Shown here: piece after piece, positions 1 to 64,000 of the stretch | Numbering within the stretch: position 1 is the first letter of the stretch | How the letters are laid out: each line of letters opens with the position of its first letter | Sequence record: ON210137.1 | Length of the DNA stretch: 64,000 nucleotides | Reading direction: 5' to 3' (one strand) | From: Escherichia phage EC150 | Made by a program: the position numbers and the translations under genes | The notes under the pieces: model-generated | Told to the model about the DNA's origin: nothing | Seen by the model: the letters and a program-made list of their open reading frames with translations, nothing else | Databases searched by the model: none

Positions 1-156
1 CTTTATGAGGCAAAAGGACTTATTATTGATGGAAGGCAAATTGTCTTCACGGTAGTCAGCGGAATGCATTGGTTCGTGAAGCGTGATGTCGAGGGCCGTG
101 ACATGTTTGTCGCAGGATTTCCAGAAACAAGATTCCAATTGGAGAAGGTTAAATGA
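1..156 (+). CDS. hypothetical protein, C-terminal fragment (gene starts upstream of window)
   Basis: Frame-1 ORF open from window edge to TGA at 154-156; overlaps next start in ATGA arrangement. Confidence 0.4.
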   Translation, partial: LYEAKGLIIDGRQIVFTVVSGMHWFVKRDVEGRDMFVAGFPETRFQLEKVK

Positions 157-485
157 AATTGAAATGGTACGTGGACCCTGAGACGACAGGCTCATACAGG
201 TCATTCCAACGTCGCGGCTGGCCGATTTGTTACAGCGGCAATCCCGATAAAGAAGACTGCGAGATGCTCGCCGCGATAGTAAGTCTTAATCATGACGGCT
301 ATGAAGGCCACTACGCGAGAGCAACCAACCTTCGGCTCAAGGTGCGCATCCATTTCAAGGTCGCAGGCGAGGACCGCACCGGACTCTCCAAAGAAGAGTT
401 CAGCAGCATTGCCGAAGCAAAGGCATGGCTAAAGGCGTTCTACAAGGCCAATCCTAAATTTTATCCAACTAAGGGTGCATCATGA
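153..485 (+). CDS. hypothetical protein (110 aa)
   Basis: ORF track; GGAGAAGG Shine-Dalgarno 5-12 nt upstream of ATG 153. Confidence 0.5.
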   Translation: MKLKWYVDPETTGSYRSFQRRGWPICYSGNPDKEDCEMLAAIVSLNHDGYEGHYARATNLRLKVRIHFKVAGEDRTGLSKEEFSSIAEAKAWLKAFYKANPKFYPTKGAS

Positions 486-973
486 CTAACAAAACGCAAC
501 GCATCAATTTTGAAGGTAAAGAATACGAAATAGACGCTCGTGCAAGATTCGTTGCGCGCGATTCTAACGGAACCATCTGGGCGTATGAGGGAAAGCCTGC
601 ATGGAACGATTGGTGCGGCCAGTGGGGATATGCAATTGGCGATTCACTTTGGTGTAAGCAAATTGGTGATGGAAAGATGTTCAAAGAGAATAAACCATCA
701 TCACGTGATTCATTGAAGGAAGTCGAATCAATCAAAATCCAAGACCAAGCGCCATCGACAGATAACCAATACGCAGTCGGGCAACGTGACATCGAGCAAC
801 TCGACGAGGGCGGCTATTATACGCGCCACATCTATGCCATGACGCATGAAGGACTTTGCAGCAAGTCGGACATCGCCGCTGAACTGGCCCATCGTGACTT
901 ACAAATCGACCTTCTCAAGATAGAAGTGCAGAACTTACGAAACACCCTGTTAAATACTTGGAGCTTAAAATGA
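482..973 (+). CDS. hypothetical protein (163 aa)
   Basis: ORF track; ATGA start/stop overlap with upstream gene (translational coupling). Confidence 0.5.
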   Translation: MTNKTQRINFEGKEYEIDARARFVARDSNGTIWAYEGKPAWNDWCGQWGYAIGDSLWCKQIGDGKMFKENKPSSRDSLKEVESIKIQDQAPSTDNQYAVGQRDIEQLDEGGYYTRHIYAMTHEGLCSKSDIAAELAHRDLQIDLLKIEVQNLRNTLLNTWSLK

Positions 974-1395
974 TACAACGTTACGACCTGACATATGATG
1001 TGGTATCAGAAGATTGCTCCATCACTCCCGTTCCAGAGAGTCATGAAGGACGTTTTGTTGCATATGAGGACTATGCCGCGCTGGAAGCGAAATACAGTGA
1101 AGCGCAACGCGAGTTGGTTGCATTACGCTCACAGGTCCGTGATGCATCGGTGCTTGTTAAGCAGTTGCACGACGTTGTTGCTACTATAGGCGTGGATGAT
1201 GATGCGCCGAAGGAGGAAGCGTGGACCGTGTGGCTTGGTGGCGCGAATCCGGTGCCTGGGAAGATGGTTGAGTTTGAATTACTCAACGGTTATAAATCAA
1301 AAGAGGCCGTCCCTTCGGATAATTTGAACTGGGGTGCAGTGGCAAGCCCGACTGGCGCAAAGATTGTTGCTTATCGGGTCGTTAAGGAGGGGTGA
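970..1395 (+). CDS. hypothetical protein (about 141 aa)
   Basis: ORF track frame; ATG 970 overlaps upstream TGA 971-973; track start 958 is a TTG. Confidence 0.5.
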   Translation: MIQRYDLTYDVVSEDCSITPVPESHEGRFVAYEDYAALEAKYSEAQRELVALRSQVRDASVLVKQLHDVVATIGVDDDAPKEEAWTVWLGGANPVPGKMVEFELLNGYKSKEAVPSDNLNWGAVASPTGAKIVAYRVVKEG

Positions 1396-1928
1396 TGGGC
1401 GGCTTTTGGCGTAAAGCTAAATACTCTAAAGACTTGCATTACTTCTTGGATAATGAAGGCATAAGTATATGTGGTAGGTACAGAAGGGATAATGAATCAG
1501 CGTCGCAAAGTAATAAGGCTGAATGGTTACTCAAGGAAGAATGCAAAGTTTGCCGCAAACGTTTTTGTGACAAAACTAGCATAACTGATTACATAAAGGA
1601 GCTTAGAAAAAGATGTAAAAGCCCGCAAGAGTTTGCCATAGCTCTTTGGGATGATCACCCTGAGTTGAGAAGCGAATGGTTAAAGACTGATGCAATCAAT
1701 TATATCTTCAAATCGAAATACAGGACGACAGCAAGATATAAAATGGATGAAGCAGTAATTCAGAAGGTATTTTCTTATTGGAGGGATACAGTCGATATTG
1801 TGAAAATAAAGAAATACCAAAACGAAGTGCTGCTGGAATTGGAGAGGATTGGCTATAAAGTCACCAATAAAATGATAAAAGAAGAAATAAAAAGGAGAAC
1901 GGAAAAGGGACTGATGCCTAAGATATAG
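1395..1928 (+). CDS. hypothetical Cys-rich protein (CxxC...CxxC, putative zinc-binding), AT-rich gene
   Basis: ORF track; AGGAGG at 1386-1391; ATGA overlap with upstream gene; cysteine pairs CGRY / CKVCRKRFC in translation. Confidence 0.45.
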   Translation: MGGFWRKAKYSKDLHYFLDNEGISICGRYRRDNESASQSNKAEWLLKEECKVCRKRFCDKTSITDYIKELRKRCKSPQEFAIALWDDHPELRSEWLKTDAINYIFKSKYRTTARYKMDEAVIQKVFSYWRDTVDIVKIKKYQNEVLLELERIGYKVTNKMIKEEIKRRTEKGLMPKI

Positions 1929-2177
1929 TGAATAAACGAACACTGTTTACGTGTTTTGAAGAATGGAATGTGTGCAATGGGTCGCTTTATGCGGCCTTTT
2001 GTCGTTTGGGTCGTGTTTTGCGATGGAATAATTATGATGAGGTGTTTTATTTATTGATTGTGCGGAAATATTTAGAAATATATTTCATAGGTCGTGTCTA
2101 TTGGTCCGTGGTGTTTGTTAGATTATATCTATGGATTGAAATTTTAGTGTCGTGAAACGTGGTGTTTGAACACATTT

Positions 2178-2540
2178 GATACGCCTAAAATACGGCTAAA
2201 AATTAAGCGTATCATGGCTGCAGGCCGCGTCGTTCCTGGATTCTTCTTTTTAAAATTGGTACACCCTTACGTCATGATACGTCATGGTTTTTTATCCGTA
2301 TCAGTGTACAGCCCTTGCCGCGCCTGGCTTGTACATTAATCTTACGGATGATACGGATAAAACTGGGCATCGTTATATATAAAACTCCAAAAATAAATAA
2401 ACTCCATTTTAAAAACATTTATATTAATTTTTTTCATATCCTCATACTTATGTTAATTTATATATTTAACGTATCATCCGTAAGATATAAGTAAAAACAA
2501 AGACTTGCGGCAATACGGATGATACGTCATGATACGCTTC
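2178..2540. repeat. Repeat locus A: inverted GATACGG/CCGTATC-type repeats (CTTACGGATGATACGGATAAAA at 2341-2362; inverse CGTATCATCCGTAAG at 2470-2484) flanking a ~105 bp AT-rich core
   Basis: Read directly; further copies at 2178-2196, 2208-2218, 2269-2304, 2511-2537. Confidence 0.6.
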
Positions 2541-2763
2541 AACCAGCCAGCAGCGGCTAAGTCATTGATTTGCATAACAAGCGGCGAAAGGGATGGATTT
2601 CTTTTATACGTATCAAACAGTACACCACGCACCACGGTCCGCTATTCATTCAGTACTATGATTTGTGTACGTTTACAGCCAATTTGAACATCAATCTGCA
2701 CTTGAATATAATGTTCATTCATTGTATAATTCACACTATTAATTTGCACTATGGGATTTGCAC

Positions 2764-3238
2764 TATGAGTCAAGATTATGTAGCAATGCCTGAAGACTTT
2801 GAAGACCCGCGATTTGCAGAGCATAATCAGGCATTATTCGATGAGTTCATTGACCTTGTTATTCAGGGCCATGACATGCGCGCAGCTTTTGCACTAGTAT
2901 TTGGCATGGAGGTTGCGACCGATAACTACACTGGCCAGCGAGTCCTCTGCACGCAACGCAATCCGTACTACAAGATGCGCTACAAAAAGCGTATGGAAGA
3001 GATGCCATTGAAGGAATTGTGGAGCGTAAAGAGTTCCATCCACAATTTAGTGAAGCTTGTGCGTGATCCAGAAGTCGCGGCGTCAGCCAAGCTTAATGCC
3101 ATTCGTGAACTGAATATCATCTACGGCATCACGATGATTGATGAGAATGGCAATAGTAAAATGGGCCGTTCCATGGACGATTTCTACAAGGATTTTGGAG
3201 AGGCAGCCAAAGAGGGTGAGCAATTCTCCCGCCACTAG
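2764..3238 (+). CDS. hypothetical protein (158 aa)
   Basis: In-frame ATG 2764 (MSQDYVAMPEDFED...) inside track ORF 2570..3238; upstream extension starts at TTG and is low-complexity; start codon overlapped by an ATTTGCACTAT copy. Confidence 0.5.
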
Positions 3239-3258
3239 CCAATTTGCACTATAAAACG

Positions 3259-3291
3259 GCCCTAGAACACATTTTCTCCACTTCTAGGGCC
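3259..3291. terminator. Perfect 10-bp stem hairpin (GGCCCTAGAA / TTCTAGGGCC, 13-nt loop) between convergent genes
   Basis: Inverted repeat read directly; 20 nt after stop of CDS 2764..3238; weak U-tract on minus strand only. Confidence 0.45.
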
Positions 3292-3666
3292 ATCGGTAAT
3301 ACGACGGGGAAGGTTACAACCATAAACGCGTTAGAAAGTGTATTATTATAAGTCATCTTTTAGTCACTTTACGTAACAATTTACGACCTTCCGCCGTCCA
3401 GTCGAACGACTCCACCAGCAGATTTGCACTATAACCTAAGACGATGCGCCCTTTCTCGTTATCGACCCGCCAACAAGTCTCGAATAGCATTCGATTTGCA
3501 CTATTAACTATCGCCGCAACGCGCGCTGGGTAAGCGCAATTTGCACTATGGTCGTAAAGGGATAAGGTGCGACCACTTCCGATGGACAACGTAGCGATGA
3601 GAATAAGCGTATTCATAAGCCACCAATTTGCACTATGAAAAGCGACCCCGAAGGGCCGCCATTCGA

Positions 3667-4293
3667 TTAGATGATCTGGAATGTGTATGACTTGTTGCCG
3701 AACTCGAAGTTCAAGCGCCCAGCTTCCTTAAGCTTCATGCGGAAGCGAATGTGCTTGCTATCCGGTAATCCCAGCGCGATGAAAGCTACGCGGACCGATT
3801 TGAACTCGCCTACACCCTCGACCATAACGCCGTTACGGGTGAGACGCTTTTGCGCCACTTCCTTATTATCCCAACTTTTTGCAATGCCTTCGCTATTCGA
3901 ACGGCGATGGGAAGAAGTTCCATTTTGCACTACGCAATTTGCACTATCGTTTAGGCCGCTCTTAACGAAGGCTTCATACTCTTCGTCGGTCATCGCGTCG
4001 AGTTCTTCCTGAGTCGGCTCAGACTTTTTAACGACCGCACGCGCCTTATGCGTTTTTACATCGCTGGGCACTTCCTCGCGCGGCTTCGCGTCGGGAATGG
4101 GCGATTCGTTGGACGGCTCATCGAGCGCGTTCAAGGACTCGATTAACGCGATTACGCGAGTCTCGGCGGTCCGGCGGTCCGCGAACTTTTTAATCGGCTT
4201 CGAACCGGAATTTGCGTTGTAAAATGCAACGAGGTCGGCGGTCTTAGTTGCGATAACGTCGCCGCTAGTCGAGAAGCGATTTAAGCTAACCAT
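3667..4293 (-). CDS. hypothetical protein (208 aa)
   Basis: ORF track; long ORF; no recognised motif. Confidence 0.5.
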   Translation of the reverse strand: MVSLNRFSTSGDVIATKTADLVAFYNANSGSKPIKKFADRRTAETRVIALIESLNALDEPSNESPIPDAKPREEVPSDVKTHKARAVVKKSEPTQEELDAMTDEEYEAFVKSGLNDSANCVVQNGTSSHRRSNSEGIAKSWDNKEVAQKRLTRNGVMVEGVGEFKSVRVAFIALGLPDSKHIRFRMKLKEAGRLNFEFGNKSYTFQII

Positions 4294-4373
4294 AATAAAC
4301 TCCTATTTGTTAGGGCGCTAAGCGCGAAAGAATTTTATTAAAGCGCCGCGCACGACGCTCTTAAAATCCTCTC

Positions 4374-4658
4374 TTACGCTTCGACGAGGGAGAAGGTTTC
4401 AAATTCTTCTTCGCCCATAACGAGTAAAATATTCCCGATTTCGACCGCTTCGAAGAAGTATCCGTTAACGTTTACTTCGAAGGCTTCGCGGTCCGATTCC
4501 GGTAACGCCGCGTAAAGTTTAAAAGCCTCGGCGACCGTTACCCCACCCGCTTCGATAGTTTGGTCTACGTTCGCGGCGTAGACTTCGGATAAATTTTGTT
4601 TTACGCCGTAGTTCTCGACGATAGCGTTACGGATAGAAGAAACGTTAAGAATAGCCAT
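4374..4658 (-). CDS. small acidic protein, paralog family member 1 (94 aa)
   Basis: ORF track; shares EVYAANVDQTIE / VNVNGYFFEAVEIG blocks with CDS 5292..5582; conserved promoter and leader upstream. Confidence 0.6.
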   Translation of the reverse strand: MAILNVSSIRNAIVENYGVKQNLSEVYAANVDQTIEAGGVTVAEAFKLYAALPESDREAFEVNVNGYFFEAVEIGNILLVMGEEEFETFSLVEA

Positions 4659-4726
4659 TTTAAACTCCTAGTTGGGAGAGGCGTTAACGACCTATTCGTT
4701 AACTCATCCCGTCCCGATATGAGTAC

Positions 4727-4756
4727 ATTATAATATAGTGTAGAAAAAAGTAAAGC
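4727..4756 (-). promoter_or_regulatory. sigma70-like promoter TTTACT-16-TATAAT for CDS 4374..4658
   Basis: Reverse complement of 4727-4756 reads TTTACTTTTTTCTACACTATATTATAAT; same architecture as the two promoters below. Confidence 0.5.
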
Positions 4757-4798
4757 ACTTTTTCGATAAAAATGCGATAAATTATTTTATCTTTTTCC

Positions 4799-4826
4799 TT
4801 TACTTCTTCGTACACTCGCGTATACT
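4799..4826 (+). promoter_or_regulatory. sigma70-like promoter TTTACT-16-TATACT for CDS 4882..5184
   Basis: CCTTTACTTCTTCGTACACT...TATACT read directly; followed by TATATCGAGACGGG leader element. Confidence 0.5.
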
Positions 4827-4881
4827 TGTTTATATCGAGACGGGCGATGGCCTTCCTTCTACTAGCATCGGGAGTTTTATT

Positions 4882-5184
4882 ATGACTACTTTAATCTCTT
4901 CTATCCTTACTTACGACGAAGACCGTTTAACCGTTCGTTCTCTTATCGCCGCCGTTAACGCGGAACTAGAATCCACCATCATTAAGGTCCGCGCGGTCGC
5001 TTTCGTCGGCCTTTCCTTCGACGATATTAAGTATGCCGAACGTAGCGCCATCCGCTTCGCGAAGACCGACGACGAAGCCGTTACCCTTATCGAGACGGTT
5101 ACGCCGCGCGGCGAAGCGTTAATTATCGTCGAGTATATCGACGTAGAGGGCGATAAGGCTTATAAATATTTTATCGCAAAATAA
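4882..5184 (+). CDS. small protein, paralog cassette member (100 aa), distant relative of the other two
   Basis: ORF track; GGGAG Shine-Dalgarno; shares the promoter/leader element. Confidence 0.55.
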   Translation: MTTLISSILTYDEDRLTVRSLIAAVNAELESTIIKVRAVAFVGLSFDDIKYAERSAIRFAKTDDEAVTLIETVTPRGEALIIVEYIDVEGDKAYKYFIAK

Positions 5185-5196
5185 CGAAAAAGTGCT

Positions 5197-5224
5197 TTAC
5201 TTCTTCGTACACTAAGACTATAAT
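5197..5224 (+). promoter_or_regulatory. sigma70-like promoter TTTACT-16-TATAAT for CDS 5292..5582
   Basis: GCTTTACTTCTTCGTACACT...TATAAT read directly; leader shares ATATCGAGAGGGG, GAATAGGTCG and CTCCCAACTAGGAG with the leader of CDS 4374..4658. Confidence 0.5.
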
Positions 5225-5291
5225 GTTTTATATCGAGAGGGGAGAGGAAGCGAATAGGTCGCCTTCCCGCCCTCCCAACTAGGAGAATATT

Positions 5292-5582
5292 ATGATTACT
5301 TTATCCGCTATCCGTTCCGCTCGCGTCGAGACTTCCGAAAACTCTAACGTATTTGGCGAAACCTTAGAGAGCGTTTATCTCTCTAACGTCGACGCGACTA
5401 TCGAATCTATTTATGAGCCGATCAACTTCCTCGACCTTTACAAGTATCGCGACGAGGACATCGTATCATCCCGCGTAACTATCAACGGCTTCGTCTATAC
5501 GATTACCGAAATCGGCGGCGAATATATCGCGGTCCCGCAACTCGGCGGCGAAGTAACTTATTTTAAAATCGTCTCCTTATAA
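5292..5582 (+). CDS. small acidic protein, paralog family member 2 (96 aa)
   Basis: ORF track; AGGAG Shine-Dalgarno; paralog of CDS 4374..4658. Confidence 0.6.
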   Translation: MITLSAIRSARVETSENSNVFGETLESVYLSNVDATIESIYEPINFLDLYKYRDEDIVSSRVTINGFVYTITEIGGEYIAVPQLGGEVTYFKIVSL

Positions 5583-5602
5583 TACCCTTCCGTTACTAAT
5601 AG

Positions 5603-5628
5603 GCCGCGCTTAGTCGCGGCTTTTCTTC
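5603..5628 (+). terminator. rho-independent terminator (GCCGCG-CTTAGT-CGCGGC then TTTTCTT)
   Basis: GC hairpin followed by T-tract, 20 nt after stop of CDS 5292..5582. Confidence 0.6.
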
Positions 5629-5746
5629 GTCCCTATCCCGATGCGCGTCTACGCGAAAACTCCTTTATCCTTCCCTTCGTCGTCGCATAATCTTCTTCGA
5701 GATGCTCCTTAGTTCGCATAACAGGTATTACGTTAAATGGAGAACA

Positions 5747-5820
5747 TCGCGTAAGTCCTTGTTTTATATAGACACCTATATCGGACCGTTAGGGCGGGTC
5801 GCGTAAGTCGTTGTTTTATA
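5747..5820. repeat. 22-bp direct repeat pair TCGCGTAAGTC(C/G)TTGTTTTATA (5747-5768, 5799-5820)
   Basis: Read directly; one mismatch; non-coding region. Confidence 0.55.
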
Positions 5821-5945
5821 AAGGCGCAAAACTTTCCCTTCGTTCCGAACTAAAACGAGAAATGTGCCGACCCTTCGCCCGAAAATAGTACGTATGCGAA
5901 ATTACATGCATCTCGAATAATCCCTCCCGATATTATCCTACACGC

Positions 5946-6008
5946 AATCATTCGCTTTCGAATCATTATGCTTCATATTGTTATGCGTCGAATCATTCGC
6001 TTTCGAAT
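5946..6008. repeat. 18-bp perfect direct repeat pair AATCATTCGCTTTCGAAT (5946-5963, 5991-6008)
   Basis: Read directly; non-coding region. Confidence 0.55.
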
Positions 6009-6096
6009 TGTAACGCTGGAAACTGTAACGGCGATTGATTATTGCGTTCGTGTGGTTTTTATGGCATGGGTCTTTTGGTGCGTTTTGGTACTTGAT

Positions 6097-6210
6097 GAAA
6101 TTTGCAGTACACTAATCAAAATACGACACATTTGGTCCACTAACTTTTCAAAGAAAAAGTCCTAGACAGTACCGTACTATTTTGTACCCACAGGAAATTT
6201 GCAGTACACT
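6097..6210. repeat. 17-bp perfect direct repeat pair GAAATTTGCAGTACACT (6097-6113, 6194-6210), related to the ATTTGCACTAT motif
   Basis: Read directly; shares ATTTGCA core with the 2.7-3.9 kb array. Confidence 0.55.
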
Positions 6211-6280
6211 CCTGCGCGGCAGGCAAAACAAAGGGCCGCACTAAGCGACCCACGATTCACGGTTAAATCAGCAACACCCA

Positions 6281-6661
6281 CTATTCGCTCTTATGGGCAT
6301 CACCAAAGCCATCCGCAATCTGGCTGATCAATGATTCAATGGACACAGTTTTACCAATTGATCGAGCGGTAATAGCAAGCATATTATCAATCAAACCATG
6401 ATTGGATGCGTATGGTTCAGGTTTTGAATCATCTTCAGGACAACCAAAAAGCTGGTCGCGCAAACTTTCGAGAGAACGCTCAACATTTTCCAACTTCTCT
6501 TCTAAATCGGATTGGCGACGTAAAACCCATGTCAAGTCACGGTTGCCAACTTCCAATCCATCAGAATAGCAAGGTGGAGCGTCAATTTTGTTGCTGGAAC
6601 CAAAAGCAGTGCCGCTGCCTTTAGTATAAGTATGGCTCATAGAATCATTTTTATTTGACAT
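6281..6661 (-). CDS. hypothetical protein (126 aa)
   Basis: ORF track; no recognised motif. Confidence 0.5.
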   Translation of the reverse strand: MSNKNDSMSHTYTKGSGTAFGSSNKIDAPPCYSDGLEVGNRDLTWVLRRQSDLEEKLENVERSLESLRDQLFGCPEDDSKPEPYASNHGLIDNMLAITARSIGKTVSIESLISQIADGFGDAHKSE

Positions 6662-6735
6662 ATCATTACCTTTAATATTTGGTGATTAACAATAACTATA
6701 ATAAAGCCGCATAGCGCGGCATTCAAATCGATTTA

Positions 6736-6984
6736 TTAATTGTGACGATTGGATTCATCAATCGATACCAATTGTGCAGGGTTGCCGGATACCGTTGCGC
6801 CGATGATTCCCATTTGAGAGAAAAATTCTGAATAAACCTCTTTCCAGTACTTGCGCGCTGCTTTCTGGGCTTGACCTTTGCGCTTATAACTTTTGCCTTG
6901 AAAGATGAAGCGGTCTTTTGGAGCGTAATACTCCACCACACCTTCCAGCCATTGTAAGAATGCTACTGATTCATTTTTATTCAT
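6736..6984 (-). CDS. hypothetical protein (82 aa)
   Basis: ORF track. Confidence 0.45.
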   Translation of the reverse strand: MNKNESVAFLQWLEGVVEYYAPKDRFIFQGKSYKRKGQAQKAARKYWKEVYSEFFSQMGIIGATVSGNPAQLVSIDESNRHN

Positions 6985-6991
6985 GTTAACC

Positions 6992-7387
6992 TCAATATTT
7001 TAATAAGAAAGCGCCCAACCAACTTTCCTCAATCTCGCGGCCAGTAGCCACACGGTCGGTCTTTGATATGGGTCTGGATTCGCCACAGGGCAACCCGTCC
7101 TGTAGTTGTGTACTATTGCCAATCCTCACCAGAACCTTTCCATCAGGGTCGATATAAGCGCGACAACCCATGATTTCGAGTCGTTGTAGACACTGGCGAA
7201 TCGTTTTCAGCTTCTCACCGGACCTGATAGAGCGCGGTCGCGACCGCTGACCGTTCTTATTCACTTTGCGCTTTGCAACCGGAATATCATTGATGCGCTG
7301 CGACTTGGGTCGATAATAGGCTTCTTCGCCAGGAGTTGCACCTGGCGTCAGTTCGCGTTTGAGATCCTTTTCAATATCGATGATCAT
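6992..7387 (-). CDS. hypothetical basic protein (about 131 aa; track start 7459 possible)
   Basis: ORF track; internal ATG at 7387 preferred because the N-terminal extension is Cys-rich low-complexity. Confidence 0.4.
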   Translation of the reverse strand: MIIDIEKDLKRELTPGATPGEEAYYRPKSQRINDIPVAKRKVNKNGQRSRPRSIRSGEKLKTIRQCLQRLEIMGCRAYIDPDGKVLVRIGNSTQLQDGLPCGESRPISKTDRVATGREIEESWLGAFLLKY

Positions 7388-7488
7388 GATTATGCCGCTG
7401 CAGCGTAAACAATTGCATAAGCAATTCCAAACAGCGCAGCAATACATACCGTGCCCCAAAATGCAAAGCGTCGTGACTCTTTATCCAT

Positions 7489-7722
7489 TTATTTATCCCC
7501 CAACGTCCATGAATTAAACACTAATTTTGCCATTTCATCTTGTGAAACCACATTATAGTGCTTAGGCAAATCGCTTTCTGATAATACCTTCTGGGCTTCT
7601 TCTTTTGTCTCAAAGAGAGGGATGAAAAAGACCAAGCGGTTATCTTCAGGATCAATGCCGCAGATGACGTATTTTGGCAATGCTTTTGCTTTTTGAGTCT
7701 TATCAATATCTTCAAATTTCAT
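7489..7722 (-). CDS. hypothetical protein (about 77 aa)
   Basis: ORF track; start set at MKFEDIDK methionine. Confidence 0.4.
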   Translation of the reverse strand: MKFEDIDKTQKAKALPKYVICGIDPEDNRLVFFIPLFETKEEAQKVLSESDLPKHYNVVSQDEMAKLVFNSWTLGDK

Positions 7723-7777
7723 AATACACCTCACTTGTTAACGTATAATGAGTATAACTTAATCGAGCATAAAGTAA

Positions 7778-7797
7778 AGGCGCTTTTCAGCGCCTTG
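7778..7797 (-). terminator. hairpin (GGCGC-TTTTCA-GCGCC) downstream of the minus-strand tail fibre gene
   Basis: Palindrome 7 nt below the stop of CDS 7804..10119; moderately T-rich downstream on the minus strand. Confidence 0.5.
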
Positions 7798-7803
7798 AGT
7801 GAA

Positions 7804-10119
7804 TTATTTTGCTGATTTCAGCACGGCTATCTCTGCCTTGAGTTCATCAATCTGATCCATCAATGCGAGAATAGCCTCGTGGTGCAATGCCGCTGCAACG
7901 CCGTAAGTGTCAACTGACTTGATATCTTCGACAACAGTCCCATCCTTGAGTTCCGTGTTTGAATATTTCAAAGTTTTTACTGCGTCAGGAAATACACCTT
8001 CTACATCTTGAGCTATAAATCCGATGCCATTCGGTTTCTCTGACTTATCAAGGCGCTCCCAAGTCACACCCTTGATCAATCTCATCTTTCCTAACGGGTC
8101 GGAAATCCTTTGAATATTTGTTTTGACCCTCTCATCAGACGTGCTGACCCAGTTCCCTGCAGTAGCAGTACCATCAGGCATAAATTTGAAATCTGCTGCA
8201 GCGCCTTGCCCATTGTTTATGGATATTTGCGCGTGCATCAAATCAGTTCCAGTACCTCGAACGCCTCCGAATGTATAGCTGCCAGCATACCAATCCCCTG
8301 AAAAATATGATACATACCCAGGCGTTGACTGGTTGAAGTTTATCATCCTCATACCGTTGCTTTCATACGCTGAAACGCCTACTGAATTCAACGGTTGCAC
8401 AACAAGGTCTTTTGGTCTGAGATATGCATTAACATTCAGCGCCCCGTCTGTCCTTTCCGTACTAATTTGATTTATGGAGTTAGGGAAATAAAATGTGCCA
8501 TCTTGCGCAAACTTCCATTCTTGCACCCCATTAGATATCACAGCACCTTGTTCAGACGTTAATCCATCAATCTTACCGTATGCTTGCAAGAATGCTTGAT
8601 ACGCAATGTTGGTGCCAATTTTATATTCAGATTTTACACTGCCGCCACTGACAAGCGTTCCGGTTGCAGGTTTTACTGCGTCACCATTAATAACGCTCCA
8701 AGTCGTATTCGCAGCAGCAAATCCACCCGATGCACGAATCACCCAAACGCCTACAAAGTTACGACCCATTATTTCACTGTTTGAACGGCCATAAACCGGA
8801 CTTACTCGCGAAGCATCAAAACTCACCCTAATAACACCATTACCAGTTACCGGTTCTGGTGACAATGGTGTTTCTACCTGACCCGGTACAATAGCACCCG
8901 TCTGCCCGTAGGCGACGACGCCACCAATATCCCCGTAAATGTTTGGTGCAGCTGAATCAAACACAACACCATCAGCGTTGGAGTTTGCGGTGCCATTTCC
9001 TGCGCCGTCACCTCGTCCATAAAGAGCGGCTAATGAACCGACTTGAACGCCGTTTTTGTCGGGCACACGGAAAGTCGTTGAGCCATTACCAAGAGAATAC
9101 TTTCCGCGCTTTGTTGGGTCCGCAAGCCAATCCGCATCAGCAATAGGAGTCAGCATTTGAGCATATGCCCAAAGCTCAGGCCAGTCTGCGCGGTTAAGCA
9201 ATTGCCCGTCTGCAACAACTTCATATGGCTGGATGTAAGCACGGCTATCACGAAGATGAAAATCACCAACACCATAGTTCATTACACCGTTCATGTTCGG
9301 TCCAACGGTGCCAGTGTTGATAAGGTTTTCAACCCAACGTTTAGTCGCAGCATCATAATCATTCACAGGGTCACCAGCAAGCGGAGTTGGGCCTGTCGGT
9401 CGAATATTCAACCAAGCCTGCGCATTATCCCCTGATCCTGTGCCGCCCATGGAAGTGGGCACGATATTTTGATCAGCGACTTGTCCGAATCCAAAAGCAG
9501 ACTTCATGCCCTGAATAGTACTCTGCCCTGTGCCACCGTTTGCCACTGGTACTACATCAAGTTCGCTATAAACCTTTTTCCAAGGTGACCAAAAGTCGCC
9601 ATTAAATACCCTGTTGTATTCAGGGCCAACCGTTGCTGTGTATTTTTGTGAACAAGCATTTGCTGAAATTTGGATTACTTCCAATACTCCAGACGATAAG
9701 GTTGGGTAGTTCAAAGCAGGTGATGCTGATAGACTGTTCGGCTGGTAATATTGGCCAAACCATGAACCAGTCAAAGCATTGAGATTTATTCCGTTAGGAA
9801 TCTCTCCAAAGTTTCGGACAGTACCCGTCAAAGTCGCAGCAGTAGTTCGAATGGAAAGCATGTCGCCAGCCGCCCATGCACGCGCTGCAGTTCCTTCCTG
9901 TGCACGCTGCACGGTCAGGACGTTTCCAACAACGGCTGTTACTGTGACGATTTCGAATTGGAGGCCTGTCGCAGCGTCTACGATTGTCGCCACTACACGC
10001 TCGTTTGCAGCCAAGGTCGGAAATCCCGACCCTGAGCGAATTGTGATTGTGGTGTCTGAAGTCGTCGTTGGCTGAGCGAGCGCGACCTCAAAGTTGTTTT
10101 TGAATATTAGCCTTGGCAT
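7804..10119 (-). CDS. tail fibre / tailspike protein with C-terminal intramolecular chaperone (peptidase S74-type) domain
   Basis: 771 aa; C-terminus contains SDERVKTNI and GIGFIAQDVEGVFP, which I recognise as intramolecular chaperone motifs of phage tail spikes/fibres; Gly-rich central region. Confidence 0.75.
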   Translation of the reverse strand: MPRLIFKNNFEVALAQPTTTSDTTITIRSGSGFPTLAANERVVATIVDAATGLQFEIVTVTAVVGNVLTVQRAQEGTAARAWAAGDMLSIRTTAATLTGTVRNFGEIPNGINLNALTGSWFGQYYQPNSLSASPALNYPTLSSGVLEVIQISANACSQKYTATVGPEYNRVFNGDFWSPWKKVYSELDVVPVANGGTGQSTIQGMKSAFGFGQVADQNIVPTSMGGTGSGDNAQAWLNIRPTGPTPLAGDPVNDYDAATKRWVENLINTGTVGPNMNGVMNYGVGDFHLRDSRAYIQPYEVVADGQLLNRADWPELWAYAQMLTPIADADWLADPTKRGKYSLGNGSTTFRVPDKNGVQVGSLAALYGRGDGAGNGTANSNADGVVFDSAAPNIYGDIGGVVAYGQTGAIVPGQVETPLSPEPVTGNGVIRVSFDASRVSPVYGRSNSEIMGRNFVGVWVIRASGGFAAANTTWSVINGDAVKPATGTLVSGGSVKSEYKIGTNIAYQAFLQAYGKIDGLTSEQGAVISNGVQEWKFAQDGTFYFPNSINQISTERTDGALNVNAYLRPKDLVVQPLNSVGVSAYESNGMRMINFNQSTPGYVSYFSGDWYAGSYTFGGVRGTGTDLMHAQISINNGQGAAADFKFMPDGTATAGNWVSTSDERVKTNIQRISDPLGKMRLIKGVTWERLDKSEKPNGIGFIAQDVEGVFPDAVKTLKYSNTELKDGTVVEDIKSVDTYGVAAALHHEAILALMDQIDELKAEIAVLKSAK

Positions 10120-10157
10120 TTTACGGTCCTCGTTTTGTCGACAACCGTATTATAACC

Positions 10158-10499
10158 TTAATTTCTTTTGAGAGGAATATGGCGGTTGCTGTCATTATTT
10201 GGTTTAATAATGAGCATAAAAACGATTAGAAAGATGATGGCTGATATACTTAATTCAATCAGCGCGGCTTGAGATATAGATTGATCTTCATGATACTGCT
10301 TTTGCATTTCTGCTTTCTTCTGAGCGCAAACTTCAGGTGATATGTAATCGCCTTTTGAGTTGCCATAATAAATCTCGCCATTCTCAGAAATAAGCCTGCC
10401 GCAAATATCCGTGTCAGCCTTTGCGCTTGACATCATAATAACGGTGCCGATGATAGCGGCAATTGTCCAGATTAGCAGTTGTGATAAGGTATTATTCAT
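10158..10499 (-). CDS. membrane-anchored exported protein (N-terminal signal peptide, C-terminal transmembrane helix)
   Basis: ORF track; hydrophobic N- and C-termini; AAAGAGG Shine-Dalgarno on minus strand. Confidence 0.5.
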   Translation of the reverse strand: MNNTLSQLLIWTIAAIIGTVIMMSSAKADTDICGRLISENGEIYYGNSKGDYISPEVCAQKKAEMQKQYHEDQSISQAALIELSISAIIFLIVFMLIIKPNNDSNRHIPLKRN

Positions 10500-10694
10500 G
10501 ATAACCTCTTTAATTCCCTTCCCATATCGGGAAGGGTGAATATTATTTTACGCGAAAGAATAGGCGCGTGCCACACAGCGAGTCCCAACGGCCCTCACCA
10601 TCCCATATCGACCCAACACCAGCGGTGATTGGGCCAGCAGAATTGGCGGCATTGGCCCAGGCTAGACGTTTCAACTTCCAACTGCACCAACGAT

Positions 10695-10928
10695 TCACAT
10701 TTCATCTCCAGATTGCAAAACAAGTCCCGCATAGATGATTGCTAAAGCTAAAGGCGCACCACTTCCCGCCTCTCTGTTCTCTTTAATCTGAAGAGCATCC
10801 TTAAGGAATTGCAACTGAACGTTGAATTCATTTTCAATTCCAAGCACTCCAGACAATCCTTTTACAGAATCTGCATATGCCTTGTCTAGCACTTCTTTTG
10901 GTACTGTTAAAGTCAATTCATTTGCCAT
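10695..10928 (-). CDS. small protein with C-terminal hydrophobic segment
   Basis: ORF track; internal Met start chosen to limit overlap with upstream gene. Confidence 0.4.
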   Translation of the reverse strand: MANELTLTVPKEVLDKAYADSVKGLSGVLGIENEFNVQLQFLKDALQIKENREAGSGAPLALAIIYAGLVLQSGDEM

Positions 10929-11139
10929 TTTCTTTCCACTCCACGAATGTACTGCCACTTGTTTCTCTATTTAGCAGGTATCTGCCGCGCATTCCATGAA
11001 GGCTGAACTCAACCGTCGATGGATTAGATTTTGAAAGCCACATCACTTGACCGTCGAATGGTCCGCCGATGCATGTGTATTTGGCCTTTGGCTCACTCCT
11101 TTTGGGTCGCTTTGCCCGCTCTTTGATTGATAGTCTCAT
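10918..11139 (-). CDS. hypothetical small basic protein (73 aa)
   Basis: ORF track. Confidence 0.35.
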   Translation of the reverse strand: MRLSIKERAKRPKRSEPKAKYTCIGGPFDGQVMWLSKSNPSTVEFSLHGMRGRYLLNRETSGSTFVEWKENGK

Positions 11140-11354
11140 CAGTCTTCACCTTGAGATTCAAGACAAGTAAGGACAAGCCACGTCATCGGAAGAATCAAAA
11201 CCAGAGAAATAAGTGACCAAATGGACCAACACAAGATGACAGACTTGAATGTGTGAACGTCGCCAAACGTAGCAGTGAAACAAAATCCCATTACGAAAGC
11301 AATCGCTGTGGAGTGATTATCAATGGCTTTGATGGCGCGGTCGATGAGTTTCAT
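11139..11354 (-). CDS. small membrane protein with two predicted transmembrane helices (71 aa)
   Basis: ORF track; two hydrophobic stretches. Confidence 0.45.
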   Translation of the reverse strand: MKLIDRAIKAIDNHSTAIAFVMGFCFTATFGDVHTFKSVILCWSIWSLISLVLILPMTWLVLTCLESQGED

Positions 11355-11435
11355 ATTACCTCCGGTTTTGAGTTAATATGATTATAATGCAGAATTTCAG
11401 AAAGGCAAACTTTTTGTGAATTTAAATTAAAAAAA

Positions 11436-11456
11436 TGGCCAGAAATAATCTGGCCA
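11436..11456. other. palindromic hairpin TGGCCAG-AAATAAT-CTGGCCA flanked by A-tracts on both sides
   Basis: Read directly; T-tract follows on the minus strand; lies at the boundary between the minus-strand block and terL. Confidence 0.4.
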
Positions 11457-11502
11457 AAAAGATCACCCTTTATCCACTACTAAGCTGGAATCATAATTTT
11501 AC

Positions 11503-11532
11503 TTGATATAGCTGTCTCAAGCAAACTATAAT
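11503..11532 (+). promoter_or_regulatory. putative sigma70 promoter TTGATA-18-TATAAT upstream of terL
   Basis: Hexamers read directly; TATAAT ends 1 nt before ATG 11533, which argues for ATG 11566 as the real start. Confidence 0.4.
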
Positions 11533-11565
11533 ATGAATAAAATATTAACACATAATTGGAAAGTC

Positions 11566-12993
11566 ATGTACCAGTTGAATCCTGCTTTAAGAGAAGTCTG
11601 GAAGACGAAAGCGCGATACAAAGTCATATACGGCGGTCGTGCATCTTCCAAATCGCACGATGCCGCTGGTTTTGCTATTTATTTGGCGGCAAACTTCAAA
11701 TTAAAATTCCTTTGCGTTCGACAATTCCAGAACAAGATTTCTGAATCAGTATATACGCTATTAAAAGACAAAATAGAAATTTCTGATTTCAAAGACGAGT
11801 TCAACTTATTAAAGAACTCTATTGAACACAAAAGAACAAAATCTGAATTCTTATTTTACGGTATCGCACGCAACGTTGATGAAATCAAATCAACAGAAGG
11901 CGTTGATGTTCTTTGGCTTGAAGAAGCGCATGCGCTGACTGAAGAGCAGTGGGACATCATTGAGCCGACAATTCGTAAGGAAGGGTCCGAAATATGGATC
12001 ATATTTAACCCTGATGAAGAGGCTGATTTTGTCTACCAGAACTTTGTCATGCGACCGCCGAAGAATGCCATCGTTAAGAAGATTAACTGGCAAGACAACC
12101 CATTCTTGTCGCAAACAATGCTGGATGTTATCGCTGGCATGTATGAGCGCGACCCGAAAAAGGCAGAACACGTTTATGGCGGAGTACCGAAGACTGGCGG
12201 CGACAAGTCGGTAATCAACCGTGCATTCGTCAAGGCCGCGCTAAACCTCCACAAACACCCTACGCTGGGATGGAGCTTGTCAGGGTCTAACCGTATAGGC
12301 TTTGACGTGGCGGACGACGGCGACGACTTAAACGCCACAGCATTTGTCACTGGCAACGTATTGCGCGGCATCAAGACATGGGAAGGTCTGGAGGATGAAT
12401 TGCTTAAGTCCGCAAGCGGAGTCTGGAAAGACGCATTGACATTCGGCGCATCAATCACCTATGACGCCATCGGTGTTGGTGCATTTGCTGGTTCAAAATT
12501 TGATGAGCTTAATGAGTGTGCAATCCATGAAAATCCAACATTCCCAAGAATCGAATTTAATGCGTTCAACGCGCAAGGTGCTGTTGATGATCCTGATGAC
12601 GTTTTCCTTGAGTTACCACACGTTGAAATACTCAATAAAGACCATTTCGCAAACATAAAAGCGCAAAAATGGACTGAGATTGCCGAACGATTCAGAAAGA
12701 CATATGAGTATGCGACAGGGCAAGCCGTATATCCGACCGATGAGTTGATTTCCATCGACACAGACGGCATCCCAGAACTTGGTATTCCCGCTTGGTCTGC
12801 GGAAGAGATTGAGACGTTTCTTTTTGAGATGTCAGCGCCGCGCAAAGATACGTCTGTTCTTGGTAAGTTCAAAGTTGAATCGAAAAAAGATATGGCAAAG
12901 CGTGGAGTCAAATCGCCTAACAAAGCGGACGCAGCAATCATGGCATTGATGAAACCAATTGTTGCAGCATCCGGCTTCTTCTCTAACCTTTAA
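11566..12993 (+). CDS. terL: terminase large subunit
   Basis: Walker A-like YGGRASSKSHD near N-terminus, Walker B-like VLWLEEAH; start of morphogenesis module; GGAAAG Shine-Dalgarno before ATG 11566 (track start 11533 has none). Confidence 0.8.
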   Translation: MYQLNPALREVWKTKARYKVIYGGRASSKSHDAAGFAIYLAANFKLKFLCVRQFQNKISESVYTLLKDKIEISDFKDEFNLLKNSIEHKRTKSEFLFYGIARNVDEIKSTEGVDVLWLEEAHALTEEQWDIIEPTIRKEGSEIWIIFNPDEEADFVYQNFVMRPPKNAIVKKINWQDNPFLSQTMLDVIAGMYERDPKKAEHVYGGVPKTGGDKSVINRAFVKAALNLHKHPTLGWSLSGSNRIGFDVADDGDDLNATAFVTGNVLRGIKTWEGLEDELLKSASGVWKDALTFGASITYDAIGVGAFAGSKFDELNECAIHENPTFPRIEFNAFNAQGAVDDPDDVFLELPHVEILNKDHFANIKAQKWTEIAERFRKTYEYATGQAVYPTDELISIDTDGIPELGIPAWSAEEIETFLFEMSAPRKDTSVLGKFKVESKKDMAKRGVKSPNKADAAIMALMKPIVAASGFFSNL

Positions 12994-12996
12994 CAA

Positions 12997-13236
12997 TTAA
13001 ATCATTCCGTGCTGAAGGTCGAGCTTTCTTGCGGCAAACGACCTGGCACGGAATCGCTTACCCGCCCTTACTGCCTGTCGAATTTTCTTTTGCAAACACT
13101 TACGGTCAAAATCGTTGCGGTCGACGGCTTCGAGTAAATCGCGACGCAGTGCACCCAGTGTCGACTTTTCGGAGACTTCAACGCCCAGCGCGGCTGCAAC
13201 ATCTTTCAAAACATCGAGTTCGGTTAAAGTTCTCAT
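12997..13236 (-). CDS. hypothetical small basic protein (79 aa)
   Basis: ORF track; second gene of an opposite-strand pair between terL and portal. Confidence 0.4.
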   Translation of the reverse strand: MRTLTELDVLKDVAAALGVEVSEKSTLGALRRDLLEAVDRNDFDRKCLQKKIRQAVRAGKRFRARSFAARKLDLQHGMI

Positions 13237-13649
13237 TTGATAATCCCCTTGATGTCTGATTCTGCCATAAAGATTGGAGTGCCGCCGCCAGGAACAATAG
13301 AGCGCGTGACCTTGTCAAACATATCGTTTTCTTCAACTTGAATACGATAAAATTTATTTTTGGATGAAGATGGGCACAATCCCATAAATTTTCCGATGCC
13401 GCGAACGCATTCATCTTCAAAGTATACTGTTTCACCTTGAATGGAGTCGATGTCGTCTACTGGATAGACCTTGCGACCCAATAGCCACTCATCCAAAGTC
13501 GCCTGCAAGACGTTGCGCGCATCTAAAATCCACGGGTCAATAGTAGCACCTTCATATCGCGCAGCAGTGGCCTTTGCCAGTTCTTCATATTCGCATACGT
13601 TAACGACTTCGCCGTTGTGCAAGACGACAAATACAATTGTTGTGCTCAT
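13233..13649 (-). CDS. hypothetical protein (138 aa)
   Basis: ORF track; 4-nt overlap with downstream gene; AT-rich divergent promoter region upstream. Confidence 0.5.
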   Translation of the reverse strand: MSTTIVFVVLHNGEVVNVCEYEELAKATAARYEGATIDPWILDARNVLQATLDEWLLGRKVYPVDDIDSIQGETVYFEDECVRGIGKFMGLCPSSSKNKFYRIQVEENDMFDKVTRSIVPGGGTPIFMAESDIKGIIK

Positions 13650-13744
13650 TTCAATCTCCTTTCGTTTGGTTAACTAAAATATAACTCAAAATGATACAAA
13701 AGCAAAATATTTTATGAACTATTTATGATCACCATACATATCAT

Positions 13745-13773
13745 TTGCTTACAAACACATGAATATTTATAAT
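13745..13773 (+). promoter_or_regulatory. putative sigma70 promoter TTGCTT-17-TATAAT upstream of portal gene
   Basis: Hexamers read directly. Confidence 0.45.
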
Positions 13774-13811
13774 ATAGATTGATTCCCTTTCACTGTCAGG
13801 TGGCGTTAACA

Positions 13812-16187
13812 ATGAAAATTCTTGGCATAAAACTCTGGGAGAAGACGCAACCAGAAGCCGAACCAGCGGAGATGCCGCCAGGCGACCCATTGGCACCGTT
13901 TGAACGCCTTGAAAGGCGCGGCAGCGGTCAACGCTGGGAAAAGACTGAAAGCAATCGACCGACCTTTAAAACGGTTGATGACTTCCCTTTATATGAGCCT
14001 GATATTAATGGCGATGGTGTTGCAATCATAAAAGGTCGTTCAGTCGATTCCGCAACAGTATCCAAAAAGGTTATGGATAATGCCTTAAAGAACATCAGTT
14101 CAGAAGGGCAAGTCAACCCATACACAGTACCTATTCAACTTCAAAACTGGTATTTGTCACAGTCATTCATCGGCTATCAAGCTTGTGCCATCATCGCACA
14201 GCATTGGCTGGTGAACAAGGCATGTTCCATGGTAGGCCGCGATGCGGTCCGTAAAGGTTGGGAAGTCAAATCCAGTTCTGAGTCAGAATTGTCAGTACAG
14301 GCAAGCGAACGCCTAAAGCAAATTGATAAAGAATTTAATATCAAAGAGCACTTAGTTGAAGCCGAACGATTCAAAAATATTTTTGGTATCCGCGTCATCA
14401 TATTTGATGTGCGTAGTGATGACCCAGAATATTACAGCAAGCCTTTTAACATTGATGGTGTGACAAAGGGGTCTTATAAGGGAATCATTCAGGTTGACCC
14501 TTATTGGATGATGCCGTTTCTGACGTCTGAAAACACAGCAGACCCTGCATCACAGCACTTCTATGACCCAGAATATTGGGTAATCAGCGGACAACGTTAT
14601 CATCGCAGCCACCTCATAATCTTGCGCAACGATGAGCCAGCTGATATTCTCAAGCCGACTTATATTTACGGCGGCATTCCTCTGACTCAGCAGATTTATG
14701 AACGCATCTATGCCGCTGAACGTACCGCCAACGAAGCGCCATTGCTGGCGATGTCCAAGCGTACAACGACGCTGCGGACCGACGTTGACAAGGCTATTGC
14801 CAATGAGCGGTCTTTTGCAGAACGTCTGATGATGTGGATCAAGTACCGCGACAACTATGCAGTCAAAGTGCTTGGCCAAAAAGAAGAGATGGACCAGTTT
14901 GACATCAACTTGTCAGACTTCGACAGCATCATCATGAACCAGTACCAGCTTGTGGCCGCAATCGCAAAAGTTCCGTCGACCAAACTGCTTGGGACTTCGC
15001 CAAAAGGCTTTAACGCCACTGGTGAATTCGAGATGGTCAGCTATCACGAAGAGTTGGAAACGTGCCAGCAGCATGACCTGACAAAAATTCTCGACCGCCA
15101 TTACAAAATCCTTCTCAAATCAGAAGGGGTGGATGTCGATGTTAAGGTTGCATGGGAACCAGTTGGCTCACTTACTGCTACTCAACTTGCAGAAATCAAT
15201 GATAAGCGAGCCAACACTGGCAAAACTCTTATTGATGCTGGCGTCATTTCTCCTGATGAAGAGCGCGACCGCATCAAAGACGACAAAAACAGCGGCTACA
15301 ACCGTCTGCCGGAAGACGCAGCAGAAGAAACCCCAGGGATGTCTCCAGAGAATATGGCATTGCTTGGCAAGTCTGCTGGTGAAGTCCTGCAAGGTAAGGC
15401 CGATATTGAACAGGCGAAAGCTGATGTCGTTAAGATGGGCGGCCAGTTCTATAGCGAAACAGGTATTATGCCAGAGGGTGCCGCGCGCGGTGAGTTGGCG
15501 GAAAACCCTGACAAAGCGCCTGTCGAAATCAACATGGACGATACCGATGATGAATCGAGCCATCACATTGATGTCCTAACGCAGTTGAAAGAAGGGCTGG
15601 AGGGTATTGCGGATTACTACCTGAAAGAAGGTCAGGATGTGGATTTTGACCCTCAAAAAGATTCACGGTCGGTGCAACCGTCTACCCTTCCAAGCGTTAA
15701 AGGACACGTAGTCAACTTACGCCACAACGTGGGTAAAATGGACGCAGCATCATTACCTAAGATGAAGTTGCACGGAATGATTCTTGGCATTGAGAATCCG
15801 CGAAACAGCATTCGTAGAGGAAACAGCATTGACGGTGAATGGGCCGTGAAGATGCCGCACCACTACGGATTCATCAAGGGCACCAAGGGCGCAGACGGTG
15901 ATGAAGTCGACTGCTTTGTGGGTCCAAATCTGAAGTCGCCGAAAGTCTTTATTGTGAACCAAAACGATAACTACTCTGGCGAGTTTGATGAACACAAGTG
16001 TATGCTTGGATTCGATTCAGCAGAAGAAGCGAAAGAAGCTTATCAAGCATCATTTGGTAACGGTTGGAACGGCTTCGACTCAATCCACGAATTAGATGTG
16101 AACTCATTCAAGGAGTGGTTGAAGGGTGATTGCTCTCAAGCATACGGAGCACTCAATAATCCTACTAATTCACCGAAGCAAGGTTGA
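13812..16187 (+). CDS. portal protein (putative)
   Basis: About 790 aa ORF just after terL and before a MuF-like head morphogenesis gene; GGTGG Shine-Dalgarno before ATG 13812; track start 13779 is a TTG. Confidence 0.6.
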   Translation: MKILGIKLWEKTQPEAEPAEMPPGDPLAPFERLERRGSGQRWEKTESNRPTFKTVDDFPLYEPDINGDGVAIIKGRSVDSATVSKKVMDNALKNISSEGQVNPYTVPIQLQNWYLSQSFIGYQACAIIAQHWLVNKACSMVGRDAVRKGWEVKSSSESELSVQASERLKQIDKEFNIKEHLVEAERFKNIFGIRVIIFDVRSDDPEYYSKPFNIDGVTKGSYKGIIQVDPYWMMPFLTSENTADPASQHFYDPEYWVISGQRYHRSHLIILRNDEPADILKPTYIYGGIPLTQQIYERIYAAERTANEAPLLAMSKRTTTLRTDVDKAIANERSFAERLMMWIKYRDNYAVKVLGQKEEMDQFDINLSDFDSIIMNQYQLVAAIAKVPSTKLLGTSPKGFNATGEFEMVSYHEELETCQQHDLTKILDRHYKILLKSEGVDVDVKVAWEPVGSLTATQLAEINDKRANTGKTLIDAGVISPDEERDRIKDDKNSGYNRLPEDAAEETPGMSPENMALLGKSAGEVLQGKADIEQAKADVVKMGGQFYSETGIMPEGAARGELAENPDKAPVEINMDDTDDESSHHIDVLTQLKEGLEGIADYYLKEGQDVDFDPQKDSRSVQPSTLPSVKGHVVNLRHNVGKMDAASLPKMKLHGMILGIENPRNSIRRGNSIDGEWAVKMPHHYGFIKGTKGADGDEVDCFVGPNLKSPKVFIVNQNDNYSGEFDEHKCMLGFDSAEEAKEAYQASFGNGWNGFDSIHELDVNSFKEWLKGDCSQAYGALNNPTNSPKQG

Positions 16188-16188
16188 T

Positions 16189-17040
16189 ATGGCTTTTAAA
16201 GCTTCGAAAAAACGTGAACGCCGCTCACCCGATAGAGTCGGGCGCGGCAGTCCGATAATCCCATCCAACGCTATTGCGATGGCCTATCGTCGTGAGATGA
16301 AAGGTCTTTGCTATGCGATGATTGACGACTATCAAGCAGGAATTGCTGAGTGGCTTGAAAAGAAGCAGGTTAAAAAGTTCTTTGCGCAAGACTCTGCTGA
16401 TTCAACTTTTCAGACCTTGATGAAGCGACTGCAACTGAAATGGGCAAAAGCTTTCGCCCGTGTCGGGTCAAAGATTGCCGCAGATTTCATCAAGTCAGTT
16501 GAAAAGGGCGCCACTTCTGCTACATTTGCAAGTCTTAAATCTGCAGGAATAGAAGCGCCAAAAGCCACATATAATAAATTCGTTGAGAACACTCTTAAAA
16601 CAAGCGAGACGTTCAACACGACTTTAGTGACTAAGGTTGGCGAAGATATTCACAACAGGGTGTACGAAGCGGTGATGCTTTCGCTGACTTCGCCAGACCC
16701 AGCACAACAAGGCACGTCAGGCATTCAGGCGGCATTGCGAAACGTAAAACACTTCTCTGCAAAGAGAGTCGACTTGATCGCTAAAGACCAGACAAGCAAG
16801 TTGTATTGCGTTCTAAGCGATGAAAGGATGCGCCAGAATGGAGTCGAAGAATTTGAGTGGGCGCACTCAGGAGCAGGAAAGGAGCCGCGAATCTCTCATG
16901 AACACGTCGACGGAATGAGATTCAAACTTGATGACAAGCGCCTATGGGAAGTTGGCGGCGAATTGAAGTTCAAAAAGGGTGACATCGGTCCTCCTGGATG
17001 GGCAATACACTGCAAGTGCAGAAAAATACCAATCATTTGA
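16189..17040 (+). CDS. head morphogenesis protein (Mu gpF / SPP1 gp7-like)
   Basis: Position after portal; C-terminal HEHVDG...CKCRKIP pattern typical of MuF-like proteins; ATG 16189 directly after portal stop. Confidence 0.6.
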   Translation: MAFKASKKRERRSPDRVGRGSPIIPSNAIAMAYRREMKGLCYAMIDDYQAGIAEWLEKKQVKKFFAQDSADSTFQTLMKRLQLKWAKAFARVGSKIAADFIKSVEKGATSATFASLKSAGIEAPKATYNKFVENTLKTSETFNTTLVTKVGEDIHNRVYEAVMLSLTSPDPAQQGTSGIQAALRNVKHFSAKRVDLIAKDQTSKLYCVLSDERMRQNGVEEFEWAHSGAGKEPRISHEHVDGMRFKLDDKRLWEVGGELKFKKGDIGPPGWAIHCKCRKIPII

Positions 17041-17047
17041 GGTCATT

Positions 17048-17968
17048 ATGACGATACCAATCAGCACGTTTCCTCTATCTGGACAAACGCCAGTATTGCC
17101 TGCTGTATATGCTAACGGTTTGGCGATTGTTTCAGAATTTACATCCGATAAAAACCTGATTGTTCCATTGAGTCCGCCATTGGCATCTGGATACAATTCA
17201 GTTGGTCAATTCTTTATGATCGGTAATGATGGCGATTCTACCAGCAAGCCGAATCTGACACTTTCAGTTCCCAAAATGAACATAACAGACGTGCAGACTG
17301 GTTTAACTGCATCTACAATCACCATCGCTTTTGGAGAAGCAGTGATTATAGGCATGGAGTCTGGAGGGTCCAAGAATGCTGTCGCCGTTAAGGTAGTCAA
17401 ATCCAGCGGCAACCAATACACGTTACCAGCGGCAACGGCTTCTGTTCTCGGCGGCGTCAAGATAGGAAGTGGCATAAGTGTTGCAGGTGACGGTACAATT
17501 AGTGTTACTCAATACTCGTTACCGATTGCATCAGCATCAACCTTGGGTGGCGTAAAAGTAGGAACGACACTATCAATTGATGGTTCTGGAGTTCTTAATG
17601 CTGCTGCAAGCAATGTGCAAAACACAAGCAATAGTGTAAGCAATCCTCCGACAACTCTGGTGAATCTGGCAACATTAAACCTGCCTGCAGGGAAATGGCT
17701 TGTGACAGCAAGTCAGTTGACTGTCGCAACAGAAGGAGTTCAAGCGAATACCGGAATTACAGTAAAATTGTCAACAAGTAATTCAGATATTACGGATGAT
17801 GCATTCACGATGTCTGCTGGCATTCGGGCTGCAGGTCGTTTCGGCGGCAATATTCCAACAAAGATAATTACTCTTGCCGCGCCTGGCAACGTGTATCTAA
17901 ACTATCAATGCACAGACGCATTGACATCTACCGTTTACGGACAGATCACCGCAATTAAGTTGAACTAA
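17048..17968 (+). CDS. structural protein with internal tandem repeat (putative head fibre/decoration or Ig-like)
   Basis: GAGG Shine-Dalgarno; tandem ~30 aa repeat YTLPAATASVLGGVKIGSGISVAGDG / YSLPIASASTLGGVKVGTTLSIDGSG. Confidence 0.45.
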   Translation: MTIPISTFPLSGQTPVLPAVYANGLAIVSEFTSDKNLIVPLSPPLASGYNSVGQFFMIGNDGDSTSKPNLTLSVPKMNITDVQTGLTASTITIAFGEAVIIGMESGGSKNAVAVKVVKSSGNQYTLPAATASVLGGVKIGSGISVAGDGTISVTQYSLPIASASTLGGVKVGTTLSIDGSGVLNAAASNVQNTSNSVSNPPTTLVNLATLNLPAGKWLVTASQLTVATEGVQANTGITVKLSTSNSDITDDAFTMSAGIRAAGRFGGNIPTKIITLAAPGNVYLNYQCTDALTSTVYGQITAIKLN

Positions 17969-18149
17969 AGAGGAAGTTATGCAAAAGATTATGCAGTCAC
18001 GTTACGTTAAAGTGCGAAATATTAATTGCAACTCTTTGCTTTCTTGGAAATGGGCTGTTTACGACTCGATGCTGATTGGCGTTTTAGTTGCTGGAGTGCT
18101 TTTTAATATTCACTGAATCGCCTGGCAATGGATTGCCGCAGGATTTCAC

Positions 18150-18425
18150 GCGTATAATGACGTATCATCCGTATCAAGTAAGTAGTTGTTTTCAAAAGAA
18201 TCTTACGGATGATACGGATGATACGCGTTGCCGCGATACTTTATAGGAATTCAAATAAATTAATTTAAAATTATATATCTAATTTAATTTTATTTTTTTA
18301 TAAACTCTTATATATGAAAAGTATCCGTATCATCCGTATCATCCGTAGCACACCAGTGATAGCGCGGCTTATACACCGATACGGATAAAAATACGCCTCA
18401 TTTTATCCGTATCATCCGTATCACA
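18150..18425. repeat. Repeat locus B: inverted arrays of GGATGATACG / CGTATCATCC units (CTTACGGATGATACGGATGATACG at 18202-18225; GTATCCGTATCATCCGTATCATCCGTA at 18321-18347) flanking a ~95 bp AT-rich core
   Basis: Read directly; shares the 17-mer CTTACGGATGATACGGA and TTTTATCCGTATCA with locus A at 2.3 kb. Confidence 0.6.
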
Positions 18426-18540
18426 CTAATTAAGGCGCGCGGCTATATCGGTTGTTATACATATTCAAACCATAATTATTGTTTGCCTAAGTTTTTTTCA
18501 TTAGATATAATACACAATACTTATTTGAGGGTGGATGCGA

Positions 18541-19953
18541 ATGCAAACGGCACGCGAAATTGACAAAAATGGATTCTTGACGATTGTGGGTTGTCCCATT
18601 TCGTCATTTGGCATTTTTGATTATTCTGCAGGTCAGGTTGGACTTGATGGTGATCCGAATCGCATCGTAAAAGTTTATCGCCCAGAGTCAGCGGTGAAAG
18701 ACCCCGAAGCGATAGATTCATTCAAAAATATCCCTTTCATCGACAATCACGAAATGCTTTCTGGATTCGAAGGTGATGAGGATAACACAGCACCCGAAGA
18801 GTATGGCGTTGATGGCGTTCTAACTGGCAATGTTTATTATGACAAGCCATGGATGCGCGGCGACCTTAAAGTTTTTAGCCGTCGTCTGAAGAAAGCCATC
18901 GATTCTGGAAAGGTTGACTTGTCTTTGGGCTATGACTGTGAATTCATCATACAGTCTGGAGAGTTTGACGGGCAGCCGTATGAAGTGGTACAGACAACTC
19001 TTCGCGGCAACCACATTGCTCTCGTGGACGTTGGTCGAGTACCAGGTGCACGGGTGCTGGATGGTCGTTGCTTTGACCATCTTTGTTTGACGACTGTAAC
19101 ACCATCCAACGAGGATTTAGACATGCCAAAACCGTTAAAAGGTAAAGCGCGTGATAATGCTGTTGAACAGCTGAAGTCGCTGATCCCTGCGCTCGAACAA
19201 TTTCTGAATGAAGAGAGCACCGAAGCTGCTCATCAGGACGAAGTTGAAGTGAAAGCAGAAGAGAAGGATTCAACCGAAGAACGTGAAGAAGTGATGGTTG
19301 ATCCAGAAGTCAAAGCAGAAGCTGAAGAGACTCCAGAAGGTGAAGAGAAGTTTGAAGTTGAAACTGAATCTCACGCTGGCGGCGAGCTTCCGCAACTGAT
19401 CAGCCAAATCGAAGCACTTATTGCAAAACTGAAAGGTGGCGCGGTAGGTGATGAAGAAGAAGTTGAAGCCGAAGTCAAAGACGAAGAAGTTGAAGTCAAG
19501 GCTGAAGATGTATCACCTTGCGACAAAGCTGAAGATGTGGTTAGCGGCCTGCAAAACAGCAACGTAAAGGGGGCTTCGGTCGAAAAAGATGACAAACCGA
19601 CAAAAGCGGCGAAAGCGTCGCCAGGTCCAGCAAAAGGGGAACACTCAATGGCATCTGATTCAGCAGTTGCTGCTTTCTACGCTGATTCTGCTCGTAAGAA
19701 TAGCCTCTACCAGCGCCTGTCTAAAGTTGTTGGTGCCTTTGATCATGCAACTATGGACTCCAAGTCCGTAGCGAAATATGGCGCTAAAAAGTTAGGCTTG
19801 AAGTGCGTTGATGGTGCTGAGTTTGACGTGGTGGATAATTATCTGCGCGGCGTTGAACACGGTCAAAAACAGCGTGTAGTCGCAAAACAAAAGGCTGCTG
19901 CGGATTCTGCAGCAACTGACGAAGCGTTTGAAGCTTGGTTGAAAGGGGAATAA
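18541..19953 (+). CDS. prohead protease / scaffolding fusion protein (putative)
   Basis: Globular N-terminal domain followed by long acidic Glu-rich coiled-coil region; immediately upstream of capsid genes; GAGGGTGG Shine-Dalgarno. Confidence 0.55.
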   Translation: MQTAREIDKNGFLTIVGCPISSFGIFDYSAGQVGLDGDPNRIVKVYRPESAVKDPEAIDSFKNIPFIDNHEMLSGFEGDEDNTAPEEYGVDGVLTGNVYYDKPWMRGDLKVFSRRLKKAIDSGKVDLSLGYDCEFIIQSGEFDGQPYEVVQTTLRGNHIALVDVGRVPGARVLDGRCFDHLCLTTVTPSNEDLDMPKPLKGKARDNAVEQLKSLIPALEQFLNEESTEAAHQDEVEVKAEEKDSTEEREEVMVDPEVKAEAEETPEGEEKFEVETESHAGGELPQLISQIEALIAKLKGGAVGDEEEVEAEVKDEEVEVKAEDVSPCDKAEDVVSGLQNSNVKGASVEKDDKPTKAAKASPGPAKGEHSMASDSAVAAFYADSARKNSLYQRLSKVVGAFDHATMDSKSVAKYGAKKLGLKCVDGAEFDVVDNYLRGVEHGQKQRVVAKQKAAADSAATDEAFEAWLKGE

Positions 19954-19955
19954 AC

Positions 19956-20573
19956 ATGACTTTCCAAACTAGTGTAGGCCGTCAATATACAACTGGCTTT
20001 CCTGGCGACATCGTTCGCGACGGCCCACAGCGTGGGAAGCCAGGCCGAATTGCCAACGCTAACGAAGGCGCAAACGTAAACGCCATCAGCCGTGTGTTCG
20101 GTTTTAAGACTGACGTATCCTTAATGGGTACTGGTCAAACCAAAACTTTGGGCGCGCAGGACTTTGAAGTTGAGCTGGGCGGCACTAACTACTACGGCAT
20201 CCTCGGCAATAGCAAGCGTTACGCGCTGTATGGCAACTCTACTGGCCCTTTGGGTGCCAGCATGGTTCTGCCTCAATATAGCGAAGGCGAGTTCTATGAT
20301 ATGTGCACGGGCCTCGTAGTTGAAGTATTCAACCCAAGCACCAGTCCGCAGACGCTTAACTATGGCGACCTGCTTGCTTATGTACCTAAAGGCATTTCCA
20401 GCGGTAACAACCCGAACAACTTGCCTATTGGTGCAATTATCGCCTATACTGGCTCATTGCCAACTGGCATGGTTGCCATCCCAGGCGGTATTGTGATTGA
20501 CCCGACGACTATTGCCCTTTCCGGCCCAAGCGTCCAGTCTTCCACTTATACCATTGTACAATTGACTCGTTAA
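19956..20573 (+). CDS. capsid-associated protein (putative decoration/minor capsid)
   Basis: Position between scaffold and major capsid genes; Gly-rich. Confidence 0.4.
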   Translation: MTFQTSVGRQYTTGFPGDIVRDGPQRGKPGRIANANEGANVNAISRVFGFKTDVSLMGTGQTKTLGAQDFEVELGGTNYYGILGNSKRYALYGNSTGPLGASMVLPQYSEGEFYDMCTGLVVEVFNPSTSPQTLNYGDLLAYVPKGISSGNNPNNLPIGAIIAYTGSLPTGMVAIPGGIVIDPTTIALSGPSVQSSTYTIVQLTR

Positions 20574-20587
20574 TAGGCAGGTGAATA

Positions 20588-21727
20588 ATGACTCGCATTA
20601 GCCAAACACACTCTCGCCTCCCAGCGAGCAAGGTGCGCCCTTTTGATATGCAATCCGTGACCGACGCGGCTGTTTCCCAGCTTGCGCGTATCGGTATTGT
20701 GTTTGATTCCGCGATTGTGCGTGATCAGATTGAGCACTTAAACCGTGCAGGCGCTTTCCGCGTAGGTGACGCCGCATTTACTGCGCCGCAGACCACGCCA
20801 TCAATCCCGACCCCGCTGCAGTTCCTGCAACAGTGGCTGCCTGGCTTCGTCAAAATCATGACCGCTGCCCGTAAAATTGACGAGCTGGTTGGTATTGATA
20901 CTGTTGGTCAGTGGGAAGATGCAGAAATCGTTCAGGGCATCGTTGAACCAGCTGGCACCGCAGTTGAATATGGTGATTTCACCTCTATTCCTCTGGCAAG
21001 CTGGAACGTGAACTTTGAACGCCGTTCCATCGTTCGCGGTGAAATGGGCATGGCAGTCGGCATGCTGGAAGAAGGCCGCGCGTCTGCGATGCGTCTGAAC
21101 TCTGCAGAGACCAAGCGCCAGCAGGCTGCTGTATCTCTGGAAATCATGCGTAACGCAATCGGCTTCTATGGTTGGTATAACGGGAACAACCGCACGTTCG
21201 GCTTCCTGAATGATCCAAACCTGCCAGCGGCAATGACTTCAAACACCACTTCCGGCTGGGCTACTGCGACCTTCCAACAGGTGACTGCAGACATCCGTTT
21301 GATGGTTCGTCAAATCCGTGTCAACTCTCAGGACCAGATTGATCCAGAGAAGGTTGATATGACTCTGGCGCTGCCGACCAACTCTATTGATTGGCTGTCA
21401 AACACCACCGACTTCGGTATTTCTGTACGTGACTGGATCACCCAGACTTATCCGAAGATGAAGATCAAATCTGCACCGGAACTCAACGGCGCACTTGGCA
21501 GTGACCCGACTTTCCTGAACGTGGCATATCTGTACGCTGATCACATCGATTCCTCAATTGATGGCTCAAGCGATGATGGTTCCGTATTCAGTCAACTGGT
21601 CCAGACTAAGTTTATGACTCTGGGCGTTGAGAAACGCGCTAAGAGCTACGTTGAAGACTACGCAAACGCAACAGCAGGCGTTCTGCTCAAGCGTCCTTTC
21701 GCAGTCGTCCGTATGACTGGTATCTAA
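20588..21727 (+). CDS. major capsid protein (putative)
   Basis: 379 aa ORF after protease/scaffold; followed by a strong hairpin. Confidence 0.6.
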
Positions 21728-21752
21728 TTGCTGTGATTACACAGTAAAACAC

Positions 21753-21782
21753 ATGGGGCGTGGTCGAAAGGCTTCGCCCCAT
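21753..21782 (+). terminator. GC-rich hairpin (ATGGGGCG ... CGCCCCAT) after major capsid gene
   Basis: Inverted repeat read directly; weak T-tract, so may be partial terminator or processing site. Confidence 0.45.
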
Positions 21783-21842
21783 ATCAATAGACCTCAAGGG
21801 CTGTAGGGGCTTATCTGAGGCTTATATAAATAGGACTACAAA

Positions 21843-22307
21843 ATGCCAAAATACATCGTTTCAACTATGTCTATGTCAGTCAACTACACTTTCTATACGG
21901 AAGTGAAAGAAAACCCGAATGCAAAAGCTGGTTCAGGCGCTCTTCCAAATATTCGCAAACAGATTCTGATCAAGGGCGGTGCTGGTCTTACTTCGGCAAC
22001 TTCCGGCTTTGGTGAAATGGCAAAAGGCGCTGATGGTGCACCTTTGTGGACTCCTGAAGGAATCGTCACCGTTGTAAGCGATGCTGATTTTGAACATTTA
22101 AAAGATCATCACGTATTCAAGCAGCACCTTGAAAAAGGTCTGGTTAAAGTGGTTAACCACGACATCGTTGGCAATCATAAAGCTGTCGCTAAAGAAGCGC
22201 GCGGCATGTCAGATGACCCGTTCGCACCTATGACGCGTGAGACGGCTGACAAGCGCATCAAGGTTAAATTGAGCGGCGAACAAGAAGATGATTTGTTCCG
22301 CGTTTAA
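21843..22307 (+). CDS. hypothetical virion protein (154 aa)
   Basis: ORF track; position in head-tail joining region. Confidence 0.5.
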   Translation: MPKYIVSTMSMSVNYTFYTEVKENPNAKAGSGALPNIRKQILIKGGAGLTSATSGFGEMAKGADGAPLWTPEGIVTVVSDADFEHLKDHHVFKQHLEKGLVKVVNHDIVGNHKAVAKEARGMSDDPFAPMTRETADKRIKVKLSGEQEDDLFRV

Positions 22308-22321
22308 ATAAGGTGAATGCC

Positions 22322-22777
22322 ATGTCATTAGATTACGAAAAGTTCAGAATAAAATTTCCACAGTTTGCTGATCAGGTAAAATTCCCTGACACAACGCTTC
22401 AAGTATTCTATGACATGGCATGTGAATTTATTGAATCACAAGACAGTCCTTGTCGTGTTTTAAATGGCAGTAAATTGGAGCTGGCATTGGAATATATGAC
22501 GGCTCATCTTTTATGCATAGCCACAGACCAACAGGTGTCTGTGTCTTCTGGTGACGGAGTTGAACAAGGCGGCTTCGTGACTGGTGCAACAATCGGTGAC
22601 ATCACCGTGAATAAGGTAGCGCCGCCTGCAAGTGATGGTTGGGAATACTGGCTTTCAAGCACTCCTTATGGCATGGCGCTTTGGGCGCTTCTGCAAGCAC
22701 TGGCTGTCGGCGGCTTGTCGTTTGGCGGTCTTCCAGAGCGCGAAGGATTTCGTAAAATTGGTGGGGTATTCTGGTGA
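22322..22777 (+). CDS. head-tail connector/adaptor region protein (hypothetical)
   Basis: ORF track; AAGGTG Shine-Dalgarno before ATG 22322. Confidence 0.45.
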   Translation: MSLDYEKFRIKFPQFADQVKFPDTTLQVFYDMACEFIESQDSPCRVLNGSKLELALEYMTAHLLCIATDQQVSVSSGDGVEQGGFVTGATIGDITVNKVAPPASDGWEYWLSSTPYGMALWALLQALAVGGLSFGGLPEREGFRKIGGVFW

Positions 22778-23160
22778 GGATTCCTGGCGTAAACTTATAT
22801 CGAGTTGCGACAAAGGTCATCGGTCGCCAACCGATTCAATATTACATGTACAAGGGGCGCACTCTTGATAAAATGCGCAACTACGTTACCACTTATGAAG
22901 AACCAATCACGCTACTTGCTTCGGTGCAGGCTGTTCTTCGAAATCAATACGTCGAGCTTGGATTGGAGCTTCAAAAGAACTATGTCAAAATCTGGGTAGA
23001 CAAAGACATTGTTGACCTTGACCGCGACGCTTCCGGCGACTATTTTGTGTTTGGTGGGAAAACGTATAAAATGGAAGATGAAACGACATGGTTTGACCAA
23101 GATGGTTGGACGACTTGCCTTGCCGTGGAAATAAAACAAAGCTTTCCAGTGTCTACTTGA
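22774..23160 (+). CDS. hypothetical virion protein
   Basis: ORF track; GTG start overlapping upstream stop; in-frame ATG 22846 is an alternative. Confidence 0.45.
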   Translation: MRIPGVNLYRVATKVIGRQPIQYYMYKGRTLDKMRNYVTTYEEPITLLASVQAVLRNQYVELGLELQKNYVKIWVDKDIVDLDRDASGDYFVFGGKTYKMEDETTWFDQDGWTTCLAVEIKQSFPVST

Positions 23161-23167
23161 GGTGTAT

Positions 23168-23743
23168 ATGACAGATGTCGACCTGATTGACATGCTGGCA
23201 ACGCGAATTGAAGAAGGTCTGGCGGCGTATAGTCGTGCAGACCTTTCTGCTGTTCCGGTCCAGAAAAAGTATCAACCGACTCAACAGGGTATTCCGACTG
23301 GTGACCAAATTTGGTTTAACCTTTTATTCTCAGTTCCGTTTGGATGGTCCATGAGGAAAAGTGAATTTGTCAATGATGAGTCTCAATTTGTAAACGGAAA
23401 ATTCAAAGATATTGAAGATCAAATATACGCTACACGTTTTCAAATCAGCGGCTTATTTCCAGAAGTTCCTGGCAATCCAGAAAAGCCTACTGCTAATGAC
23501 GTATTGACTTATTTGGCAAGATTCATAACTCATAAAGCGAATTTGAGGGATTGGTTCAAAAAGCATCAGGCATCAGTATATCGAATCGACATGAATAATA
23601 ATGAAAAGTTTTATGATGACATGTCGCAATTTGAATCATTCCCTTCTTTTGATTTGGTAATACTTCACAGAAACGCAATTTCAATTGATACTCCTGCTGT
23701 TGCAAGAGCTGTTAATAATGATTTGGGTGATATTCCGGTGTAA
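23168..23743 (+). CDS. hypothetical virion protein
   Basis: ORF track; GAGGTG Shine-Dalgarno before ATG 23168. Confidence 0.45.
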   Translation: MTDVDLIDMLATRIEEGLAAYSRADLSAVPVQKKYQPTQQGIPTGDQIWFNLLFSVPFGWSMRKSEFVNDESQFVNGKFKDIEDQIYATRFQISGLFPEVPGNPEKPTANDVLTYLARFITHKANLRDWFKKHQASVYRIDMNNNEKFYDDMSQFESFPSFDLVILHRNAISIDTPAVARAVNNDLGDIPV

Positions 23744-23744
23744 T

Positions 23745-24230
23745 ATGACAAAATCAAAAATGATAGAAAAACAGATTAAGGCGCTTCAGTCTATGAAGGG
23801 TCTTACTGTTGAGGCAGGATGGTTTGATTCTACCAGATACCCTTCAGAAACTGGTGGAGAAGGAATACTGGTGTCAGAAGTCGCGCGACTTAACGAGTTT
23901 GGTCACATAGCTGTTTTGAACTTTGGACAAGGCCCAGTCAGGGTAGAAGTGCCACCCAGACCATTCATGAGATATGCCTATGAATTATTCGTTAGTGAGC
24001 GCAGTGAAATAGAGAATAAAATTGCTAAAAAGATTTTTTCCGGTAAAATAGACGCTAGACAGGCATTGGGTCAAATTGGGCTTGCGATGGAAGCAAAGAT
24101 TGTCGAATCAATTAAAAACGGACCGTGGCAACCAAATGCCAGATATACTGTACGTGTGAAGGGATTCGACAAGCCTTTGATTCACACTAGCCTCATGTGG
24201 CAATCTGTCAGCAGCCAAGTCATTAAATAA
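23745..24230 (+). CDS. virion morphogenesis / tail completion protein (putative)
   Basis: ATG 23745 directly after upstream stop; position immediately before tail sheath. Confidence 0.45.
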   Translation: MTKSKMIEKQIKALQSMKGLTVEAGWFDSTRYPSETGGEGILVSEVARLNEFGHIAVLNFGQGPVRVEVPPRPFMRYAYELFVSERSEIENKIAKKIFSGKIDARQALGQIGLAMEAKIVESIKNGPWQPNARYTVRVKGFDKPLIHTSLMWQSVSSQVIK

Positions 24231-24242
24231 GAGGACACCGAC

Positions 24243-25781
24243 GTGATCAGTCAATCTCGTTATATTAAAATTGTATCAGGGGTCGGAGCAGGCGCGGCTG
24301 TTGCAGTTCGCAAACTGTCGCTTCGCGTCATGACTTCTAATACAGTTCTGCCGCCGGGCATTGTAGCAGAATTTTCAACGGCTGATGCTGTTGGATCATA
24401 TTTCGGTTATTCTTCCGAAGAATATAAGCGCGCAGCATTATATTTTGGATTCATCAGCAAGCAAATTAACTCGCCTGATTCAATCAGCTTCTCGCGTATT
24501 GTTTCAACTGCGATTCCAGCAATGGTCATCGGTGATACTGAGCCTAAAGTGCTTGCTACGTTTCAAGCATTCACTGGCGCTATTTTAAGCATCACTTATG
24601 ATGGCACAGACTACCTGACTGACGCAATTAACCTTTCAGCGGCAACAAGTCTGGCGAATGTGGCTGAACTTCTGGAAACGGCAATCAATACTAAATTTGC
24701 AGCAGAAGGTGGCACGTCGGTGCCTGCACTTGCTGATGCAGAAGTGTATTGGAACGCTAATACTCAGCAGTTCACGCTGGAAGCAGCGCCGTCGACCGCT
24801 GGCGCAGGCAACCTGTCTATCAACGTCACAGGCCAACCGACCGACCCGTCTCAAGCATTGGGTTGGACCACCACTGGCACCGTAACCGTTGCAGGCCAGG
24901 GCGTTTCAAGTCCGGTAGAAGCAATCGCAGCATCTGTGGAAATCTCCAACAACTTCGGCTCATTCCTTTTTGCTGGGGCTGACCGAACTCTGGAAGAAAT
25001 TACCGCTGTGGCAGCGTGGAATCATTCGCAGAATAATATGTACATGTATTTATTCTCGACTTCGTTTGCTAATATCGGGTCATACTACACCGCTCTGAAA
25101 GGGTACTCAGGCGTTGGCATGATGATTCGCGCAACTAACCTTGCCAACGATTACATCGACCAAGCACCTGCTGAAATCCTCGCGGCAACAAACTATAATA
25201 CTGTGAATGCGACTCAAAACTACATGTATTATCAGTTTGATACTCGCAACGTGACTGTTTCAACTGACTCTCGCGCAGATACTGCTGATCAAAACCGTGC
25301 GAACTACATCGGCGCTACTCAGCAGGCCGGACAAACCTTGGCATTCTTCCAGCGCGGCGTATTGATGGGCGGGTCAACAGCAGCAGTTGATATGAACACT
25401 TATGCCAACGAAATGTGGCTCAAGTCTGCTATTACATCTCAGCTGTTCAGCATGTTCTTGAATCTTGGTCGCGTCCCTGCTAACGAAGAAGGGAAAGCGA
25501 CTGTGCAAGCCATGATTCAGGTTGCTGTGGATAACGCAAAAGTGAACGGCACCATCTCTGTTGGCAAGGCGCTGACTGAGATTCAGAAACAATACATCAC
25601 GCAAACTTCCGGTGACAACACTGCTTGGCGGCAGGTTGAAACTATCGGTTACTGGCTGACTGTAGATTTTGATACTGAAACCACTTCCGATGGGCGCACC
25701 GAATACTATGCAACATACACGCTAATCTACTCTAAAGATGATGCTGTGCGTCGCGTTGAAGGTCGTGACGTTCTTATCTAA
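24243..25781 (+). CDS. tail sheath protein (putative)
   Basis: 512 aa ORF followed by a small tube-like gene; AAGAGGA Shine-Dalgarno; GTG start. Confidence 0.6.
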   Translation: MISQSRYIKIVSGVGAGAAVAVRKLSLRVMTSNTVLPPGIVAEFSTADAVGSYFGYSSEEYKRAALYFGFISKQINSPDSISFSRIVSTAIPAMVIGDTEPKVLATFQAFTGAILSITYDGTDYLTDAINLSAATSLANVAELLETAINTKFAAEGGTSVPALADAEVYWNANTQQFTLEAAPSTAGAGNLSINVTGQPTDPSQALGWTTTGTVTVAGQGVSSPVEAIAASVEISNNFGSFLFAGADRTLEEITAVAAWNHSQNNMYMYLFSTSFANIGSYYTALKGYSGVGMMIRATNLANDYIDQAPAEILAATNYNTVNATQNYMYYQFDTRNVTVSTDSRADTADQNRANYIGATQQAGQTLAFFQRGVLMGGSTAAVDMNTYANEMWLKSAITSQLFSMFLNLGRVPANEEGKATVQAMIQVAVDNAKVNGTISVGKALTEIQKQYITQTSGDNTAWRQVETIGYWLTVDFDTETTSDGRTEYYATYTLIYSKDDAVRRVEGRDVLI

Positions 25782-25787
25782 ATAATT

Positions 25788-25805
25788 GCCGCCGTAACTG
25801 GCGGC
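25788..25805 (+). other. hairpin GCCGCC-GTAACT-GGCGGC between sheath and tube genes
   Basis: Inverted repeat read directly; no T-tract. Confidence 0.35.
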
Positions 25806-25828
25806 CATCTCTCTGAGAGGAATCTGTA

Positions 25829-26296
25829 ATGATTAACGTTTCCGGTTTTGGCGCTTCGATTCGTTTAGTGGCATCAAACACTTTTCCAAATGGTGTAACC
25901 CTTTCTGATTTCGCAGATGATGCTGATCCGATTGACGCGCCTGATCTTCAAATCTCTGAAGCCGCAATGGGGCTTAACGGTGACCTGGTAGTCTGGAACC
26001 GTGCCAACCCTCTTGAAGTAGGCGTCAACATCATCCCTACTTCTGAAAGCGATGTAAACTTAGATGTTCTGGCAGCGGCTAACCGTGTAGGCAAGCGCAA
26101 GAACTCTGCGAAAGACGTGATCACCCTTATTCTGACCTACCCTTCTGGCATGGTCATTACACTGAACAAGGGCACTTTGACGACTGGTTCAGTAATTCCT
26201 GGCATCCAGTCTCAGGGTCGTGTAAAAACACGTCAATATCGCTTTAAGTTTGAGAACGTAGTCAAAACTGGCGTGAGCAACCAAGAGATTTTATAA
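25829..26296 (+). CDS. tail tube protein (putative), paralog A
   Basis: 155 aa directly after sheath; N-terminus MINVSGFGASIRLVA closely matches CDS 27247..27744. Confidence 0.55.
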   Translation: MINVSGFGASIRLVASNTFPNGVTLSDFADDADPIDAPDLQISEAAMGLNGDLVVWNRANPLEVGVNIIPTSESDVNLDVLAAANRVGKRKNSAKDVITLILTYPSGMVITLNKGTLTTGSVIPGIQSQGRVKTRQYRFKFENVVKTGVSNQEIL

Positions 26297-26625
26297 TGTA
26301 TCAAATACCACTTGACAGCGTACCTAACCAGAATATCAGCTTTAACGTTGACGGGGCTTATTGGCAGCTGCACATATTCGCCGCAATTGAGCACATGTGC
26401 GCAGATGTTTACCGCAATGGCGAATTGTTGATTCAAGGGGTGCGCTGTTTTGGTGGTATACCAATGGTGCCTTATAAATATCTCATGATTGGGTACGGCA
26501 ATTTTATTTTTGACAGCACGCCCGATTATGAGAACTTTAATTCTGGCGGCTGTAATTTATATTACATGTCAGAATCTGAGTTGGCTGAATTCCAGAAAAC
26601 TGCTGAAGCGGAGTTTGCAATTTGA
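26296..26625 (+). CDS. hypothetical tail protein (109 aa)
   Basis: ORF track; start overlaps upstream stop. Confidence 0.45.
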   Translation: MYQIPLDSVPNQNISFNVDGAYWQLHIFAAIEHMCADVYRNGELLIQGVRCFGGIPMVPYKYLMIGYGNFIFDSTPDYENFNSGGCNLYYMSESELAEFQKTAEAEFAI

Positions 26626-26978
26626 CAACTCTAACGATTGAAGTTAATGATAACAACGACCTGTTTCTGCCTGATGGAAGAAATTTGAATATTCTGTCAG
26701 GAGAAAAGGCCATGGTACAAGTTATCAAGGCAGCGCATCAAATGCGACTTGGTGAAGACTTGTACGATGTTGAAAACGGAGTCGATTATTTAGGCACTGT
26801 TTTCAAATCGCCCGTTGATGAAGACGGTGCGAGAAAGTCGATTGCAGATGCTATTCTGAAGAAAGCAGACGTTGCCGGAATCGACTCATTGACTGTCACC
26901 ATCCAAAACGGTATTCTTGGATTCACCGCTGAAGTGGTGACTATTTATGGCGAACGTATAAAGGTGAGTAATCAATAA
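26622..26978 (+). CDS. hypothetical tail protein (118 aa)
   Basis: ORF track; TTG start overlapping upstream stop. Confidence 0.4.
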   Translation: MTTLTIEVNDNNDLFLPDGRNLNILSGEKAMVQVIKAAHQMRLGEDLYDVENGVDYLGTVFKSPVDEDGARKSIADAILKKADVAGIDSLTVTIQNGILGFTAEVVTIYGERIKVSNQ

Positions 26979-27244
26979 TGGCACAAGTAATTCATTTTGC
27001 TAATGGCGTCATGAAATTTGGCGAAAAATTTGAAGACGCATCTGAATTATTTAACAAGACTTCAAAGCCTGTTGTGGAGAAGAAAGAACAGGTTGAAGAG
27101 AAGGCAGTAGAATCGAAAGTTGATTTTGATTCGATGAGCGTCTCTGAATTGAAGGCTTATGCAAAGGAACATGAGATTGACATCAAAGGTCTTTCTTATA
27201 AGGATGAAATTCTTGCAGCAGTTAAATCTGCATCTGCGGAGTAA
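26978..27244 (+). CDS. small protein with C-terminal HeH/SAP-like motif (88 aa)
   Basis: C-terminal MSVSELKAYAKEHEIDIKGLSYKDEILAAV resembles HeH/Rho-N type helix-extension-helix motif. Confidence 0.45.
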   Translation: MAQVIHFANGVMKFGEKFEDASELFNKTSKPVVEKKEQVEEKAVESKVDFDSMSVSELKAYAKEHEIDIKGLSYKDEILAAVKSASAE

Positions 27245-27246
27245 AC

Positions 27247-27744
27247 ATGGTCAATATTAGTGGATTTGGCACAAGCATTAGAATTGTCGCTCTCCAATCT
27301 TTTCCTGTTGGGCTGAATATCAGTTCTTTGTCTGATGACCAGGATTCGCTAATTATTGAGGAAGTTGAATCAGTAGGCTATCAACTTACTTATGACGGCG
27401 GCATTTGTATTTATGACAAGGCCGCCGTCGTTCGCGTATCCATTGCGGTGATCCCAAACACTGAAGATGACATAAACCTAAAGCTTTTGCTTTCCGCTCG
27501 TAAAGGCGGATTCAAGTGGCTTCCTATACAGGATGTCACGTCAATGCTTATTACATATCCTGATGGCGGCAGAGTAGCATTTTCGAACGGGACCATAATC
27601 AGCGGTCCGCTTGGCGACTCCATTGAGCAATCCGGTCGTCGCAAGACAAACAGATATACATTCGTGTTTGCCAGCTACGGCGGCGCACAGAGCACATCGC
27701 AAATTGCAAAAGGCGTGGTGCAGAGCATATTGGGGTCAATTTAA
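27247..27744 (+). CDS. tail tube-like protein, paralog B (putative tube initiator)
   Basis: 165 aa; N-terminus MVNISGFGTSIRIVA and overall pattern parallel CDS 25829..26296. Confidence 0.5.
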   Translation: MVNISGFGTSIRIVALQSFPVGLNISSLSDDQDSLIIEEVESVGYQLTYDGGICIYDKAAVVRVSIAVIPNTEDDINLKLLLSARKGGFKWLPIQDVTSMLITYPDGGRVAFSNGTIISGPLGDSIEQSGRRKTNRYTFVFASYGGAQSTSQIAKGVVQSILGSI

Positions 27745-28277
27745 TGGCTATCGATTTATTGTCATATAGTCTTTCAAACAGAAGCTTCAAAATAAGAAGC
27801 TTCAACCTTGGGGAAGTGTCAACGCTTGGTTGGGCTATTGTTAACGTAAAAATAAGACTCCAAGCAAAGATATTCAAAAACCAAAGGGAAGACGGAAGCT
27901 ATATCGTCGATGGCAGAGTCAAAATGCCTAGAATATTGACTGTGACTGTAATAGCACAGACAAAAAGCGCGTCCGACGCAATCGCAAAGATGTTGCAGAA
28001 CAGGTCCACGATATACACAATAAATTCTCGTGGGCTAATCTTTGAACGTATGGTACTGCAAAATAACAATTTCAGCCAAGATGCTGACAATATAACCTCA
28101 CAACCCATACAACTAGTCTTCCATGAGATATTAACACAGCAGGATGTGTCTATTCAAACAGCGCAAGCAGCCGACTCAACTGTCATTGAGCGCGGCATCG
28201 CTTACATAAAAGAGACTACTGCCAGCGTCACTGGCGTTGCAACAAAGGTGATGAATGGCATCAAGGGGATGTTCTGA
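27744..28277 (+). CDS. hypothetical tail protein (177 aa)
   Basis: ORF track; start/stop overlap. Confidence 0.45.
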   Translation: MAIDLLSYSLSNRSFKIRSFNLGEVSTLGWAIVNVKIRLQAKIFKNQREDGSYIVDGRVKMPRILTVTVIAQTKSASDAIAKMLQNRSTIYTINSRGLIFERMVLQNNNFSQDADNITSQPIQLVFHEILTQQDVSIQTAQAADSTVIERGIAYIKETTASVTGVATKVMNGIKGMF

Positions 28278-28837
28278 TGGACTTTGTTTCGATTCTGCTT
28301 TCTGGTCAATCTCTGACCATAACGAATGAGTCGACAGGGCTTCCTGTCTGGACAAGGCTTTCTCCAGTGTCTGCAGAAATAACATCACCAGCAGAAACTA
28401 CTCAATTTCCACTTGCTGGAACGGCGATGCAGGTGGTGGAAGTATCAAGCACATCCTCAGTAAGCAATTTACAGGCGGCAAAAGTAATAATGCCAGCGCA
28501 CATGGCGCTAAACGTAATTTGCAACGACCAATCGACTATTGAAAACATAATTAATACATTCGACAATGATGAAGTCACATTTTCAATAGCTTCTCGAAGC
28601 ATAATTGCAAGTAAAATGTCGATGTCTGATGTCGAAATAACTCAGTCAGAAGAAAACCTGAATGGAGTCTCAATTGTAATAACATTTGAACAGACGTCAT
28701 TTAGTATTCAAGGAAGCTTTGACCCTAAACAGTCCGCAGATGAATCGTCAAATGGCGTGGCTATTAAAGAGCCAGTCAGTTTGACTACAACTGTGAGTTC
28801 GTTATATAATAAAATAAAATCAACAGTAGGAATATAA
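28277..28837 (+). CDS. hypothetical tail protein (186 aa)
   Basis: ORF track; start/stop overlap. Confidence 0.45.
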   Translation: MDFVSILLSGQSLTITNESTGLPVWTRLSPVSAEITSPAETTQFPLAGTAMQVVEVSSTSSVSNLQAAKVIMPAHMALNVICNDQSTIENIINTFDNDEVTFSIASRSIIASKMSMSDVEITQSEENLNGVSIVITFEQTSFSIQGSFDPKQSADESSNGVAIKEPVSLTTTVSSLYNKIKSTVGI

Positions 28838-28838
28838 A

Positions 28839-29255
28839 ATGAAGATCACCAATAAACAAACTGGTCGTAAAGTAGAAATTAAAATCAGCAAAATGACTGC
28901 GATGGAAGGTTGGAACATACAGCGCCGATTTATCGAATTTGCAATGTCAAAAGACCCTGCATTCCGTTCAGAATACACAATGGAAGTATTAAGCTTTGCA
29001 AAGGTTGAACTTGATGTCGGGCAAGAAATTCCGCTGAGCACTGGCGCACTTATTGACAACCATCTTGGCGACTGGGAAAACTTGAAATTGGTTTTCGAAG
29101 CGGTGTTGATGGAAAACGGAATCAACCCAGAGACTCACGCTGAACGTGAAGGATACTGGGAACAAGCTGGCGGCGAAATGGCTGCAGCATTTATTGGCGA
29201 ATCGATGCGATTAATCGCGCCATTCCTCAGCGGCGAGACTCCAAACAAGGGGTAA
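28839..29255 (+). CDS. tail assembly chaperone (putative)
   Basis: Small acidic protein immediately upstream of tape measure gene. Confidence 0.4.
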   Translation: MKITNKQTGRKVEIKISKMTAMEGWNIQRRFIEFAMSKDPAFRSEYTMEVLSFAKVELDVGQEIPLSTGALIDNHLGDWENLKLVFEAVLMENGINPETHAEREGYWEQAGGEMAAAFIGESMRLIAPFLSGETPNKG

Positions 29256-29258
29256 ACT

Positions 29259-31439
29259 GTGTCTGACTCATTAGAAAAATTTGTTCTTCAATATACGGTG
29301 GACTTGAAAGAGTCCATCAATCGTCTTGAGCAATTGCAAGATAAGGTTGATCGGTTGATCAGACAAATAAAGGCCGCTGGTAAGGACTTCACCGGAGCAT
29401 TCAAAGATGTGTTTGGTGAGCTGAAGCCTCTCACAGCTGAACTGGGGTCCATTGACGGAATCCTTGCGCGGCTTACTTATCGCTTTGCCGCGCTCGTTCC
29501 TGTTGTCGCAGGATTGGCTGTCGTAGTCAAATCCATTGTTGATGTTCGAAAAGAATACGAAGCGCAAAGGAAGCTGGGTTTTGAAGCAGGACTTTCACCA
29601 ATTGGCGTGGAGCAACTACAGCGACAATTGAATGAGAGTTCAGGCGGAGTTCTTGGTGCGCAAGGGTCAAGGGATTTGATCAGCAAGGCTTCTAATCTCG
29701 CATTCAACGCATACACCAACCCAGATGTTATGAACAAGGACAACTTGTTACTTAACAAGATGGGAACCAGTCCTTTCAACAGTAACGGCGGCATCAAAGA
29801 CACAAACCGGCTGCTTGATGAAATTGGCACAAAGCTGAGAAGTGTGAATGAGCAAACCGCTCGTGCTATTGGTGCTCTGGCAGGTTTTACCGCTGATGAA
29901 GTCCGTGCGCTTCGTGAGCGAAATCAATCAGTCAAAGAAAGCACCCGTATAAGCGACGAAGAAACCGCGAAGCTGCAAAGACAGCAGGTCGCACTTGAAA
30001 CGATACGAAACAGCATGGGCCAAATTCAAGAAGACTGGCGACGCATTGAACTGGTAATCGGCGAGAACGTGATGCCGGCATTCTCGACGCTTGTCAGCAA
30101 GACTGCCGATACAGTCGAAGGATTCCAGATGATGTTTCAAAGAATGTCTGATGGATGGTCTGAATTTGTCGACAATTTCATCGCTGACTTGAAACACCCG
30201 TTTGATAAACAGGCGGCTGTCAACGAGCGCCACGAGCGTGCCGTTGATAGATGGATCACTCAGATGGCTGACGGCGATGTGAAACGCCAGAGGAGTCAGG
30301 AGCAAAACGCGGCTGAACAACGTTCTGCGCAAGCACTTTTCACTCGCGATATAAACCTGTTTTCAAGCGCCGTTTCAACCTTTGCTGGTGTTATTGATGA
30401 GCGACAAGCGTGGGCTGCATGGGCTGGTGAGATAGGACGAAGCGCAGGCCAATCCGCAATGCCTGGCACGCCAGCACTAAGCACTGGTGCGACCGTAGGC
30501 AACAACTTGGGGTCAGGAAATCCGACTGCATATGACTCAATCTATGAGGAAGCCTCCAAGCGTTATGGAATCCCTGTTGCGATGATGAAGGCCGTCACAG
30601 AAGTCGAATCTGGATTCAACCCTAATGCCGTAAGCGGAGCAGGCGCGACCGGACTGATGCAAATAATGCCTTCCAACTTCAAGGGACTTGGTATCACAGA
30701 CGGTAATGACCCAAGACAAAACATTATGGGCGGCGCTCAACTTCTCAAGGAATATTTAACTGCTGCCAATGGCGATTGGAATCTTGCACTGACTATGTAT
30801 CACGGCGGATATGACCGCAGCGGATGGGGAAAGAACACCCGTGCATACCCTGGCAAGGTGATGGCCGCTCTCGAACGACAGGCGAATGGAGAATACGCCA
30901 CGGGAGCGCCGCAAGGTGCACCAGTTACTCCAGTGCTTAGCGGTAGCGGAGTAGAAGCGTCAAAAGGCAGCTACGCTCCAGTACAGGGCCAATCCCGCCA
31001 AACGGTGCAATACAGACAGTTGCAAGAAGCCATTGCAGGATACCTAAACGTGCCAGTTGAGCAGCTGATGCAAGGACAAGTCAACAAAGGTGATATTGAC
31101 TTTGCTCAAACTTACCTTAAACTTGGAACGCAAAGGGATTATATTAAAAACATGCAGCTGGCTTCAACTCCAGGTGTAAGGCCGAACATTCAGGCCGAAG
31201 CCATGAAGAATGCTCGTCTCGCGGCATTCCAGCTTGAAGCATTCCAGAAATACGGCGGCGACCTTTCCGCGAATAGTCGACCTGGTGGGCGTGATATTAC
31301 TATGGGTCAGAAAAACGTTGTCATCAACGTCAACGGCGCTCAAGACCCAAGAAGCACGGCGATTGAGACTAAGCGTGTGCTTGAACAAGATGATATAAAC
31401 GACATAAACAACCTTACTGCTACACCTTTGAAGTGGTGA
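29259..31439 (+). CDS. tail tape measure protein with C-terminal lytic transglycosylase (SLT) domain
   Basis: Coiled-coil N-terminal part with hydrophobic segment; SLT motifs TEVESGFNPNAVS and GLMQIMP; GTG start with AAGGGG Shine-Dalgarno. Confidence 0.7.
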   Translation: MSDSLEKFVLQYTVDLKESINRLEQLQDKVDRLIRQIKAAGKDFTGAFKDVFGELKPLTAELGSIDGILARLTYRFAALVPVVAGLAVVVKSIVDVRKEYEAQRKLGFEAGLSPIGVEQLQRQLNESSGGVLGAQGSRDLISKASNLAFNAYTNPDVMNKDNLLLNKMGTSPFNSNGGIKDTNRLLDEIGTKLRSVNEQTARAIGALAGFTADEVRALRERNQSVKESTRISDEETAKLQRQQVALETIRNSMGQIQEDWRRIELVIGENVMPAFSTLVSKTADTVEGFQMMFQRMSDGWSEFVDNFIADLKHPFDKQAAVNERHERAVDRWITQMADGDVKRQRSQEQNAAEQRSAQALFTRDINLFSSAVSTFAGVIDERQAWAAWAGEIGRSAGQSAMPGTPALSTGATVGNNLGSGNPTAYDSIYEEASKRYGIPVAMMKAVTEVESGFNPNAVSGAGATGLMQIMPSNFKGLGITDGNDPRQNIMGGAQLLKEYLTAANGDWNLALTMYHGGYDRSGWGKNTRAYPGKVMAALERQANGEYATGAPQGAPVTPVLSGSGVEASKGSYAPVQGQSRQTVQYRQLQEAIAGYLNVPVEQLMQGQVNKGDIDFAQTYLKLGTQRDYIKNMQLASTPGVRPNIQAEAMKNARLAAFQLEAFQKYGGDLSANSRPGGRDITMGQKNVVINVNGAQDPRSTAIETKRVLEQDDINDINNLTATPLKW

Positions 31440-31443
31440 TAAT

Positions 31444-32316
31444 TTGAAAAAGAGAATCCTTAAGGTCACCTTATCTATGCCGGATGGCACAAGCCAAGTT
31501 CTTGATGAAGGATTGATGCTCAGATGCCGAATCAAAAAGGCAGCACTTTCCGTTCAGAATAAGGCCACGATTGAAGTCGCAGGATTAACAGGGTACTTGA
31601 GAGAGTACCTGCTTTCCAACTTCACGGCATTCAACAAACGTCTGCGTGATCAAGGTCAGTTGGCGGCGAACTACGTTAATGTGACTATTGAAGCTGGATA
31701 CAGAGAAGGGAGCGTAATCAGCAGCAACTTGGTATACAAGGGACAGGTGACTACGGTGGAGATAACAGCGCCGCCGCCGAATATCGTCATCAGAATCACG
31801 TGTTATACAAACCAAATAAACAGAACGAAGTTCATAACTCAAGCCGCGCCATCCAACCCGACTTTCAAAGAGTTTGTGGAATGGTCTGCAAAGCAAATGG
31901 ACATTGATACTGTTATTTGCGACACGTCGATTAACAATCAGCGCCTTGTAAACCCAGGAAGAACGACATATGTTGCTGCTGCGCTGCTGCTTGAGATCCA
32001 GAACTATCAACGCAACTCCATCGCGGCATACATTGATGACGATACGTTAATTGTTAAGGATAAAGACAAAATTCTAAATCCAGACCAGATTACGGTCATT
32101 GAGGAATTTGTCGGAATACCGATGTGGAACGAGTGGGGTGCAGACTTCACTTGTATGTATAACGCAGATTTGAAGCTTGCACAAGGTGTTAAATTCAAAT
32201 CAGTCTTAAACCCAAGCTTGAACGACACCACATTTGTCATCATGCAACTTGAATATGATTTAGCGAGTCGTGATGACATATTTACGGTGACGGGCGGCGT
32301 TGCACCATCGGCATAA
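31444..32316 (+). CDS. baseplate protein (putative)
   Basis: ORF track (TTG start; in-frame ATG 31477 is an alternative); position after tape measure. Confidence 0.4.
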   Translation: MKKRILKVTLSMPDGTSQVLDEGLMLRCRIKKAALSVQNKATIEVAGLTGYLREYLLSNFTAFNKRLRDQGQLAANYVNVTIEAGYREGSVISSNLVYKGQVTTVEITAPPPNIVIRITCYTNQINRTKFITQAAPSNPTFKEFVEWSAKQMDIDTVICDTSINNQRLVNPGRTTYVAAALLLEIQNYQRNSIAAYIDDDTLIVKDKDKILNPDQITVIEEFVGIPMWNEWGADFTCMYNADLKLAQGVKFKSVLNPSLNDTTFVIMQLEYDLASRDDIFTVTGGVAPSA

Positions 32317-32318
32317 AT

Positions 32319-32840
32319 ATGAGAAAGAATAAAATAATCGACTTGTTTGGCGTAACTTATGAAATTCATCAATTCAGCGCAATAGATGCATTTGAAATGG
32401 TCGATGACATAAGTATATTAACCCCACTTGAATTATTGAGTGAATGTTATGTAATAAAATACGACGGGTCCAAAGTAAGGCTTAATTCTGAAAAAGTAAT
32501 TAGTGAAGAAGTGAAAAGTATTCCTAATCACTTGCCGCCTAATCTTGTGTTGAAAGTGTTAATGGAAGCCGTTAAAAAGCACAACTTTGGATTCCTTAGC
32601 GATTGGAAAAGCACCAAAATTCCAAATAGATTCTTGGCGGATGCACCGACAGTAGAGCCTAATTATCTTGAGCCAATGGTTGCAAGTCTAATAAATAACG
32701 GCCTTGCATCTTTAAAGGAGTTGGAAGAATACTATTCACTGCGTGATGCATTTGCTATGTTTGATGGTTTAATAGCAAAATCACTTAATGAAGCCTACTC
32801 AAACGAAGCTGCCATTAAAGAATCAAAGTCAAATCGCTAA
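32319..32840 (+). CDS. hypothetical baseplate-region protein (173 aa)
   Basis: ORF track. Confidence 0.45.
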   Translation: MRKNKIIDLFGVTYEIHQFSAIDAFEMVDDISILTPLELLSECYVIKYDGSKVRLNSEKVISEEVKSIPNHLPPNLVLKVLMEAVKKHNFGFLSDWKSTKIPNRFLADAPTVEPNYLEPMVASLINNGLASLKELEEYYSLRDAFAMFDGLIAKSLNEAYSNEAAIKESKSNR

Positions 32841-32898
32841 AATATTGCTTATAGACTCCTTATAGATTATAATTTGTTGATCAGATATAAGGAGTCTA

Positions 32899-33626
32899 TG
32901 ATGGCAGAAAAGTTAACCCAACTTACAAGCCCCAACCAAACTGACAAATCAAGTATGTTTGCCGCGCTTCAGGGAATGCTGGACCGTGGCAAGTATACCA
33001 CTGATGGCATGATTCCTGCGCAAGTAATATCTTATGACCGCAAGAAAAATTTAGCAGTCATAAAACCTGTTATTCATTTCGTAAGTCTTGATGATAAGCC
33101 AGTGGAGCGTCAACCTTTGGTGTCAATTCCGGTACTGGCAATCGGCGGCGGCGGATTCGTGATCAACTTCCCTTTGAAGGAAGGCGACTTGGGCTGGATA
33201 TTCGCTGGCGACCGCGAGTTGTCGACATTCCTTGAAGAATTGAAGCCGGCCGCGCCTACCAATGGCCGTGTAAAAACTTTCGCTGATGGACTGTTCATAC
33301 CGGATGTATTCCGAAAATACACCATAAGCGGAGAGGATGCAGGGTCAATGGTAATTCAATCCCTCAGCGGCGCTGTGAGAATTGCACTAAGCGATGACTC
33401 AATAAACATAATTGCGTCTGCTGGAGTAAACGTCAAGACCCCGATAACCACTATCGATCAACAATTGATAGTAAATGGAAAGGCAACATTCAATGGTGGG
33501 ATAGAAGGCAAAGAAGGAACGACGGCAACGCTTCCGACTGGCACAACGGTCGGTGGCATTGATGTATCCACTCACGGGCATATCGGTAACGGGCCTGGAA
33601 ACAGAACTGGGAATATGATAGAATGA
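32899..33626 (+). CDS. baseplate spike/hub protein (gpV-like, putative)
   Basis: AAGGAG Shine-Dalgarno before ATG 32899; position before baseplate J-like gene; Gly-rich beta-type sequence. Confidence 0.4.
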
Positions 33627-34894
33627 GTGCACAATATTCTTACATAGTAAGCACTGGTGTGATCACCATTGACACGGCAGATTTATTGGCTGATATTCAA
33701 GGTGAATGGATTGAGTCTTTAGGGGTCGGGCTTGATGTTGATGCTTCGACGCCGCAAGGCACGCTAATCGCAACAGAGACGTTGGCAAGAACTTCAGTGA
33801 TGAAGAATAATGCCGAATTGGGAAGTCTCATCAACCCTAACTACTCATATGGAGTATACCTTGATGCAATAGCGGCGCTTCTTGGCATCGAGCGCACAAA
33901 GAATGTAAGCACAATGTTGAAAGGTGTGACTGCAGAGGGAACGCCGCTGCTGGAAATTCCTGCTGGAAGTCTTCTTACTGATTCAAATGGTACATACTGG
34001 TATGTGCTGGAAGACGTTCAAATCACTTCGACTGGCAAGACAAGCAATATGACTCTTGCTTCAAAAGAGTATGGCTCATTCACTGTTGCGCCTGATGAAG
34101 AGTTTACAGTTGTGCAAGGTTATGACGTCATCGGATGGTCAAGAACTTATTCAACATCATCAACGACGACCGTGCCAGGCACGCAATACATGGGCGACGG
34201 AGCATTAAAGGCCGCTCGCGTTAAGCGTCTTTACCAGCAGGGAATCGCATCGCTTGGTGCCATTCGCGCTCGCGCCATGTCGGTCGACGGTGTAGAATCT
34301 GTGATGGTCGTGGAGAATGACACGGGAGTCCCTGGAACGGTGCGCGGCATTACGTTCTCAACGCCTAACGGTGTTTGGGTATGTGCAAGCGGAACATTTG
34401 ACAAGCAGGTGTTTGCGGAGACGATATTCAAGGCGAAGATGGGCGGTCAACCTTGGGACTTTGGTGCTACTAATCAAGGGAATCCGGTAAACTCGCCTGA
34501 TGGAATCGAAGTGGTCGATGCAGAATCACAGTTGTCTTATTTCGTCAAATTTAACACTGCAGTGATATATGATTTGTATGTTGACATAACCGTTTCAAGA
34601 GGAACGGCGACCGCTGATGCAGAGTCCATTATTGCCGCTGTACTAAATTACGGAAATGGCAATTTTAACGGTGAGCAGGGATATACAGTAGGCCAATCTC
34701 AATCTTCTTTTGAAATTGCTTCGGCAGTATCCTGCGAATATCCAGGACTTTATATCAAAGATTGCAAAATTGCAGCAGTTAAAAGCGGACAGGCAGCGCC
34801 AACTTATCCTTCCGATTATGGCAGCGAGTGGATTGCCAATCCTTGGGACAAGGCCAATACTATGCGCGGCTTCATCAACGTTAAATTTGTGTGA
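33623..34894 (+). CDS. baseplate J-like protein (putative)
   Basis: 423 aa; position between spike-like protein and fibre genes; start overlaps upstream stop. Confidence 0.5.
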   Translation: MSAQYSYIVSTGVITIDTADLLADIQGEWIESLGVGLDVDASTPQGTLIATETLARTSVMKNNAELGSLINPNYSYGVYLDAIAALLGIERTKNVSTMLKGVTAEGTPLLEIPAGSLLTDSNGTYWYVLEDVQITSTGKTSNMTLASKEYGSFTVAPDEEFTVVQGYDVIGWSRTYSTSSTTTVPGTQYMGDGALKAARVKRLYQQGIASLGAIRARAMSVDGVESVMVVENDTGVPGTVRGITFSTPNGVWVCASGTFDKQVFAETIFKAKMGGQPWDFGATNQGNPVNSPDGIEVVDAESQLSYFVKFNTAVIYDLYVDITVSRGTATADAESIIAAVLNYGNGNFNGEQGYTVGQSQSSFEIASAVSCEYPGLYIKDCKIAAVKSGQAAPTYPSDYGSEWIANPWDKANTMRGFINVKFV

Positions 34895-34900
34895 GGAACT

Positions 34901-37639
34901 ATGCAAAAGTTTGACACAAACCTGTTGCAAAACCTTAAGTGGATGCAGAACAACGCGCCAAACATCACATCTTTGGTTCAGAAGAAGAGTGATTGGTATG
35001 AGCGATATCAAGATCAGTTTTGGATTGACTGGTACAAAAACATATTCAACATTGATACTTGTGATGCAATGGGCATCTATATTTGGTGCGACATCCTATG
35101 CATACCAAGAGACTTTGTTGACTTAAGTAACTATGAGCACAACTGGGCATTCGGGCCAACACGCGACAACTTTGAAGGGCCGGACAATATCGGCGGCAAC
35201 TTCTTTGGTGCTGGCGGAAAGGTTGTGAAAAACATTGAAGAAGCGCGCATCCTTCTGAAGCTTCGTTATCTGACGCTTACAAGTGATGGCCGCATCGAAA
35301 GCATCAACCGTATGCTTAAGTGGATTTTTAACCGTGGGGAAGCTTGGGATTACTCTTCATCCCGATACGCATATGTGACAGACAATACTCAAGGCGCGGT
35401 GTCTTCTTCTGAATCAACAAACGGTTCATTCCTTCTGTATGACTGGCAGGGGTCGACTGAGATTCAGCACGATTATAAACAAATTCTTTTGAGTCACGGC
35501 AACAACGCAGGACTTACCATAAGTGGGGTGGCAGGGACTGTTTCGCGAATGGCACACCCAGACTGGTATTCATGGGGTAATGGGTCCGGCGCTGGTATTG
35601 TCGGCGGTGATACACGCCAATATGGCGGCCCTGACTATTACGGCCAACTGTGCGGTGATTACCCAGGAGAGGCCATAGAGAATTTCGCCAACGCAGTACG
35701 GGTCATCAAGACTGCTTCCAGCGGCGAGCCTGTGTATTCTTTGGCCAGTAATCCAAGTGCCCAATCTATTGCGCTTCCTTCTCAGGCTGGTGTCAACGTT
35801 TGCTATAGCTTCTACATAAAAGTGCTTTCTGAAAACGTGGCTTCTGTTTCCGTAACAGAGAACAGTGATGCATCGAGTAATGGAAAACTTTTCGACCCAG
35901 TGACTGGGCAGTTCAACCTTGACTCTTCTTTGAGTTATTTCATCACAGGCAAGTTCGACGGTGTGAGAAGGGAATCAAACCGTGGTGGCATCAAGGCAAT
36001 CGGCGGCGATTGGTACAGAATCTGGATTGTAGAACAAACTGCGAACGCGACAGCTGGGGTAAACACAAGCTTTTCAATTGAGTTGAAAGCAACTGCCGCT
36101 GGATCAACCCAGACTCGCGAATTGCCTGAAGGGTCTGATGCACTTCTTTTTGGATACTCCATTTGCGTTTGCGACCCTGTTCAGAATCCTAATGGGCCTG
36201 AGCCTTATTTCTATGGGACTCAAAATCCGCCTGCAGATGGAACAGCAATTTTGTCTGTCACGGCAGGAACGCTCAACAGCATTTCTTGCGCAAACGGTCC
36301 GTTGACGACAAGAAATGGCGTGGTGGGCGAGTCATTTATGCAGCCTGGGTCATCACTTGCGTACTCTGGTTCAATCGGCGGCTACCCGTACCCAGGAAAC
36401 GCCACTCTAATCGCAGAAACAGACGGAATCAGACGCTCATGGAACGTTAGCCGATTGGACGGAGTACCGCCGCCGCCGACCGCTGACTATTACATGGAAT
36501 ACGTCATCGGGCCTTATTTCGCCAACAACTTGTCTGATAACTTTAAGACGCTAGTTGGTGACAGGAATGAAGGATTCTTGCCAGCAAATGCCGGAATACG
36601 TTGGCAGCTTTACCAAGAAGTCGCAGACTTATCTGATATTGATTTGACTGTCAGCAACATAACAGACACGCGAGTAGGATTCGAAACGGAAGGTGTCGCA
36701 TGGATTAACACTGACGGCATCATCAGAGTTGGCGGCATTAACGAGTGGCCGTTGAACAACTTCAAAGGTGTTATACGACAGCTTGAGTCTTTGAAAGGTG
36801 TGAACCAAGTTATCGACGGCGCACTTGTCAACGACTATTCAATCTCAAAAGCATCAAGAGATGACTTTGGTCGTGAAATCCCACGTGCCGCGATCACAAA
36901 CTACTGGCGATACACACAGCCCAATGACGGCACATCTTTTGGCAACATCGTCAAGGACGGAGACAACACGGTAACGGCAACGCCAATAAGCGGTGTGCCC
37001 AACCAGTTTCCATCATTCAAGCTTTCCGCTACAATAGGGACTGTGCCAGCGTCCGGCTATGCACGCGCTGTACTTGCTACTAAATACACTGGCAGCCTGA
37101 CTGGTCCTTTGTCATTTATCGCAATAGTTAAAAACAACACGGTAAACGGTCAAAAACTTTTCGTAACCGTACCGGATGGTATGGGCGGCTATATCCCTAA
37201 ATTCTACAGCATAGGCGCAGGTGATTTGCAACGTATCGAAATTGACCTTGCCGCTGAGATTGTTGCAGGAACGACTTGGGATGGTTCGACGGGTGGAGTC
37301 AGTATTGGTTTGATATCAGGGAAAGACTTGCCGACCGAAGTTGGTACGACTCTTGAACTTGATATTTTAAGCTTGATGCTTGTTTCTGGTAATACGATGA
37401 ATGCGCTTGCGATTTCAACAAGCGAAGATTTTGCAAAGAAAACTGCAACTTCTATATACATCAAAAACCCAGGGTCACTGGCGACTGGAGTGCAATTGAT
37501 AGCTTCGAATGGGGATGTTGTAGCGACAGTAAACTTTCCAAGAAGTGCTGCTGGCGGTTATGTTTCAAGCATGAATATAACTGACTTAACTGGTGATTGG
37601 GCATCAACCCTTTTATCAAAAATTAAATACATCGTGTAG
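34901..37639 (+). CDS. large baseplate wedge / tail fibre-associated protein (912 aa)
   Basis: GTGAGGAA Shine-Dalgarno; large Gly/Ser/Thr-rich protein preceding tail fibre. Confidence 0.5.
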   Translation: MQKFDTNLLQNLKWMQNNAPNITSLVQKKSDWYERYQDQFWIDWYKNIFNIDTCDAMGIYIWCDILCIPRDFVDLSNYEHNWAFGPTRDNFEGPDNIGGNFFGAGGKVVKNIEEARILLKLRYLTLTSDGRIESINRMLKWIFNRGEAWDYSSSRYAYVTDNTQGAVSSSESTNGSFLLYDWQGSTEIQHDYKQILLSHGNNAGLTISGVAGTVSRMAHPDWYSWGNGSGAGIVGGDTRQYGGPDYYGQLCGDYPGEAIENFANAVRVIKTASSGEPVYSLASNPSAQSIALPSQAGVNVCYSFYIKVLSENVASVSVTENSDASSNGKLFDPVTGQFNLDSSLSYFITGKFDGVRRESNRGGIKAIGGDWYRIWIVEQTANATAGVNTSFSIELKATAAGSTQTRELPEGSDALLFGYSICVCDPVQNPNGPEPYFYGTQNPPADGTAILSVTAGTLNSISCANGPLTTRNGVVGESFMQPGSSLAYSGSIGGYPYPGNATLIAETDGIRRSWNVSRLDGVPPPPTADYYMEYVIGPYFANNLSDNFKTLVGDRNEGFLPANAGIRWQLYQEVADLSDIDLTVSNITDTRVGFETEGVAWINTDGIIRVGGINEWPLNNFKGVIRQLESLKGVNQVIDGALVNDYSISKASRDDFGREIPRAAITNYWRYTQPNDGTSFGNIVKDGDNTVTATPISGVPNQFPSFKLSATIGTVPASGYARAVLATKYTGSLTGPLSFIAIVKNNTVNGQKLFVTVPDGMGGYIPKFYSIGAGDLQRIEIDLAAEIVAGTTWDGSTGGVSIGLISGKDLPTEVGTTLELDILSLMLVSGNTMNALAISTSEDFAKKTATSIYIKNPGSLATGVQLIASNGDVVATVNFPRSAAGGYVSSMNITDLTGDWASTLLSKIKYIV

Positions 37640-37649
37640 AGGAACGGCA

Positions 37650-39437
37650 ATGCCAACACTTATTAACAGACCTTTCGCGCAAAGCGGTGATGTATCCGTG
37701 GTGCCGGATGCAAGCCCAAGCGGTTATGTGAACTTCCAGCGCGGCTACACCCCTGACTATGCACTTGCCCTGGAGGCTGGAAACGTCGCCGCGAAAGCTG
37801 TTGAGCGCGAATCAATGAACTGGTTGCTGAATTTGATTACAGACAACCTTATGTTTATTCAAGATCATGGCGCTCAACAATATTTCTCTTCTGACTTGAA
37901 GCCGGATGGATACCCGAAAAACGCCATCGTAGTAAGCAACTCTGGAACGCCTTCAGCGCCTGAGTGGCGCATCTTTCAAAGCGTGGTCGACGGCAACACA
38001 AGCGCCGTACCAGCTAACGGAGAAACGGAATCTTGGCAGGAATTAACGTTGCCCAGCGAAGCGCGAAAATACATTCCGATGCCTGCTGGCGGCGATGCGC
38101 AAAACCCGTACTTTGTTCGCGGATTGATTTCAAGTTTTGTGGACTTCGATAATATTACGACTTCCACCACTATTGTAATTCAATCCGATTCCGTCGCTGC
38201 TCTGTGCTCTAACATCCCGAATGCGGTTGGCGCAACGAAGGTTGCAGGTCGGCTGCAGGTCTGCGCTTGGCAGGTCGATGCACAAACATTTGCCTTGCAG
38301 CAATATACATCAATGAATGGCTATTTGTTTACTCGCTCTTACACTTCTGGTGCTTGGAGTGCTTGGATTCAAAATGCCACTGTTCAAGACGTGCAAATCG
38401 GAACTCCAAACCTTGCATCTGGTAAAGGCGCGCAAGATATAATCCTCACCGTTCCAGCAGGGTATTCATGGCCACCTTCTGCGGGTAGTCGTTTGACCAT
38501 CGTCAATGACGTGACTACTACCGGACCTGTCACCGTGACCATTGGTGTAAACAAAGTTGCCGTTCTTGGATTCGACGGCGGCGAGTTACCAGCTGGCGCT
38601 ATCGTAGGCTTGTTGCCATTCACCATCATTTATGACGGCGCTGTTTGGCGTCTCCTTCAGGCATTTGGCGCGGCGCAAATCGGCGTTGATGCTACTGAGC
38701 CGCAACAGTTTGTTACAAAGCGCCAACTCGATGCTTTGGCTGCGAAGTTGATCACTATGGGTGATGTATTCGAAGTAGGTGAGACTCGATTCCTCACCAA
38801 CGGGACCAACCCAAACACTAAACTGGGCGCTTACGGTCAGGTATGGACACGACTTCCTGATAACATGGTCATCAGAACATCTGGCACGGCGCGAAACGGT
38901 CTTGCCACTGGCGGCGCGGACTCTGTTACTCTTACCGCCGCCATGCTTCCTCTCCACAATCACAGCGTCAACATAACAACGCGCCAGAGCGGACCATGGT
39001 CCAATACAACTGGAGACGCAGGTAACCATAACCACACAGGCGATACAAGCCAAAACGGCGCTCACGTCCACGGTATGGATGCAGCAGGGAATCACCATCA
39101 CGACAGCGGTTGGGGAGAGTCAAACGTTCAAGATGCAAGGTACGGCGTTTATGATGGAACGCAAAACAACTTCGGAAGTCGAAAGGGCGGCGACTGGGAT
39201 AACTACAAATACAATACTTCAACTAATGGCAACCATGTCCATAATATTCAATCTTCTGGATCACACACCCATGGTTTGAATATAAATTACGCTGGTAATC
39301 ATAGCCATGGCTATACACTTCCCGCTCACACTCACGATGTGGTCGGGAATACTGGCGATGCAGGACAGTTGGTGCCAACGGCTGTTGCGACTTTGCCGCG
39401 ATACGTTGTTTTGAATGGCTGGTACAGAAGCGCATAA
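37650..39437 (+). CDS. tail fibre protein with His-rich HxH repeats in distal part
   Basis: GAGGAA Shine-Dalgarno before ATG 37650; repeated HxH motifs (NHNHTGD, AHVHG, GNHHHD, NHVHN, SHTHG, NHSHG, AHTHD) as in metal-binding fibre tips. Confidence 0.7.
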   Translation: MPTLINRPFAQSGDVSVVPDASPSGYVNFQRGYTPDYALALEAGNVAAKAVERESMNWLLNLITDNLMFIQDHGAQQYFSSDLKPDGYPKNAIVVSNSGTPSAPEWRIFQSVVDGNTSAVPANGETESWQELTLPSEARKYIPMPAGGDAQNPYFVRGLISSFVDFDNITTSTTIVIQSDSVAALCSNIPNAVGATKVAGRLQVCAWQVDAQTFALQQYTSMNGYLFTRSYTSGAWSAWIQNATVQDVQIGTPNLASGKGAQDIILTVPAGYSWPPSAGSRLTIVNDVTTTGPVTVTIGVNKVAVLGFDGGELPAGAIVGLLPFTIIYDGAVWRLLQAFGAAQIGVDATEPQQFVTKRQLDALAAKLITMGDVFEVGETRFLTNGTNPNTKLGAYGQVWTRLPDNMVIRTSGTARNGLATGGADSVTLTAAMLPLHNHSVNITTRQSGPWSNTTGDAGNHNHTGDTSQNGAHVHGMDAAGNHHHDSGWGESNVQDARYGVYDGTQNNFGSRKGGDWDNYKYNTSTNGNHVHNIQSSGSHTHGLNINYAGNHSHGYTLPAHTHDVVGNTGDAGQLVPTAVATLPRYVVLNGWYRSA

Positions 39438-39445
39438 GGTGATTT

Positions 39446-40090
39446 ATGATTAATGCAAACGTAATATCTAAAGGGACCGGATGCAGCATGGATGTTGCAG
39501 AGAAATGGGTGGACCCTTTCAAGCAGGCTTGTGAGCACTACGGAATCAAAAGCAAGAATGCCATCGCGGCATTCCTTGCAAACGTAGGAGTAGAGACGGG
39601 CAGCTTGAAGACCTTTGTGGAAAATCTCAACTACTCTGCTCAAGGTCTTGCCAATACATGGCCTAGTCGTTACAGCGTCAGCGGTCGCTCTGGAAGTGCC
39701 CCGAACTCATTGGCCCTGTCGATTGCCCGTAAACCTGTGGAAATCGCCAATAATACATATGCAAACCGCATGGGCAACGGTTCAGTAGCATCTGGCGACG
39801 GTTGGAAGTACCGTGGCCGTGGTGCCATTCAGCTGACTGGAAAGGCCAACTATGCGGAATATACGCGTCAATCAGGCTATGATGCATTGAACAATCCTGA
39901 TATTCTGACTGAACCAAAATACATTGCTGACAGCGCGGCATGGTTCTTTAAGAATAGCGGCTGTATTCCTCTTGCGGATGCAGGAAATTTTGATTCAACC
40001 GTTAAGCGGATTAACGGGGCCGCGCCGAACGCAGCAAACCACGGTGAGTTGCGAAGAAAGCGTTACAAAGATGCACTAGCAGTTATGTAA
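39446..40090 (+). CDS. endolysin, glycoside hydrolase family 19-like
   Basis: Motifs AAFLANVGVETGSL and YRGRGAIQLTGKANY match GH19 chitinase/lysozyme catalytic region; last gene of late operon. Confidence 0.8.
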   Translation: MINANVISKGTGCSMDVAEKWVDPFKQACEHYGIKSKNAIAAFLANVGVETGSLKTFVENLNYSAQGLANTWPSRYSVSGRSGSAPNSLALSIARKPVEIANNTYANRMGNGSVASGDGWKYRGRGAIQLTGKANYAEYTRQSGYDALNNPDILTEPKYIADSAAWFFKNSGCIPLADAGNFDSTVKRINGAAPNAANHGELRRKRYKDALAVM

Positions 40091-40092
40091 GA

Positions 40093-40122
40093 AAAAGGCC
40101 CATATGGGCCTTTGTTTATTTT
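40093..40122. terminator. bidirectional rho-independent terminator (GGCCCA-TA-TGGGCC flanked by A-tract and T-tract)
   Basis: Perfect palindrome 40097-40110 with AAAAA upstream and TTTGTTTATTTT downstream; between convergent endolysin and minus-strand genes. Confidence 0.7.
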
Positions 40123-40328
40123 ACGGCTTCAACTTGGACGGGCGGAGCGGAACTTGTATCAATGTCTGGTAAGTCGAAATAATACCCCGCCATACCAATT
40201 GCACCCACAATCGCGGCCCGTGCCACCTTGCTGCTAATTGACTCCCCAATAAGCTTTACCAACAGGGATAAGATTTGAGACATCAAAGCCTTTTTCAGCC
40301 TTTTGTTTTCTTCCAAATCTTTCTGCAT
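40116..40328 (-). CDS. small membrane protein (one transmembrane helix), possible holin-like
   Basis: ORF track, internal Met start; hydrophobic AAIVGAIGMAGYYF; convergent with endolysin. Confidence 0.35.
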   Translation of the reverse strand: MQKDLEENKRLKKALMSQILSLLVKLIGESISSKVARAAIVGAIGMAGYYFDLPDIDTSSAPPVQVEAVK

Positions 40329-40342
40329 AACTACCACCCATG

Positions 40343-40885
40343 TCAACGCACTTCCTGTGTCTTAACATTACCTGAAGCATCTCTCAAGGGCAGTGGATAG
40401 TAGGCCATTTGGTAGTCTGATACGCCTTCAATGTGATAAAACACGATTACGTCTTTGCTGTTGATGAGCATGTTAACGATATCTGATTTATCTTCTGGAG
40501 TGAGTATTAGTGCGCCGCCTGTCCTGCTGTCTACTGCAACAGGGTATGTCTTGTCGACAAGGCCGCTGTCCAATGTATTATACCTGACAACGATTTCAGG
40601 GGCATCAACTTTTTCCATTGACATTCCGAACACAAACGACACGACCTGCCGACCGCGATCATTCATTACGCACATCTTTTCTTTGTCAAATCTTTCTTTT
40701 ATTGCGTCGTATTTATTCCAGCAAAACTCAAATGACTGCCCATTGTTGAAATATCTTGTCAAAACTTTTGCACTTCCATTCGGCGGCGTAAACATATTTT
40801 CAGCCGATGCAGTCTTGGTGAAGAATATAACTGTCAGCACAGCCATGATGATGATCAAAACAATCTTTAACTTGTTCGCTTTCAT
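40343..40885 (-). CDS. exported protein with N-terminal signal peptide (180 aa)
   Basis: N-terminal hydrophobic stretch then ASAEN (signal peptidase-like site). Confidence 0.5.
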   Translation of the reverse strand: MKANKLKIVLIIIMAVLTVIFFTKTASAENMFTPPNGSAKVLTRYFNNGQSFEFCWNKYDAIKERFDKEKMCVMNDRGRQVVSFVFGMSMEKVDAPEIVVRYNTLDSGLVDKTYPVAVDSRTGGALILTPEDKSDIVNMLINSKDVIVFYHIEGVSDYQMAYYPLPLRDASGNVKTQEVR

Positions 40886-40965
40886 TATAATTCACCTTTT
40901 GATTATGAATATTAATAGTATAGGCTCAAGGTTTTGAAAGTAAATACGCCGAAAGTAAATAAAAG

Positions 40966-40990
40966 AAAAGCCGGAAATTTCCGGCTTTAT
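40966..40990 (-). terminator. rho-independent terminator (AAAGCCGGAAATTTCCGGCTTT palindrome, T-tract on minus strand)
   Basis: Palindrome read directly; about 70 nt downstream of stop of CDS 41061..42038. Confidence 0.6.
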
Positions 40991-41060
40991 GTATACACTG
41001 TATATTAAATTCTAGAAAACGGCGCGATAGATTATACGCACCAATTATTTATCCAGTGTG

Positions 41061-42038
41061 TTAAAAATACTCCATATCGGTAATATCACGGAAGCATTTA
41101 TACAAGGCAGAGCGCGGCACGTCAACGATGCCAAAGTTGAAGAATTTATATGTCAGATACTTGTTGCGATAATTCTCGCGATTCTCCCAAAGCATTTTTC
41201 TCTCTGCCATAGGCATTGAACCAGCGGATACGCGGAAAGGAATCATTTCACCTTTCTCATCAACATATTTTGGATTGACAACCACAAATGATCCAAGGTA
41301 TCCTTTTGCAACTAAGCCTTCAGCCTCTTTCGAACGCTTAGTGCGACCCAACTCATCAATGAATGCTTCGTTGTTATTCTCCATCATCTCAACGAAGTCT
41401 ATGATCAGACCTTCTTCATCGGTCCACGGCTTGTCCTTCCACACATCACGTGACTTTGGCGTCGCGCGGCCATGCTTGTATTTGCCCGTCCAAGACTTGC
41501 CATACAAGCCTTCATAGCCAAGCTGGTCTGCTTCGATTTGCATCGCCGCGTACTGTTCCATATTTTCGATGTTTCGATATTCGAGAGCGCGAAGGAATGG
41601 GCGTCGACCATGGTTGAGGAGGTGCTGATTGACTTCAGCAACTCTAGCGCGATAGTTTGCATAACGCTTTTCAAAAGGCAAATCAGGGTCGCTGAAGTCA
41701 TCAAACACCCACCATGTAAAGTTAGTGATTGCATCAGTGTTCATGCATGCAGTATAGGCCTGTTGCATGACGTTCTTGTCGTTCGGATTACCGTCAATTA
41801 GCTCTCCATCAAGTCCGTGAATCAATTCACCCAAGAATAGGAACTCTTTTTTGATTTGAATATTGCGCAGCGCCATGCCGGACGTGCCCATTGGCAAGTT
41901 GTCATACGCCATCGCGCGTATGCCATCGACCTTGAAGGATAATCCGCAAGGCAGCGGCACATCTTCGCCGCGCTCGATGATTTGTTTACGCTGACAGCCT
42001 TTCATTGGTTTTAATGCTTTGATTTCTCCTGCCATCAC
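41061..42038 (-). CDS. ATP-dependent DNA ligase (putative)
   Basis: Nucleotidyltransferase motif I KVDGIR (KxDGxR) with downstream motif III-like FLGELIHGLDGELI. Confidence 0.55.
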   Translation of the reverse strand: MMAGEIKALKPMKGCQRKQIIERGEDVPLPCGLSFKVDGIRAMAYDNLPMGTSGMALRNIQIKKEFLFLGELIHGLDGELIDGNPNDKNVMQQAYTACMNTDAITNFTWWVFDDFSDPDLPFEKRYANYRARVAEVNQHLLNHGRRPFLRALEYRNIENMEQYAAMQIEADQLGYEGLYGKSWTGKYKHGRATPKSRDVWKDKPWTDEEGLIIDFVEMMENNNEAFIDELGRTKRSKEAEGLVAKGYLGSFVVVNPKYVDEKGEMIPFRVSAGSMPMAERKMLWENRENYRNKYLTYKFFNFGIVDVPRSALYKCFRDITDMEYF

Positions 42039-42628
42039 TCAAACTCCTTATTCATCACTTGTTCCAGCGCATAGGCATAAGCCTGATCAGTCGATTTGAT
42101 AAACGTTCCGTTGTACATCACACCTTTACGGTCCTTGATGTCTTCATAGGCGGCTTGAGCGCAATCAGACAGTCGAAGTCCATAATCATGTGCTACGCCG
42201 GAAAGATAATCGACTGCGCCCATGATGGTGACATCAATATCCATACTTTGATTTTTAGCAATGGCGTCACCAAGCCGTCCAAGAGTCTTTGCCAAGCGAA
42301 GGATAAACGAGTGAGGGTGAGCGCCTTTGTCAGCGCAACCGCCGCCGTTGATGTCTTCGATTTTTGCACCGTTTTGCGCGGCAAGAATAGTTAACACAAC
42401 AAGGCAATCGCCGATGTCATCCTTGATTGCGGATTGTAAATCACAGATGGCCTGCTCTGTATATCCGATTTCAGGGTCAAAGAACACAAGGTCATGTAAT
42501 TGATCAACGTGGTCGGTCAACTCCCCAAACTCGCTAATAAGCTTCGGGTATTGGTCCTTAAGGTCGCAGCCTTGGATGATGTTACGTTCAGAAGCCCACT
42601 GGCGAATGTTTGCATAAATCTGGTTCAT
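42035..42628 (-). CDS. MazG-like nucleotide pyrophosphohydrolase (putative)
   Basis: All-alpha protein with EFGELTDHVDQLHD and DIGDCLVVL acidic motifs reminiscent of MazG EExxE/D boxes. Confidence 0.45.
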   Translation of the reverse strand: MNQIYANIRQWASERNIIQGCDLKDQYPKLISEFGELTDHVDQLHDLVFFDPEIGYTEQAICDLQSAIKDDIGDCLVVLTILAAQNGAKIEDINGGGCADKGAHPHSFILRLAKTLGRLGDAIAKNQSMDIDVTIMGAVDYLSGVAHDYGLRLSDCAQAAYEDIKDRKGVMYNGTFIKSTDQAYAYALEQVMNKEFE

Positions 42629-43143
42629 TTATTTTCCTTTGATGCGTTGAATTGATCGATTTTAATTTTAGCCTGATTATAAGTATCAATCAAGCTATTA
42701 ACCTTCTCTTTTAATCGGTTTGTTTCTGCGGCGAACTGAACAAGAAATCTGACATCGTCTTCTGATAGTCCACAGTTTCCTTCTGGGATAGAGAGGCGTC
42801 CAGTGGTCGCAGAGTCGGGCACACTCCTGAGTAACTCACGGGAGCAGCTGAGTTGCTCGCGCAGCTTGATATTCCCAGACTTGTAACGAGCAATAGTGTC
42901 ATCAGCAACCAGTTGCGCTTCCTGGCGACCCTTCTCATATGCCGATGCCGATTCAACCTGTAAAGATGCAATTTGCTCTTCGAGTGCATTTATCTTGTCC
43001 TTACGCTCATTAAGCGATGTCAGATATTGATTATCCTTTGCCAGTGATGCGTTGGTTTGCTGCAGGTCTTCAACGTATGATCCAGCGGCAAACGCGCCAA
43101 CAAGGGCAAGAATCTTCAGGAGCGGTACAATTCTTTCTATCAT
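42625..43143 (-). CDS. Rz-like inner-membrane spanin (i-spanin, putative)
   Basis: N-terminal transmembrane helix IVPLLKILALVGAFAAGSYV then coiled-coil region; embedded alternative-frame lipoprotein ORF. Confidence 0.5.
   Translation of the reverse strand: MIERIVPLLKILALVGAFAAGSYVEDLQQTNASLAKDNQYLTSLNERKDKINALEEQIASLQVESASAYEKGRQEAQLVADDTIARYKSGNIKLREQLSCSRELLRSVPDSATTGRLSIPEGNCGLSEDDVRFLVQFAAETNRLKEKVNSLIDTYNQAKIKIDQFNASKENK
42711..42938 (-). CDS. Rz1-like outer-membrane lipoprotein spanin (o-spanin, putative), embedded in alternate frame
   Basis: Alternate-frame ORF inside CDS 42625..43143; signal MRRVARKRNWLLMTLLLVTSLGISS followed by Cys (lipobox-like ISSC). Confidence 0.4.
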   Translation of the reverse strand: MRRVARKRNWLLMTLLLVTSLGISSCASNSAAPVSYSGVCPTLRPLDASLSQKETVDYQKTMSDFLFSSPQKQTD

Positions 43144-43155
43144 GATGCACCAGAT

Positions 43156-43182
43156 AAATAAAAGGCCGCCAATCGGCAGCCT
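43156..43182 (-). terminator. rho-independent terminator on minus strand (GGCTGCC-GATT-GGCGGCC then TTTTATTTAT)
   Basis: Hairpin with one mismatch plus T-tract when read on the minus strand; downstream of CDS 43201..44061. Confidence 0.5.
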
Positions 43183-43200
43183 TGTTGATTTGATTGTCGA

Positions 43201-44061
43201 TTAAAACTCTTCTGCGTCGGTCGGAGTTTCATTGACAGGACCAGCGGCACCGCTTGCTTCTTCCTGCTTGCTGCGGTCAATGTTAACGTTGCCGCCAACT
43301 ACGTCGTTGTGGAATGCTTTGGCGACTTCGTACAAACCTTTGTCCTGCACCAGACCTTCCAGCTCAAACTTCAGAACTGACCATGTGTTGCCGTCTTTGG
43401 ACTGGGATGCAGTACCCATGCGAACGATGTTCATAAAGGTCGGCGGCGTTTTCAGACCCTGCGGAGTCTGAACTTTCTTCTGCTGCAGAGCGGTCATCAG
43501 CATGCGAGACGGCTTGATCATGGAAGAAGTCAGAGACAGCATTGCGCTACCAAATTCACCAGTTTCTTCGTTCAACAGAATCACAAAGTGGTTGCGTGTA
43601 TCTGCGTAGTAAGGCGATTTCTTCTCGTGCACCTTGCCGTTTTCGTCCGGCACGAATACCTTACCGTTGATCTCAACAGCGCGGCCTGCCGCGACTTCTG
43701 CATCAACGTGCTCTTTGGTGAATTCACCTTTAAAGCCTTTATCGTCGGACTCGCGACCGCCCCAAAGGATGAAGGTGCGTTTGAATGCGCAAGGGATGAT
43801 CTGCACGCCTTTCTTACCGTCATACAACTCACCAGTAACGGTGTTGTAAAGCATTCCGGCTTTTGCGCCAGGAACGTGTTTTGGATCATCTTCGTCGACC
43901 ATAGGAGACATCTTCTGCAGGACGACGATAAAAGGAATGGCATACGCATCGGCATCGGCACCTTCAAAACCAGCGCCAAAATCGGTCATGTCGACAAAAT
44001 CAGCCATAGCGGACATCTGGGTGTTTTTCACTGCAACTTCGGTAGTTTCTTTCTTAGACAT
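43201..44061 (-). CDS. putative single-stranded DNA-binding protein (acidic C-terminal tail ending in Phe)
   Basis: 286 aa; C-terminus ...ETPTDAEEF resembles acidic tails of SSB/T7 gp2.5-type proteins; replication module context. Confidence 0.35.
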   Translation of the reverse strand: MSKKETTEVAVKNTQMSAMADFVDMTDFGAGFEGADADAYAIPFIVVLQKMSPMVDEDDPKHVPGAKAGMLYNTVTGELYDGKKGVQIIPCAFKRTFILWGGRESDDKGFKGEFTKEHVDAEVAAGRAVEINGKVFVPDENGKVHEKKSPYYADTRNHFVILLNEETGEFGSAMLSLTSSMIKPSRMLMTALQQKKVQTPQGLKTPPTFMNIVRMGTASQSKDGNTWSVLKFELEGLVQDKGLYEVAKAFHNDVVGGNVNIDRSKQEEASGAAGPVNETPTDAEEF

Positions 44062-44120
44062 TTGATATTTTCCTATAGTATCAAGTTTCGTGGCAACCTG
44101 ATTTCAAGATAAAGGTTAAA

Positions 44121-44678
44121 TTACTTTTTGCTTTTAGGCAAGGTTATTTTAGCTTCTTTGTATTCAAAAACGCTAATATCTTCACTAACTGGATTGCCTG
44201 CTTCCAGCTGTTCTTTTACAAATGACTTCAGTGTAGCAGAATGAACGCCTTGTTTCAAGGTGGCTTCAACACCATCTTCACGCAGCGCGGCAACAATCTC
44301 TTGCGCCTGTTCGATTTCTTCGCGACCAAACTCAGCCGTGACGCTGGACTTGATCAGGCCGCCGTAACCGTTGTTTACAAGCCAATCGAAAACTTTTAAT
44401 TCGTTTTCTTTCTTGATTGAAGCGTTCACCTTGGACTCGACCTTGATTTTGGTCTTGTCCTCAAGCTTGATTTCGGACACGCCAAGCTCATCCATAACGC
44501 CAGGAAGCAAAACAGTTTTGATTTCACTGATACGCTGCTTTTGCATATCAGCTTCATCTTCAAGCTCTGTCAAAGCTTCTTGGCGTTCTGCCAGTTCAGA
44601 TACTAAGCGCGCAAGGCGCTCTTGAATGCTCTCAGGAGCAACCTGCGGCAAATCATCTTCCCAATTAATATTGCTCAT
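44121..44678 (-). CDS. hypothetical acidic coiled-coil protein (185 aa)
   Basis: ORF track. Confidence 0.5.
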   Translation of the reverse strand: MSNINWEDDLPQVAPESIQERLARLVSELAERQEALTELEDEADMQKQRISEIKTVLLPGVMDELGVSEIKLEDKTKIKVESKVNASIKKENELKVFDWLVNNGYGGLIKSSVTAEFGREEIEQAQEIVAALREDGVEATLKQGVHSATLKSFVKEQLEAGNPVSEDISVFEYKEAKITLPKSKK

Positions 44679-44938
44679 ATTTTACCTTCTTGCATTAGCC
44701 CTTCAACACGGGTCATTTGATAACGTTCAGGTTTCCAAGCCGCCAAAGCCTTCTCAGCGCCTTTTAAGGTTTTATACGCCTTGATGCCAGGCGTGATAAC
44801 AGTATTCACCCCAGCACCGTTGCCATAATCAAACTCTTTAACAACGCGAAACATTCCGTCAATTTCTTTGACCAAAAGACGTTTGAAAGCGATTGCGCCA
44901 GTAGCTTCATTTTTGTAACGTTCAAGGATGCGTACCAT
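44675..44938 (-). CDS. hypothetical protein (87 aa)
   Basis: ORF track; 4-nt overlap with downstream gene. Confidence 0.45.
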   Translation of the reverse strand: MVRILERYKNEATGAIAFKRLLVKEIDGMFRVVKEFDYGNGAGVNTVITPGIKAYKTLKGAEKALAAWKPERYQMTRVEGLMQEGKI

Positions 44939-45012
44939 TTTGTATTCCTCTGTTTCGTTTCGATGAAGTAATTATGACTCATCTTCCATGACAAGTCAAA
45001 TTATTTTTGATA

Positions 45013-46536
45013 TTAATTCATCTTTTTGCCGTCGAGGATGTGATCAGCAAGCATAGATTTCATGCTCAGTGAACGCTGAATTTCTTCGTCGATGGTATCA
45101 ACGCCAATAAAATCAACATACAACACGCTTGATTTGGTGCCGATGCGGTGATTTCGGTCTTCGGATTGTTTGCGCAGCTCGTTGTCGTAGTTGCAAGAAT
45201 AATAAATTGCCAAGTCAGCGGCGGTAAGCGTGATTCCGATGCCTGCCGCTGCAGCGTGACAAACCAAGACTTGCGTTCCACCGTTCTCGACTGTGTTTTT
45301 CTGGAAGTCATCAATCAAGAACTCGCGCTGCTCTTTTGACGTCTCACCGTTATATACACCAGTGACCACGCCTTCAGACTCAAGCCAATCCTTAATCTGG
45401 TTCATCTCTTCCTTAAAGATGGCCCAAACGATGAATTTGCGCTCTGGGTCGTCTTCCAGCACCCCTTCCACATAATCCTTAAAGGCCGTGAATCGTGGGT
45501 TGTCTTCCATGTAAACCATCTCATCATACACCTTAACAAAGCCTGATGTCACCTGCTTCATCTTAGTGCGCGACGCGATCATCTCAAACTTGACGTTTTC
45601 TTCTTCGCCCTTGTATTCCATCAAATAGTTGTACTCATTCTTGAGTTCATCGTAAACATCACGTTGTTTAGGCGACAACTCGAAGTCAATAAACTTGTAC
45701 ACCTTCTCTGGAAGGTCAGGCAAGTATTCTGCTTTTGTTGCACGAAAATAGTGCGGTTCCATCAGCCGGATAAGCTTGTCAAGGTTTTTGTACATCGGTC
45801 GGCCAAACTGGTCTTTGCGCGGCACTTGCGGAATCCCATAGCCATTGCCGCCGATTTTCTTGAGGATGGCTTGCATCTCTGGGTCGTGCGCTTCAAGCAG
45901 CACTGTAAATTCAGAGTTAAAGGCACGGAATGATTTAGTGCCGAGCAATCCTGCTTCAAGGAAGTGGTATTGCATGTAAATATCCGCAGGCGAGCGCGGC
46001 AACGGCGTGCCAGAAAGGATTCGACGGGCCTTTGCCAGCCGTCCCAATTCCACAACCTTGATGGAGCGTTTGGCTGTGTTATTCTTGATGCGCGTTGATT
46101 CGTCGATGATCATCAGGCAGCGGTACTTCTTCAAGACCGACTCGATGTGTTGATAACCGACTGGTGTGTTGACAGTGTCGATGTTGAATGAGAAGATGCG
46201 CGCAGGCACTTCGCCTTCGGGGTAGTGATCAGCAAACATCTTCTCCCAAAGCGCCTTGCCCTTTTTAGTTTTCATCTTATCGTTGCCGCGCCAGTAGTGT
46301 CCAATCCACTTGATGGAAAGGTGCTCTGGTGCTTCACGACGAATCCAGTTTGAGTGGACACCGTTTGGAGCGATGACGACCATGGCATCGAACGCGCCAG
46401 CGGCGAAGTGCTTTTCAAACTCTGCCAAAGCGGTCCAAGTTTTACCAAGACCCTGTTCCATGAAATAGGCAAAGTATTTTCTGCGGCCTGCTTTATCAAG
46501 CGCCAGAAGCTGGTGGCGCATCCCTTGTGTTTTCAT
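45013..46536 (-). CDS. SNF2-family (DEAD/DEAH-like) helicase
   Basis: Walker A EQGLGKT, DExx box MIIDESTRIKN, helicase C-terminal region. Confidence 0.75.
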   Translation of the reverse strand: MKTQGMRHQLLALDKAGRRKYFAYFMEQGLGKTWTALAEFEKHFAAGAFDAMVVIAPNGVHSNWIRREAPEHLSIKWIGHYWRGNDKMKTKKGKALWEKMFADHYPEGEVPARIFSFNIDTVNTPVGYQHIESVLKKYRCLMIIDESTRIKNNTAKRSIKVVELGRLAKARRILSGTPLPRSPADIYMQYHFLEAGLLGTKSFRAFNSEFTVLLEAHDPEMQAILKKIGGNGYGIPQVPRKDQFGRPMYKNLDKLIRLMEPHYFRATKAEYLPDLPEKVYKFIDFELSPKQRDVYDELKNEYNYLMEYKGEEENVKFEMIASRTKMKQVTSGFVKVYDEMVYMEDNPRFTAFKDYVEGVLEDDPERKFIVWAIFKEEMNQIKDWLESEGVVTGVYNGETSKEQREFLIDDFQKNTVENGGTQVLVCHAAAAGIGITLTAADLAIYYSCNYDNELRKQSEDRNHRIGTKSSVLYVDFIGVDTIDEEIQRSLSMKSMLADHILDGKKMN

Positions 46537-46955
46537 GACAATTCCTCTAAATACTTGATGATGTGGTGAATAGTTCCCTTCACGATTATCTCACGTTGAA
46601 CGTCTGCAATATTATAACGCTTTAATTCAATCGAAGGGTGGACTAAATAAAACATCTTCTCAGAATCGACTTTAAGCAAAACAAATGATGGGTATTTCCA
46701 ATCATTCCACGAAGAAAGAAAGCTGCACTGACCTTTCTCAAATGCATTTCTGAAAGGTGCAGTGGTGGCCCTTGCAGGCCACGATTCAAAGAACTTCATT
46801 TCAAGCCAAAAGCCGCGCCCTTTCCGGTTGGTGCCGATTACATCCGGCACACCATCACCCGTCATGGATTCGATTCTTTGAAGCTTCAATGCTGATTCTG
46901 AATGCTTCTTCAGGGGCACAAAAATGTATTTTTGTTCACGGTTGTTTGTTGCCAT
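46533..46955 (-). CDS. VRR-NUC domain nuclease (putative)
   Basis: GDGVPDVIG...GRGFWLEMK pattern resembles VRR-NUC; adjacent to SNF2 helicase as often seen; track start 47006 is an alternative. Confidence 0.5.
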   Translation of the reverse strand: MATNNREQKYIFVPLKKHSESALKLQRIESMTGDGVPDVIGTNRKGRGFWLEMKFFESWPARATTAPFRNAFEKGQCSFLSSWNDWKYPSFVLLKVDSEKMFYLVHPSIELKRYNIADVQREIIVKGTIHHIIKYLEELS

Positions 46956-49839
46956 CTGGATACACCTGTTTGATAACGTCGACGATGAACATATCAATGC
47001 CTTCAAGCTTGCGGCCTTTCATCAGGAAGAATGCACCGTTCCCGACGTACTCTGCAATGTACTTCCCGTATTTCTGGAACTTCTCTGGGCGAATCCTGAA
47101 GCGCATTGGCGAGTCGGTCGAATCGTCCTTGCACATAAGGTCGATGAATTGAGTTTCAAGCTTGTTTCCATACTGGTCAAATTCTGCGTAGCGGCCATCG
47201 GCCTGAAGACCCTTTTTAAGCTTGCCGTGCTTTGTATAAATGCCGCGCTCAAGACGTTTACGGATGCGTGTTGCTTCGTTCTCGTCTGCCAGCACTTTCT
47301 TGGTCAGCTTGCCGATTACTATTGCACGCTCATCATCGCCTACTTCCTTCATCTGGCGTATTGAAGCGCCGGAAGTGACGCCAATCAGATATGGGTCATT
47401 ATATGCCCAGCCGAACTTGGTGTGCATCTCTGTAAGGTCGCCGTATTTAACTTCAGCATTGGCCAATGCATCCTTCTGCTTTTGCGTTAAGGTTCCGGCT
47501 TCACGTGCTTCGATGTACTTCATCGCCTTCACCATTCCGTACCCTTTAGCGTTCATGATGCCGCCGATTAGCTTTCCGTTAGCGATGGTCCAGTTCATTG
47601 AAGAGTGATCAGGGTCGATTGGCACATAATCCACGCCTTCCTTCGCAAGTTCACGTAATATCGCAATCGTCTGGTCTTCGTCCTTAGCAGCGCGTAAGCA
47701 AGCAGCGGCAAATTCCAACGGGTAGTGTCGTTTAAGCCACAAGGTCCAGTAGGTTACGACCGCGTATGACACGGAGTGTGACTTGTTAAAGCCCCATGAC
47801 CCGAACGTCGCCATCGCCTGCCAAAGCTTTCTTGCATCCGCTTCCGGTACGCCGTTATTTATTGCGCCTGCAACGAAGTCTTCGCCAAGCTTGTTAAAGT
47901 ATTCCTCGCCCTTACGACCTGACATCGCCTTACGCACGGCTGATGTTTTCGCCCAGTCGAATGAACCAATCTCTTTAACCACGGCCATGATTTGCTCTTG
48001 GTAAAGAAACACGCCGTAAGTCTCTTTTAAGTACGGCTCAAGCTGCGGCACGTCGTACTCAATCGGCGCACGCCCTGCCGCGCGTTCAATGTATTTCTGG
48101 GCCATACCGGATGACAACGGGCCAGGTCGACCAAGTGCTGTCAGGTTATCGATTTTGTTGAAGTTGTCAACGTGCACAAAGTTGGTTACTGAGCGCACAG
48201 CGTCACCTTCAAACTGAAAGATTCCTGACATCTTGTTTTCGTTAAGGATATCAAGGACGCTTTGGTCATCAAGCTTGATTCCGTATAGCGTTTCAGCATC
48301 TATCACGCCAGTATCAGAAATGATTCCGAGGGTGCGAAGACCCAACGCATCAAGCTTCAAAAGGTTAAGGTATTCGCTGTCAGGCTTATCAATTTGCGCA
48401 ATCCCTTCCGCCGTTACCGTACAGTAATCAGAGATTGGGTCATTACACACGATGATTCCCGCTGCGTGAACGCCAGTGTGGGAAGGGTGAATCTCAAGGT
48501 CACCCATGCATCGCGCGGCGTCAGGATATTTCGCCACGAACTCTTGGCCCGTGGTCGTTGTTGCAAAAGTATCCTCCAGGCCGTGACCATAACGGGCGTC
48601 ACCGGATGAGTATTCAAGCAATGCGTTTTTAATGTTGGCCGTTTCGTGATATCCAATGTTGAACTTCTTACCAACCTGAGCCATTACTGAGTTGGCCTTA
48701 AGCGTGTTGATGTTGCCAAGCTTTGCAACGTTCATTTCGCCATATTTTTCTTTAAGGTAATCAAACACCATATAACGTTTGGTGTCCTCAAAGTCAATAT
48801 CAATATCAGGGAGGTCGGCGCGGCTTACGTCGATGAATCGGGCAAATAGCAGCTTATACGGGATTGGGTCAACTTCCGTGATGCCGAGGCAATAACAAAC
48901 CAGTGAACCAGCCGATGAGCCGCGTGCAGGACCGACAAGCATTTTTGTTTTTGCGAATCGTACAAGGTCCGCTACTACCAGAAAGTATGAGTCGAAATCT
49001 TTCAACTGAATCTGGTGAATTTCTTCGTTGAAGCGGTCCTCATATTCCTGAGTCCATTCTTTGATGTGACCTGCTTTGAGACGGTACTCCATCCCCTCAC
49101 GCGCAAGCTTTACCATATCACCAGCAAGGTGAATAATCGGTGCCTTGCGTAATTTCAGGTCAAGTCCGACTATGCCGTTTGCTATGTCAACAGCATTGGC
49201 CGTTGCCTGATTCAGCTCATCTTCCGTCAAGATGCCTTTAAGCTGTTTGCGCAAGTCTTCCGCGTCAACGATGCAGTGCGGCTTGACCGTGTCGCGCACT
49301 TCCCAAGCATAAGCAAAGTCAACGTGCTCAGGTGAAGGCATGTGGTTGTATCCGGTTAAAACCAGCGGCCTTCCGTTGCTGCGGTGAGCCAACACCTGGC
49401 GCTTAGCCAAAAGGAACGATGATGGGTTGACGTCTATATAATCGTAGTCCTCTGGCCGCAGCAGCTCAACGGCACCGCCACAGAATTTAACGACGCCATC
49501 AAGCGCACCGAACTCTTCACGGGTAAGCCCACCGCGCTGCGTTGAAAGTGTTGTAGCGTTGTAAAAAGATTTTAAGTCAAGGGACAGTATCCAAGCCTTC
49601 GGTTTGAATCCCTTTTTCGGGTCCGCATCAGGGTCGATGATTGGAATCTCCATCCCAAACATAGGCTTAATATCATTTTTCTGGCATTCCTTTTCCCAGC
49701 GGACGTGACCCCATGTGTTGTTATCAACTAATGCCGCGACTTCGCAGCCCAACTCTTTGAGCCGTGCTATAATTTCAGGATGCCGTCCATAAACTTCTTT
49801 GAACGTGTAACCGCTGCGAACTCTCAATTGTGGAAACAT
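46936..49839 (-). CDS. dnaE: DNA polymerase III alpha subunit-like replicative polymerase (DnaE family) with N-terminal PHP domain
   Basis: 967 aa; N-terminal PHP-like region; polymerase core motifs; adjacent DnaQ-like exonuclease. Confidence 0.8.
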   Translation of the reverse strand: MFPQLRVRSGYTFKEVYGRHPEIIARLKELGCEVAALVDNNTWGHVRWEKECQKNDIKPMFGMEIPIIDPDADPKKGFKPKAWILSLDLKSFYNATTLSTQRGGLTREEFGALDGVVKFCGGAVELLRPEDYDYIDVNPSSFLLAKRQVLAHRSNGRPLVLTGYNHMPSPEHVDFAYAWEVRDTVKPHCIVDAEDLRKQLKGILTEDELNQATANAVDIANGIVGLDLKLRKAPIIHLAGDMVKLAREGMEYRLKAGHIKEWTQEYEDRFNEEIHQIQLKDFDSYFLVVADLVRFAKTKMLVGPARGSSAGSLVCYCLGITEVDPIPYKLLFARFIDVSRADLPDIDIDFEDTKRYMVFDYLKEKYGEMNVAKLGNINTLKANSVMAQVGKKFNIGYHETANIKNALLEYSSGDARYGHGLEDTFATTTTGQEFVAKYPDAARCMGDLEIHPSHTGVHAAGIIVCNDPISDYCTVTAEGIAQIDKPDSEYLNLLKLDALGLRTLGIISDTGVIDAETLYGIKLDDQSVLDILNENKMSGIFQFEGDAVRSVTNFVHVDNFNKIDNLTALGRPGPLSSGMAQKYIERAAGRAPIEYDVPQLEPYLKETYGVFLYQEQIMAVVKEIGSFDWAKTSAVRKAMSGRKGEEYFNKLGEDFVAGAINNGVPEADARKLWQAMATFGSWGFNKSHSVSYAVVTYWTLWLKRHYPLEFAAACLRAAKDEDQTIAILRELAKEGVDYVPIDPDHSSMNWTIANGKLIGGIMNAKGYGMVKAMKYIEAREAGTLTQKQKDALANAEVKYGDLTEMHTKFGWAYNDPYLIGVTSGASIRQMKEVGDDERAIVIGKLTKKVLADENEATRIRKRLERGIYTKHGKLKKGLQADGRYAEFDQYGNKLETQFIDLMCKDDSTDSPMRFRIRPEKFQKYGKYIAEYVGNGAFFLMKGRKLEGIDMFIVDVIKQVYPDGNKQP

Positions 49840-50381
49840 TATTTACTCCAGATGTCATATACGCCAATTTGTTGGCAGACTTTGTGCAGTAATATTACGT
49901 CGTCTAATGCACGGTGCTTCTGTTCATATTTTCCGAAATATAATTCATACAGCTCTTGAAGCTTAACTCTTCGGCCAAAAATAGGCAAGGTTTGCTCAAC
50001 TGTACATATGTTTATTTCTGGAAAATTAACATCATCAAGCGTAAGTCCTTCGCGCTGTAGTGCATAATCAAGAATGTTTTTATCGAACGCATGGTTGTGC
50101 GCGATAGTTGCATCAGTCTTCTTGAAGATTTCTTTTAGCTGCGGGACGAAATTGATGAACGGTGGATTGCACTCAAGGTCTTCATTAGTTAATCCGGTAA
50201 TCTTTGTGATGATTTCTTCAATCACAATTTCAGGATTAATTATGAATTCAAACGTTTCAAGAATCTCTTTGCCGTCTGTCAACAGACCTGCAAATTCAAT
50301 AGGACGCGGCTGCATCCCAAGCGGCGCTTTCGGGTGCACGGTCAATCCGGTTGTTTCGAAGTCATAAGGGAGAAATAACAC
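49839..50381 (-). CDS. DnaQ-like 3'-5' exonuclease (proofreading subunit)
   Basis: Exo I motif YDFETTG near N-terminus; Exo III-like HRALDDV near C-terminus; 1-nt overlap with dnaE start. Confidence 0.8.
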   Translation of the reverse strand: MLFLPYDFETTGLTVHPKAPLGMQPRPIEFAGLLTDGKEILETFEFIINPEIVIEEIITKITGLTNEDLECNPPFINFVPQLKEIFKKTDATIAHNHAFDKNILDYALQREGLTLDDVNFPEINICTVEQTLPIFGRRVKLQELYELYFGKYEQKHRALDDVILLHKVCQQIGVYDIWSK

Positions 50382-50394
50382 ATTAGCCTCCTAC

Positions 50395-50419
50395 AAAAAG
50401 GCCGCCCATTAGGACGGCC
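50395..50419 (-). terminator. rho-independent terminator on minus strand (GGCCG stem, T-tract)
   Basis: Minus strand reads GGCCGTCCTAATGGGCGGCC then TTTTTGTAGG; between CDS 50436..50987 and the DnaQ gene. Confidence 0.5.
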
Positions 50420-50435
50420 ACAGATTCACGATTCG

Positions 50436-50987
50436 TTATACGGTGTACGGAGTACCGTCTTGATTCAAGCGCACGATAAACTTAAGGTCGACGCCAATAA
50501 TATCACGCGTGTCAAAGATCACATAGTTGTAGCGACGTTGACCAGCAATGTTAGGATTGGTGTGGGAGTCGGTGATGACTTCCTGCGCAACCTGAATATG
50601 TTCGTTCTTAAAGAACTCACGCCATTCGGCAAGTTCTGCGGCAGTCACGTGCATGCCAAGGTGGCTAACCTGATTATCGTGCGCATCGATGTATTCAATG
50701 TTTTCGTTAATCCAGTTGCAGCCCTTTGTGTAGTCAAGGATTTCAAGCTCAAGAGGCTTACCAGCGCTGCCATCAGTTCCGTTTCCAGCTTGATAGTTGA
50801 AGCGTAAATCAGCTTCGTTGGTGCAATCGCCGCGCTGGCCTTTAAAGTCATCAGATTCAAATACGCGACCAGTAGCAACAACGTGATCATGGAACCATTC
50901 TGTCAGGCCGATTTTAGCCAGGAAATTCTGTGCGCGCTGAGCACCTGGGATTGACAGGGCGATTTGTTCAATTTTAAAATGTGGCAT
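50436..50987 (-). CDS. hypothetical protein, possibly VOC/glyoxalase-like
   Basis: ORF track; weak resemblance only. Confidence 0.45.
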   Translation of the reverse strand: MPHFKIEQIALSIPGAQRAQNFLAKIGLTEWFHDHVVATGRVFESDDFKGQRGDCTNEADLRFNYQAGNGTDGSAGKPLELEILDYTKGCNWINENIEYIDAHDNQVSHLGMHVTAAELAEWREFFKNEHIQVAQEVITDSHTNPNIAGQRRYNYVIFDTRDIIGVDLKFIVRLNQDGTPYTV

Positions 50988-51083
50988 TTTGTTTCCTTAA
51001 TTAAATATTATTGATTAATTACTGTGTTATCTTCGTCCTGTTTCTTTTCAGGAGCGGGTGTGACAACTTCAAATGTTCGTGAT

Positions 51084-51767
51084 TTATTTCCCAAATGGAA
51101 TATCAGTACCAGACATAAAGCGCCATGCGCCCGTAATTAAGATATGGCGAATGAAGTCAGCAATTACTTGCGGCTCAGTCTCCAATCCATTCATCAGTGC
51201 CTTTTTCTGGTATTCAGCAGCATACTCAGGAGTCCAGCCGCGAGTCGCGCAAACAGCATCTTCAATCTGTTTGGACATGCCAGTACCACGTAGCTTGTTA
51301 GGACTAATAGAGAATACCGTGATGCCGTATTTAGGCGTAAGCTCGTGAGCCATCTGCTTGCTAATCATAAGCGCAGCAGCCTTGGATGCATTATAACACA
51401 AGCTGGACGTCATAGGAATGTGCGCAGCGTTAGAAACGATATTGATCACAAAACCTTTGTTGTCGATAAGACTTTTCAGCGCGGCTTGAGTCGTGTTAAC
51501 GAAAGAGAATGCGTTGGTGTGCATAACGCGATTGAACTCTTCGTAGTTAACATCTTCGAACCAGTTGTTGGAGTTGACGCCAGCGCAGTTGATCAAGCCT
51601 TCTACATCATATGGGCTTAAAATTTCTTTCATCTGTTTAGCGTCGCGGACGTCATATCCGTATGCTGAATCGATGCCAAGCACGTTATGACCGTAAGCGC
51701 CAAGGGTGTCAAAAATAGATTTACCAAGACCGGAATTGGAACCTGTTACAACAATTACTTTTTTCAT
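51084..51767 (-). CDS. short-chain dehydrogenase/reductase (SDR) family oxidoreductase
   Basis: N-terminal cofactor-binding VTGSNSGLGKSI (TGxxxGxG) and catalytic YNASKAA (YxxxK). Confidence 0.8.
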   Translation of the reverse strand: MKKVIVVTGSNSGLGKSIFDTLGAYGHNVLGIDSAYGYDVRDAKQMKEILSPYDVEGLINCAGVNSNNWFEDVNYEEFNRVMHTNAFSFVNTTQAALKSLIDNKGFVINIVSNAAHIPMTSSLCYNASKAAALMISKQMAHELTPKYGITVFSISPNKLRGTGMSKQIEDAVCATRGWTPEYAAEYQKKALMNGLETEPQVIADFIRHILITGAWRFMSGTDIPFGK

Positions 51768-51790
51768 TTATTTATCCTTTTTGGACTTCG

Positions 51791-51820
51791 TTTCGATGAG
51801 ATAAATATAACTCATCGAAA
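51791..51820. other. perfect 10-bp stem-loop (TTTCGATGAG / CTCATCGAAA, 10-nt loop) between HAD-like and SDR genes
   Basis: Inverted repeat read directly; no T-tract. Confidence 0.4.
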
Positions 51821-51832
51821 CGCACAAGTAAA

Positions 51833-52705
51833 CTATTTATTGAAATTAATATTATGGGTGTTGACAAGACGTTCACACATGGCGCTGTAAACACCATCGT
51901 CGTGTATTGAGTCTTCGTGCTTCAGGCCGCTGATTGCGAAGCGTGTAAGCTTGACAATCTTAAGCTCGAACAGATGCCACATGTGGTAGTCTTCCGGCGT
52001 TTTCAACGTTACGCCATTAGGGAAAAGCACCTGCATAACCTGGCCTACCATCACAGCGTTATCGCCATAGACAGCGTTGCGCTCACGAAAGGTTGCTGCC
52101 ATTGCATCAAGAATATCGGCGGCAGTTGCCGGAGATTGTTCAACTTCCACAGCCTTAGTCTCTTCTTGCCCTGTTGCGCTTGGATCAATTGCTAATTGTT
52201 GCACCACTTCACCTGCCTTGCAAAGATTAAATGTAAAAGCGATTTTATTTTGAGCAACGGAATTATAATACAATGCTTCATCTTGCATCCGCGCGAGTAC
52301 GTCTTGTCGGTCGTCGAATACGTTGATGATTCGATAATCGCCGTGGCGCAATGCGTGCGATAGCCATGCAGATTTCATAATAGTTGATGGACGTTTGTCG
52401 CCATAGTCTCTCATCTTGATTGTAAATTCATCAAAAGGAAAAACATTGTCCAGACGTTCAAAAGTCACTTGTCTGTATTTTTCTGGCCTTGCAGTCCAAT
52501 ATTCAACCGCCTCACCGCGAAGAGATGCCGACTCTACTGCTGATGCAATGTGAGGATAGAACTGATCATAACCAATACCGCTATGATAGTCATCATAGTC
52601 TGACAACGGACCTGCCACCTTGATGCGGTCTAAGCGCCAACGGTCATCAAACAGCGTTCCGTCAAGGTCGAATACGTTTAAGATTTCGCTGTTTTTAATG
52701 CTCAT
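51833..52705 (-). CDS. HAD-superfamily phosphatase-like protein with C-terminal domain of unknown function
   Basis: HAD motif I VFDLDGTLFDD near N-terminus. Confidence 0.5.
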   Translation of the reverse strand: MSIKNSEILNVFDLDGTLFDDRWRLDRIKVAGPLSDYDDYHSGIGYDQFYPHIASAVESASLRGEAVEYWTARPEKYRQVTFERLDNVFPFDEFTIKMRDYGDKRPSTIMKSAWLSHALRHGDYRIINVFDDRQDVLARMQDEALYYNSVAQNKIAFTFNLCKAGEVVQQLAIDPSATGQEETKAVEVEQSPATAADILDAMAATFRERNAVYGDNAVMVGQVMQVLFPNGVTLKTPEDYHMWHLFELKIVKLTRFAISGLKHEDSIHDDGVYSAMCERLVNTHNINFNK

Positions 52706-53505
52706 CCTTTTGATACTCCATCTTTAGCAACTGGATTGTTGGTGATTGGCATCGCACTCCAAAACTGGATGCGCAACTCTTCTTGCTGTGACGTGGTATC
52801 CATCCAATCACGATACCAAGGGCAATGGGCTTTGCCATGACGAGGAAACGCGCATTTACCCATACCGATGCATTGCGGCTGTAATAATGGATTTGCCCAC
52901 GGGTGCACCTTGAGGACTTCCGCAACCATTGCGCGGAATACTTCTTGATACTCGCCTTGAGTGCGCGTGCACAAGCGGTTTGACGCCATCTGCTGCAGCG
53001 TGCGCAAGTTGAACTTTGCCATGATATGCGTTTGCATATTAGAAGGCAACACGGCACGTGCATCTTGAATCTCTGCGCCAGCCGCGCGAAGCTCTTGATA
53101 CAAAGCATCGATAGTCGCCATCGCATCATCCCACTTCTCTGCCAGTTCAGCGGCCTTCTCGTCATGACGAGTCCATCCCTTTGGATCATCCTCTGGGTAA
53201 GTGAATTTAGCAGGACGAATCGCATCAAATGCAGACGACTCCTGAGCGCGGCTGGTGCGTTCTTGATATGCGCCTGTGCGTGTGCGTACCATCTGATGGG
53301 TCATGTTCTTTGATACATCTGTGATATCAAAGATATAGTCCACAAAGTCAAAAGGCGACTTGATTGTATCAAGCATGTAGCGCCAATGCTCTTGCTTCTC
53401 TGATTCCGTCATCTCAGAGACAGGCTTACCAGTCATGCGCGTGTTCTTTGTTTCCAGCAAAAGGTCAAGTGCATCTTGGGTGTATCGAATTAATTCAACT
53501 TTCAT
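52702..53505 (-). CDS. flavin-dependent thymidylate synthase (ThyX)-like protein with divergent signature motif
   Basis: HQMVRTRTGAYQERTSR resembles ThyX HxxVRHRxxSxSQxSxRY block but with RTR in place of RHR; C-terminal NLRTL...TQGEYQEVFRAM also ThyX-like. Confidence 0.55.
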   Translation of the reverse strand: MKVELIRYTQDALDLLLETKNTRMTGKPVSEMTESEKQEHWRYMLDTIKSPFDFVDYIFDITDVSKNMTHQMVRTRTGAYQERTSRAQESSAFDAIRPAKFTYPEDDPKGWTRHDEKAAELAEKWDDAMATIDALYQELRAAGAEIQDARAVLPSNMQTHIMAKFNLRTLQQMASNRLCTRTQGEYQEVFRAMVAEVLKVHPWANPLLQPQCIGMGKCAFPRHGKAHCPWYRDWMDTTSQQEELRIQFWSAMPITNNPVAKDGVSKG

Positions 53506-53518
53506 TTTAATTATCCTA

Positions 53519-53965
53519 TTAACGGTAATTCACTAGTTGCTGATCACCAGAGAAGGTGCAATGATAAACGAATTGTGCGTTATAAAGCAACTGAAAACTT
53601 TTCTTTGGTTCATTATTAGAACTCATCGATGTAAAGATTTCTGCACCAGAACGGTTTTCACCAATCAGATTAATAAAGCCGCCAGTTGAACGAGGCTGGA
53701 CGAAAGTGAAACGTTGCATCCACGGAGTACGGTTGGCACCTTTCCCTGTGAATCCCTGAATCTGAATATTCAGACCTTCTTGCTCGTTCACACCGATGTA
53801 AGTGGTAATCTTCGCACCAGTCGTTGCTGCGGTCTTACCGTCCATCGCTTCGCAATCGTAAACAGCGATTGAATCGGAAGTACGGATGGCAGCTTCAGTC
53901 GCTTCCATATACATGGTGCCGAGAATAGCAGTTGCGGCAAGCGCGATTCCAGTGATTCGTTTCAT
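53519..53965 (-). CDS. exported protein with N-terminal signal peptide (148 aa)
   Basis: N-terminal MKRITGIALAATAILGTMYMEATEAA hydrophobic signal-like segment. Confidence 0.5.
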   Translation of the reverse strand: MKRITGIALAATAILGTMYMEATEAAIRTSDSIAVYDCEAMDGKTAATTGAKITTYIGVNEQEGLNIQIQGFTGKGANRTPWMQRFTFVQPRSTGGFINLIGENRSGAEIFTSMSSNNEPKKSFQLLYNAQFVYHCTFSGDQQLVNYR

Positions 53966-54030
53966 TTCCGTTTCCTCTATGAGTTCTGCTTCAATGATTA
54001 AAGTATACGCCCATTGAAGCAGAAAGCAAA

Positions 54031-55026
54031 TTATTTATTAGCAATATAAGCAAATTTTTGATAGTTATTTGCTTTGATGAGTTTTTCAACTTCAACAAGG
54101 TCATGAGCGACGTCATCAAGCAAAATGTTGCGCCAGGTAGCAAATCGACCGACACTAAACACGTTCAAATCCATGGTCAGCTGCAGGAGTAGGGCGTGTC
54201 GCAAGTCTTTCGGAATGTCGACAATCTTGCCATATTTCTGGTCGACCTTTTCAACTTCTTCAAGAGCAATGTCACTCCATGAGAGGCCAAAAGCTGTCAA
54301 CACTTCGTCGACTTCTGCGCGCAGCTTGATGTCACGGTAACGAGTGATGCCGCCAGCGGCTTCAACTGCAGCTTCACTCACGCTGACCAAAGGAATTGTT
54401 TCAATGATCAGTGTGTCGCCAGTGATTGATGCGCGGTAAGTTCTGACGGAGTAGTCAGGGAAGTAAATTGTTTGATACAAATCACACTTACGTTTAATCT
54501 TAAAGCGGTAAACGCGAATGTTTGCTTTATCAAATGAGAAATCAAGCTTTTGATCAATCCCAGCCAGCTTCATCATGACTGGCAGCGGCGACGTGTTGAT
54601 GATTGGCGTCTCGCTATAGCCGCAAAGAGTATCAACCGGAGTATTAAAGAATATGCGGTCACCCAGTTTGTCGACAAGCTGATCATAAAAGTCATCAGGC
54701 GCAATATAACGTGTTGCAGTCTTAAGCTTCATGATTGAACGGCTGCCAAACTGATTGGTGACCTTCATGGAATACATATTGGCAAGGTTGATTGGGCAAT
54801 GGTCGTGGTAGTAGTTGCCGCGAAAATACACAGCCTTGTCAACTGTCACGGCCTTGAAAGGGATTCCGGTAATACGGCTTACTTCTTCGCCGCGAAAGCG
54901 TAGAAGCGCCTTGTGCTGTTGCGCTCGTTCCCCTGCTTCGTACACAATAGAGTTCGGGAAGTGACACGCTGTGATAAGTCCTGCCAGTCCGCCGCCGATA
55001 ATCATTACAGGTTGTTTCATGTTCAT
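54031..55026 (-). CDS. FAD/NAD(P)-binding Rossmann-fold oxidoreductase-like protein
   Basis: N-terminal dinucleotide-binding motif VMIIGGGLAGLITA (GxGxxG). Confidence 0.55.
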   Translation of the reverse strand: MNMKQPVMIIGGGLAGLITACHFPNSIVYEAGERAQQHKALLRFRGEEVSRITGIPFKAVTVDKAVYFRGNYYHDHCPINLANMYSMKVTNQFGSRSIMKLKTATRYIAPDDFYDQLVDKLGDRIFFNTPVDTLCGYSETPIINTSPLPVMMKLAGIDQKLDFSFDKANIRVYRFKIKRKCDLYQTIYFPDYSVRTYRASITGDTLIIETIPLVSVSEAAVEAAGGITRYRDIKLRAEVDEVLTAFGLSWSDIALEEVEKVDQKYGKIVDIPKDLRHALLLQLTMDLNVFSVGRFATWRNILLDDVAHDLVEVEKLIKANNYQKFAYIANK

Positions 55027-55104
55027 TTGTCCTTTGTGGGTGATATGAGAAGTATAATAGCTAAATTATTTTACAGCAACAAGTCATTTTATTTAGTACA
55101 GATG

Positions 55105-55131
55105 AAAAAAGACCCACAACAAGTGTGGGTC
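55105..55131 (-). terminator. rho-independent terminator on minus strand (GACCCACA-ACAA-GTGTGGGTC plus T-tract)
   Basis: Palindrome with AAAAAA on + strand (T-tract on minus) just below the stop of CDS 55159..56004. Confidence 0.6.
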
Positions 55132-55158
55132 AATTACCGCTGCATAACCGTCCTAAGG

Positions 55159-56004
55159 TTATTCCGCTTGATCACCGTCTTCGGCATCTTCGTTGGATTC
55201 AACATCGACAAACTCGATGTGACCCATCTCTTCCAGCTTGCTCAGGTAGGAGCGAACTGAAGCGCCAAACAGTTGATCTTTAACTTTTTCGCCCAGCTCA
55301 TCGATAGACTGTGCCACGCCAACTTCGCCTTCTTTGATCGCCGCCAGAACGCGTCCACGGGTGGAATGCTCTTGCGGCTGACTCAGGCCATTGCCAGTGT
55401 AGATGAAGTGAGTAGCTTTTGCACGACGCTGACCATTGGCCTTTTTGGCAGCCTTACGTTCTGCGATGGCTTTGCGACGTTCTTCAGCTTCTTGCTTACG
55501 CTGTTCTTTCTGCTGTTCTGCAGCTTCTTTCGCCGCAATCTTAGCAGCTTCACGCTCTGCCTTGCGTTTCGCTTTGGCTTCTTCTTTGGCCTTCTCTTTT
55601 TCGGCCTTCGCTGCAGCACGGGCTTGATCACGCTCTGCTTTCTTAGCAGCAGCTTGTTCAGCTTTCAGGCGCTTGGCTTCTTCTTTAGCCTTTGCCTTTT
55701 CGATTTCTTTCGCTGCTTTAGCGGCTTCACGCTCTGCTTTCTTAGCAGCAGCCTTTTCTGCACGCTCTTTGGCCTTCTTGGCTGCTTCTTCAGCACGCTT
55801 CTGAGCCTTCTCATCAGCAGCCTGCTTGCGTTTCAGGGCAGCTTCTTCACGCTTGGCTTGTTTTTCCTGCTCACGCTTCTGGCGTTTTTCTTCGGCTTCT
55901 TTCTTTTTAGCCAGACGTTTTTCTTCAGCCACGCGACGACGTTCTGCTGCAGCTGCTTGTTTTTCTTCTTTAGATAATACTTTGATTGCTTCGGCCATGT
56001 TCAC
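55159..56004 (-). CDS. Lys/Ala/Glu-rich repeat protein (long charged helix, histone H1-like / TolA-like repeats) with C-terminal acidic domain
   Basis: About 190 aa of KAEEAAKKA-type imperfect repeats then a globular region and acidic tail EDAEDGDQAE; repetitive DNA 55400-55950. Confidence 0.55.
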   Translation of the reverse strand: MNMAEAIKVLSKEEKQAAAAERRRVAEEKRLAKKKEAEEKRQKREQEKQAKREEAALKRKQAADEKAQKRAEEAAKKAKERAEKAAAKKAEREAAKAAKEIEKAKAKEEAKRLKAEQAAAKKAERDQARAAAKAEKEKAKEEAKAKRKAEREAAKIAAKEAAEQQKEQRKQEAEERRKAIAERKAAKKANGQRRAKATHFIYTGNGLSQPQEHSTRGRVLAAIKEGEVGVAQSIDELGEKVKDQLFGASVRSYLSKLEEMGHIEFVDVESNEDAEDGDQAE

Positions 56005-56157
56005 AGTCCTTAAATAAATTAGTTTATTTTATATTCCCCGTTTGGGATAACTTAATTATGCCTTCAGTCGCCGCCAGTAGCAACTAAAAACTCTGGCAGC
56101 AATGCCACTTTAATTAAACTGATTTTCAGTTTTATTTTTCGTAAATTTACGTCAACA

Positions 56158-57342
56158 TTAACGCGCTTTCAAATCACGGTACACGGTCAGATTCTTTTTA
56201 GCGCGGGTAATAGCGGTGTACATCATCTTTGCATACGGAACGCCGCGCAGGATTTCTTCCAACACGCACACATTGTCCCACTCGCTGCCTTGCGATTTGT
56301 GCACCGTTATGACATAGCCATAGTCCATGCCTCCAACGGCTCGTTGGGCCTCTTTGCGCACTTCCTGATCAGTAGAGAAGGAAAGAGGATTTATCTTCAC
56401 CTTTATATCTTTGCCATCGGTAAGCGAGCGCAAGTTGACATACATGATTTCATTAGACTCGTCTTCATCCCTTTCAAAGTCCGGCACTGGCTCATAACTA
56501 ATAACAATCCCTTGCTCGCCATTACAGAATCCTGGACCGTGTTGGTTGAATGTGCAAATAACTTTCTCTCCGATTCCTGGCATCGGCGTTATACGTCCGC
56601 TCACTTGCCGCAATAATGAATTCCATTTATCTTTGGTGCTATTATATGAGCAAATAATTTGATCATCTTCGCCCATGAATTTCTTCAACGCAGTAACGCG
56701 CGGCGATTCAGCCAACACCTTGACATCATCGTATTCACGCGGAGGAAGTCGGTTGCCCTGTCGCACGAAGAAGGAAGCGCGGATGATGTTGGACTCTTTC
56801 CCTTGCCGCATGATTTCGGTTAACAGTACGTCAACGGCATCTTCAGTAAAGTAGGCGGCGGCTTTTACCGGAGGGACTTGTCCAATGTCGCCTAATGCCA
56901 GAACAGGGATGCGGTGATCAAGAAGGCGCTCTGCGTCCCACTCGCCAACCATTGAAGCTTCATCAAGGACGACAAGATGCGGCCTTTCATCAAGCGTTGA
57001 CTTCCTTGCAAAGATTGGTTCATTGTCATCGTTAACGCCGCGCACGTTATAGATGAACTGGTGAAGGGTCTTAGCGCCACGACACCCTTTCTGCTTCAAT
57101 CGGCTGGCGGCCTTTCCGGTCGGCGCAATATAAATGGCACCGTACTCACCGACACAACGGCGCACAATCTCACGCGCAATAGAGGTTTTACCTGTTCCTG
57201 CATAGCCAGCGATGAAAAACACGCGCTTCGTTGTTTTGCCGTCCTGCAATCGCTTGTACCATGCAACGGCCTTTTCGATGGCGTCAATCTGTTGCGCGTT
57301 AAACTGAATCACTGGCTCATCATTAAATTCTGGAATGTTCAT
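56158..57342 (-). CDS. Dda/RecD/Pif1-like superfamily 1 DNA helicase
   Basis: Walker A AGYAGTGKTS, Walker B VVLDEASM, C-terminal YVITVHKSQGSEW motif. Confidence 0.75.
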   Translation of the reverse strand: MNIPEFNDEPVIQFNAQQIDAIEKAVAWYKRLQDGKTTKRVFFIAGYAGTGKTSIAREIVRRCVGEYGAIYIAPTGKAASRLKQKGCRGAKTLHQFIYNVRGVNDDNEPIFARKSTLDERPHLVVLDEASMVGEWDAERLLDHRIPVLALGDIGQVPPVKAAAYFTEDAVDVLLTEIMRQGKESNIIRASFFVRQGNRLPPREYDDVKVLAESPRVTALKKFMGEDDQIICSYNSTKDKWNSLLRQVSGRITPMPGIGEKVICTFNQHGPGFCNGEQGIVISYEPVPDFERDEDESNEIMYVNLRSLTDGKDIKVKINPLSFSTDQEVRKEAQRAVGGMDYGYVITVHKSQGSEWDNVCVLEEILRGVPYAKMMYTAITRAKKNLTVYRDLKAR

Positions 57343-57668
57343 TATAACTCCACTACGCTTTCAAGGTCCAGATATACTGGAATAAAATGGCAATCTTCTT
57401 TTCGTTCAAACATCTCACCGTCAACATGACTGAAGAAAACAGTTGTGTTTGGTATCTTCCACCCTTGCTCGCCGCGCACTAGGTATGCCATGGATTCAAC
57501 AGGGATGTAAAGCGATACCGGATTTGCGGCAAAGATGAATTTGATTCTGTCTGGTTGACCAAGGAATCGCATAATTGTAAGACTTGAATTCAGTCTTGTA
57601 TTAAGGAAGGACTCAACGATGCCGACGTGTGTTGCACGTTCGCGTTGCTTCGTATCTTTTTCGTTCAT
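57342..57668 (-). CDS. hypothetical protein (108 aa)
   Basis: ORF track; 1-nt overlap with helicase start. Confidence 0.45.
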   Translation of the reverse strand: MNEKDTKQRERATHVGIVESFLNTRLNSSLTIMRFLGQPDRIKFIFAANPVSLYIPVESMAYLVRGEQGWKIPNTTVFFSHVDGEMFERKEDCHFIPVYLDLESVVEL

Positions 57669-57771
57669 TTCAGGCGACCTTTGTTAGTGCGGAAATATTT
57701 TCTGATAGTATAATTGCAGATATAGTATAAAGCAAAGTAAATCGAAATTGTGAACTAAATGGTAAATATTG

Positions 57772-57799
57772 TTGACTTTGTATCACTCAATATTATACT
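57772..57799 (+). promoter_or_regulatory. putative sigma70 promoter TTGACT-16-TATACT
   Basis: Hexamers read directly about 30 nt upstream of the GGAAAGAAAG Shine-Dalgarno of CDS 57829. Confidence 0.5.
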
Positions 57800-57828
57800 G
57801 CAGGTATTGATCACCGAAGGAAAGAAAG

Positions 57829-58911
57829 ATGGCTAGTTTAAGAGAAGAAGCAAAAATAATCGAAGAGTTTTTGACAGAACTCCAAAGAGGCATTCCAGAA
57901 GATGAACGCGTCATGACCGTGTTTGCGCCTGAAGCAACGGTGCAGACCGACGAGCGCGGCAAAAAGATTAACAGCAGCTTCTGGCCTAAGCCTTGGAAGC
58001 TTGGCAAGCCGCTGATGCAACATCAGAACGGTTACGCCTGCATAAGTTCAATGCGTAAGTCTCCCAACCCAAAGACAGGCGAGATGCGATACTGGCGCAC
58101 GGAATCGGCTTTCGGTCATGGCATGGCGATGATGGTCGACGACATCGGTCACGGTAAAGGGTCCAAAGGCGATTTAGATTTAGAGTTCTTTTTCGAGCGT
58201 CTGAAGCCAACCGTCATTGTTGAGACTTCACCGAACAACCACCAGCTGTGGTATTTCTTTAAAGACCCGATTGACCATCTTATCCAGTTCAAAGCATTCC
58301 TTGGGTCTTTCGTAAACATGGTACTCAAGAAGGGCGGCGACAACACGATTAAAGACGTGACGCGCGTGGGCCGTGTTCCTGGTTGCATCAACAACAAGCG
58401 TGTGACTCACGACGGCCCTTACAAATATGTCGATGAGAACGGCGACCCGTTCCGCTGCCGACTTGTCCATGCAGACTATTCTTTGCGATACACAATCGAA
58501 GAGATTTGCCAAGCCTTCGGTTTCCACGTCGTTATGCCGCAAAAGCGTGAAATTCAAATTGACGTTGACGAATACAAATATGATGCTGTTTGGTATAAAA
58601 TAGCCCAGCAAATCCTTTCGCGCAATAAGATGGGTGAAGGGTCCGATGGCGATGTTGTTGAAAACATGTCAGGTAAATGCCGCATCATCTGCCCTTGGGG
58701 TGAAGAGCACACCAACGGCGACCCATATGGCGCTTACTTTCGCGGCCCAATCCCTGGCGCTGAACATGAATTCGTTTTCGGTTGCGCTCACGACTGTCAC
58801 CGGAAAGGTGAAGGTAAGAAAGGCTGGACAGCTTTTGTTGAAGCAGTAGTCATGCCTTATATTGAGAATCAACTTGATATGATAAATCGTCGCGCAGGTG
58901 GCATAAAATAG
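57829..58911 (+). CDS. archaeo-eukaryotic primase (AEP)-type primase-polymerase with C-terminal Cys/His zinc-binding region (putative)
   Basis: AEP-like motifs: DxD-type MAMMVDDIGHG, His motif NNHQLWYFF, RVGRVPGCINNK; C-terminal CPWGEEH...CAHDCH. Confidence 0.5.
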   Translation: MASLREEAKIIEEFLTELQRGIPEDERVMTVFAPEATVQTDERGKKINSSFWPKPWKLGKPLMQHQNGYACISSMRKSPNPKTGEMRYWRTESAFGHGMAMMVDDIGHGKGSKGDLDLEFFFERLKPTVIVETSPNNHQLWYFFKDPIDHLIQFKAFLGSFVNMVLKKGGDNTIKDVTRVGRVPGCINNKRVTHDGPYKYVDENGDPFRCRLVHADYSLRYTIEEICQAFGFHVVMPQKREIQIDVDEYKYDAVWYKIAQQILSRNKMGEGSDGDVVENMSGKCRIICPWGEEHTNGDPYGAYFRGPIPGAEHEFVFGCAHDCHRKGEGKKGWTAFVEAVVMPYIENQLDMINRRAGGIK

Positions 58912-58912
58912 T

Positions 58913-58940
58913 TTGCTTTTATTTTTCTAGCAACTATAAT
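58913..58940 (+). promoter_or_regulatory. putative sigma70 promoter TTGCTT-16-TATAAT
   Basis: Hexamers read directly; followed by AGAGGTGA Shine-Dalgarno and ATG 58970. Confidence 0.5.
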
Positions 58941-58969
58941 CATTTTATGAACTGAAGCAGAGGTGATTT

Positions 58970-59116
58970 ATGAAAAGCGAAGAATTGAATATCGAGCTTG
59001 AAGGTCTGTTAAAGTCGTTAGAACCTAAGCCCGTAGAGCTTCCCACCCTTGAAGGTGTCATGGCTCACCACCAATCGGCTGCGGCCAAACACTACTATGA
59101 ATTTATTAAGGAATAA
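58970..59116 (+). CDS. hypothetical small protein (48 aa)
   Basis: Below track size cutoff; strong Shine-Dalgarno and promoter upstream; stop abuts next gene. Confidence 0.35.
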   Translation: MKSEELNIELEGLLKSLEPKPVELPTLEGVMAHHQSAAAKHYYEFIKE

Positions 59117-59118
59117 AA

Positions 59119-59409
59119 ATGAACGAACCAAAAATGATGACTGTTGAAGAAGCGCAAAAGCTTCGTGTTGAAAACGAGCTTAAGCTTGTCAACCAGATTC
59201 TTCCCTTGTTTGCAGGCTACGCAGTTGAGGAAGTTGTTGGTGCAATCCTTAACGTATCCACGCACGTAGCGATGAATCTTCAGGCCGAGCGATTCAACAC
59301 GCTGCTGACTATTAAAAATCTTACGGTCAGTGCAACGTTCACCGTTGAGCCAGTCAATTTTGACGAAGCTTCAGCCGCGATTCAACAGCAAAGAGATCAA
59401 GAGGTGTAG
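59119..59409 (+). CDS. hypothetical protein (96 aa)
   Basis: ORF track. Confidence 0.5.
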   Translation: MNEPKMMTVEEAQKLRVENELKLVNQILPLFAGYAVEEVVGAILNVSTHVAMNLQAERFNTLLTIKNLTVSATFTVEPVNFDEASAAIQQQRDQEV

Positions 59410-59410
59410 C

Positions 59411-59674
59411 ATGGGCGCTTTCCGTAACGAGTTCATCTGGAACGTTACTAGCAATCTCTCGACTTGTCCTAACTGTGCGAGCGATGTGATCAAGGTGCGG
59501 CAGCATCGCAACGCAGAGGAAGGTGCCTGGGAGGACGGCGACCTTGTAGAGTGCCAGTGCTGCTCTCACGAAGGCGTGGTGGAGCTTTACGCAGGAGAAG
59601 GTTGTCCACCAGCAGAACGTTCAGCACGCGTTGAATGGGATGCGACAGACTCCATCGGTGATCCTCAACAGTAA
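59411..59674 (+). CDS. small zinc-ribbon protein (CPNC ... CQCC)
   Basis: AGAGGTG Shine-Dalgarno before ATG 59411; two Cys pairs. Confidence 0.45.
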   Translation: MGAFRNEFIWNVTSNLSTCPNCASDVIKVRQHRNAEEGAWEDGDLVECQCCSHEGVVELYAGEGCPPAERSARVEWDATDSIGDPQQ

Positions 59675-59793
59675 ATTTAGGTATAGATACATATGAAAGC
59701 CGTAAAGAAATACACATTAATCATTTCCCTTGTTATCATCCTGGGGCTATTATATGTATTGGATATGGCATATTATTTGGCAGGGGTGAGTAA

Positions 59794-60084
59794 GTGAATA
59801 TTGTAATTCTTTATGGTGAGAATATCAGCGATGACGACATCGAAGTTGCCGTTGATGTTTACGGTATCGATGAGGTGAAACGTGTTGAAGAAATTAATGG
59901 CGCAAATCTTAACGAGATTGTCAAAGAAGCTGGTTGCCCTTCGGAAGAGATTCTGGTGGTTACTAACGATGACCTGTCTTCTATGGATTGTTTGCGTCGC
60001 ATCTTCACCGATTGCCAATACCTTCATGCTGTTCAGTCAGTAAACAAATTGAGAAAGGCATACGCTGACCAATTTCCTTGCTGA
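59794..60084 (+). CDS. hypothetical acidic protein (96 aa)
   Basis: ORF track; GTG start with AGGGGTGAG Shine-Dalgarno. Confidence 0.4.
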   Translation: MNIVILYGENISDDDIEVAVDVYGIDEVKRVEEINGANLNEIVKEAGCPSEEILVVTNDDLSSMDCLRRIFTDCQYLHAVQSVNKLRKAYADQFPC

Positions 60085-60134
60085 TAGTTCACCAGTTATA
60101 TTGCTTTAAACTGAGTTTTACTATATTAATATAC

Positions 60135-60160
60135 AACGCCAGATTTCTGGCGTTTATTTA
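60135..60160 (+). terminator. rho-independent terminator (ACGCCAG-ATTTC-TGGCGT then TTATTTA)
   Basis: Hairpin plus T-rich tract about 50 nt after stop of CDS 59794..60084. Confidence 0.6.
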
Positions 60161-60220
60161 CCGCACCCTGAAAGGATATATCCATGCAACAATATAACAA
60201 AGCCGTATCAGGAGGATTAA

Positions 60221-61891
60221 ATGTCAATTGAACATGACAATCTTCCAGAGGATACAGGTGATGAATTTGGTGCAATCTTTGACGAAATTCAAGATGCTGG
60301 TGTTTCAGAAGAAATGCAAGCGGCAGAGCAGCAAGGCACCAGAGCTAAAATCAGCCTCCAGCACAAGGCTGTTGAGAAAGATGCAGAGCGCATGGAATGC
60401 TACGGTGAAGAAGACTTGGTTGAAAGGGCACGTTTGCTCGCCTCACTTCAGGTAATCAAGTTCCCTCACTACAAACCGACGAAAGATGATTTTGTTCTTC
60501 AGGCGGACCGGACGAGTGACATGAACCGTTATGCGGTTTTCGACGCGTTGTTTGATAAGGGAAGTGGCGTTGTTCCATTCCCTCACAAAGATACTTTTCG
60601 TGGGCGCTTAGTCGACCATCGCGGCGAAACATTCACCGACCGGACGTTGGAAGTCACAGAGATAGTTGCCGCTGTCGACGCAGCAGGGCTGTCCAACCCA
60701 AACTCACGTCAGGTCGCTCAATCCTATAAGGAATGGGCCATGCGTTATCAGCGCGACGACCTGATGGACTTCTTCTACAAGAAGCTGCCTGAATGGGACG
60801 GTACTGCGCGCATTGAGAAATACCTTATCGAGCTATTCCGACCGTTCGATACAGAGTTAAACCGACAAATCGGTGTGTATTTTTGGCTATCGCTCTATAA
60901 CCGCCTGACCAACCCTGGCTGTCAAGCGCCAATCTCCATCGCGCTCATCGGCGGCCAGAACGCAGGGAAAAGTTATTTTAGCAAGCTGCTTTGCGAAGCT
61001 ATTATGAACGACCGCCACGCAACACCGATTCCGTTGAACTTGGCCGCGCAGAACTTCAACCCGTTCTTGCGAGCTATTACGGGTCGCTCAATTATCGCGA
61101 ACGTTGGCGAGATGACAGGCTTTAAAAAAGCTGACATCGAAAACATGAAAGCATTCCTGACTAAGACGGAAGATGACCTGGACTTCAAATTTGAAGACAC
61201 GCAGGTTAAACCACGCCAGTGGATTGCTATCATGGACGGCAACGAATACGCAGGTATGCAGCGTGACGACACGGGCAACCGTCGTGTGTACCCTATATTT
61301 GTTGGCCAACTCGCTGACAAGGACGGGCAACCGAACTGGTCCAAAGACTTCCAAGCTGACCTTTCCACTTTGAAAGAAGACGTTTGGCAGCTGATGGCTG
61401 AGTGCGCCGCATGGATGGAGAAGCACGGCGAAGCAGGTTACAATGCCTTTGTTGGTGAAACATCTCGCATGCTTACTGAGTTCAGCAAGAACGAAATGGA
61501 ACGTGCTCGCGGCGTTATCCGTGATGAGATGGTCGACAACGACCTTGTTGAAGTAGTCATTACCGCGCCTTATGACCGACATCACAGCGGACGCTGGCAC
61601 ATCACCAGTGGTGCAATTGCTATGGGATTCAGAGCTAAGTGCGGCAAGTCGCCTTTCTCACGTACCCTTGCGCCGCACATGTCGAAGCTTGGATTTGAGC
61701 CTGCGACCTATCGCAACCAGCGTGGTTACTTTACGCCGCTGATTAAGAATGAAGCAGGGGAATACATTTCTGACTTGATGACTATCTTAGCGTATCTTAT
61801 CCGCGACGAGTCTGACCCTGAAGATATTGAATTCTTGAAGAAGGTTATTGAGCGCAAACGTTCTTTAGGAAGAGATAAGGATGAATTCTGA
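60221..61891 (+). CDS. VirE-family / primase-associated P-loop NTPase (putative replicative helicase)
   Basis: Walker A IGGQNAGKSYFSKLL; Walker B-like WIAIMDGNEY; AGGAGG Shine-Dalgarno; adjacent to AEP primase. Confidence 0.55.
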   Translation: MSIEHDNLPEDTGDEFGAIFDEIQDAGVSEEMQAAEQQGTRAKISLQHKAVEKDAERMECYGEEDLVERARLLASLQVIKFPHYKPTKDDFVLQADRTSDMNRYAVFDALFDKGSGVVPFPHKDTFRGRLVDHRGETFTDRTLEVTEIVAAVDAAGLSNPNSRQVAQSYKEWAMRYQRDDLMDFFYKKLPEWDGTARIEKYLIELFRPFDTELNRQIGVYFWLSLYNRLTNPGCQAPISIALIGGQNAGKSYFSKLLCEAIMNDRHATPIPLNLAAQNFNPFLRAITGRSIIANVGEMTGFKKADIENMKAFLTKTEDDLDFKFEDTQVKPRQWIAIMDGNEYAGMQRDDTGNRRVYPIFVGQLADKDGQPNWSKDFQADLSTLKEDVWQLMAECAAWMEKHGEAGYNAFVGETSRMLTEFSKNEMERARGVIRDEMVDNDLVEVVITAPYDRHHSGRWHITSGAIAMGFRAKCGKSPFSRTLAPHMSKLGFEPATYRNQRGYFTPLIKNEAGEYISDLMTILAYLIRDESDPEDIEFLKKVIERKRSLGRDKDEF

Positions 61892-62538
61892 TGAATAAAG
61901 CAATCAACATCGCTAAATTCTTTCAACATCTCGGTGAACTGAACAAAGAGAGTGACGTTCACGGAGAAGAAATGAACCGGATGATTTCAACCGTGTTGCG
62001 TGGTTTTGGCTACGATAAGGACTCCATCACCTGCAAGCGCACGAAGCTTGTCGATGAGACATACCTTTACTACGTTGAATTGCGCGTAGGGAAAGATTTG
62101 ATGATCATCGACCCTAAATTGGAAGGGGCGCACTGTTTTGGCGCTCACCCTCGTGCAAGTGAATTCAAGGGGCGCGGTCGCAACCGACTCCAGAAGCTTG
62201 ATGATGCAGGCGACCTGAACATCTCGATGTTCCTCAAAGAGTTCCTTGCTTTGCCGAAGGTTGCATCTTCAACAGGTCGTGATGACCTGTGCAAGATTGG
62301 ATTCAGAACTAAAGATTTGCGCAATGCGCTACGCAAGAAGGGATTTGTGCCTTCTTATGATAACGTCGCCGCGCTGATGGCTTCCATGGAGGAAGCTGAA
62401 GCAATGGACAAGGTGCGCGGCTATTTCCTGAATACAGGCTACACAATGTATGAGTGGCACACCAAAGGATTGACGGTCGCCGACTTCATCTATTCATTAG
62501 AGCAGAAGTATGTACGCAATATGCAGGCCACAGGATAA
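61891..62538 (+). CDS. hypothetical protein (215 aa)
   Basis: ORF track; ATGA overlap with upstream gene. Confidence 0.5.
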   Translation: MNKAINIAKFFQHLGELNKESDVHGEEMNRMISTVLRGFGYDKDSITCKRTKLVDETYLYYVELRVGKDLMIIDPKLEGAHCFGAHPRASEFKGRGRNRLQKLDDAGDLNISMFLKEFLALPKVASSTGRDDLCKIGFRTKDLRNALRKKGFVPSYDNVAALMASMEEAEAMDKVRGYFLNTGYTMYEWHTKGLTVADFIYSLEQKYVRNMQATG

Positions 62539-62577
62539 TTATCATCAAAATATTTGCTTTTCTGACGAGGTGATATT

Positions 62578-62802
62578 ATGATTAATTTAGACAGGATTGA
62601 GTTAGCACTTAGTACCTTAATCAAATATTACCAGTTTGCTTTTAAGGCCAGTTTGTTCGGCTTGTTCAATCCTCATCAAGCAGCAAAGGCGCGAAGCAAT
62701 GCCAACCGCCTGCGTTGTACTGGTATAGTCATCCACGACCGGATATTGACAGAGGGTAGATTCAGCCATGAATACACAAGGGAGAATAACAAATCAGCGT
62801 AG
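62578..62802 (+). CDS. hypothetical protein (74 aa)
   Basis: ORF track; GAGGTGA Shine-Dalgarno. Confidence 0.4.
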   Translation: MINLDRIELALSTLIKYYQFAFKASLFGLFNPHQAAKARSNANRLRCTGIVIHDRILTEGRFSHEYTRENNKSA

Positions 62803-62977
62803 GGCTTTACAAGTCCTCATCCACTACCTGACACGCCTTTATCCAACGGCGCACGAGCAGAATCCATCAACGGGTCACCTGTTTAAGCGCCGTAACCTTT
62901 CGTTGAAAACATTCGCTTTAATCCAATACGACCGCTACCTGGACGGGCGCTACTGCGGCCCGAAGGATTCACTATGA
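62768..62977 (+). CDS. hypothetical protein (69 aa)
   Basis: ORF track; 35-nt overlap with upstream ORF makes one of the two doubtful. Confidence 0.3.
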   Translation: MNTQGRITNQRRALQVLIHYLTRLYPTAHEQNPSTGHLFKRRNLSLKTFALIQYDRYLDGRYCGPKDSL

Positions 62978-63252
62978 TTACTACATACAAAGTATTCTTT
63001 GTCAAGTGCACATCATCGATTGATGACCAGTTTACTGCTGGAAAGAATTATCCCGTGATTTCTGAGTCAAGACTAGATATAATCTTGAACGATCATGAAA
63101 TCTATGAGCCGATGCCAGCGACTGCGTTTGATGTTATCGGTCACGTTCGGATTAAGACGAATGTTGAAACGATGCATGACCCGTTGTTCAAGAAGCAGAT
63201 TAAGAATGCCATGCAAGACTTTTGCGCGGCTATGTTTAAATACTATAAGTGA
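62974..63252 (+). CDS. hypothetical protein (92 aa)
   Basis: ORF track; ATGA overlap. Confidence 0.45.
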   Translation: MITTYKVFFVKCTSSIDDQFTAGKNYPVISESRLDIILNDHEIYEPMPATAFDVIGHVRIKTNVETMHDPLFKKQIKNAMQDFCAAMFKYYK

Positions 63253-63259
63253 GTTGAAG

Positions 63260-63481
63260 ATGAGCAAGAAAACTCTTAAGGCTGGCGACCGTATCCGTTG
63301 GATGTCAGGACAGAATATGCGCGCAGGCACCATCCTTGAGCTGGATGAACACCTTACCGATTCTCGCGGTCGCAATCATTACCGTGTAAGAATCGATACA
63401 GTAAAGGAAGATGACAAGTCACTGGTTGGTGAAGTCGTCATCGTAACTCCACGTCAAATCAAGGCGGCTTGTGAAGTATGA
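63260..63481 (+). CDS. hypothetical protein (73 aa)
   Basis: In-frame ATG 63260 with GAGTTGAAG upstream; track ORF 63095 overlaps previous gene. Confidence 0.45.
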   Translation: MSKKTLKAGDRIRWMSGQNMRAGTILELDEHLTDSRGRNHYRVRIDTVKEDDKSLVGEVVIVTPRQIKAACEV

Positions 63482-63633
63482 ATAAATATCAATTTAGCGA
63501 TAATAAAATCAGTAAGGCAGATGCAATCAAGCAGCTTCGCCGCGTACTTGAAGCCAGCGGACATACGAAAGAGCGTGCACGCGTCCTGGCCAAAGAGCAT
63601 TATAAACGTTTCGTGTCACAAATCAGAGGTTGA
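63478..63633 (+). CDS. hypothetical small protein (51 aa)
   Basis: ATGA overlap with upstream stop; below track size cutoff. Confidence 0.35.
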   Translation: MNKYQFSDNKISKADAIKQLRRVLEASGHTKERARVLAKEHYKRFVSQIRG

Positions 63634-63635
63634 TT

Positions 63636-64000
63636 ATGATTATCCATCGCCCTTTAATGTTAAACAAAGAAGAAGCTAAAGAAATTTTACACGCATTGAG
63701 ACGTGCAGAAGCAGATGTCAACCTTCGTGTAAGGGTAAGAAACTTCATCATGAAGGAGTTTGAAAGTGATGATGTTGACTATGCCATTGATGAATTGCTG
63801 AAGCGCAACGTCAAGGGTGCAACAAGACCTGTGTATCATTCAAATTCTCGCTGCATTGCCTTACCTATTAAAACTTATGTTGATAAAAAGCCGCGCCTTA
63901 AGCCAATTGACATATTTGACATCAAGAACGGCGACTCAATCATAAGCAAGGACGCGGAAGAGGGTGCAATTCCTGTTAATGGCCGGGTGATTTACGTGTC
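63636..64000 (+). CDS. hypothetical protein, N-terminal fragment (runs off window)
   Basis: ATG 63636 with AGAGGTTGA upstream; frame open to window end. Confidence 0.4.
   Translation, partial: MIIHRPLMLNKEEAKEILHALRRAEADVNLRVRVRNFIMKEFESDDVDYAIDELLKRNVKGATRPVYHSNSRCIALPIKTYVDKKPRLKPIDIFDIKNGDSIISKDAEEGAIPVNGRVIYV

Follow-up and report, generated by a model that had tools for sequence, protein, structure and literature searches.

The question raised by this locus is why a phage should keep a gene-free stretch of several hundred base pairs into which three pairs of direct repeats are packed. We analyzed it within a stretch of 64,000 nucleotides (the window) from Escherichia phage EC150 (ON210137.1), a PB1-like E. 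coli myophage of the genus Wifcevirus. The initial annotation had described a non-coding gap with three repeat pairs, and we found all three pairs exactly where it had placed them. Measured from stop codon to stop codon, the gap spans positions 5583-6280 (698 bp) and contains no credible gene. Its left flanking gene (5292-5582, plus strand) ends with the stop codon that opens the gap, and the right one (6281-6661, minus strand) ends with the stop codon that closes it. Both genes point toward the gap; they are convergent and not divergent, as had been assumed, and the terminator scan placed an intrinsic terminator facing the gap on each side. The left terminator (5601..5622, plus strand), also annotated as such in the phages Mansfield, WFC, and WFH, closes the series of genes that run rightward in the direct terminal repeat (DTR). 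The right terminator (6251-6233, minus strand) ends a leftward operon comprising the tail fibre and other genes, and the sequence of 6233..6251 recurs in inverted orientation at 1978-2002, outside the left genome end. The open reading frame at 5968..6165 had been judged spurious, and we agree. It has no PHROG match and is not conserved: its start codon lies within a 45-bp stretch that is deleted in Bas100, and a 1-nt insertion puts it out of frame in SP13. A plasmid search using the gap as the query returned no match.

The three repeat pairs are all read on the plus strand. Family 1, TCGCGTAAGTC[C/G]TTGTTTTATA, is a 22-nt unit with one mismatch at 5747 and 5799, extendable to 25 nt at 92% identity. 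Its copies at 5747..5771 and 5799..5823 stand 52 bp apart and carry the cores TAAGTCCTTG (5752-5761) and TAAGTCGTTG (5804-5813), respectively. A third, weaker member on the plus strand, GCGGCTAAGTCATTGATTTGC, is found at 2553..2577, some 150 bp in from the left genome end. Family 2 is an exact 18-nt repeat, AATCATTCGCTTTCGAAT, at 5946 and 5991, with a 45-bp unit present twice in 5946..6008 and with CGAATCATT or AATCATT at 5946, 5961, and 5991. Family 3 is an exact 17-nt repeat, GAAATTTGCAGTACACT, at 6097..6113 and 6194..6210, the second copy following 97 bp after the first. GTACACT occupies 6107-6113 in the first copy (box 1) and 6204-6210 in the second (box 2), where the likeness to the first copy reaches further upstream as TTTTG(G)TAC. 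The motifs of the three families can be written as TAAGTnnTTG, CGAATSATT, and GTACACT(AA). Each repeat unit has only two occurrences in the window, even with three mismatches allowed. Exact direct repeats of at least 17 nt were never produced in 2000 dinucleotide-preserving shuffles of the gap, and those of at least 11 nt number three in the gap against a shuffle mean of 0.067 (n = 2000, likewise dinucleotide-preserving).

The initial annotation had also connected the 17-nt repeat with an array at 2.7-3.9 kb through a shared ATTTGCA. This connection with the array, which lies close to terS, holds in the present genome, in which ATTTGCA[C/G]TA has 10 matches in the window (0.34 expected), all on the plus strand and all within 2742-6206, but it does not hold across relatives. 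Pantoea phage PA1 retains the TTTGCACTA array, yet its boundary repeat reads GAAATTCACCGTACACT, and several Wifceviruses also lack ATTTGCA at the boundary repeat (GGAATTTGCGGTACACT). Within the 17-mer, GTACACT forms the conserved core, and we left the ATTTGCA link out of the evidence because it is not conserved in PA1 and several Wifceviruses.

Several direct repeats in non-transcribed DNA with a promoter-like element adjoining, together with a family 1 spacing of 52 bp, or about five helical turns, would suit a replication origin or a site that primes the copying of the DTR, with the repeats acting as iterons for an initiator protein. A second iteron set had been suggested initially, and we find such an origin very unlikely. 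Instead of a tandem array, the gap has three unrelated units, each in two copies, with spacings of 52, 45, and 97 bp. The gap contains no exact DnaA box (TTWTNCACA), no marked AT-rich stretch, and no shift in GC skew, the two bins of 1 kb that cover it having GC fractions of 0.46 and 0.42. The proteins encoded next to the gap gave no Pfam match, and the PHROG groups that they matched are of unknown function.

Comparison with related phages, which had been proposed as a check, found the repeats present in the relatives and the gap strongly conserved. Over 17 relatives, the gap is 95.3% identical with 77% invariant columns, as compared with 82-86% identity and 37-42% invariant columns at the third codon positions of the flanking genes, and substitutions in the gap are about 3-4 times slower than at these positions. 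The stretch holding family 1 (5741-5830) is 98.6% identical across the 17 relatives, and a boundary block at 6047..6115 shows 97% identity with 92% invariant columns within the genus. Both GTACACT boxes are invariant, the one at 6107-6113 being found in all 18 genomes (18/18). The least conserved part is the family 2 region with 91% identity. Bas100 has deleted one 45-bp unit of this family, so that two copies are not essential, and a neighbouring CACGACC microsatellite varies in copy number. The loss in Bas100 and the microsatellite variation could indicate that local duplication or slippage left the repeats behind as nonfunctional remnants in decaying DNA. We regard this as highly improbable in view of the three- to fourfold slower substitution noted above and of the recurrence of the motifs in genera with proteins about 40% identical. 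The non-coding gap, including all three repeat families, is under purifying selection.

Could the gap encode one or more small RNAs, as had also been suggested? The plus strand of 5685-5930 folds far better than its shuffles (z = -4.1), which the minus strand does not (z = -0.9). However, this signal is missing in ECML-117 (z = -0.36) and in the homologous stretch of PA1 (z = -1.5 and -0.7), and the outer stem of the fold is broken in most relatives. The proposed covariation analysis, performed with RNAalifold on 18 genomes, found 0 compensatory pairs out of 65, although an identity of more than 95% within the genus leaves little statistical power in this stretch. No tRNA and no match at the Rfam gathering threshold was detected in the window or the gap, the sole match with E < 1 overlapping a terminator, and no terminator shares a strand with a candidate promoter. 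Small RNA genes in the gap thus appear extremely unlikely.

The location of the gap with respect to the genome ends points to another role. Since the window holds a single copy of the DTR, we took its boundaries over from relatives 90-96% identical to it, whose ends derive from records containing both DTR copies or from PhageTerm annotation. Transferred in this way, the DTR spans 2406-6075 (about 3.67 kb). Its right boundary, the physical right genome end, falls at 6075..6076 between GGGTCTTT and TGGTGCG, and its left boundary, the left physical end, at 2405..2406 between AACTCC and ATTTTAAAAAC. Four of the five mapped Wifceviruses have their DTR end at the site homologous to 6075/6076, namely WFH (DTR of 3701 bp), Mansfield (3673 bp, PhageTerm), SP13 (3899 bp), and Ro157lw (3533 bp). 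The boundary in the fifth, WFC, corresponds to 6156..6157, 81 bp to the right and 47 nt before the second GTACACT; its ends were obtained from PacBio read ends, and the two copies of its 3784-bp DTR have 0 mismatches. All five right boundaries fall inside the gap, which the boundary at 6075/6076 splits into 493 bp of DTR and about 205 bp of unique DNA. The mapped distances between cut and box vary (31, 32, 45, and 47 nt), and the cut is therefore perhaps imprecise, or the mapping methods differ. The left end site is identical in WFC, WFH, Mansfield, and Ro157lw and within 1 nt in SP13, and in the window it is flanked by 27-nt inverted repeats at 2329-2355 and 2470-2496. Within the DTR lie the small terminase gene (2765-3238; PDB 7UXE "Small terminase", E = 1.3e-32) and small genes that have no assigned function but carry strong promoter-like sites. 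The DTRs annotated in Mansfield, MTx, MyoSmar, WFC, and WFH represent the same element, and their annotated or sequence-derived boundaries map into this gap. These records, among them Mansfield (MK903282), MTx (MK618717), and MyoSmar (MN062189), and the papers (PMC6753283, PMC6753285, PMC6563267) report the repeat length only, and the papers give no description of the boundary motifs or their conservation across genera.

The sequence around the cut is shared beyond the genus. The boundary block on the plus strand (6047..6115, 69 nt) comprises TTCGTGTGGTT, the cut, TGGTGCG, TTGGTAC, and GAAATTnnnnGTACACTAA. Local alignment of the window with PA1 gave a score of 53, compared with 21.6 +/- 2.3 for shuffles (z = 13.9). 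The TerS of PA1 is 42.6% identical, yet the 69-nt block is kept. PA1 also keeps 19 of 21 positions of the third family 1 member (2553..2577) upstream of terS (z = 3.9) and has about nine copies of GAATG[A/G]TT, counted by eye from the sequence. Pantoea phage Kyle (MN038177) carries five copies of AATSATT at the homologous place, its record stopping 12 nt past the last copy. The boundary of Serratia phage MyoSmar, mapped by PhageTerm, lies between GGGC and TGGTGCG and is followed by GTACACTAA 31 nt after the cut. The order of cut, TGGTGCG, and GTACACTAA at 31 nt is thereby common to MyoSmar and the lineage of the window, whereas the cut of MTx is 45 nt before its box and that of WFC 47 nt before box 2. 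The genus Myosmarvirus (MyoSmar and TropicalSun) has a genome-wide nucleotide identity of 17% to ECML-117 (PMC6753285). The second GTACACT copy is located 460 bp downstream in PA1 and 32 bp downstream in Myosmarvirus.

Family 1 recurs as well. TAAGTnnTTG is present near the left end of both the window and PA1 and twice in the gap of Myosmarvirus. The second copy of family 1 is the best local match of our gap to Myosmarvirus (GCGTAAGTGGTTG...TAAGTGGTT), which is not significant alone, and its counterpart lies 40-60 nt inside the DTR boundary of that genus. A full local alignment of the gap with Myosmarvirus is not significant (z = 1.2), the likeness being confined to short motifs. At the MyoSmar cut there is also a Chi-like GCTGGTGC, at which place the window has TTGGTGCG. 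Searches further afield were less productive. In Salmonella phage UALMA_PCSE1, a homologous gap is missing, as is any GTACACT over the initial 7.8 kb of the record. When sequence collections were scanned for more lineages, the bipartite motif alone gave chance matches, and longer boundary patterns found only Wifceviruses. One look-alike (L159) was rejected as an antitoxin-operator-like chance match without homologous genes. Pbunavirus PS44 was dropped as a distant comparator, as its ends form no clean terminal repeat; a passage in PMC12345254 describes the Pbunaviruses as circularly permuted.

We therefore lean, with modest confidence, toward reading the gap as the junction between DTR and unique DNA, where the repeats and the boundary block form a cis-acting region for genome-end formation. 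What we observe are the end positions in relatives, the conservation, the recurring motifs, and a geometry common to a second genus; from these we infer protein binding and a part in directing end formation. The three motif families are probably protein-binding sites. Of the options in the initial annotation, such sites remain the likeliest, but the repeats cannot control "flanking divergent genes," because both neighbours point into the gap and a terminator shuts each of them off from it. The chromosome of packaged DNA would have its right end at 6075/6076. The three families and the block of about 70 nt (TTCGTGTGGTT, cut, TGGTGCG, GTACACTAA) probably signal the right-end cut to the packaging machinery, which would be terminase or a factor associated with it that nicks or bends DNA. 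The same junction region would, in the concatemer, mark where the repeat needs duplicating. The second GTACACT box is probably an alternative or back-up site, in keeping with the WFC end 47 nt upstream of it, and the terminators on both sides insulate the junction region from transcription.

The distribution of GTACACT also invites a transcriptional reading. The motif occurs five times in the 64 kb, every one between 2303 and 6210. In addition to the two boxes, it is found on the minus strand at 2303..2309, outside the left end, 96 nt from the cut and pointing away from the DTR. Two further plus-strand copies are located in the spacers of sigma-70-like promoters, at 4810..4816 (TTTACT-N16-TATACT) and, as a paralogous copy, at 5207-5213 (TTTACT-N17-TATAAT), and the homologous promoter of PA1 also retains GTACACT in its spacer. 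GTACACT could accordingly be the operator of a phage or host regulator, making the gap transcriptional control DNA and the coincidence with the DTR boundary secondary. The first 17-mer would then belong to a sigma-70 promoter that reads rightward and starts near 6120, and the second 17-mer would be a weaker copy. Box 1 can indeed be read as sigma-70-like, with TTGGTA (6085-6090), a 17-nt spacing, and TACACT (6108-6113). By inspection, three genera retain the hexamers and the distance of 17 nt between them but differ in the spacer sequence, as in TTGGTA-N17-TACACT of PA1 and TTCACA-N17-TACACT of TropicalSun, and GTACACT is conserved within the spacers of good promoters upstream of paralogous genes in both the window and PA1. 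The GTACACT copies in promoter spacers and the -10-like character of box 1 fit a transcriptional role just as well as a role in end formation.

Nevertheless, TTGGTA-N17-TACACT matches 8 of 12 consensus positions and stays under the scan threshold. No plus-strand gene lies downstream; transcription from here would enter the leftward operon in antisense without meeting a plus-strand terminator, and the predicted folding of the transcript is no better than that of shuffled sequences (z = -1.05). A promoter leaves unexplained why the cut, TGGTGCG, and the 31-nt spacing are common with MyoSmar, as well as the conserved left half of the block (TTCGTGTGGTT). We consider transcriptional control unlikely as the primary function, although a promoter or operator role of the GTACACT boxes could coexist with end formation in the manner of the T7 promoters beside the genome ends of that phage.

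As for the left end, Wifceviruses have no GTACACT on its inner side, and the outer copy at 2303..2309 is not universal, being present in 8 of 14 examinable relatives; the two ends are therefore not recognised via one simple shared motif. Myosmarvirus has a GTACACT 8-22 nt inside its left end. A broader proposal is that Wifcevirus, Myosmarvirus, and probably Kylevirus have in common a previously undescribed end-formation signal for long DTRs, made up of a cut site, TGGTGCG, and GTACACT boxes at a set distance with TAAGTnnTTG and CGAATSATT repeats as auxiliaries, and that a single factor reading GTACACT couples early shut-off to end processing. This is speculative, and we hold it to be rather doubtful; if true, the GTACACT-reading protein would also occupy the spacers of the early promoters in the DTR.

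End formation at a junction of this kind has well-studied counterparts. In the concatemer junction of T7 and T3, cutting at the two ends of the terminal repeat is sequence-specific, short repeats flank the terminal repeat, promoters adjoin the ends, and the concatemer contains a single copy of the T7 terminal repeat, which has to be duplicated. The gap resembles this pac region in layout, but the sequences are unrelated, the T7 repeat measures 160 bp against 3.7 kb, and T7 depends on its own RNA polymerase. The cos site of lambda (cosQ-cosN-cosB) is multipartite, with cleavage tens of bp from repeated binding elements of the small terminase and a separate element for the terminating cut. Similarly, the cut here lies between TTCGTGTGGTT, starting 29 nt upstream, and GTACACTAA, 31 nt after it. 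Lambda differs in its 12-nt cohesive ends without a duplicated repeat, and its motifs are unrelated to those of the gap.

Repeat Region 3 of T5 ("iss") is likewise a large untranslated stretch with direct repeats, inverted repeats, and palindromes (Davison, bioRxiv 10.1101/866236). It lies mostly within the left terminal repeat, extends 270 bp into unique DNA, and is better conserved than the ORFs of the terminal repeat (10.1101/866236). The T5 repeat and region measure 10 kb and 1.2 kb, compared with 3.7 kb and 0.7 kb here, and the paired DnaA boxes and 131-bp inverted repeats of T5 have no counterpart in the gap. The common layout, untranslated, repeat-rich, straddling the inner end of the DTR, and conserved above the DTR ORFs, would also agree with a T5-like injection stop, in which the DTR enters first and its repeat-rich inner end halts transfer until the early DTR proteins are made. 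We think this very unlikely, as paired DnaA boxes are the conserved hallmark of the T5 region and the gap has no exact DnaA box, there is no sequence similarity to T5, and no report describes two-step transfer in these phages.

The gap is better classed as a terminal-repeat junction than as a small RNA, iteron, or regulatory gap. This matters in practice, as Wifceviruses are in development for the control of E. coli O157 and are now part of the BASEL collection. Synthetic rebooting and engineering require correct genome ends, and in many deposited Wifcevirus records the sequence is opened at an arbitrary point. Even for T5, it is poorly understood how a phage with a long exact terminal repeat selects its ends and duplicates the repeat. 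The junction offers a short candidate signal found across genera, consisting of the cut, TGGTGCG, and GTACACTAA at 31 nt, together with two auxiliary repeat families. The candidate signal is open to mutation in rebooted genomes or to tests with purified terminase, of which a homologue has been solved (PDB 7UXE).

The non-coding gap between the plus-strand gene at 5292-5582 and the minus-strand gene at 6281-6661 measures 698 bp from stop codon to stop codon (window 5583-6280). The flanking genes, described as divergent in the initial annotation, are actually convergent, and an intrinsic terminator faces the gap on each side, at 5601-5622 (+) for the rightward gene and at 6251-6233 (-) for the leftward gene. 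The three direct-repeat pairs reported for the gap are all present as described: family 1 (TAAGTnnTTG repeats), TCGCGTAAGTC[C/G]TTGTTTTATA, at 5747 and 5799 (25 nt at 92%); family 2 (CGAATSATT), AATCATTCGCTTTCGAAT, at 5946 and 5991 (18 nt, exact); and family 3 (GTACACT), GAAATTTGCAGTACACT, at 6097 and 6194 (17 nt, exact). None of 2,000 dinucleotide-preserving shuffles of the gap produced exact repeats of at least 17 nt, and the three exact repeats of at least 11 nt in the gap compare with a mean of 0.067 over 2,000 such shuffles. The ORF at 5968-6165, which the initial annotation thought looked spurious, had no match in a family search; its start codon is gone in Bas100 (45-bp deletion) and its frame is shifted in SP13 (1-nt insertion). 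Most annotators of relatives left the gap empty, and the few small ORFs called are inconsistent between records. A plasmid search with the gap sequence gave no match. Further repeat-rich stretches of the window, with exact direct repeats of up to 20 and 26 nt, lie at 17800-19200 and 55100-55850; AT skew dips strongly at the latter (-0.37 at 55-56 kb).

All 28 phage records matching the region, at 86-96% identity, belong to Wifcevirus (PB1-like E. coli/Shigella myophages). A direct terminal repeat (DTR) has already been recorded for relatives, whose published descriptions give its length only (PMC6753283, PMC6753285, PMC6563267). The Mansfield record carries a 3,673-bp DTR predicted by PhageTerm (PMC6753283), and the ends of WFC and WFH were derived from PacBio read ends (PMC6563267). 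Where both repeat copies are present, comparison of the two record ends gave DTRs of 3,784 bp (WFC), 3,701 bp (WFH), 3,899 bp (SP13) and 3,533 bp (Ro157lw); in all four phages the two copies match without a mismatch. The right boundary, GGGTCTTT/T(T)GGTGCG with the slash marking the cut, is common to WFH, Mansfield, SP13 and Ro157lw and corresponds to window 6075/6076; that of WFC lies 81 bp further right, at window 6156/6157, 47 nt before the second GTACACT (box 2, 6204-6210). The left end reads ...AACTCC/ATTTTAAAAAC in four relatives, within 1 nt in SP13, equivalent to window 2405/2406. From these sites the window DTR spans 2406-6075 and its right boundary falls inside the gap; the window holds a single DTR copy, since the motif proximal to the small-terminase gene (terS) is absent elsewhere in it. 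As a statement of location alone, sequence comparison makes it very probable that the gap is the junction of the DTR with unique DNA.

The left end is located between 27-nt inverted repeats (2329-2355 and 2470-2496) containing CTTACGGATGATACG, and more copies of TACGGATGATACG and TACGTCATGATACG occur nearby. The DNA outside it (1929-2405) is mosaic across the genus, with 64% mean identity, and one variant has ...TATGGTGCGCCGCGACTGG in common with Serratia phage MyoSmar. One terminator sequence lies just outside both DTR ends in inverted orientation (1978-2002 (+) and 6228-6252 (-), 88% complementary), so that transcription from both unique flanks presumably halts before the DTR.

Positions 2765-3238 encode the small terminase, TerS (match to PDB 7UXE 'Small terminase', E = 1.3e-32), with tblastn matches in Pbunavirus (38.6%), Pantoea phage PA1 (42.6%), Myosmarvirus and others. 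An array of ATTTGCACTAT, with eight exact copies and further variants on the plus strand only, flanks terS on both sides (2568-3947). In PA1, the array core TTTGCACTA occurs seven times with a CCACCAGCA co-motif directly after terS (L029 8444-9106), and Myosmarvirus has AAAAATAAGCATGCTTTGTA three times and CCACCAGC five times in its place (L150 6987-7492). The array around terS is likely a TerS-binding (pac-like) array.

PA1 shares the gene order of the window and has a homologous gap. The 69-nt boundary block (window 6047-6115, TTCGTGTGGTTTTTATGGCATGGGTCTTTTGGTGCGTTTTGGTACTTGATGAAATTTGCAGTACACTAA; PA1, TTCGTGTGGTTATTATTGCGTGGTGGTCTTGCTCCAAATTGGTACTTGGCGAAATTCACCGTACACTAA) aligns between the two with a score of 53 versus 21.6 +/- 2.3 for shuffles (z = 13.9). 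A second PA1 copy, GAAATTCACACGTACACTAAT, follows 460 bp downstream; the two-copy comparison indicates that the repeat centre differs between genera and is near-identical between copies of one genome. ATTTGCA, through which the 17-mer had been linked to the upstream array, is not conserved in the PA1 comparison. At the nucleotide level Myosmarvirus is 17% identical to ECML-117 across the genome (PMC6753285). In two genera, TGGTGCG and GTACACT are placed alike with respect to the mapped cut: in MyoSmar the PhageTerm boundary is ...CAAGGGC/TGGTGCGATTTCACACAAAATGGATTGGCAC-GTACACTAAAT, the heptamer after the cut is that of the window (TGGTGCG), and the cut-to-GTACACT distance is 31 nt in both. Myosmarvirus repeats ACGTACACT 32 bp downstream, and the MTx boundary is 14 nt left of that of MyoSmar, 45 nt from the MTx GGACACT. 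The Myosmarvirus right boundary is inside GCTGGTGC, one base off the E. coli Chi octamer GCTGGTGG (L150 9598-9606, L153 ~3575-3585), where the window has TTGGTGCG.

Comparison with related phages, which the initial annotation had proposed as a check, revealed the repeat motifs in other genera. The core block and two of the three repeat families are common to phages whose terminase is ~40% identical; for family 1, the best local match of the gap to Myosmarvirus, GCGTAAGTGGTTG with TAAGTGGTT 16 nt after it, at 40-60 nt inward of the boundary, is not significant alone (z about 1). A third family 1 member at 2553-2577, ~150 bp inside the left end, is identical at 19/21 positions to a PA1 sequence upstream of terS (z = 3.9). 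For family 2, we counted by eye ~9 copies of GAATG[A/G]TT in the 200 bp upstream of the PA1 boundary block. Pantoea phage Kyle (DTR about 3.6 kb) has five AATSATT copies, its record stopping 12 nt past the last, and matches the 45-bp family 2 unit of the window over 31 nt (24/31 identical).

GTACACT has only five sites in the 64-kb window: 2303 (-), 4810, 5207, 6107 and 6204. The first is outside the left end and present in 8/14 relatives examined. Those at 4810 and 5207 are located within the spacers of two paralogous near-consensus sigma-70-like promoters (4799-4826 and 5196-5224; TTTACT-N16/17-TATACT/TATAAT), and the homologous PA1 promoter (L029 ~10675-10712) keeps GTACACT while flanking spacer bases differ, which suggests an operator. 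The main rival reading, compatible with a role in end formation, would make box 1 (6107-6113) the -10 element of a rightward promoter, TTGGTA-N17-TACACT, with GTACACT as the operator of a regulator. PA1 (TTGGTA) and Myosmarvirus (TTCACA) retain the hexamers at this spacing; however, the plus strand downstream has neither a gene nor a terminator, shuffled sequence folds as well as the predicted transcript, and the shared cut site is left unexplained. Such a promoter is rather unlikely.

The gap is transcriptionally shielded on both sides and under purifying selection. In an alignment of 17 relatives over window 1600-10400, its identity to the window is 95.3%, and 77% of its columns are invariant. 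The two flanking genes reach 82% and 86% identity at third codon positions (37-42% invariant) and 92.5-93% at first plus second positions. The gap, above its neighbours' third codon positions in identity, therefore evolves like constrained sequence; that it is junk DNA is highly improbable. Conservation is 98.6% for family 1 (5741-5830), 98.3% with 94% invariant columns around the boundary (6011-6096), 97.6% for family 3 (6097-6210) and 91%, the loosest of the gap, for family 2 (5941-6010). Boxes 1 and 2 are unchanged in 18/18 genomes; outside GTACACT the first 17-mer varies (five phages have GGAATTTGCGGTACACT), without a matching change in the second copy. Small RNAs encoded in the gap are very unlikely: the fold at 5685-5930 (+), closed by inverted repeats 5693-5720 and 5893-5920, is limited to this genome (RNA z = -4.1, DNA z = -3.4) and absent in ECML-117 and PA1.

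Nearby, the small minus-strand ORF at 4374-4658 inside the DTR is an allelic hot spot (67% identical to relatives, zero invariant columns; neighbours 94-97%). An additional 210-nt gene precedes the rightward terminator (inserted between window 5566 and 5567; L012 3996-4205) in ECML-117, vB_Eco4M-7, SP13, Ro157lw and F13. Its annotation is 'transcriptional regulator' in F13 and, for the RefSeq records of ECML-117 and FEC19, in their search-table rows; the window and most other relatives are without this gene. Directly past the leftward terminator (~6247-6259), a CACGACC heptamer microsatellite has one copy in the window and ~6 in Mansfield, with further variants in Bas99, SP13 and F13.

By class, the feature is a terminal-repeat junction or probable end-formation region, with the T7 concatemer junction and lambda cosQ-cosN-cosB as functional analogues. 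By layout, its closest analogue is T5 Repeat Region 3, an untranslated, repeat-crowded region where the terminal repeat ends on its inner side; it extends into unique DNA for 270 bp, and its conservation exceeds that of the repeat's ORFs (10.1101/866236). However, T5's hallmark paired DnaA boxes are absent from the gap, and the T5, T7 and lambda regions have no sequence in common with it. A T5-like injection stop is very unlikely, and a replication origin is similarly improbable.

The initial annotation thus described correctly a feature that is non-random and constrained, but its interpretation was only partly correct. On balance, the repeat motifs are putative protein-binding sites that probably direct right-end formation. 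The right end would be made by a terminase cut as packaging finishes or, alternatively, by a nick from which the DTR is duplicated out of a single concatemer copy, and box 2 may serve as an alternative site for end formation. Such a feature will not surprise a phage specialist, yet it offers a concrete, testable signal for long-DTR end formation.

What the first reader, a model, noticed from the sequence alone, without database searches (positions are those of the whole stretch)
10158..11354. Cluster of small membrane proteins adjacent to the minus-strand tail fibre gene
Three to four small minus-strand ORFs encode a signal-peptide protein with a C-terminal anchor (10158..10499), a protein with a C-terminal hydrophobic helix (10695..10928) and a two-helix membrane protein (11139..11354). 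Small membrane proteins placed next to receptor-binding genes often mediate superinfection exclusion or receptor masking; a holin/antiholin role is also possible.
Basis: inference. Interest (0 to 1): 0.35.

Follow-up and report, generated by a model that had tools for sequence, protein, structure and literature searches.

The report
Conserved phage membrane-protein gene cluster
Five tiny genes beside the tail-fibre gene of a Wifcevirus coliphage, three encoding predicted inner-membrane proteins, are real, strictly conserved and mostly unique to this genus; their function is untested, and control of host lysis looks more likely than receptor masking.

Summary
The window is a Wifcevirus, an E. 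coli myovirus related to WFH, ECML-117, vB_Eco4M-7 and Bas98-101.

**What is there.** They belong to a five-gene minus-strand unit, E-D-C-B-A.
- It starts at an invariant sigma70-like promoter.
- It ends immediately upstream of the T-shaped tail-fibre gene.

**The proteins.**
- A (113 aa) has a signal-like N-terminus, a 49-residue two-cysteine periplasmic segment, a C-terminal anchor and a basic tail.
- E (71 aa) is a helical hairpin.
- C (77 aa) has a borderline C-terminal hydrophobic helix.
- B and D are basic and soluble.

**Conservation.** All five ORFs are intact in 22 genomes examined, with dN/dS of 0.02-0.24. A is as constrained as the terminase. A, C and E have no detectable relatives outside the genus, match no known family, and A matches no known fold.

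**Interpretation.** None of A, C or E co-varies with the hypervariable receptor-binding parts of the fibre. None is a lipoprotein, so receptor masking is unlikely. The phage has a soluble GH19 endolysin and an i/o-spanin pair but no recognised holin, and A and E are the only holin-sized, strongly hydrophobic proteins in the genome. My best guess is lysis control (holin/antiholin), at about 0.35. Inner-membrane superinfection exclusion and other envelope roles remain open. An endolysin-adjacent homologue of Pantoea phage PA1 LRP is a rival holin candidate.

The parts
11436..11456 (-). Intrinsic terminator (TGGCCAGA-loop-TCTGGCCA followed by T7) that closes the upstream unit, so the cluster starts a new transcript
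   Evidence: -14.5 kcal/mol, z -5.0. In relatives it follows an extra 76-aa ORF that this window lacks.
11381..11409 (-). Sigma70-like promoter TTTGCCT-N16-TATAAT for the cluster
   Evidence: 10 of 12 matches. The -35 and -10 elements are invariant in 18 distinct aligned sequences. It belongs to a promoter class with 5 hits against 0.03 expected, which also precedes the portal and head-protease genes.
11351..11381 (-). Inverted repeat TCATATTAACTC / GAGGTAATATGA, running from the -10/start-site region to the Shine-Dalgarno sequence and ATG of E. Possible operator or translational hairpin.
   Evidence: (-9.2 kcal/mol, z -3.6); nearly invariant across the genus. Its function is inferred only.
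11139..11354 (-). Gene E: 71-aa two-helix membrane hairpin. TM1 is weakly hydrophobic and variable, TM2 is strongly hydrophobic and conserved, and the C-terminus ESQGED is acidic.
10918..11139 (-). Gene D: 73-aa basic soluble protein (pI 10.2), phrog_12090, function unknown
   Evidence: Distant homologues occur in Ralstonia, Pseudomonas, Stenotrophomonas, Xanthomonas and Vibrio phages.
10695..10928 (-). Gene C: 77-aa acidic protein with a borderline C-terminal hydrophobic helix (possibly tail-anchored). It is the most variable member.
10543..10698 (-). Gene B: 51-aa basic, Trp-rich soluble protein, GTG start overlapping the stop codon of C (GTGA)
10516..10536 (-). Stem-loop CCCTTCCC-GATAT-GGGAAGGG between B and A, with no U-tract. 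Stems are invariant and the loop is free to vary. Presumed RNA processing or stability element.
   Evidence: (-15.5 kcal/mol).
10158..10499 (-). Gene A: 113-aa predicted type I inner-membrane protein. It has a signal-like N-terminus (AKA|D), a 49-residue periplasmic beta-hairpin-plus-helix segment with Cys33 and Cys58, a C-terminal TM and a basic cytoplasmic tail.
10149..10154 (-). Perfect TATAAT in the invariant 38-nt spacer between A and the tail-fibre gene. Possible -35-less internal promoter for the fibre gene.
   Evidence: Read from the sequence; the spacer is invariant in all genomes. Function is inferred.
7804..10119 (-). T-shaped tail fibre (receptor-binding protein) with a Peptidase_S74 intramolecular chaperone. 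The N-terminal ~120 aa are conserved; the receptor-binding segments are hypervariable.
   Evidence: PMC11990801.
7777..7796 (-). Intrinsic terminator that ends the unit after the fibre gene
   Evidence: A terminator is annotated at the same place in WFC.
39446..40090 (+). Context: soluble GH19 endolysin with no SAR (signal-anchor-release) domain or signal sequence. It would need a holin.
40116..40328 (-). Context: 70-aa homologue of Pantoea phage PA1 'LRP', convergent with the endolysin gene. Rival holin-like candidate.
   Evidence: PMC11538084.
42625..43143 (-). Context: i-spanin, with the embedded o-spanin at 42711..42989 (lipobox LGISSC)

Best explanation
The cluster is a genus-specific inner-membrane module of Wifcevirus, transcribed leftwards from its own promoter. 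Read-through into the tail-fibre gene is likely.

**Proposed function.** I think its membrane proteins most likely supply the lysis-timing function that this phage otherwise lacks. E, a 71-aa helical hairpin, and/or A, a type I protein with a small disulfide-capable periplasmic domain, would accumulate in the inner membrane. At a set time they would permeabilise it, letting the soluble GH19 endolysin reach the cell wall. The i/o-spanins would then finish lysis. The second membrane protein, or C, would act as a regulator (antiholin).

**Shown:**
- The genes are real.
- Each has a predicted architecture.
- They are strongly conserved.
- They are independent of receptor specificity.
- No other holin is recognisable in the genome.

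**Inferred:**
- Membrane insertion and topology.
- Co-transcription with the fibre gene.
- The lysis role itself.
For: 1. The phage needs a holin and none is known. The endolysin is GH19 with no SAR (signal-anchor-release) domain or signal sequence. The i/o-spanins are present. No holin is annotated in the Wifcevirus annotations read here (Bas99 in full, plus the cluster region in about 15 other records), including the curated CPT and BASEL ones, and none is mentioned in the vB_Eco4M-7 paper.
2. By elimination, A and E stand out. A hydropathy scan of the 64-kb window, plus the 4 kb missing from it (read from Bas99), finds few other membrane proteins: the i-spanin, a 180-aa secreted protein and peptides of 31-45 aa. 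A and E are the only strongly hydrophobic proteins of 60-150 aa.
3. Conservation looks like a core function. All five genes are present and the same length in 22 of 22 genomes, apart from one extra residue in C in one genome. A, C, D and E are in 28 of 28 phage records. A has dN/dS 0.02 at dS 0.85, equal to the terminase. Flanking small ORFs come and go between genomes.
4. Being orphans restricted to the genus is typical of holins. A, C and E have no Pfam, PHROG, NCBIfam or PADLOC family, and A and E have no homologue in 5.8 billion clusters. For A, there is also none among 1.84 billion representatives read exhaustively.
5. E resembles class II holins in size and build. It has a weak, variable TM1 and a strong, conserved TM2.
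6. The transcription layout fits co-expression with morphogenesis genes. There is one conserved promoter, of the class that also precedes the portal and protease genes, and no intrinsic terminator before the end of the fibre gene.
7. Lysis genes are scattered in this genus. The endolysin lies at 39.4 kb and the spanins at 42.6 kb, so distance from the endolysin is no argument against a lysis role.
8. From memory: T4 likewise places its holin gene t directly after the tail-fibre genes 37 and 38.
Against: - There is no functional evidence of any kind.
- E ends in a short acidic tail (ESQGED) rather than the charged, usually basic, C-terminal domain typical of holins. A has a 49-residue periplasmic loop that no class II holin has.
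- Neither gene is next to the endolysin or the spanins.
- A rival candidate exists. The 70-aa protein convergent with the endolysin gene (40116..40328) is homologous to Pantoea phage PA1 LRP. That protein reportedly permeabilises E. coli and enhances endolysin killing (PMC11538084). However, those effects were modest, and its hydrophobic segment is weak (KD19 1.36).
- Expression timing is unknown. The promoter class also occurs in the replication region, and a possible separate promoter precedes the fibre gene.
- The sister genus Kylevirus has no A homologue and only an unproven E-like protein.
- The elimination argument fails if the holin is atypical, for example under 50 aa or only weakly hydrophobic.
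Confidence: 0.35

Rival explanations
1. Inner-membrane superinfection exclusion. A and/or E sit in the inner membrane of the infected cell. They block genome entry or the periplasmic step of ejection by later-arriving phages of the same kind, as T4 Imm and Sp or HK97 gp15 do. This would work independently of which O-antigen the fibre recognises.
For: - The proteins are small inner-membrane proteins of a virulent myovirus.
- The gene is adjacent to the receptor-binding gene.
- The promoter is host-type and could fire immediately after infection.
- The periplasmic segment of A is almost invariant (1 of 49 mature periplasmic residues varies in more than one genome). That fits a fixed partner such as the phage's own conserved ejection proteins.
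- A-E were not found in virion or lysate mass spectrometry (PMC7048862).
Against: - No match to any known exclusion family at E <= 1 and no structural match.
- Exclusion genes are usually accessory and patchy. These are universal and as constrained as the terminase.
- The known exclusion genes placed next to receptor-binding genes (T5 llp, lambdoid cor) are outer-membrane lipoproteins that track the receptor. This cluster has no lipobox and does not track it.
Confidence: 0.2
2. Another envelope-directed function, unrelated to lysis timing or exclusion. Examples are manipulation of host membrane physiology, cell division or envelope stress, or countering a membrane-associated host defence. E-D-C-B would act as one translationally coupled complex, with A as a separate factor. 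The holin would then be the endolysin-adjacent PA1-LRP homologue or an atypical small peptide.
For: - The 1, 11 and 4-nt overlaps of E/D/C/B suggest stoichiometric co-production of two membrane and two basic soluble proteins. That is not the usual make-up of a lysis cassette.
- D belongs to a family spread across unrelated phages of other hosts.
- An alternative holin candidate exists.
- Wifceviruses plate poorly on many strains they can lyse, so they interact strongly with host factors (PMC11990801).
Against: - No similarity to any defence or anti-defence family.
- Such accessory functions are normally variable between isolates, whereas this cluster is invariant in content.
- The hypothesis is broad and hard to falsify.
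Confidence: 0.25
3. A helper for assembly or attachment of the T-shaped tail fibre. The membrane proteins would provide a platform or chaperone for maturation of the fibre, or for joining it to the baseplate.
For: - The cluster is probably in the same transcription unit as the fibre gene.
- It is conserved to the same degree as the fibre's N-terminal anchor: mean distance 0.068 for the anchor, against 0.02-0.13 for A-E.
- Pantoea phage Kyle keeps the same layout, TerL / small genes / receptor-binding protein.
Against: - The fibre carries its own intramolecular chaperone, Peptidase_S74.
- Known fibre chaperones are soluble.
- A points its conserved domain into the periplasm, where no virion assembly takes place.
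- None of A-E was detected in particles.
Confidence: 0.07

Closest known systems
Class II holins (two TM domains, e.g. phage 21 S68, the pinholin)
   Same: E is 71 aa and forms a helical hairpin. Its first helix is weakly hydrophobic and rich in Ala, Gly and Thr; its second is strongly hydrophobic. Its hydropathy is at or above that of S21 and lambda S sequences recalled from memory.
   Different: - No sequence-family match.
- The C-terminus is six acidic residues, not a basic charged domain.
- It is not next to the endolysin.
- The endolysin is soluble GH19, not a SAR endolysin, so a pinholin would not suffice.
T4 holin T with antiholins RI/RIII
   Same: Lysis genes are dispersed around the genome. 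In T4, t lies directly after the tail-fibre genes (from memory). A periplasmic domain with a possible disulfide could serve as a regulatory sensor, as in T and RI.
   Different: A is a predicted type I protein (N-out after cleavage, C-in) with only 49 periplasmic residues. T is type II with about 160. There is no sequence or fold similarity.
T4 Imm and Sp (spackle); HK97 gp15: superinfection exclusion at the inner membrane or periplasm
   Same: Small membrane or periplasmic proteins made by the infecting phage. The periplasmic part of A is invariant, as expected for binding a conserved phage ejection protein.
   Different: There is no family hit and no fold match. The T4 genes are early and not linked to fibre genes (from memory). 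This cluster is universal and under very strong constraint.
T5 Llp and lambdoid/T1 Cor: receptor-masking lipoproteins encoded next to receptor-binding genes
   Same: The genes sit beside the receptor-binding protein gene.
   Different: - No lipobox: the residues before Cys33 are T-D-I.
- Predicted inner-membrane, not outer-membrane, location.
- No co-variation with the receptor-binding domains.
- The receptor here is O-antigen, not an outer-membrane protein.
Unimolecular spanin (T1 gp11)
   Same: A has an N-terminal signal-like segment and a C-terminal TM anchor, the u-spanin layout.
   Different: A has no lipoprotein signal. Its 49-residue periplasmic segment is far too short to span the periplasm. 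The phage already encodes an i/o-spanin pair.
Pantoea phage PA1 'LRP' (PMC11538084)
   Same: It comes from the same wider phage lineage and addresses the same unsolved question of a missing holin for a soluble GH19-type endolysin.
   Different: LRP's Wifcevirus homologue is a different gene (40116..40328), not part of this cluster. It competes with A and E for the holin role.

Membership tests
Holins (generic criteria of Wang, Smith and Young 2000, recalled from memory) | [quoted passage not shown] | tested here: met
   E is 71 aa with two hydrophobic helices. A is 113 aa with two hydrophobic segments. C is 77 aa with one borderline segment.
Holins (generic criteria) | Hydrophilic, highly charged (usually basic) C-terminal domain | tested here: inconclusive
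   A ends in KPNNDSNRHIPLKRN, which is basic and the most variable part of the protein. E ends in ESQGED, which is short and acidic.
Holins (generic criteria) | Gene adjacent to, or co-transcribed with, the endolysin or spanin genes | tested here: not met
   The endolysin is at 39446..40090 and the spanins at 42625..43143, about 28-32 kb away. This is a common feature rather than an absolute one: the lysis genes of this genus are already dispersed.
Holins (generic criteria) | Membership of a described holin sequence family | tested here: not met
   No Pfam, PHROG or NCBIfam hit for A, C or E at permissive thresholds.
Holins (generic criteria) | Lethal, energy-poison-triggerable hole formation that releases endolysin | not testable with these tools
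   Requires expression experiments.
Receptor-masking lipoproteins (T5 Llp, Cor) | Lipoprotein signal peptide with a lipobox cysteine | tested here: not met
   A has AKA|D followed by T-D-I-C, which is not a lipobox. C and E have no signal peptide.
Receptor-masking lipoproteins (T5 Llp, Cor) | Specificity linked to the receptor used by the adjacent receptor-binding protein | tested here: not met
   Mantel r is between -0.18 and 0.11 (p > 0.1) for A, C and E against every fibre segment. The receptor-binding segments have a mean distance of 0.5-0.6, against 0.02 for A.
T4 Imm / Sp superinfection-exclusion families | Sequence or fold similarity to Imm or Sp | tested here: not met
   No Pfam or NCBIfam hit at E <= 1. 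Foldseek of the A model against PDB and BFVD (a database of predicted viral protein structures) gave no match with E <= 0.001, but the model's pLDDT is only 64.
T4 Imm / Sp superinfection-exclusion families | Expression in trans lowers plating or DNA entry without affecting adsorption | not testable with these tools
   Requires plating and adsorption assays.
Unimolecular spanins | Outer-membrane lipoprotein N-terminus, C-terminal TM and a periplasm-spanning domain | tested here: not met
   A has no lipobox and only 49 periplasmic residues, and an i/o-spanin pair is already present.
Virion structural proteins | Detected in purified particles | tested here: not met
   Orthologues vB_Eco4M-7_28-31 and ECML-117 gp25-29 are absent from the published MS tables. 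The fibre and the neighbouring 76-aa protein were found (mapped). This is a weak negative, because small hydrophobic proteins are hard to detect.

The most novel reading that the evidence does not exclude
E and A together form a previously undescribed holin/antiholin pair. E would be a hairpin holin with an acidic tail. A would be a type I membrane protein whose invariant, disulfide-bonded periplasmic mini-domain senses the envelope. The pair would be co-expressed with the receptor-binding fibre and would set the unusually short latent period reported for this genus (3-5 min, cited in PMC11990801).
Probability: 0.12. Interest if true: 0.55.

Novelty: new member of a known kind. Interest (0 to 1): 0.3.

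Why it matters
**Why the genus matters.**
- Wifceviruses are used or proposed against E. coli O157.
- They have just become tractable on E. coli K-12 through the BASEL collection.
- They are relatives of the Pbunavirus phages used therapeutically.

**The open question.** No holin has been identified in this genus. For the related Pbunavirus and Pantoea (Kyle/PA1) phages I found only unvalidated computational holin annotations, or an explicit report that none could be identified. Naming A and E (with the PA1-LRP homologue as the rival) as the short list gives a directly testable route to that gene. Lysis timing matters for engineering, because members of this genus are reported to lyse within minutes.

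**If they turn out to be exclusion proteins.** They would then be a new inner-membrane exclusion family that is independent of the receptor.

**As it stands.** These are ordinary conserved hypothetical genes, already annotated as such in about 28 GenBank records.

Tried and rejected
**Family and homology searches**
- Pfam, PHROGs, NCBIfam and PADLOC on A-E gave only one hit, D to phrog_12090 (unknown function). Everything else was sub-threshold noise: DUF1422, YijD, KwaA, CRIM1_C.
- The word-indexed search of 5.8 billion protein clusters, run for A and for E, returned only Wifcevirus sequences. The exhaustive HMMER search of 1.84 billion representatives, run for A, did the same.
- tblastn against 50,697 phage records found A, C and E only in the genus.

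**Structure**
- AlphaFold models of A (pLDDT 64) and E (pLDDT 71) are plausible but of low confidence.
- Foldseek of A against BFVD and PDB gave nothing below E = 0.09. The WW-domain-like hits are not significant.

**Comparison with related genera**
- Pbunavirus Epa13 has membrane proteins near its terminase: gp34, called 'holin' in some annotations, and gp36, which has the same N-terminal-TM plus C-terminal-TM layout as A. Neither shows sequence similarity to the cluster.
- Pantoea phage Kyle gp019 has E-like architecture in the syntenic position. hhalign probability is only 2.5%, and a segment-preserving shuffle test gives z = 2.5-2.8. I regard homology as suggestive, not shown. A search for more gp019 relatives found only one near-identical protein.

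**Expression timing and sequence elements**
- Promoter class could not time the cluster. The TTTGCYT-N-TATAAT class precedes both structural and replication-region genes.
- The motif TCCCGATAT from the B/A hairpin is not enriched in the genome: 15 hits against 9.7 expected.
- Rfam found no RNA family in the region.

**Rejected readings**
- u-spanin for A: no lipobox, and the periplasmic segment is too short.
- Lipoprotein receptor mask.
- Virion component.

**Literature**
- Papers on vB_Eco4M-7, Mansfield, the BASEL collection, synthetic O157 phage and Pbunavirus isolates hold no functional data on these genes.
Full report
**Identity of the window.**
- Megablast of 7000-13700 matches about 40 phage records at 90-97% identity. 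Nearly all are Escherichia or Shigella myoviruses of the genus Wifcevirus: WFH, WFC, ECML-117, FEC19, vB_Eco4M-7, Mansfield and Bas98-101.
- One record places the genus in the family Lindbergviridae.
- It is distantly related to the Pbunavirus phages of Pseudomonas (PMC11990801).
- The finding lies between the large-terminase gene (plus strand, from about 11566) and the 771-aa tail fibre (minus strand, 7804..10119).
- The BASEL study describes that fibre as a T-shaped fibre with two hypervariable receptor-binding domains and a C-terminal intramolecular chaperone, targeting O-antigen.

**Checking the observation.**
They are part of a five-gene string on the minus strand: E 11139..11354, D 10918..11139, C 10695..10928, B 10543..10698 and A 10158..10499.
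- E/D, D/C and C/B overlap by 1, 11 and 4 nt, which implies translational coupling. A follows after a 43-nt spacer. The fibre gene follows A after an invariant 38-nt spacer. Every gene has a Shine-Dalgarno sequence.
  - A has a 16-residue hydrophobic N-terminal core ending in A-K-A|D, with no basic residue before it. Then come a 49-residue hydrophilic segment predicted as a small beta-hairpin plus helix with Cys33 and Cys58, a strong C-terminal TM and a basic tail. The GenBank note on its vB_Eco4M-7 orthologue independently records a Phobius signal peptide plus TM.
  - E is a two-helix hairpin.
  - C has a C-terminal hydrophobic stretch. It is as hydrophobic over 15 residues as a holin TM recalled from memory, but falls just under the 19-residue threshold.
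  - B and D are small, basic and soluble.

**Are they real genes?** Yes.
- I extracted the locus from 22 genomes: 18 GenBank records, three metagenomic contigs at about 85% DNA identity, and the window. All five ORFs are intact, and their lengths are identical except for one extra residue in C in one genome.
- Against the most divergent relatives, dN/dS is 0.02 for A (36 synonymous against 4 non-synonymous changes, dS 0.85), 0.07 for B, 0.23 for C and 0.14 for D. The terminase measured the same way gives 0.02. For E, dN/dS is about 0.03-0.12 against the closer relatives; the alignment to the divergent ones was gapped, so no value was obtained there.
- A has 10 variable columns out of 113. Most lie in the cytoplasmic tail or at residue 29, which would be the first residue after signal cleavage. 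The periplasmic segment is essentially invariant.
- In E, the first helix varies while the second helix and both termini are fixed.

**Transcription unit.**
- A terminator hairpin at 11436..11456 closes whatever lies upstream.
- A sigma70-like promoter, TTTGCCT-N16-TATAAT (11381..11409), follows. Its two elements are invariant in all genomes, including those where the upstream sequence is unrelated.
- The pattern TTTGCYT-N15-18-TATAAT occurs five times in the window against 0.03 expected. It also precedes the portal and head-protease genes, but a copy lies in the replication region too, so it does not fix the timing.
- Between B and A lies a strong stem-loop (-15.5 kcal/mol) without a U-tract. 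Its stems are invariant while its loop varies, so I read it as a conserved RNA element rather than a terminator.
- The next intrinsic terminator on this strand lies after the fibre gene, at 7777..7796.
- A perfect TATAAT in the A-fibre spacer may give the fibre gene an additional promoter.

**What the proteins are not.**
- A, B, C and E match no Pfam, PHROG, NCBIfam or PADLOC family. D matches phrog_12090, of unknown function, with distant relatives in Ralstonia, Pseudomonas, Xanthomonas, Stenotrophomonas and Vibrio phages.
- A, C and E are found in all 28 Wifcevirus records and in no other phage record.
- For A and E, searches of 5.8 billion protein clusters return only Wifcevirus sequences, as does an exhaustive search of 1.84 billion representatives for A.
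- The A model has no significant structural neighbour.
- None of the five orthologues appears in the published mass-spectrometry tables for vB_Eco4M-7 and ECML-117. The fibre and a neighbouring 76-aa protein do appear, and that protein's gene is absent from this window.

**Testing receptor masking.**
- Known maskers encoded beside receptor-binding genes are T5 Llp and Cor. From memory, they are outer-membrane lipoproteins matched to the receptor.
- This cluster has no lipobox and is predicted to sit in the inner membrane.
- Across the 22 genomes, the fibre's receptor-binding segments differ by 50-60% on average. A differs by 2%, E by 7.5% and C by 13%.
- Mantel correlations of A, C and E with every fibre segment are near zero: r between -0.18 and 0.11, p > 0.1.
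- A receptor-independent block of DNA entry at the inner membrane is not excluded.

**Testing the lysis reading.**
- The phage encodes a GH19 endolysin without a SAR domain or signal sequence (39446..40090). It also encodes an i-spanin with an embedded o-spanin carrying a good lipobox (42625..43143 and 42711..42989).
- No holin is annotated in the Wifcevirus records I read, including the CPT and BASEL annotations.
- A hydropathy scan was run on the window, and on the 4 kb of genome missing from it (read from Bas99). A and E are the only strongly hydrophobic proteins of typical holin size. The others are the i-spanin, a 180-aa secreted protein (40343..40885) and peptides of 31-45 aa.
- Because the lysis genes are already scattered, distance from the endolysin is not a strong objection. 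From memory, T4 places its holin gene directly after its tail-fibre genes.
- Universal presence, very strong constraint and orphan status all fit a holin or antiholin.

**Evidence against the lysis reading.**
- E has a short acidic C-terminus, and A has a long periplasmic loop. Neither is typical of holins.
- The 70-aa protein convergent with the endolysin gene (40116..40328, phrog_5165) is homologous to Pantoea phage PA1 LRP and Kyle gp055.
- LRP was reported to permeabilise E. coli and to enhance killing when fused or co-expressed with that phage's endolysin. The effects were modest, after hours of induction (PMC11538084).
- The hydrophobic segment of the Wifcevirus homologue is weak (KD19 1.36). 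It remains a genuine rival for the holin role.

**Relatives in other genera.**
- Pantoea phage Kyle keeps the same layout: the terminase gene, a divergent string of small genes, then the receptor-binding protein, which there is an EPS depolymerase.
- Kyle's string holds a 75-aa protein, gp019, with the same build as E: an amphipathic charged N-terminus, a weak TM, a short loop and a long Pro/Trp-containing TM. A 37-aa TM peptide sits directly before the receptor-binding gene.
- The end-to-end alignment of E with gp019 scores z = 2.5-2.8 against segment-preserving shuffles, but hhalign gives only 2.5% probability. Homology is possible, not shown.
- Pbunavirus Epa13 has a multi-TM protein (gp34, labelled 'holin' in some annotations) near its terminase. 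It also has a 133-aa protein (gp36) with an N-terminal TM and a C-terminal TM like A. Neither has detectable similarity to the cluster.
- Small membrane proteins next to the terminase are therefore a recurring theme in this lineage. The individual genes are not demonstrably the same.

**Verdict.**
Membrane targeting is well predicted, receptor masking is unlikely, and generic exclusion is possible.
- My estimates are:
  - about 0.35 for a lysis-timing role of E and/or A;
  - 0.2 for inner-membrane superinfection exclusion;
  - 0.25 for some other envelope-directed function;
  - under 0.1 for a fibre-assembly role.
- These are conserved hypothetical genes already present in public annotations, so the novelty is modest: at most a new family of a known kind. 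The value lies in giving a short, testable list for the missing holin of this phage group.

Noticed in passing
window 10516-10536 and 11436-11456: Both conserved hairpins have invariant 8-bp stems. In several relatives the 5-nt loop is the exact reverse complement (GATAT <-> ATATC, ATTAT <-> AATAA). This looks as if the loops are flipped by recombination or template switching between the arms.
   Followed up: partly
window 11381-11409(-), 13744-13773(+), 18482-18511(+), 24437-24465(-), 58912-58940(+): The promoter-like pattern TTTGCYT-N15-18-TATAAT occurs 5 times against 0.03 expected by shuffling. It sits before the E cluster, the portal gene, the head-protease gene and a block of small genes after the primase gene. 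One copy lies antisense inside the sheath gene.
   Followed up: partly
window 4738-4754(-), 4799-4815(+), 5196-5212(+): A repeated 17-mer, TTTACTTCTTCGTACAC, overlaps the -35 hexamer (TTTACT) of TATAAT/TATACT -10 boxes in the non-coding region near the terminal repeat. It is probably a distinct (early) promoter class.
   Followed up: no
window 11351-11381: The inverted repeat TCATATTAACTC / GAGGTAATATGA runs from the -10/start-site region to the Shine-Dalgarno sequence and ATG of gene E. It is nearly invariant in the genus. It could be an operator or a translational hairpin.
   Followed up: partly
window 11410-11532: A 76-aa ORF lies between E and the terminase gene in Mansfield, ECML-117, vB_Eco4M-7, Bas100/101 and TH32/35. 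It was detected by mass spectrometry in phage preparations with high scores. It is absent here, as in WFH, WFC, Bas98/99 and kaset; only its terminator remains.
   Followed up: partly
window 40116-40328(-) and 40343-40885(-): The 70-aa protein convergent with the endolysin gene is a homologue of Pantoea phage PA1 'lysis-related protein' (phrog_5165). Its upstream neighbour is a 180-aa protein with a clear signal peptide and no family.
   Followed up: partly
window 17979-18116(+): A 45-aa ORF with a C-terminal TM lies after the head-morphogenesis genes. It has a homologue in Pantoea phage Kyle (E = 3e-7) and a positional analogue in Pbunavirus Epa13 (gp22, 46 aa). It is a conserved tiny membrane protein inside the head module.
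   Followed up: partly
window 7390-7488(-), 3249-3356(-), about 59693-59797(+): Further annotated micro-ORFs of 32-35 aa consist almost entirely of one TM helix. One lies just downstream of the fibre gene.
   Followed up: no
window 11533-11565: The terminase ORF as listed (from 11533) is probably 11 codons too long. Many relatives annotate the start equivalent to 11566, and the divergent contigs L008-L010 carry a stop codon in the extension.
   Followed up: partly
L024 (Pantoea phage Kyle) 7601-9766: Kyle has the same layout: terminase gene, a divergent string of small genes, then the receptor-binding protein. The string includes a 75-aa E-like two-TM protein (gp019) and a 37-aa TM peptide directly before the EPS depolymerase gene. 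More very hydrophobic small proteins lie downstream of it.
   Followed up: partly
window 10918-11139(-): Gene D belongs to a small-protein family (phrog_12090, core motif around Y-x-C-x-G-G-P-x-D-G) spread over Ralstonia, Pseudomonas, Stenotrophomonas, Xanthomonas and Vibrio phages. All members are annotated as hypothetical.
   Followed up: no

Follow-up and report, generated by a model that had tools for sequence, protein, structure and literature searches.

Two opposite-strand genes between terL and the portal gene

The stretch of DNA analyzed here, hereafter the window, comprises 64,000 nucleotides of Escherichia phage EC150 (sequence record ON210137.1). It belongs to a Wifcevirus, an E. 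coli myophage, and shows 98.8% nucleotide identity to Wifcevirus genomes. Members of this genus are virulent E. coli/Shigella myophages of ~68 to 72 kb, including WFH, ECML-117, Mansfield, and the BASEL phages Bas98-101. They have been described as distantly related to the Pseudomonas Pbunavirus (PB1-like) phages (bioRxiv 10.1101/2024.09.12.612763). An earlier note on the window, made from the letters alone, had placed two minus-strand open reading frames (ORFs) between the large terminase gene (terL) and the portal gene. Their coordinates proved exact: both ORFs, here called genes A and C, start with ATG and overlap by 4 nt (ATGA, positions 13233-13236). The features of the locus, together with the small terminase gene, are as follows.

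2765..3238, plus strand: small terminase subunit TerS (PDB 7uxe)
11436..11456, minus strand only: strong predicted intrinsic terminator (8-bp GC-rich stem, run of seven T, dG ~-15 kcal/mol)
11503..11532, plus strand: predicted near-consensus sigma-70-type promoter of terL (TTGATA-18-TATAAT, 11/12 matches)
11566..12993, plus strand: large terminase gene terL (Pfam Terminase_3, E 3e-37; ORF opens at 11533)
12997..13236, minus strand: gene C (79 aa, 9.0 kDa, pI 10.3)
13233..13649, minus strand: gene A (138 aa, 15.4 kDa, pI 4.6)
13656..13661, minus strand: Shine-Dalgarno sequence of gene A, AAGGAG, 6 nt upstream of the ATG at 13649 (read from the sequence)
13678..13705, minus strand: predicted sigma-70-type promoter of A-C (-35 TTGCTT 13705->13700, 16-nt spacer, -10 TATATT 13683->13678)
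13745..13773, plus strand: predicted sigma-70-type promoter of the portal/head operon (-35 TTGCTT 13745-13750, 17-nt spacer, -10 TATAAT 13768-13773)
13812..16187, plus strand: portal protein with C-terminal InPase domain, ATG at 13812 (Phage_portal_3, E 3e-88; InPase PF18823, E 3e-46)

The portal gene is the divergent neighbor of gene A. For terL, the start codon is probably the one at 11566, since the -10 hexamer of the predicted promoter ends directly before the ATG at 11533; other records annotate a product of 475 aa.

Genes A and C are both present in all Wifcevirus records (28/28), with 94 to 100% amino acid identity, and the 4.9-kb stretch around them is 92 to 99% identical to the 28 Wifcevirus genomes. 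Pairwise Nei-Gojobori estimates against five diverged genomes gave dN/dS ratios of 0.07 to 0.12 for A and 0.04 to 0.08 for C, at dS values of up to ~1, and of ~0.015 for the flanking terL and portal genes. A and C are real protein-coding genes under purifying selection, constrained somewhat less than the morphogenesis genes. The Mansfield record annotates a ribosome binding site that matches the position of the Shine-Dalgarno sequence of gene A, and gene C is preceded by AGGGG upstream of 13236. An Rfam scan and a repeat search of the A/C region yielded nothing beyond chance.

The two ORFs might instead be chance reading frames within a long intergenic spacer, in keeping with the lack of a functional annotation in any record and of a family of known function. 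Against this stand the low dN/dS ratios at substantial synonymous divergence, the Shine-Dalgarno sequences preceding both genes, the confident AlphaFold2 model of A, and homologues in other genera that retain the gene order at 25 to 55% identity. We consider the probability of this reading negligible; the selection and homology data have effectively refuted it already.

As the earlier note correctly stated, no small terminase gene adjoins terL. It had suggested that A or C could supply this function, or alternatively the CDS at ~2764..3238. The second guess is the right one: the 157-aa product of 2765..3238, ~8.3 kb from terL, matches 7uxe_A ("Small terminase") over 145 residues at an E value of 1.3e-32. 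The Mansfield record labels the orthologue as TerS, at a position within the predicted terminal repeat. The first guess fails, as neither A nor C matches terminase families in Pfam, PHROGs, or PDB.

Homologues of A and C and the block shared by PB1-like phages

Gene A encodes a divergent member of PHROG 5124, the gp17 family of Pbunavirus 14-1, which has no functional label. On its own, A matches phrog_5124 by hmmscan with an E value of 2e-4; nine of 11 family members match, the best at 1.4e-87. Comparison of the A family with 14-1 gp17 using hhalign gave a probability of 97.6% (E 3.4e-12, 114 columns), and hmmsearch with the family recovered Pbunavirus gp17 relatives at E values of 1e-11 to 2e-12. 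The family is tiny, with 13 clusters among 5.8 billion proteins in a word-indexed search and four representatives among 1.8 billion in an exhaustive profile search. All clusters come from phage-sized contigs and none is informatively named. An IMG/VR scan for further loci returned four Wifcevirus genomes only.

The position of A is conserved as well. The Pbunavirus homologues, 14-1 gp17 and Cisa gp20c, are the first minus-strand gene beside the portal gene, and a divergently transcribed A adjoins the portal gene as first gene of the block in the window, Mansfield, the Pantoea phages Kyle and PA1, the metagenomic contigs L006-L009, L013, Cisa, and 14-1. The family HMM did not find A in MTx or tabernarius, indicating that the gene is not universal in the PB1-like group.

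AlphaFold2 modeled A with a pLDDT of 82 from an alignment of nine diverse sequences; a first model from a four-sequence alignment was poor (pLDDT 59) and was discarded. In the model, a beta-beta-alpha-beta domain (residues 1-43) and a helix (47-56) are followed by a five- to six-stranded, generic SH3/KOW/Sm-like barrel (74-137). The residues that are invariant in the family cluster as a GxxVxF..D...RGxG motif. Foldseek searches of the model against PDB and BFVD gave nothing significant outside its own family, and no match was obtained against PDB sequence profiles or the KOW, LSM, and Tudor HMMs. The top Pfam hit was CarD_TRCF_RID, at an E value of 0.18 in one of 11 members.

The product of gene C has a split charge distribution, with an acidic N-terminal half (pI 4.5) and a very basic stretch of 35 residues at the C-terminus (pI 12), which contains 12 Lys/Arg and one acidic residue. 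Homologues of C are encoded by the small gene located after the protease gene in the sister lineages L006, L007, L008, L009, Kyle, and PA1. The family HMM recovers all of these proteins, at identities to C of 65% for L006, 35% for L007, and 31% for Kyle. With the same HMM, no C homologue was detected in Pbunavirus, MTx, or tabernarius, and searches of C against Pfam, PDB profiles, and PHROGs gave no family match. By eye, the N-terminal half of C had been considered as a Rho_N/SAP helix-extended-helix, a candidate that was dropped after neither hmmscan nor PDB profiles returned a match.

In every related genus examined, the space from terL to the portal gene is occupied by opposite-strand genes. 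There are five in Pantoea phage Kyle, five in Pseudomonas phage tabernarius, seven in Serratia phage MTx, and 14 in Pbunavirus 14-1 (minus-strand gp04-gp17), and Pbunavirus Cisa is organized likewise. In L006-L009, Kyle, and PA1 the order is fixed: the portal gene, the divergent gene A, a Trypsin_2 protease gene, the gene for the C-type protein, zero to three variable genes, and the gene for a DUF2786/DUF7168 protein, which converges on terL. The protease is a lipoprotein of ~190 to 200 aa, with MKKLILIAALALAGC as the N-terminal lipoprotein signal in L006, and the C-type protein measures 71 to 79 aa. DUF2786 corresponds to 14-1 gp08 and occurs in ~340 phage records, mostly of Pbunavirus. No homologue of the protease or of the DUF2786 protein was found anywhere within the window. 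A role for A as inhibitor or chaperone of the neighboring protease was also considered and rejected, as A persists without the protease in Pbunavirus and Wifcevirus.

Opposite-strand genes occupy this position in every related genus examined, with homologues of A in Pbunavirus and of both A and C in the sister phages. Comparative gene order therefore indicates that the terL-portal block was already present in the ancestor of the PB1-like group, covering Pbunavirus, Myosmarvirus, Tabernariusvirus, and Kylevirus. Judged by gene content, Wifcevirus has the most reduced known version, consisting of A and C only, with the protease and DUF2786 genes apparently lost. In the window, Mansfield, WFH, and 14-1, terL is the lone plus-strand gene with minus-strand genes on both sides. 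To describe terL as embedded in a minus-strand block is more accurate than to describe A-C as inserted into a terL-portal operon.

These comparisons bear on the interpretation of the pair as a moron-like insertion that interrupts the terL-portal arrangement, as the earlier note had put it. The two opposite-strand genes are real, but synteny with related phages, in which the cassette is longer, does not fit a recent insertion. The pair is fixed in the 28 Wifcevirus records, the GC content of A and C (0.44 to 0.50) is no different from that of the flanks, and the block itself predates the genus. A and C are genuine conserved genes, a function-unlabelled remnant that is neither a recent insertion nor the missing packaging gene. 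Both were already public as hypothetical proteins; their evolutionary placement, the gene loss, the promoters, and the terminator layout are added here.

Predicted promoters and terminators

The intergenic region between A and the portal gene (13650-13811) has a GC content of 0.38, compared to ~0.45. The AT-rich divergent promoter region proposed in the earlier note is borne out by back-to-back sigma-70-type promoters, predicted from sequence and supported by phylogenetic footprinting. When the region was aligned across seven phages whose A proteins are only 25 to 55% identical, the TTG.TT and TATAAT hexamers of the portal promoter were invariant in all seven. Both hexamers of the A-C promoter fall in conserved columns of this cross-genus alignment, and the same position reads TTGACT-16-TATAAT in L008 (11/12 matches) and TTGACT-16-TATAGT in L007. 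In addition, the 14-1 record annotates a sigma-70 promoter equivalent to the Wifcevirus portal promoter, and TTGAxx-18-TATAAT is also found upstream of terL in L006, L007, L008, and Kyle. As the promoters of terL, the portal gene, and A are all of the host (sigma-70) type, promoter type assigns no temporal class to A-C.

At the other end of the pair, C and terL converge, leaving 3 nt between their stop codons; in the sister phages, the final gene of the cassette overlaps the terL stop by 4 to 12 nt. Neither a tool scan nor a custom hairpin-plus-T-run scan found a convincing minus-strand terminator from 12997 to 11456. The first strong one past C, at 11456..11436, comes after 1.56 kb antisense to terL and just upstream of the terL promoter. 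It has no T-run on the other strand, and the WFH and WFC records mark its equivalent as a terminator. The cassette-strand terminator likewise lies beyond terL in three sister lineages (L006, L007, and L008). In Pbunavirus 14-1 it directly follows gp04, before terL.

Judging from the predicted terminators, the A-C transcript probably runs ~1.5 kb antisense to terL. Minus-strand transcription that reaches this terminator must cross terL, from which antisense read-through and mutual interference between A-C and terL transcription would follow. Rho could stop the untranslated antisense RNA earlier. An ONT-cappable-seq study lists no antisense RNA species for 14-1, whose terminator precedes terL (PMC10914365).

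This layout raises the question of whether the locus acts mainly in cis, with convergent transcription from the A and terL promoters forming an interference switch that times the terminase and with the proteins as secondary passengers. The closely spaced, terminator-free junction of C and terL, the sole strong minus-strand terminator just past terL, the recurrence of this layout in L006, L007, and L008, and the overlap of the last sister cassette gene with the terL stop all point in that direction. However, the clear purifying selection at the protein level on both ORFs signifies that the proteins matter, the 14-1 cassette terminates before terL and so makes interference no general requirement of the group, and in E. 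coli an untranslated antisense RNA would likely be terminated by Rho. We consider a primarily cis-acting role rather unlikely.

Possible functions and comparison with known systems

The explanation we prefer is that A and C are non-structural accessory genes left from the ancestral opposite-strand block. Taken as a whole, established facts and proposed mechanism together, we hold it with moderate confidence. Its factual part is very probable: the conservation of and selection on both genes, their homologies, the loss of the protease and DUF2786 genes, the conserved promoters, and the location of TerS elsewhere. The mechanism taken as a whole, namely, the coupled message, A as a binder, nucleic acid binding by C, and antisense read-through, is tentative and on balance doubtful.

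According to this mechanism, host RNA polymerase would read A and C as one message from the predicted promoter at 13705->13678, with C putatively coupled to A in translation through the ATGA overlap. The acidic protein A, with its modeled alpha/beta domain and KOW/Sm/Tudor-like barrel, may bind a conserved macromolecule of host or phage, either protein or RNA. This suggestion is drawn by analogy, because the Pbunavirus block encodes the RNA polymerase (RNAP) alpha-binding protein gp12. In phage 14-1, host transcription is inhibited by gp12, which binds the RNAP alpha subunit (PMC10914365; PMC6748951), and the 14-1 record locates its gene inside the terL-portal block. C may bind nucleic acid via its Arg/Lys-rich C-terminal tail, as its charge distribution suggests. 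Finally, the transcript would continue into the antisense of terL as described above, with A-C and terL transcription interfering mutually. A literature search turned up neither transcriptome nor functional work on A, C, or 14-1 gp17.

A non-structural role fits published mass spectrometry of vB_Eco4M-7 and ECML-117 preparations, in which A and C went undetected and the adjacent portal protein was detected (PMC7048862; gene tags mapped by us onto A, C, and the portal gene), although this is weak negative evidence. The same result bears on the idea that the pair aids head assembly or DNA packaging, for instance by chaperoning the portal protein or by serving as a second DNA-recognition factor associated with the terminase. 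Such a role would be in line with the location of the genes between terL and the portal gene and would account for the constant pairing of A with the portal gene from Pbunavirus through Wifcevirus; C is also small and basic, as is common for DNA-binding packaging factors. Yet the phage has a bona fide TerS gene at 2765..3238, and neither protein matches a head or packaging family in PHROGs or Pfam. Moreover, MTx and tabernarius lack A and C despite homologous terL and portal genes, the pair is transcribed opposite to the morphogenesis genes, and its products were not seen in virion or lysate preparations. A packaging function is therefore very unlikely.

The earlier note had also suggested that inserts of this kind carry defense, anti-defense, or toxin-antitoxin-like functions. 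A moron-type cassette, for instance with the acidic A as antitoxin or inhibitor and the basic C as toxin, would match the opposite strand, the separate promoter, and the acidic and basic products with their apparent translational coupling. The content of the locus varies between genera, and variable phage loci often hold anti-defense genes; in addition, host immunity encoded by cryptic prophages is reported to have a strong effect on Wifcevirus phages (bioRxiv 10.1101/2024.09.12.612763). Nevertheless, searches of Pfam, NCBIfam, and PADLOC for a toxin or antitoxin family in A or C gave nothing above noise, PADLOC models assigned zero families to the two proteins, and no defense or anti-defense family in these three resources matched either of them. 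The pair is invariant in 28/28 genomes with unremarkable GC content. In Pbunavirus, A is found without a detectable C, and every sister lineage has a protease gene between the two, so they do not form an obligate two-component module; both facts argue against an obligate toxin-antitoxin pair. Retention of A across phages of Pseudomonas, Pantoea, and Escherichia better fits a conserved target than a strain-specific defense. We regard a defense-type cassette as distinctly unlikely.

A bolder version of the preferred explanation would make A an unrecognized host-takeover factor that docks on conserved transcription or RNA machinery (RNAP, Rho, NusG partners, or Hfq), with its mRNA doubling in Wifcevirus and Kylevirus as a 1.5-kb antisense RNA that times the terminase. 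If true, such docking would explain why A has retained the first place in the block across phages of hosts from Pseudomonas to E. coli, but in this full form the proposal is speculative and improbable.

Explaining A and C as a block remnant removes a false lead, since they are neither the missing small terminase nor a fresh defense island, and it gives two hypothetical proteins an evolutionary context, namely, the opposite-strand block that PB1-like phages have in common at the terL-portal position. Therapeutically used Pbunavirus phages hold host-takeover genes in this block. The minimal Wifcevirus version is a convenient system for studying the role of A, a member of the 14-1 gp17 family and the block's most persistent gene, and for testing a regulatory role of convergent transcription across terL. 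With the Wifcevirus phages BASEL Bas98-101 available on E. coli K-12 derivatives, such experiments are tractable.

Among known systems, the KOW/Sm/Tudor barrel proteins (NusG-KOW, LSm/Hfq, CarD/Mfd RID, and Rof/YaeO) may resemble A, at the level of fold only, which does not imply a shared function, and these families have no counterpart to its extra N-terminal alpha/beta domain. Phage morons such as those of lambda and HK97 are alike in having their own promoter (here predicted), a strand opposite to the morphogenesis genes, and dispensability for virion structure. In contrast to morons, A and C are constantly present among close relatives, show no compositional anomaly, lack a flanking terminator of their own, and belong to an arrangement that appears ancestral rather than acquired.

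The Kylevirus-type cassette of Kyle, PA1, and L006-L009 is a closer parallel. Unlike the Wifcevirus locus, it has a Trypsin_2 protease gene between A and C and a DUF2786/DUF7168 gene plus zero to three further genes between C and terL. It shares the first, portal-divergent position of A, the downstream position of C, the conserved promoters, and, in L006-L008, a cassette-strand terminator past terL.

The block of Pbunavirus 14-1 (gp04-gp17) is far longer, with 14 genes (~6.8 kb) versus two (0.65 kb) in Wifcevirus, which is without the gp12/DUF6011, DUF2786, and methyltransferase genes at this locus. The two also differ in that no C homologue was detected in Pbunavirus and that the 14-1 terminator lies before terL, whereas that of Wifcevirus lies beyond it. 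The Pbunavirus block carries host-takeover functions, for example, gp12 (PMC10914365, PMC6748951). Similar to the Wifcevirus locus, it consists of a plus-strand terL, small minus-strand genes, a divergent sigma-70 promoter region, and a plus-strand portal/head operon, and the gene that opens the block, gp17, is remotely homologous to A.

Transcription signals and start codon of terL

Two regulatory elements precede the large terminase gene (terL):

11436-11456, minus strand: strong terminator, active on this strand only, directly upstream of the terL promoter
11503-11532, plus strand: near-consensus predicted terL promoter

Between this terminator and gene C (the 79-aa gene that converges with terL), the minus strand carries no coding sequence, so the terminator can only stop transcription that has already crossed terL antisense. 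The arrangement of the terminator followed by the terL promoter is common to three sister lineages, represented by metagenomic contigs L006, L007, and L008. This layout distinguishes the window from Pbunavirus 14-1, which lacks it.

The longest terL ORF begins at 11533, the start used in the vB_Eco4M-7 and ECML-117 records, and this ATG directly adjoins the predicted promoter's -10 hexamer. Of the two starts, the one at 11566, which yields a product of 475 aa and is used by the WFH, WFC, Mansfield, and BASEL records, is more plausible.

Small terminase gene and additional minus-strand ORFs

The small terminase gene lies about 8.3 kb from terL, and a further minus-strand ORF is found in the region between them:

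2765-3238, plus strand: gene for the small terminase (match to PDB 7uxe, "Small terminase"; E value, 1.3e-32)
10158-10499, minus strand: 113-aa ORF adjoining the tail-fibre gene

For the related phage Mansfield, PhageTerm predicts a direct terminal repeat of 3.7 kb; the small terminase gene is located within it, and two copies per virion genome would therefore be expected. The product of the 113-aa ORF displays, by eye, hydrophobic segments at its N and C termini and hence may be a membrane protein.

In Mansfield, vB_Eco4M-7, and ECML-117, an additional minus-strand gene of 231 nt separates terL from the gene that comes next on the minus strand. When window positions 11355-11565 were compared with L001 (8757-8987) and L017 (4735-4965), this gene was found to be absent from the window; it is also absent from WFH. 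Its product in vB_Eco4M-7 (vB_Eco4M-7_32, 7.8 kDa) scored high in published mass spectrometry (PMC7048862).

Portal-InPase fusion and the protease of sister phages

The portal protein ends in an InPase domain:

15756-16124, plus strand: InPase domain, portal residues about 649-771 (PF18823; E value, 3e-46)

L006 and L008 encode the same portal fusion, as does L013, a relative with gene A (138 aa in the window) in the same position. Elsewhere among the PHROG matches, the domain belongs to giant phage proteins of the DarB-like or polymorphic-toxin type.

In one metagenomic copy of gene A (protein P0008, from a contig of 17.9 kb), the frame shifts after approximately residue 98, resulting in a different 156-aa C terminus; the cause could be a sequencing error, or the copy could be a natural pseudogene.

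The sister phages encode a trypsin-like protease (Trypsin_2, ~190 to 200 aa) between A and C:

L006 5411-6019: protease gene, also present in L007, L008, L009, L002 (KYLE_27, Pantoea phage Kyle), and L003

In L006, the protease start and the A stop overlap by 4 nt, and the protease N terminus is a lipobox signal (MKKLILIAALALAGC). A lipoprotein serine protease is unusual in a phage non-structural block. In contrast to these sister phages, Wifcevirus has lost the protease.
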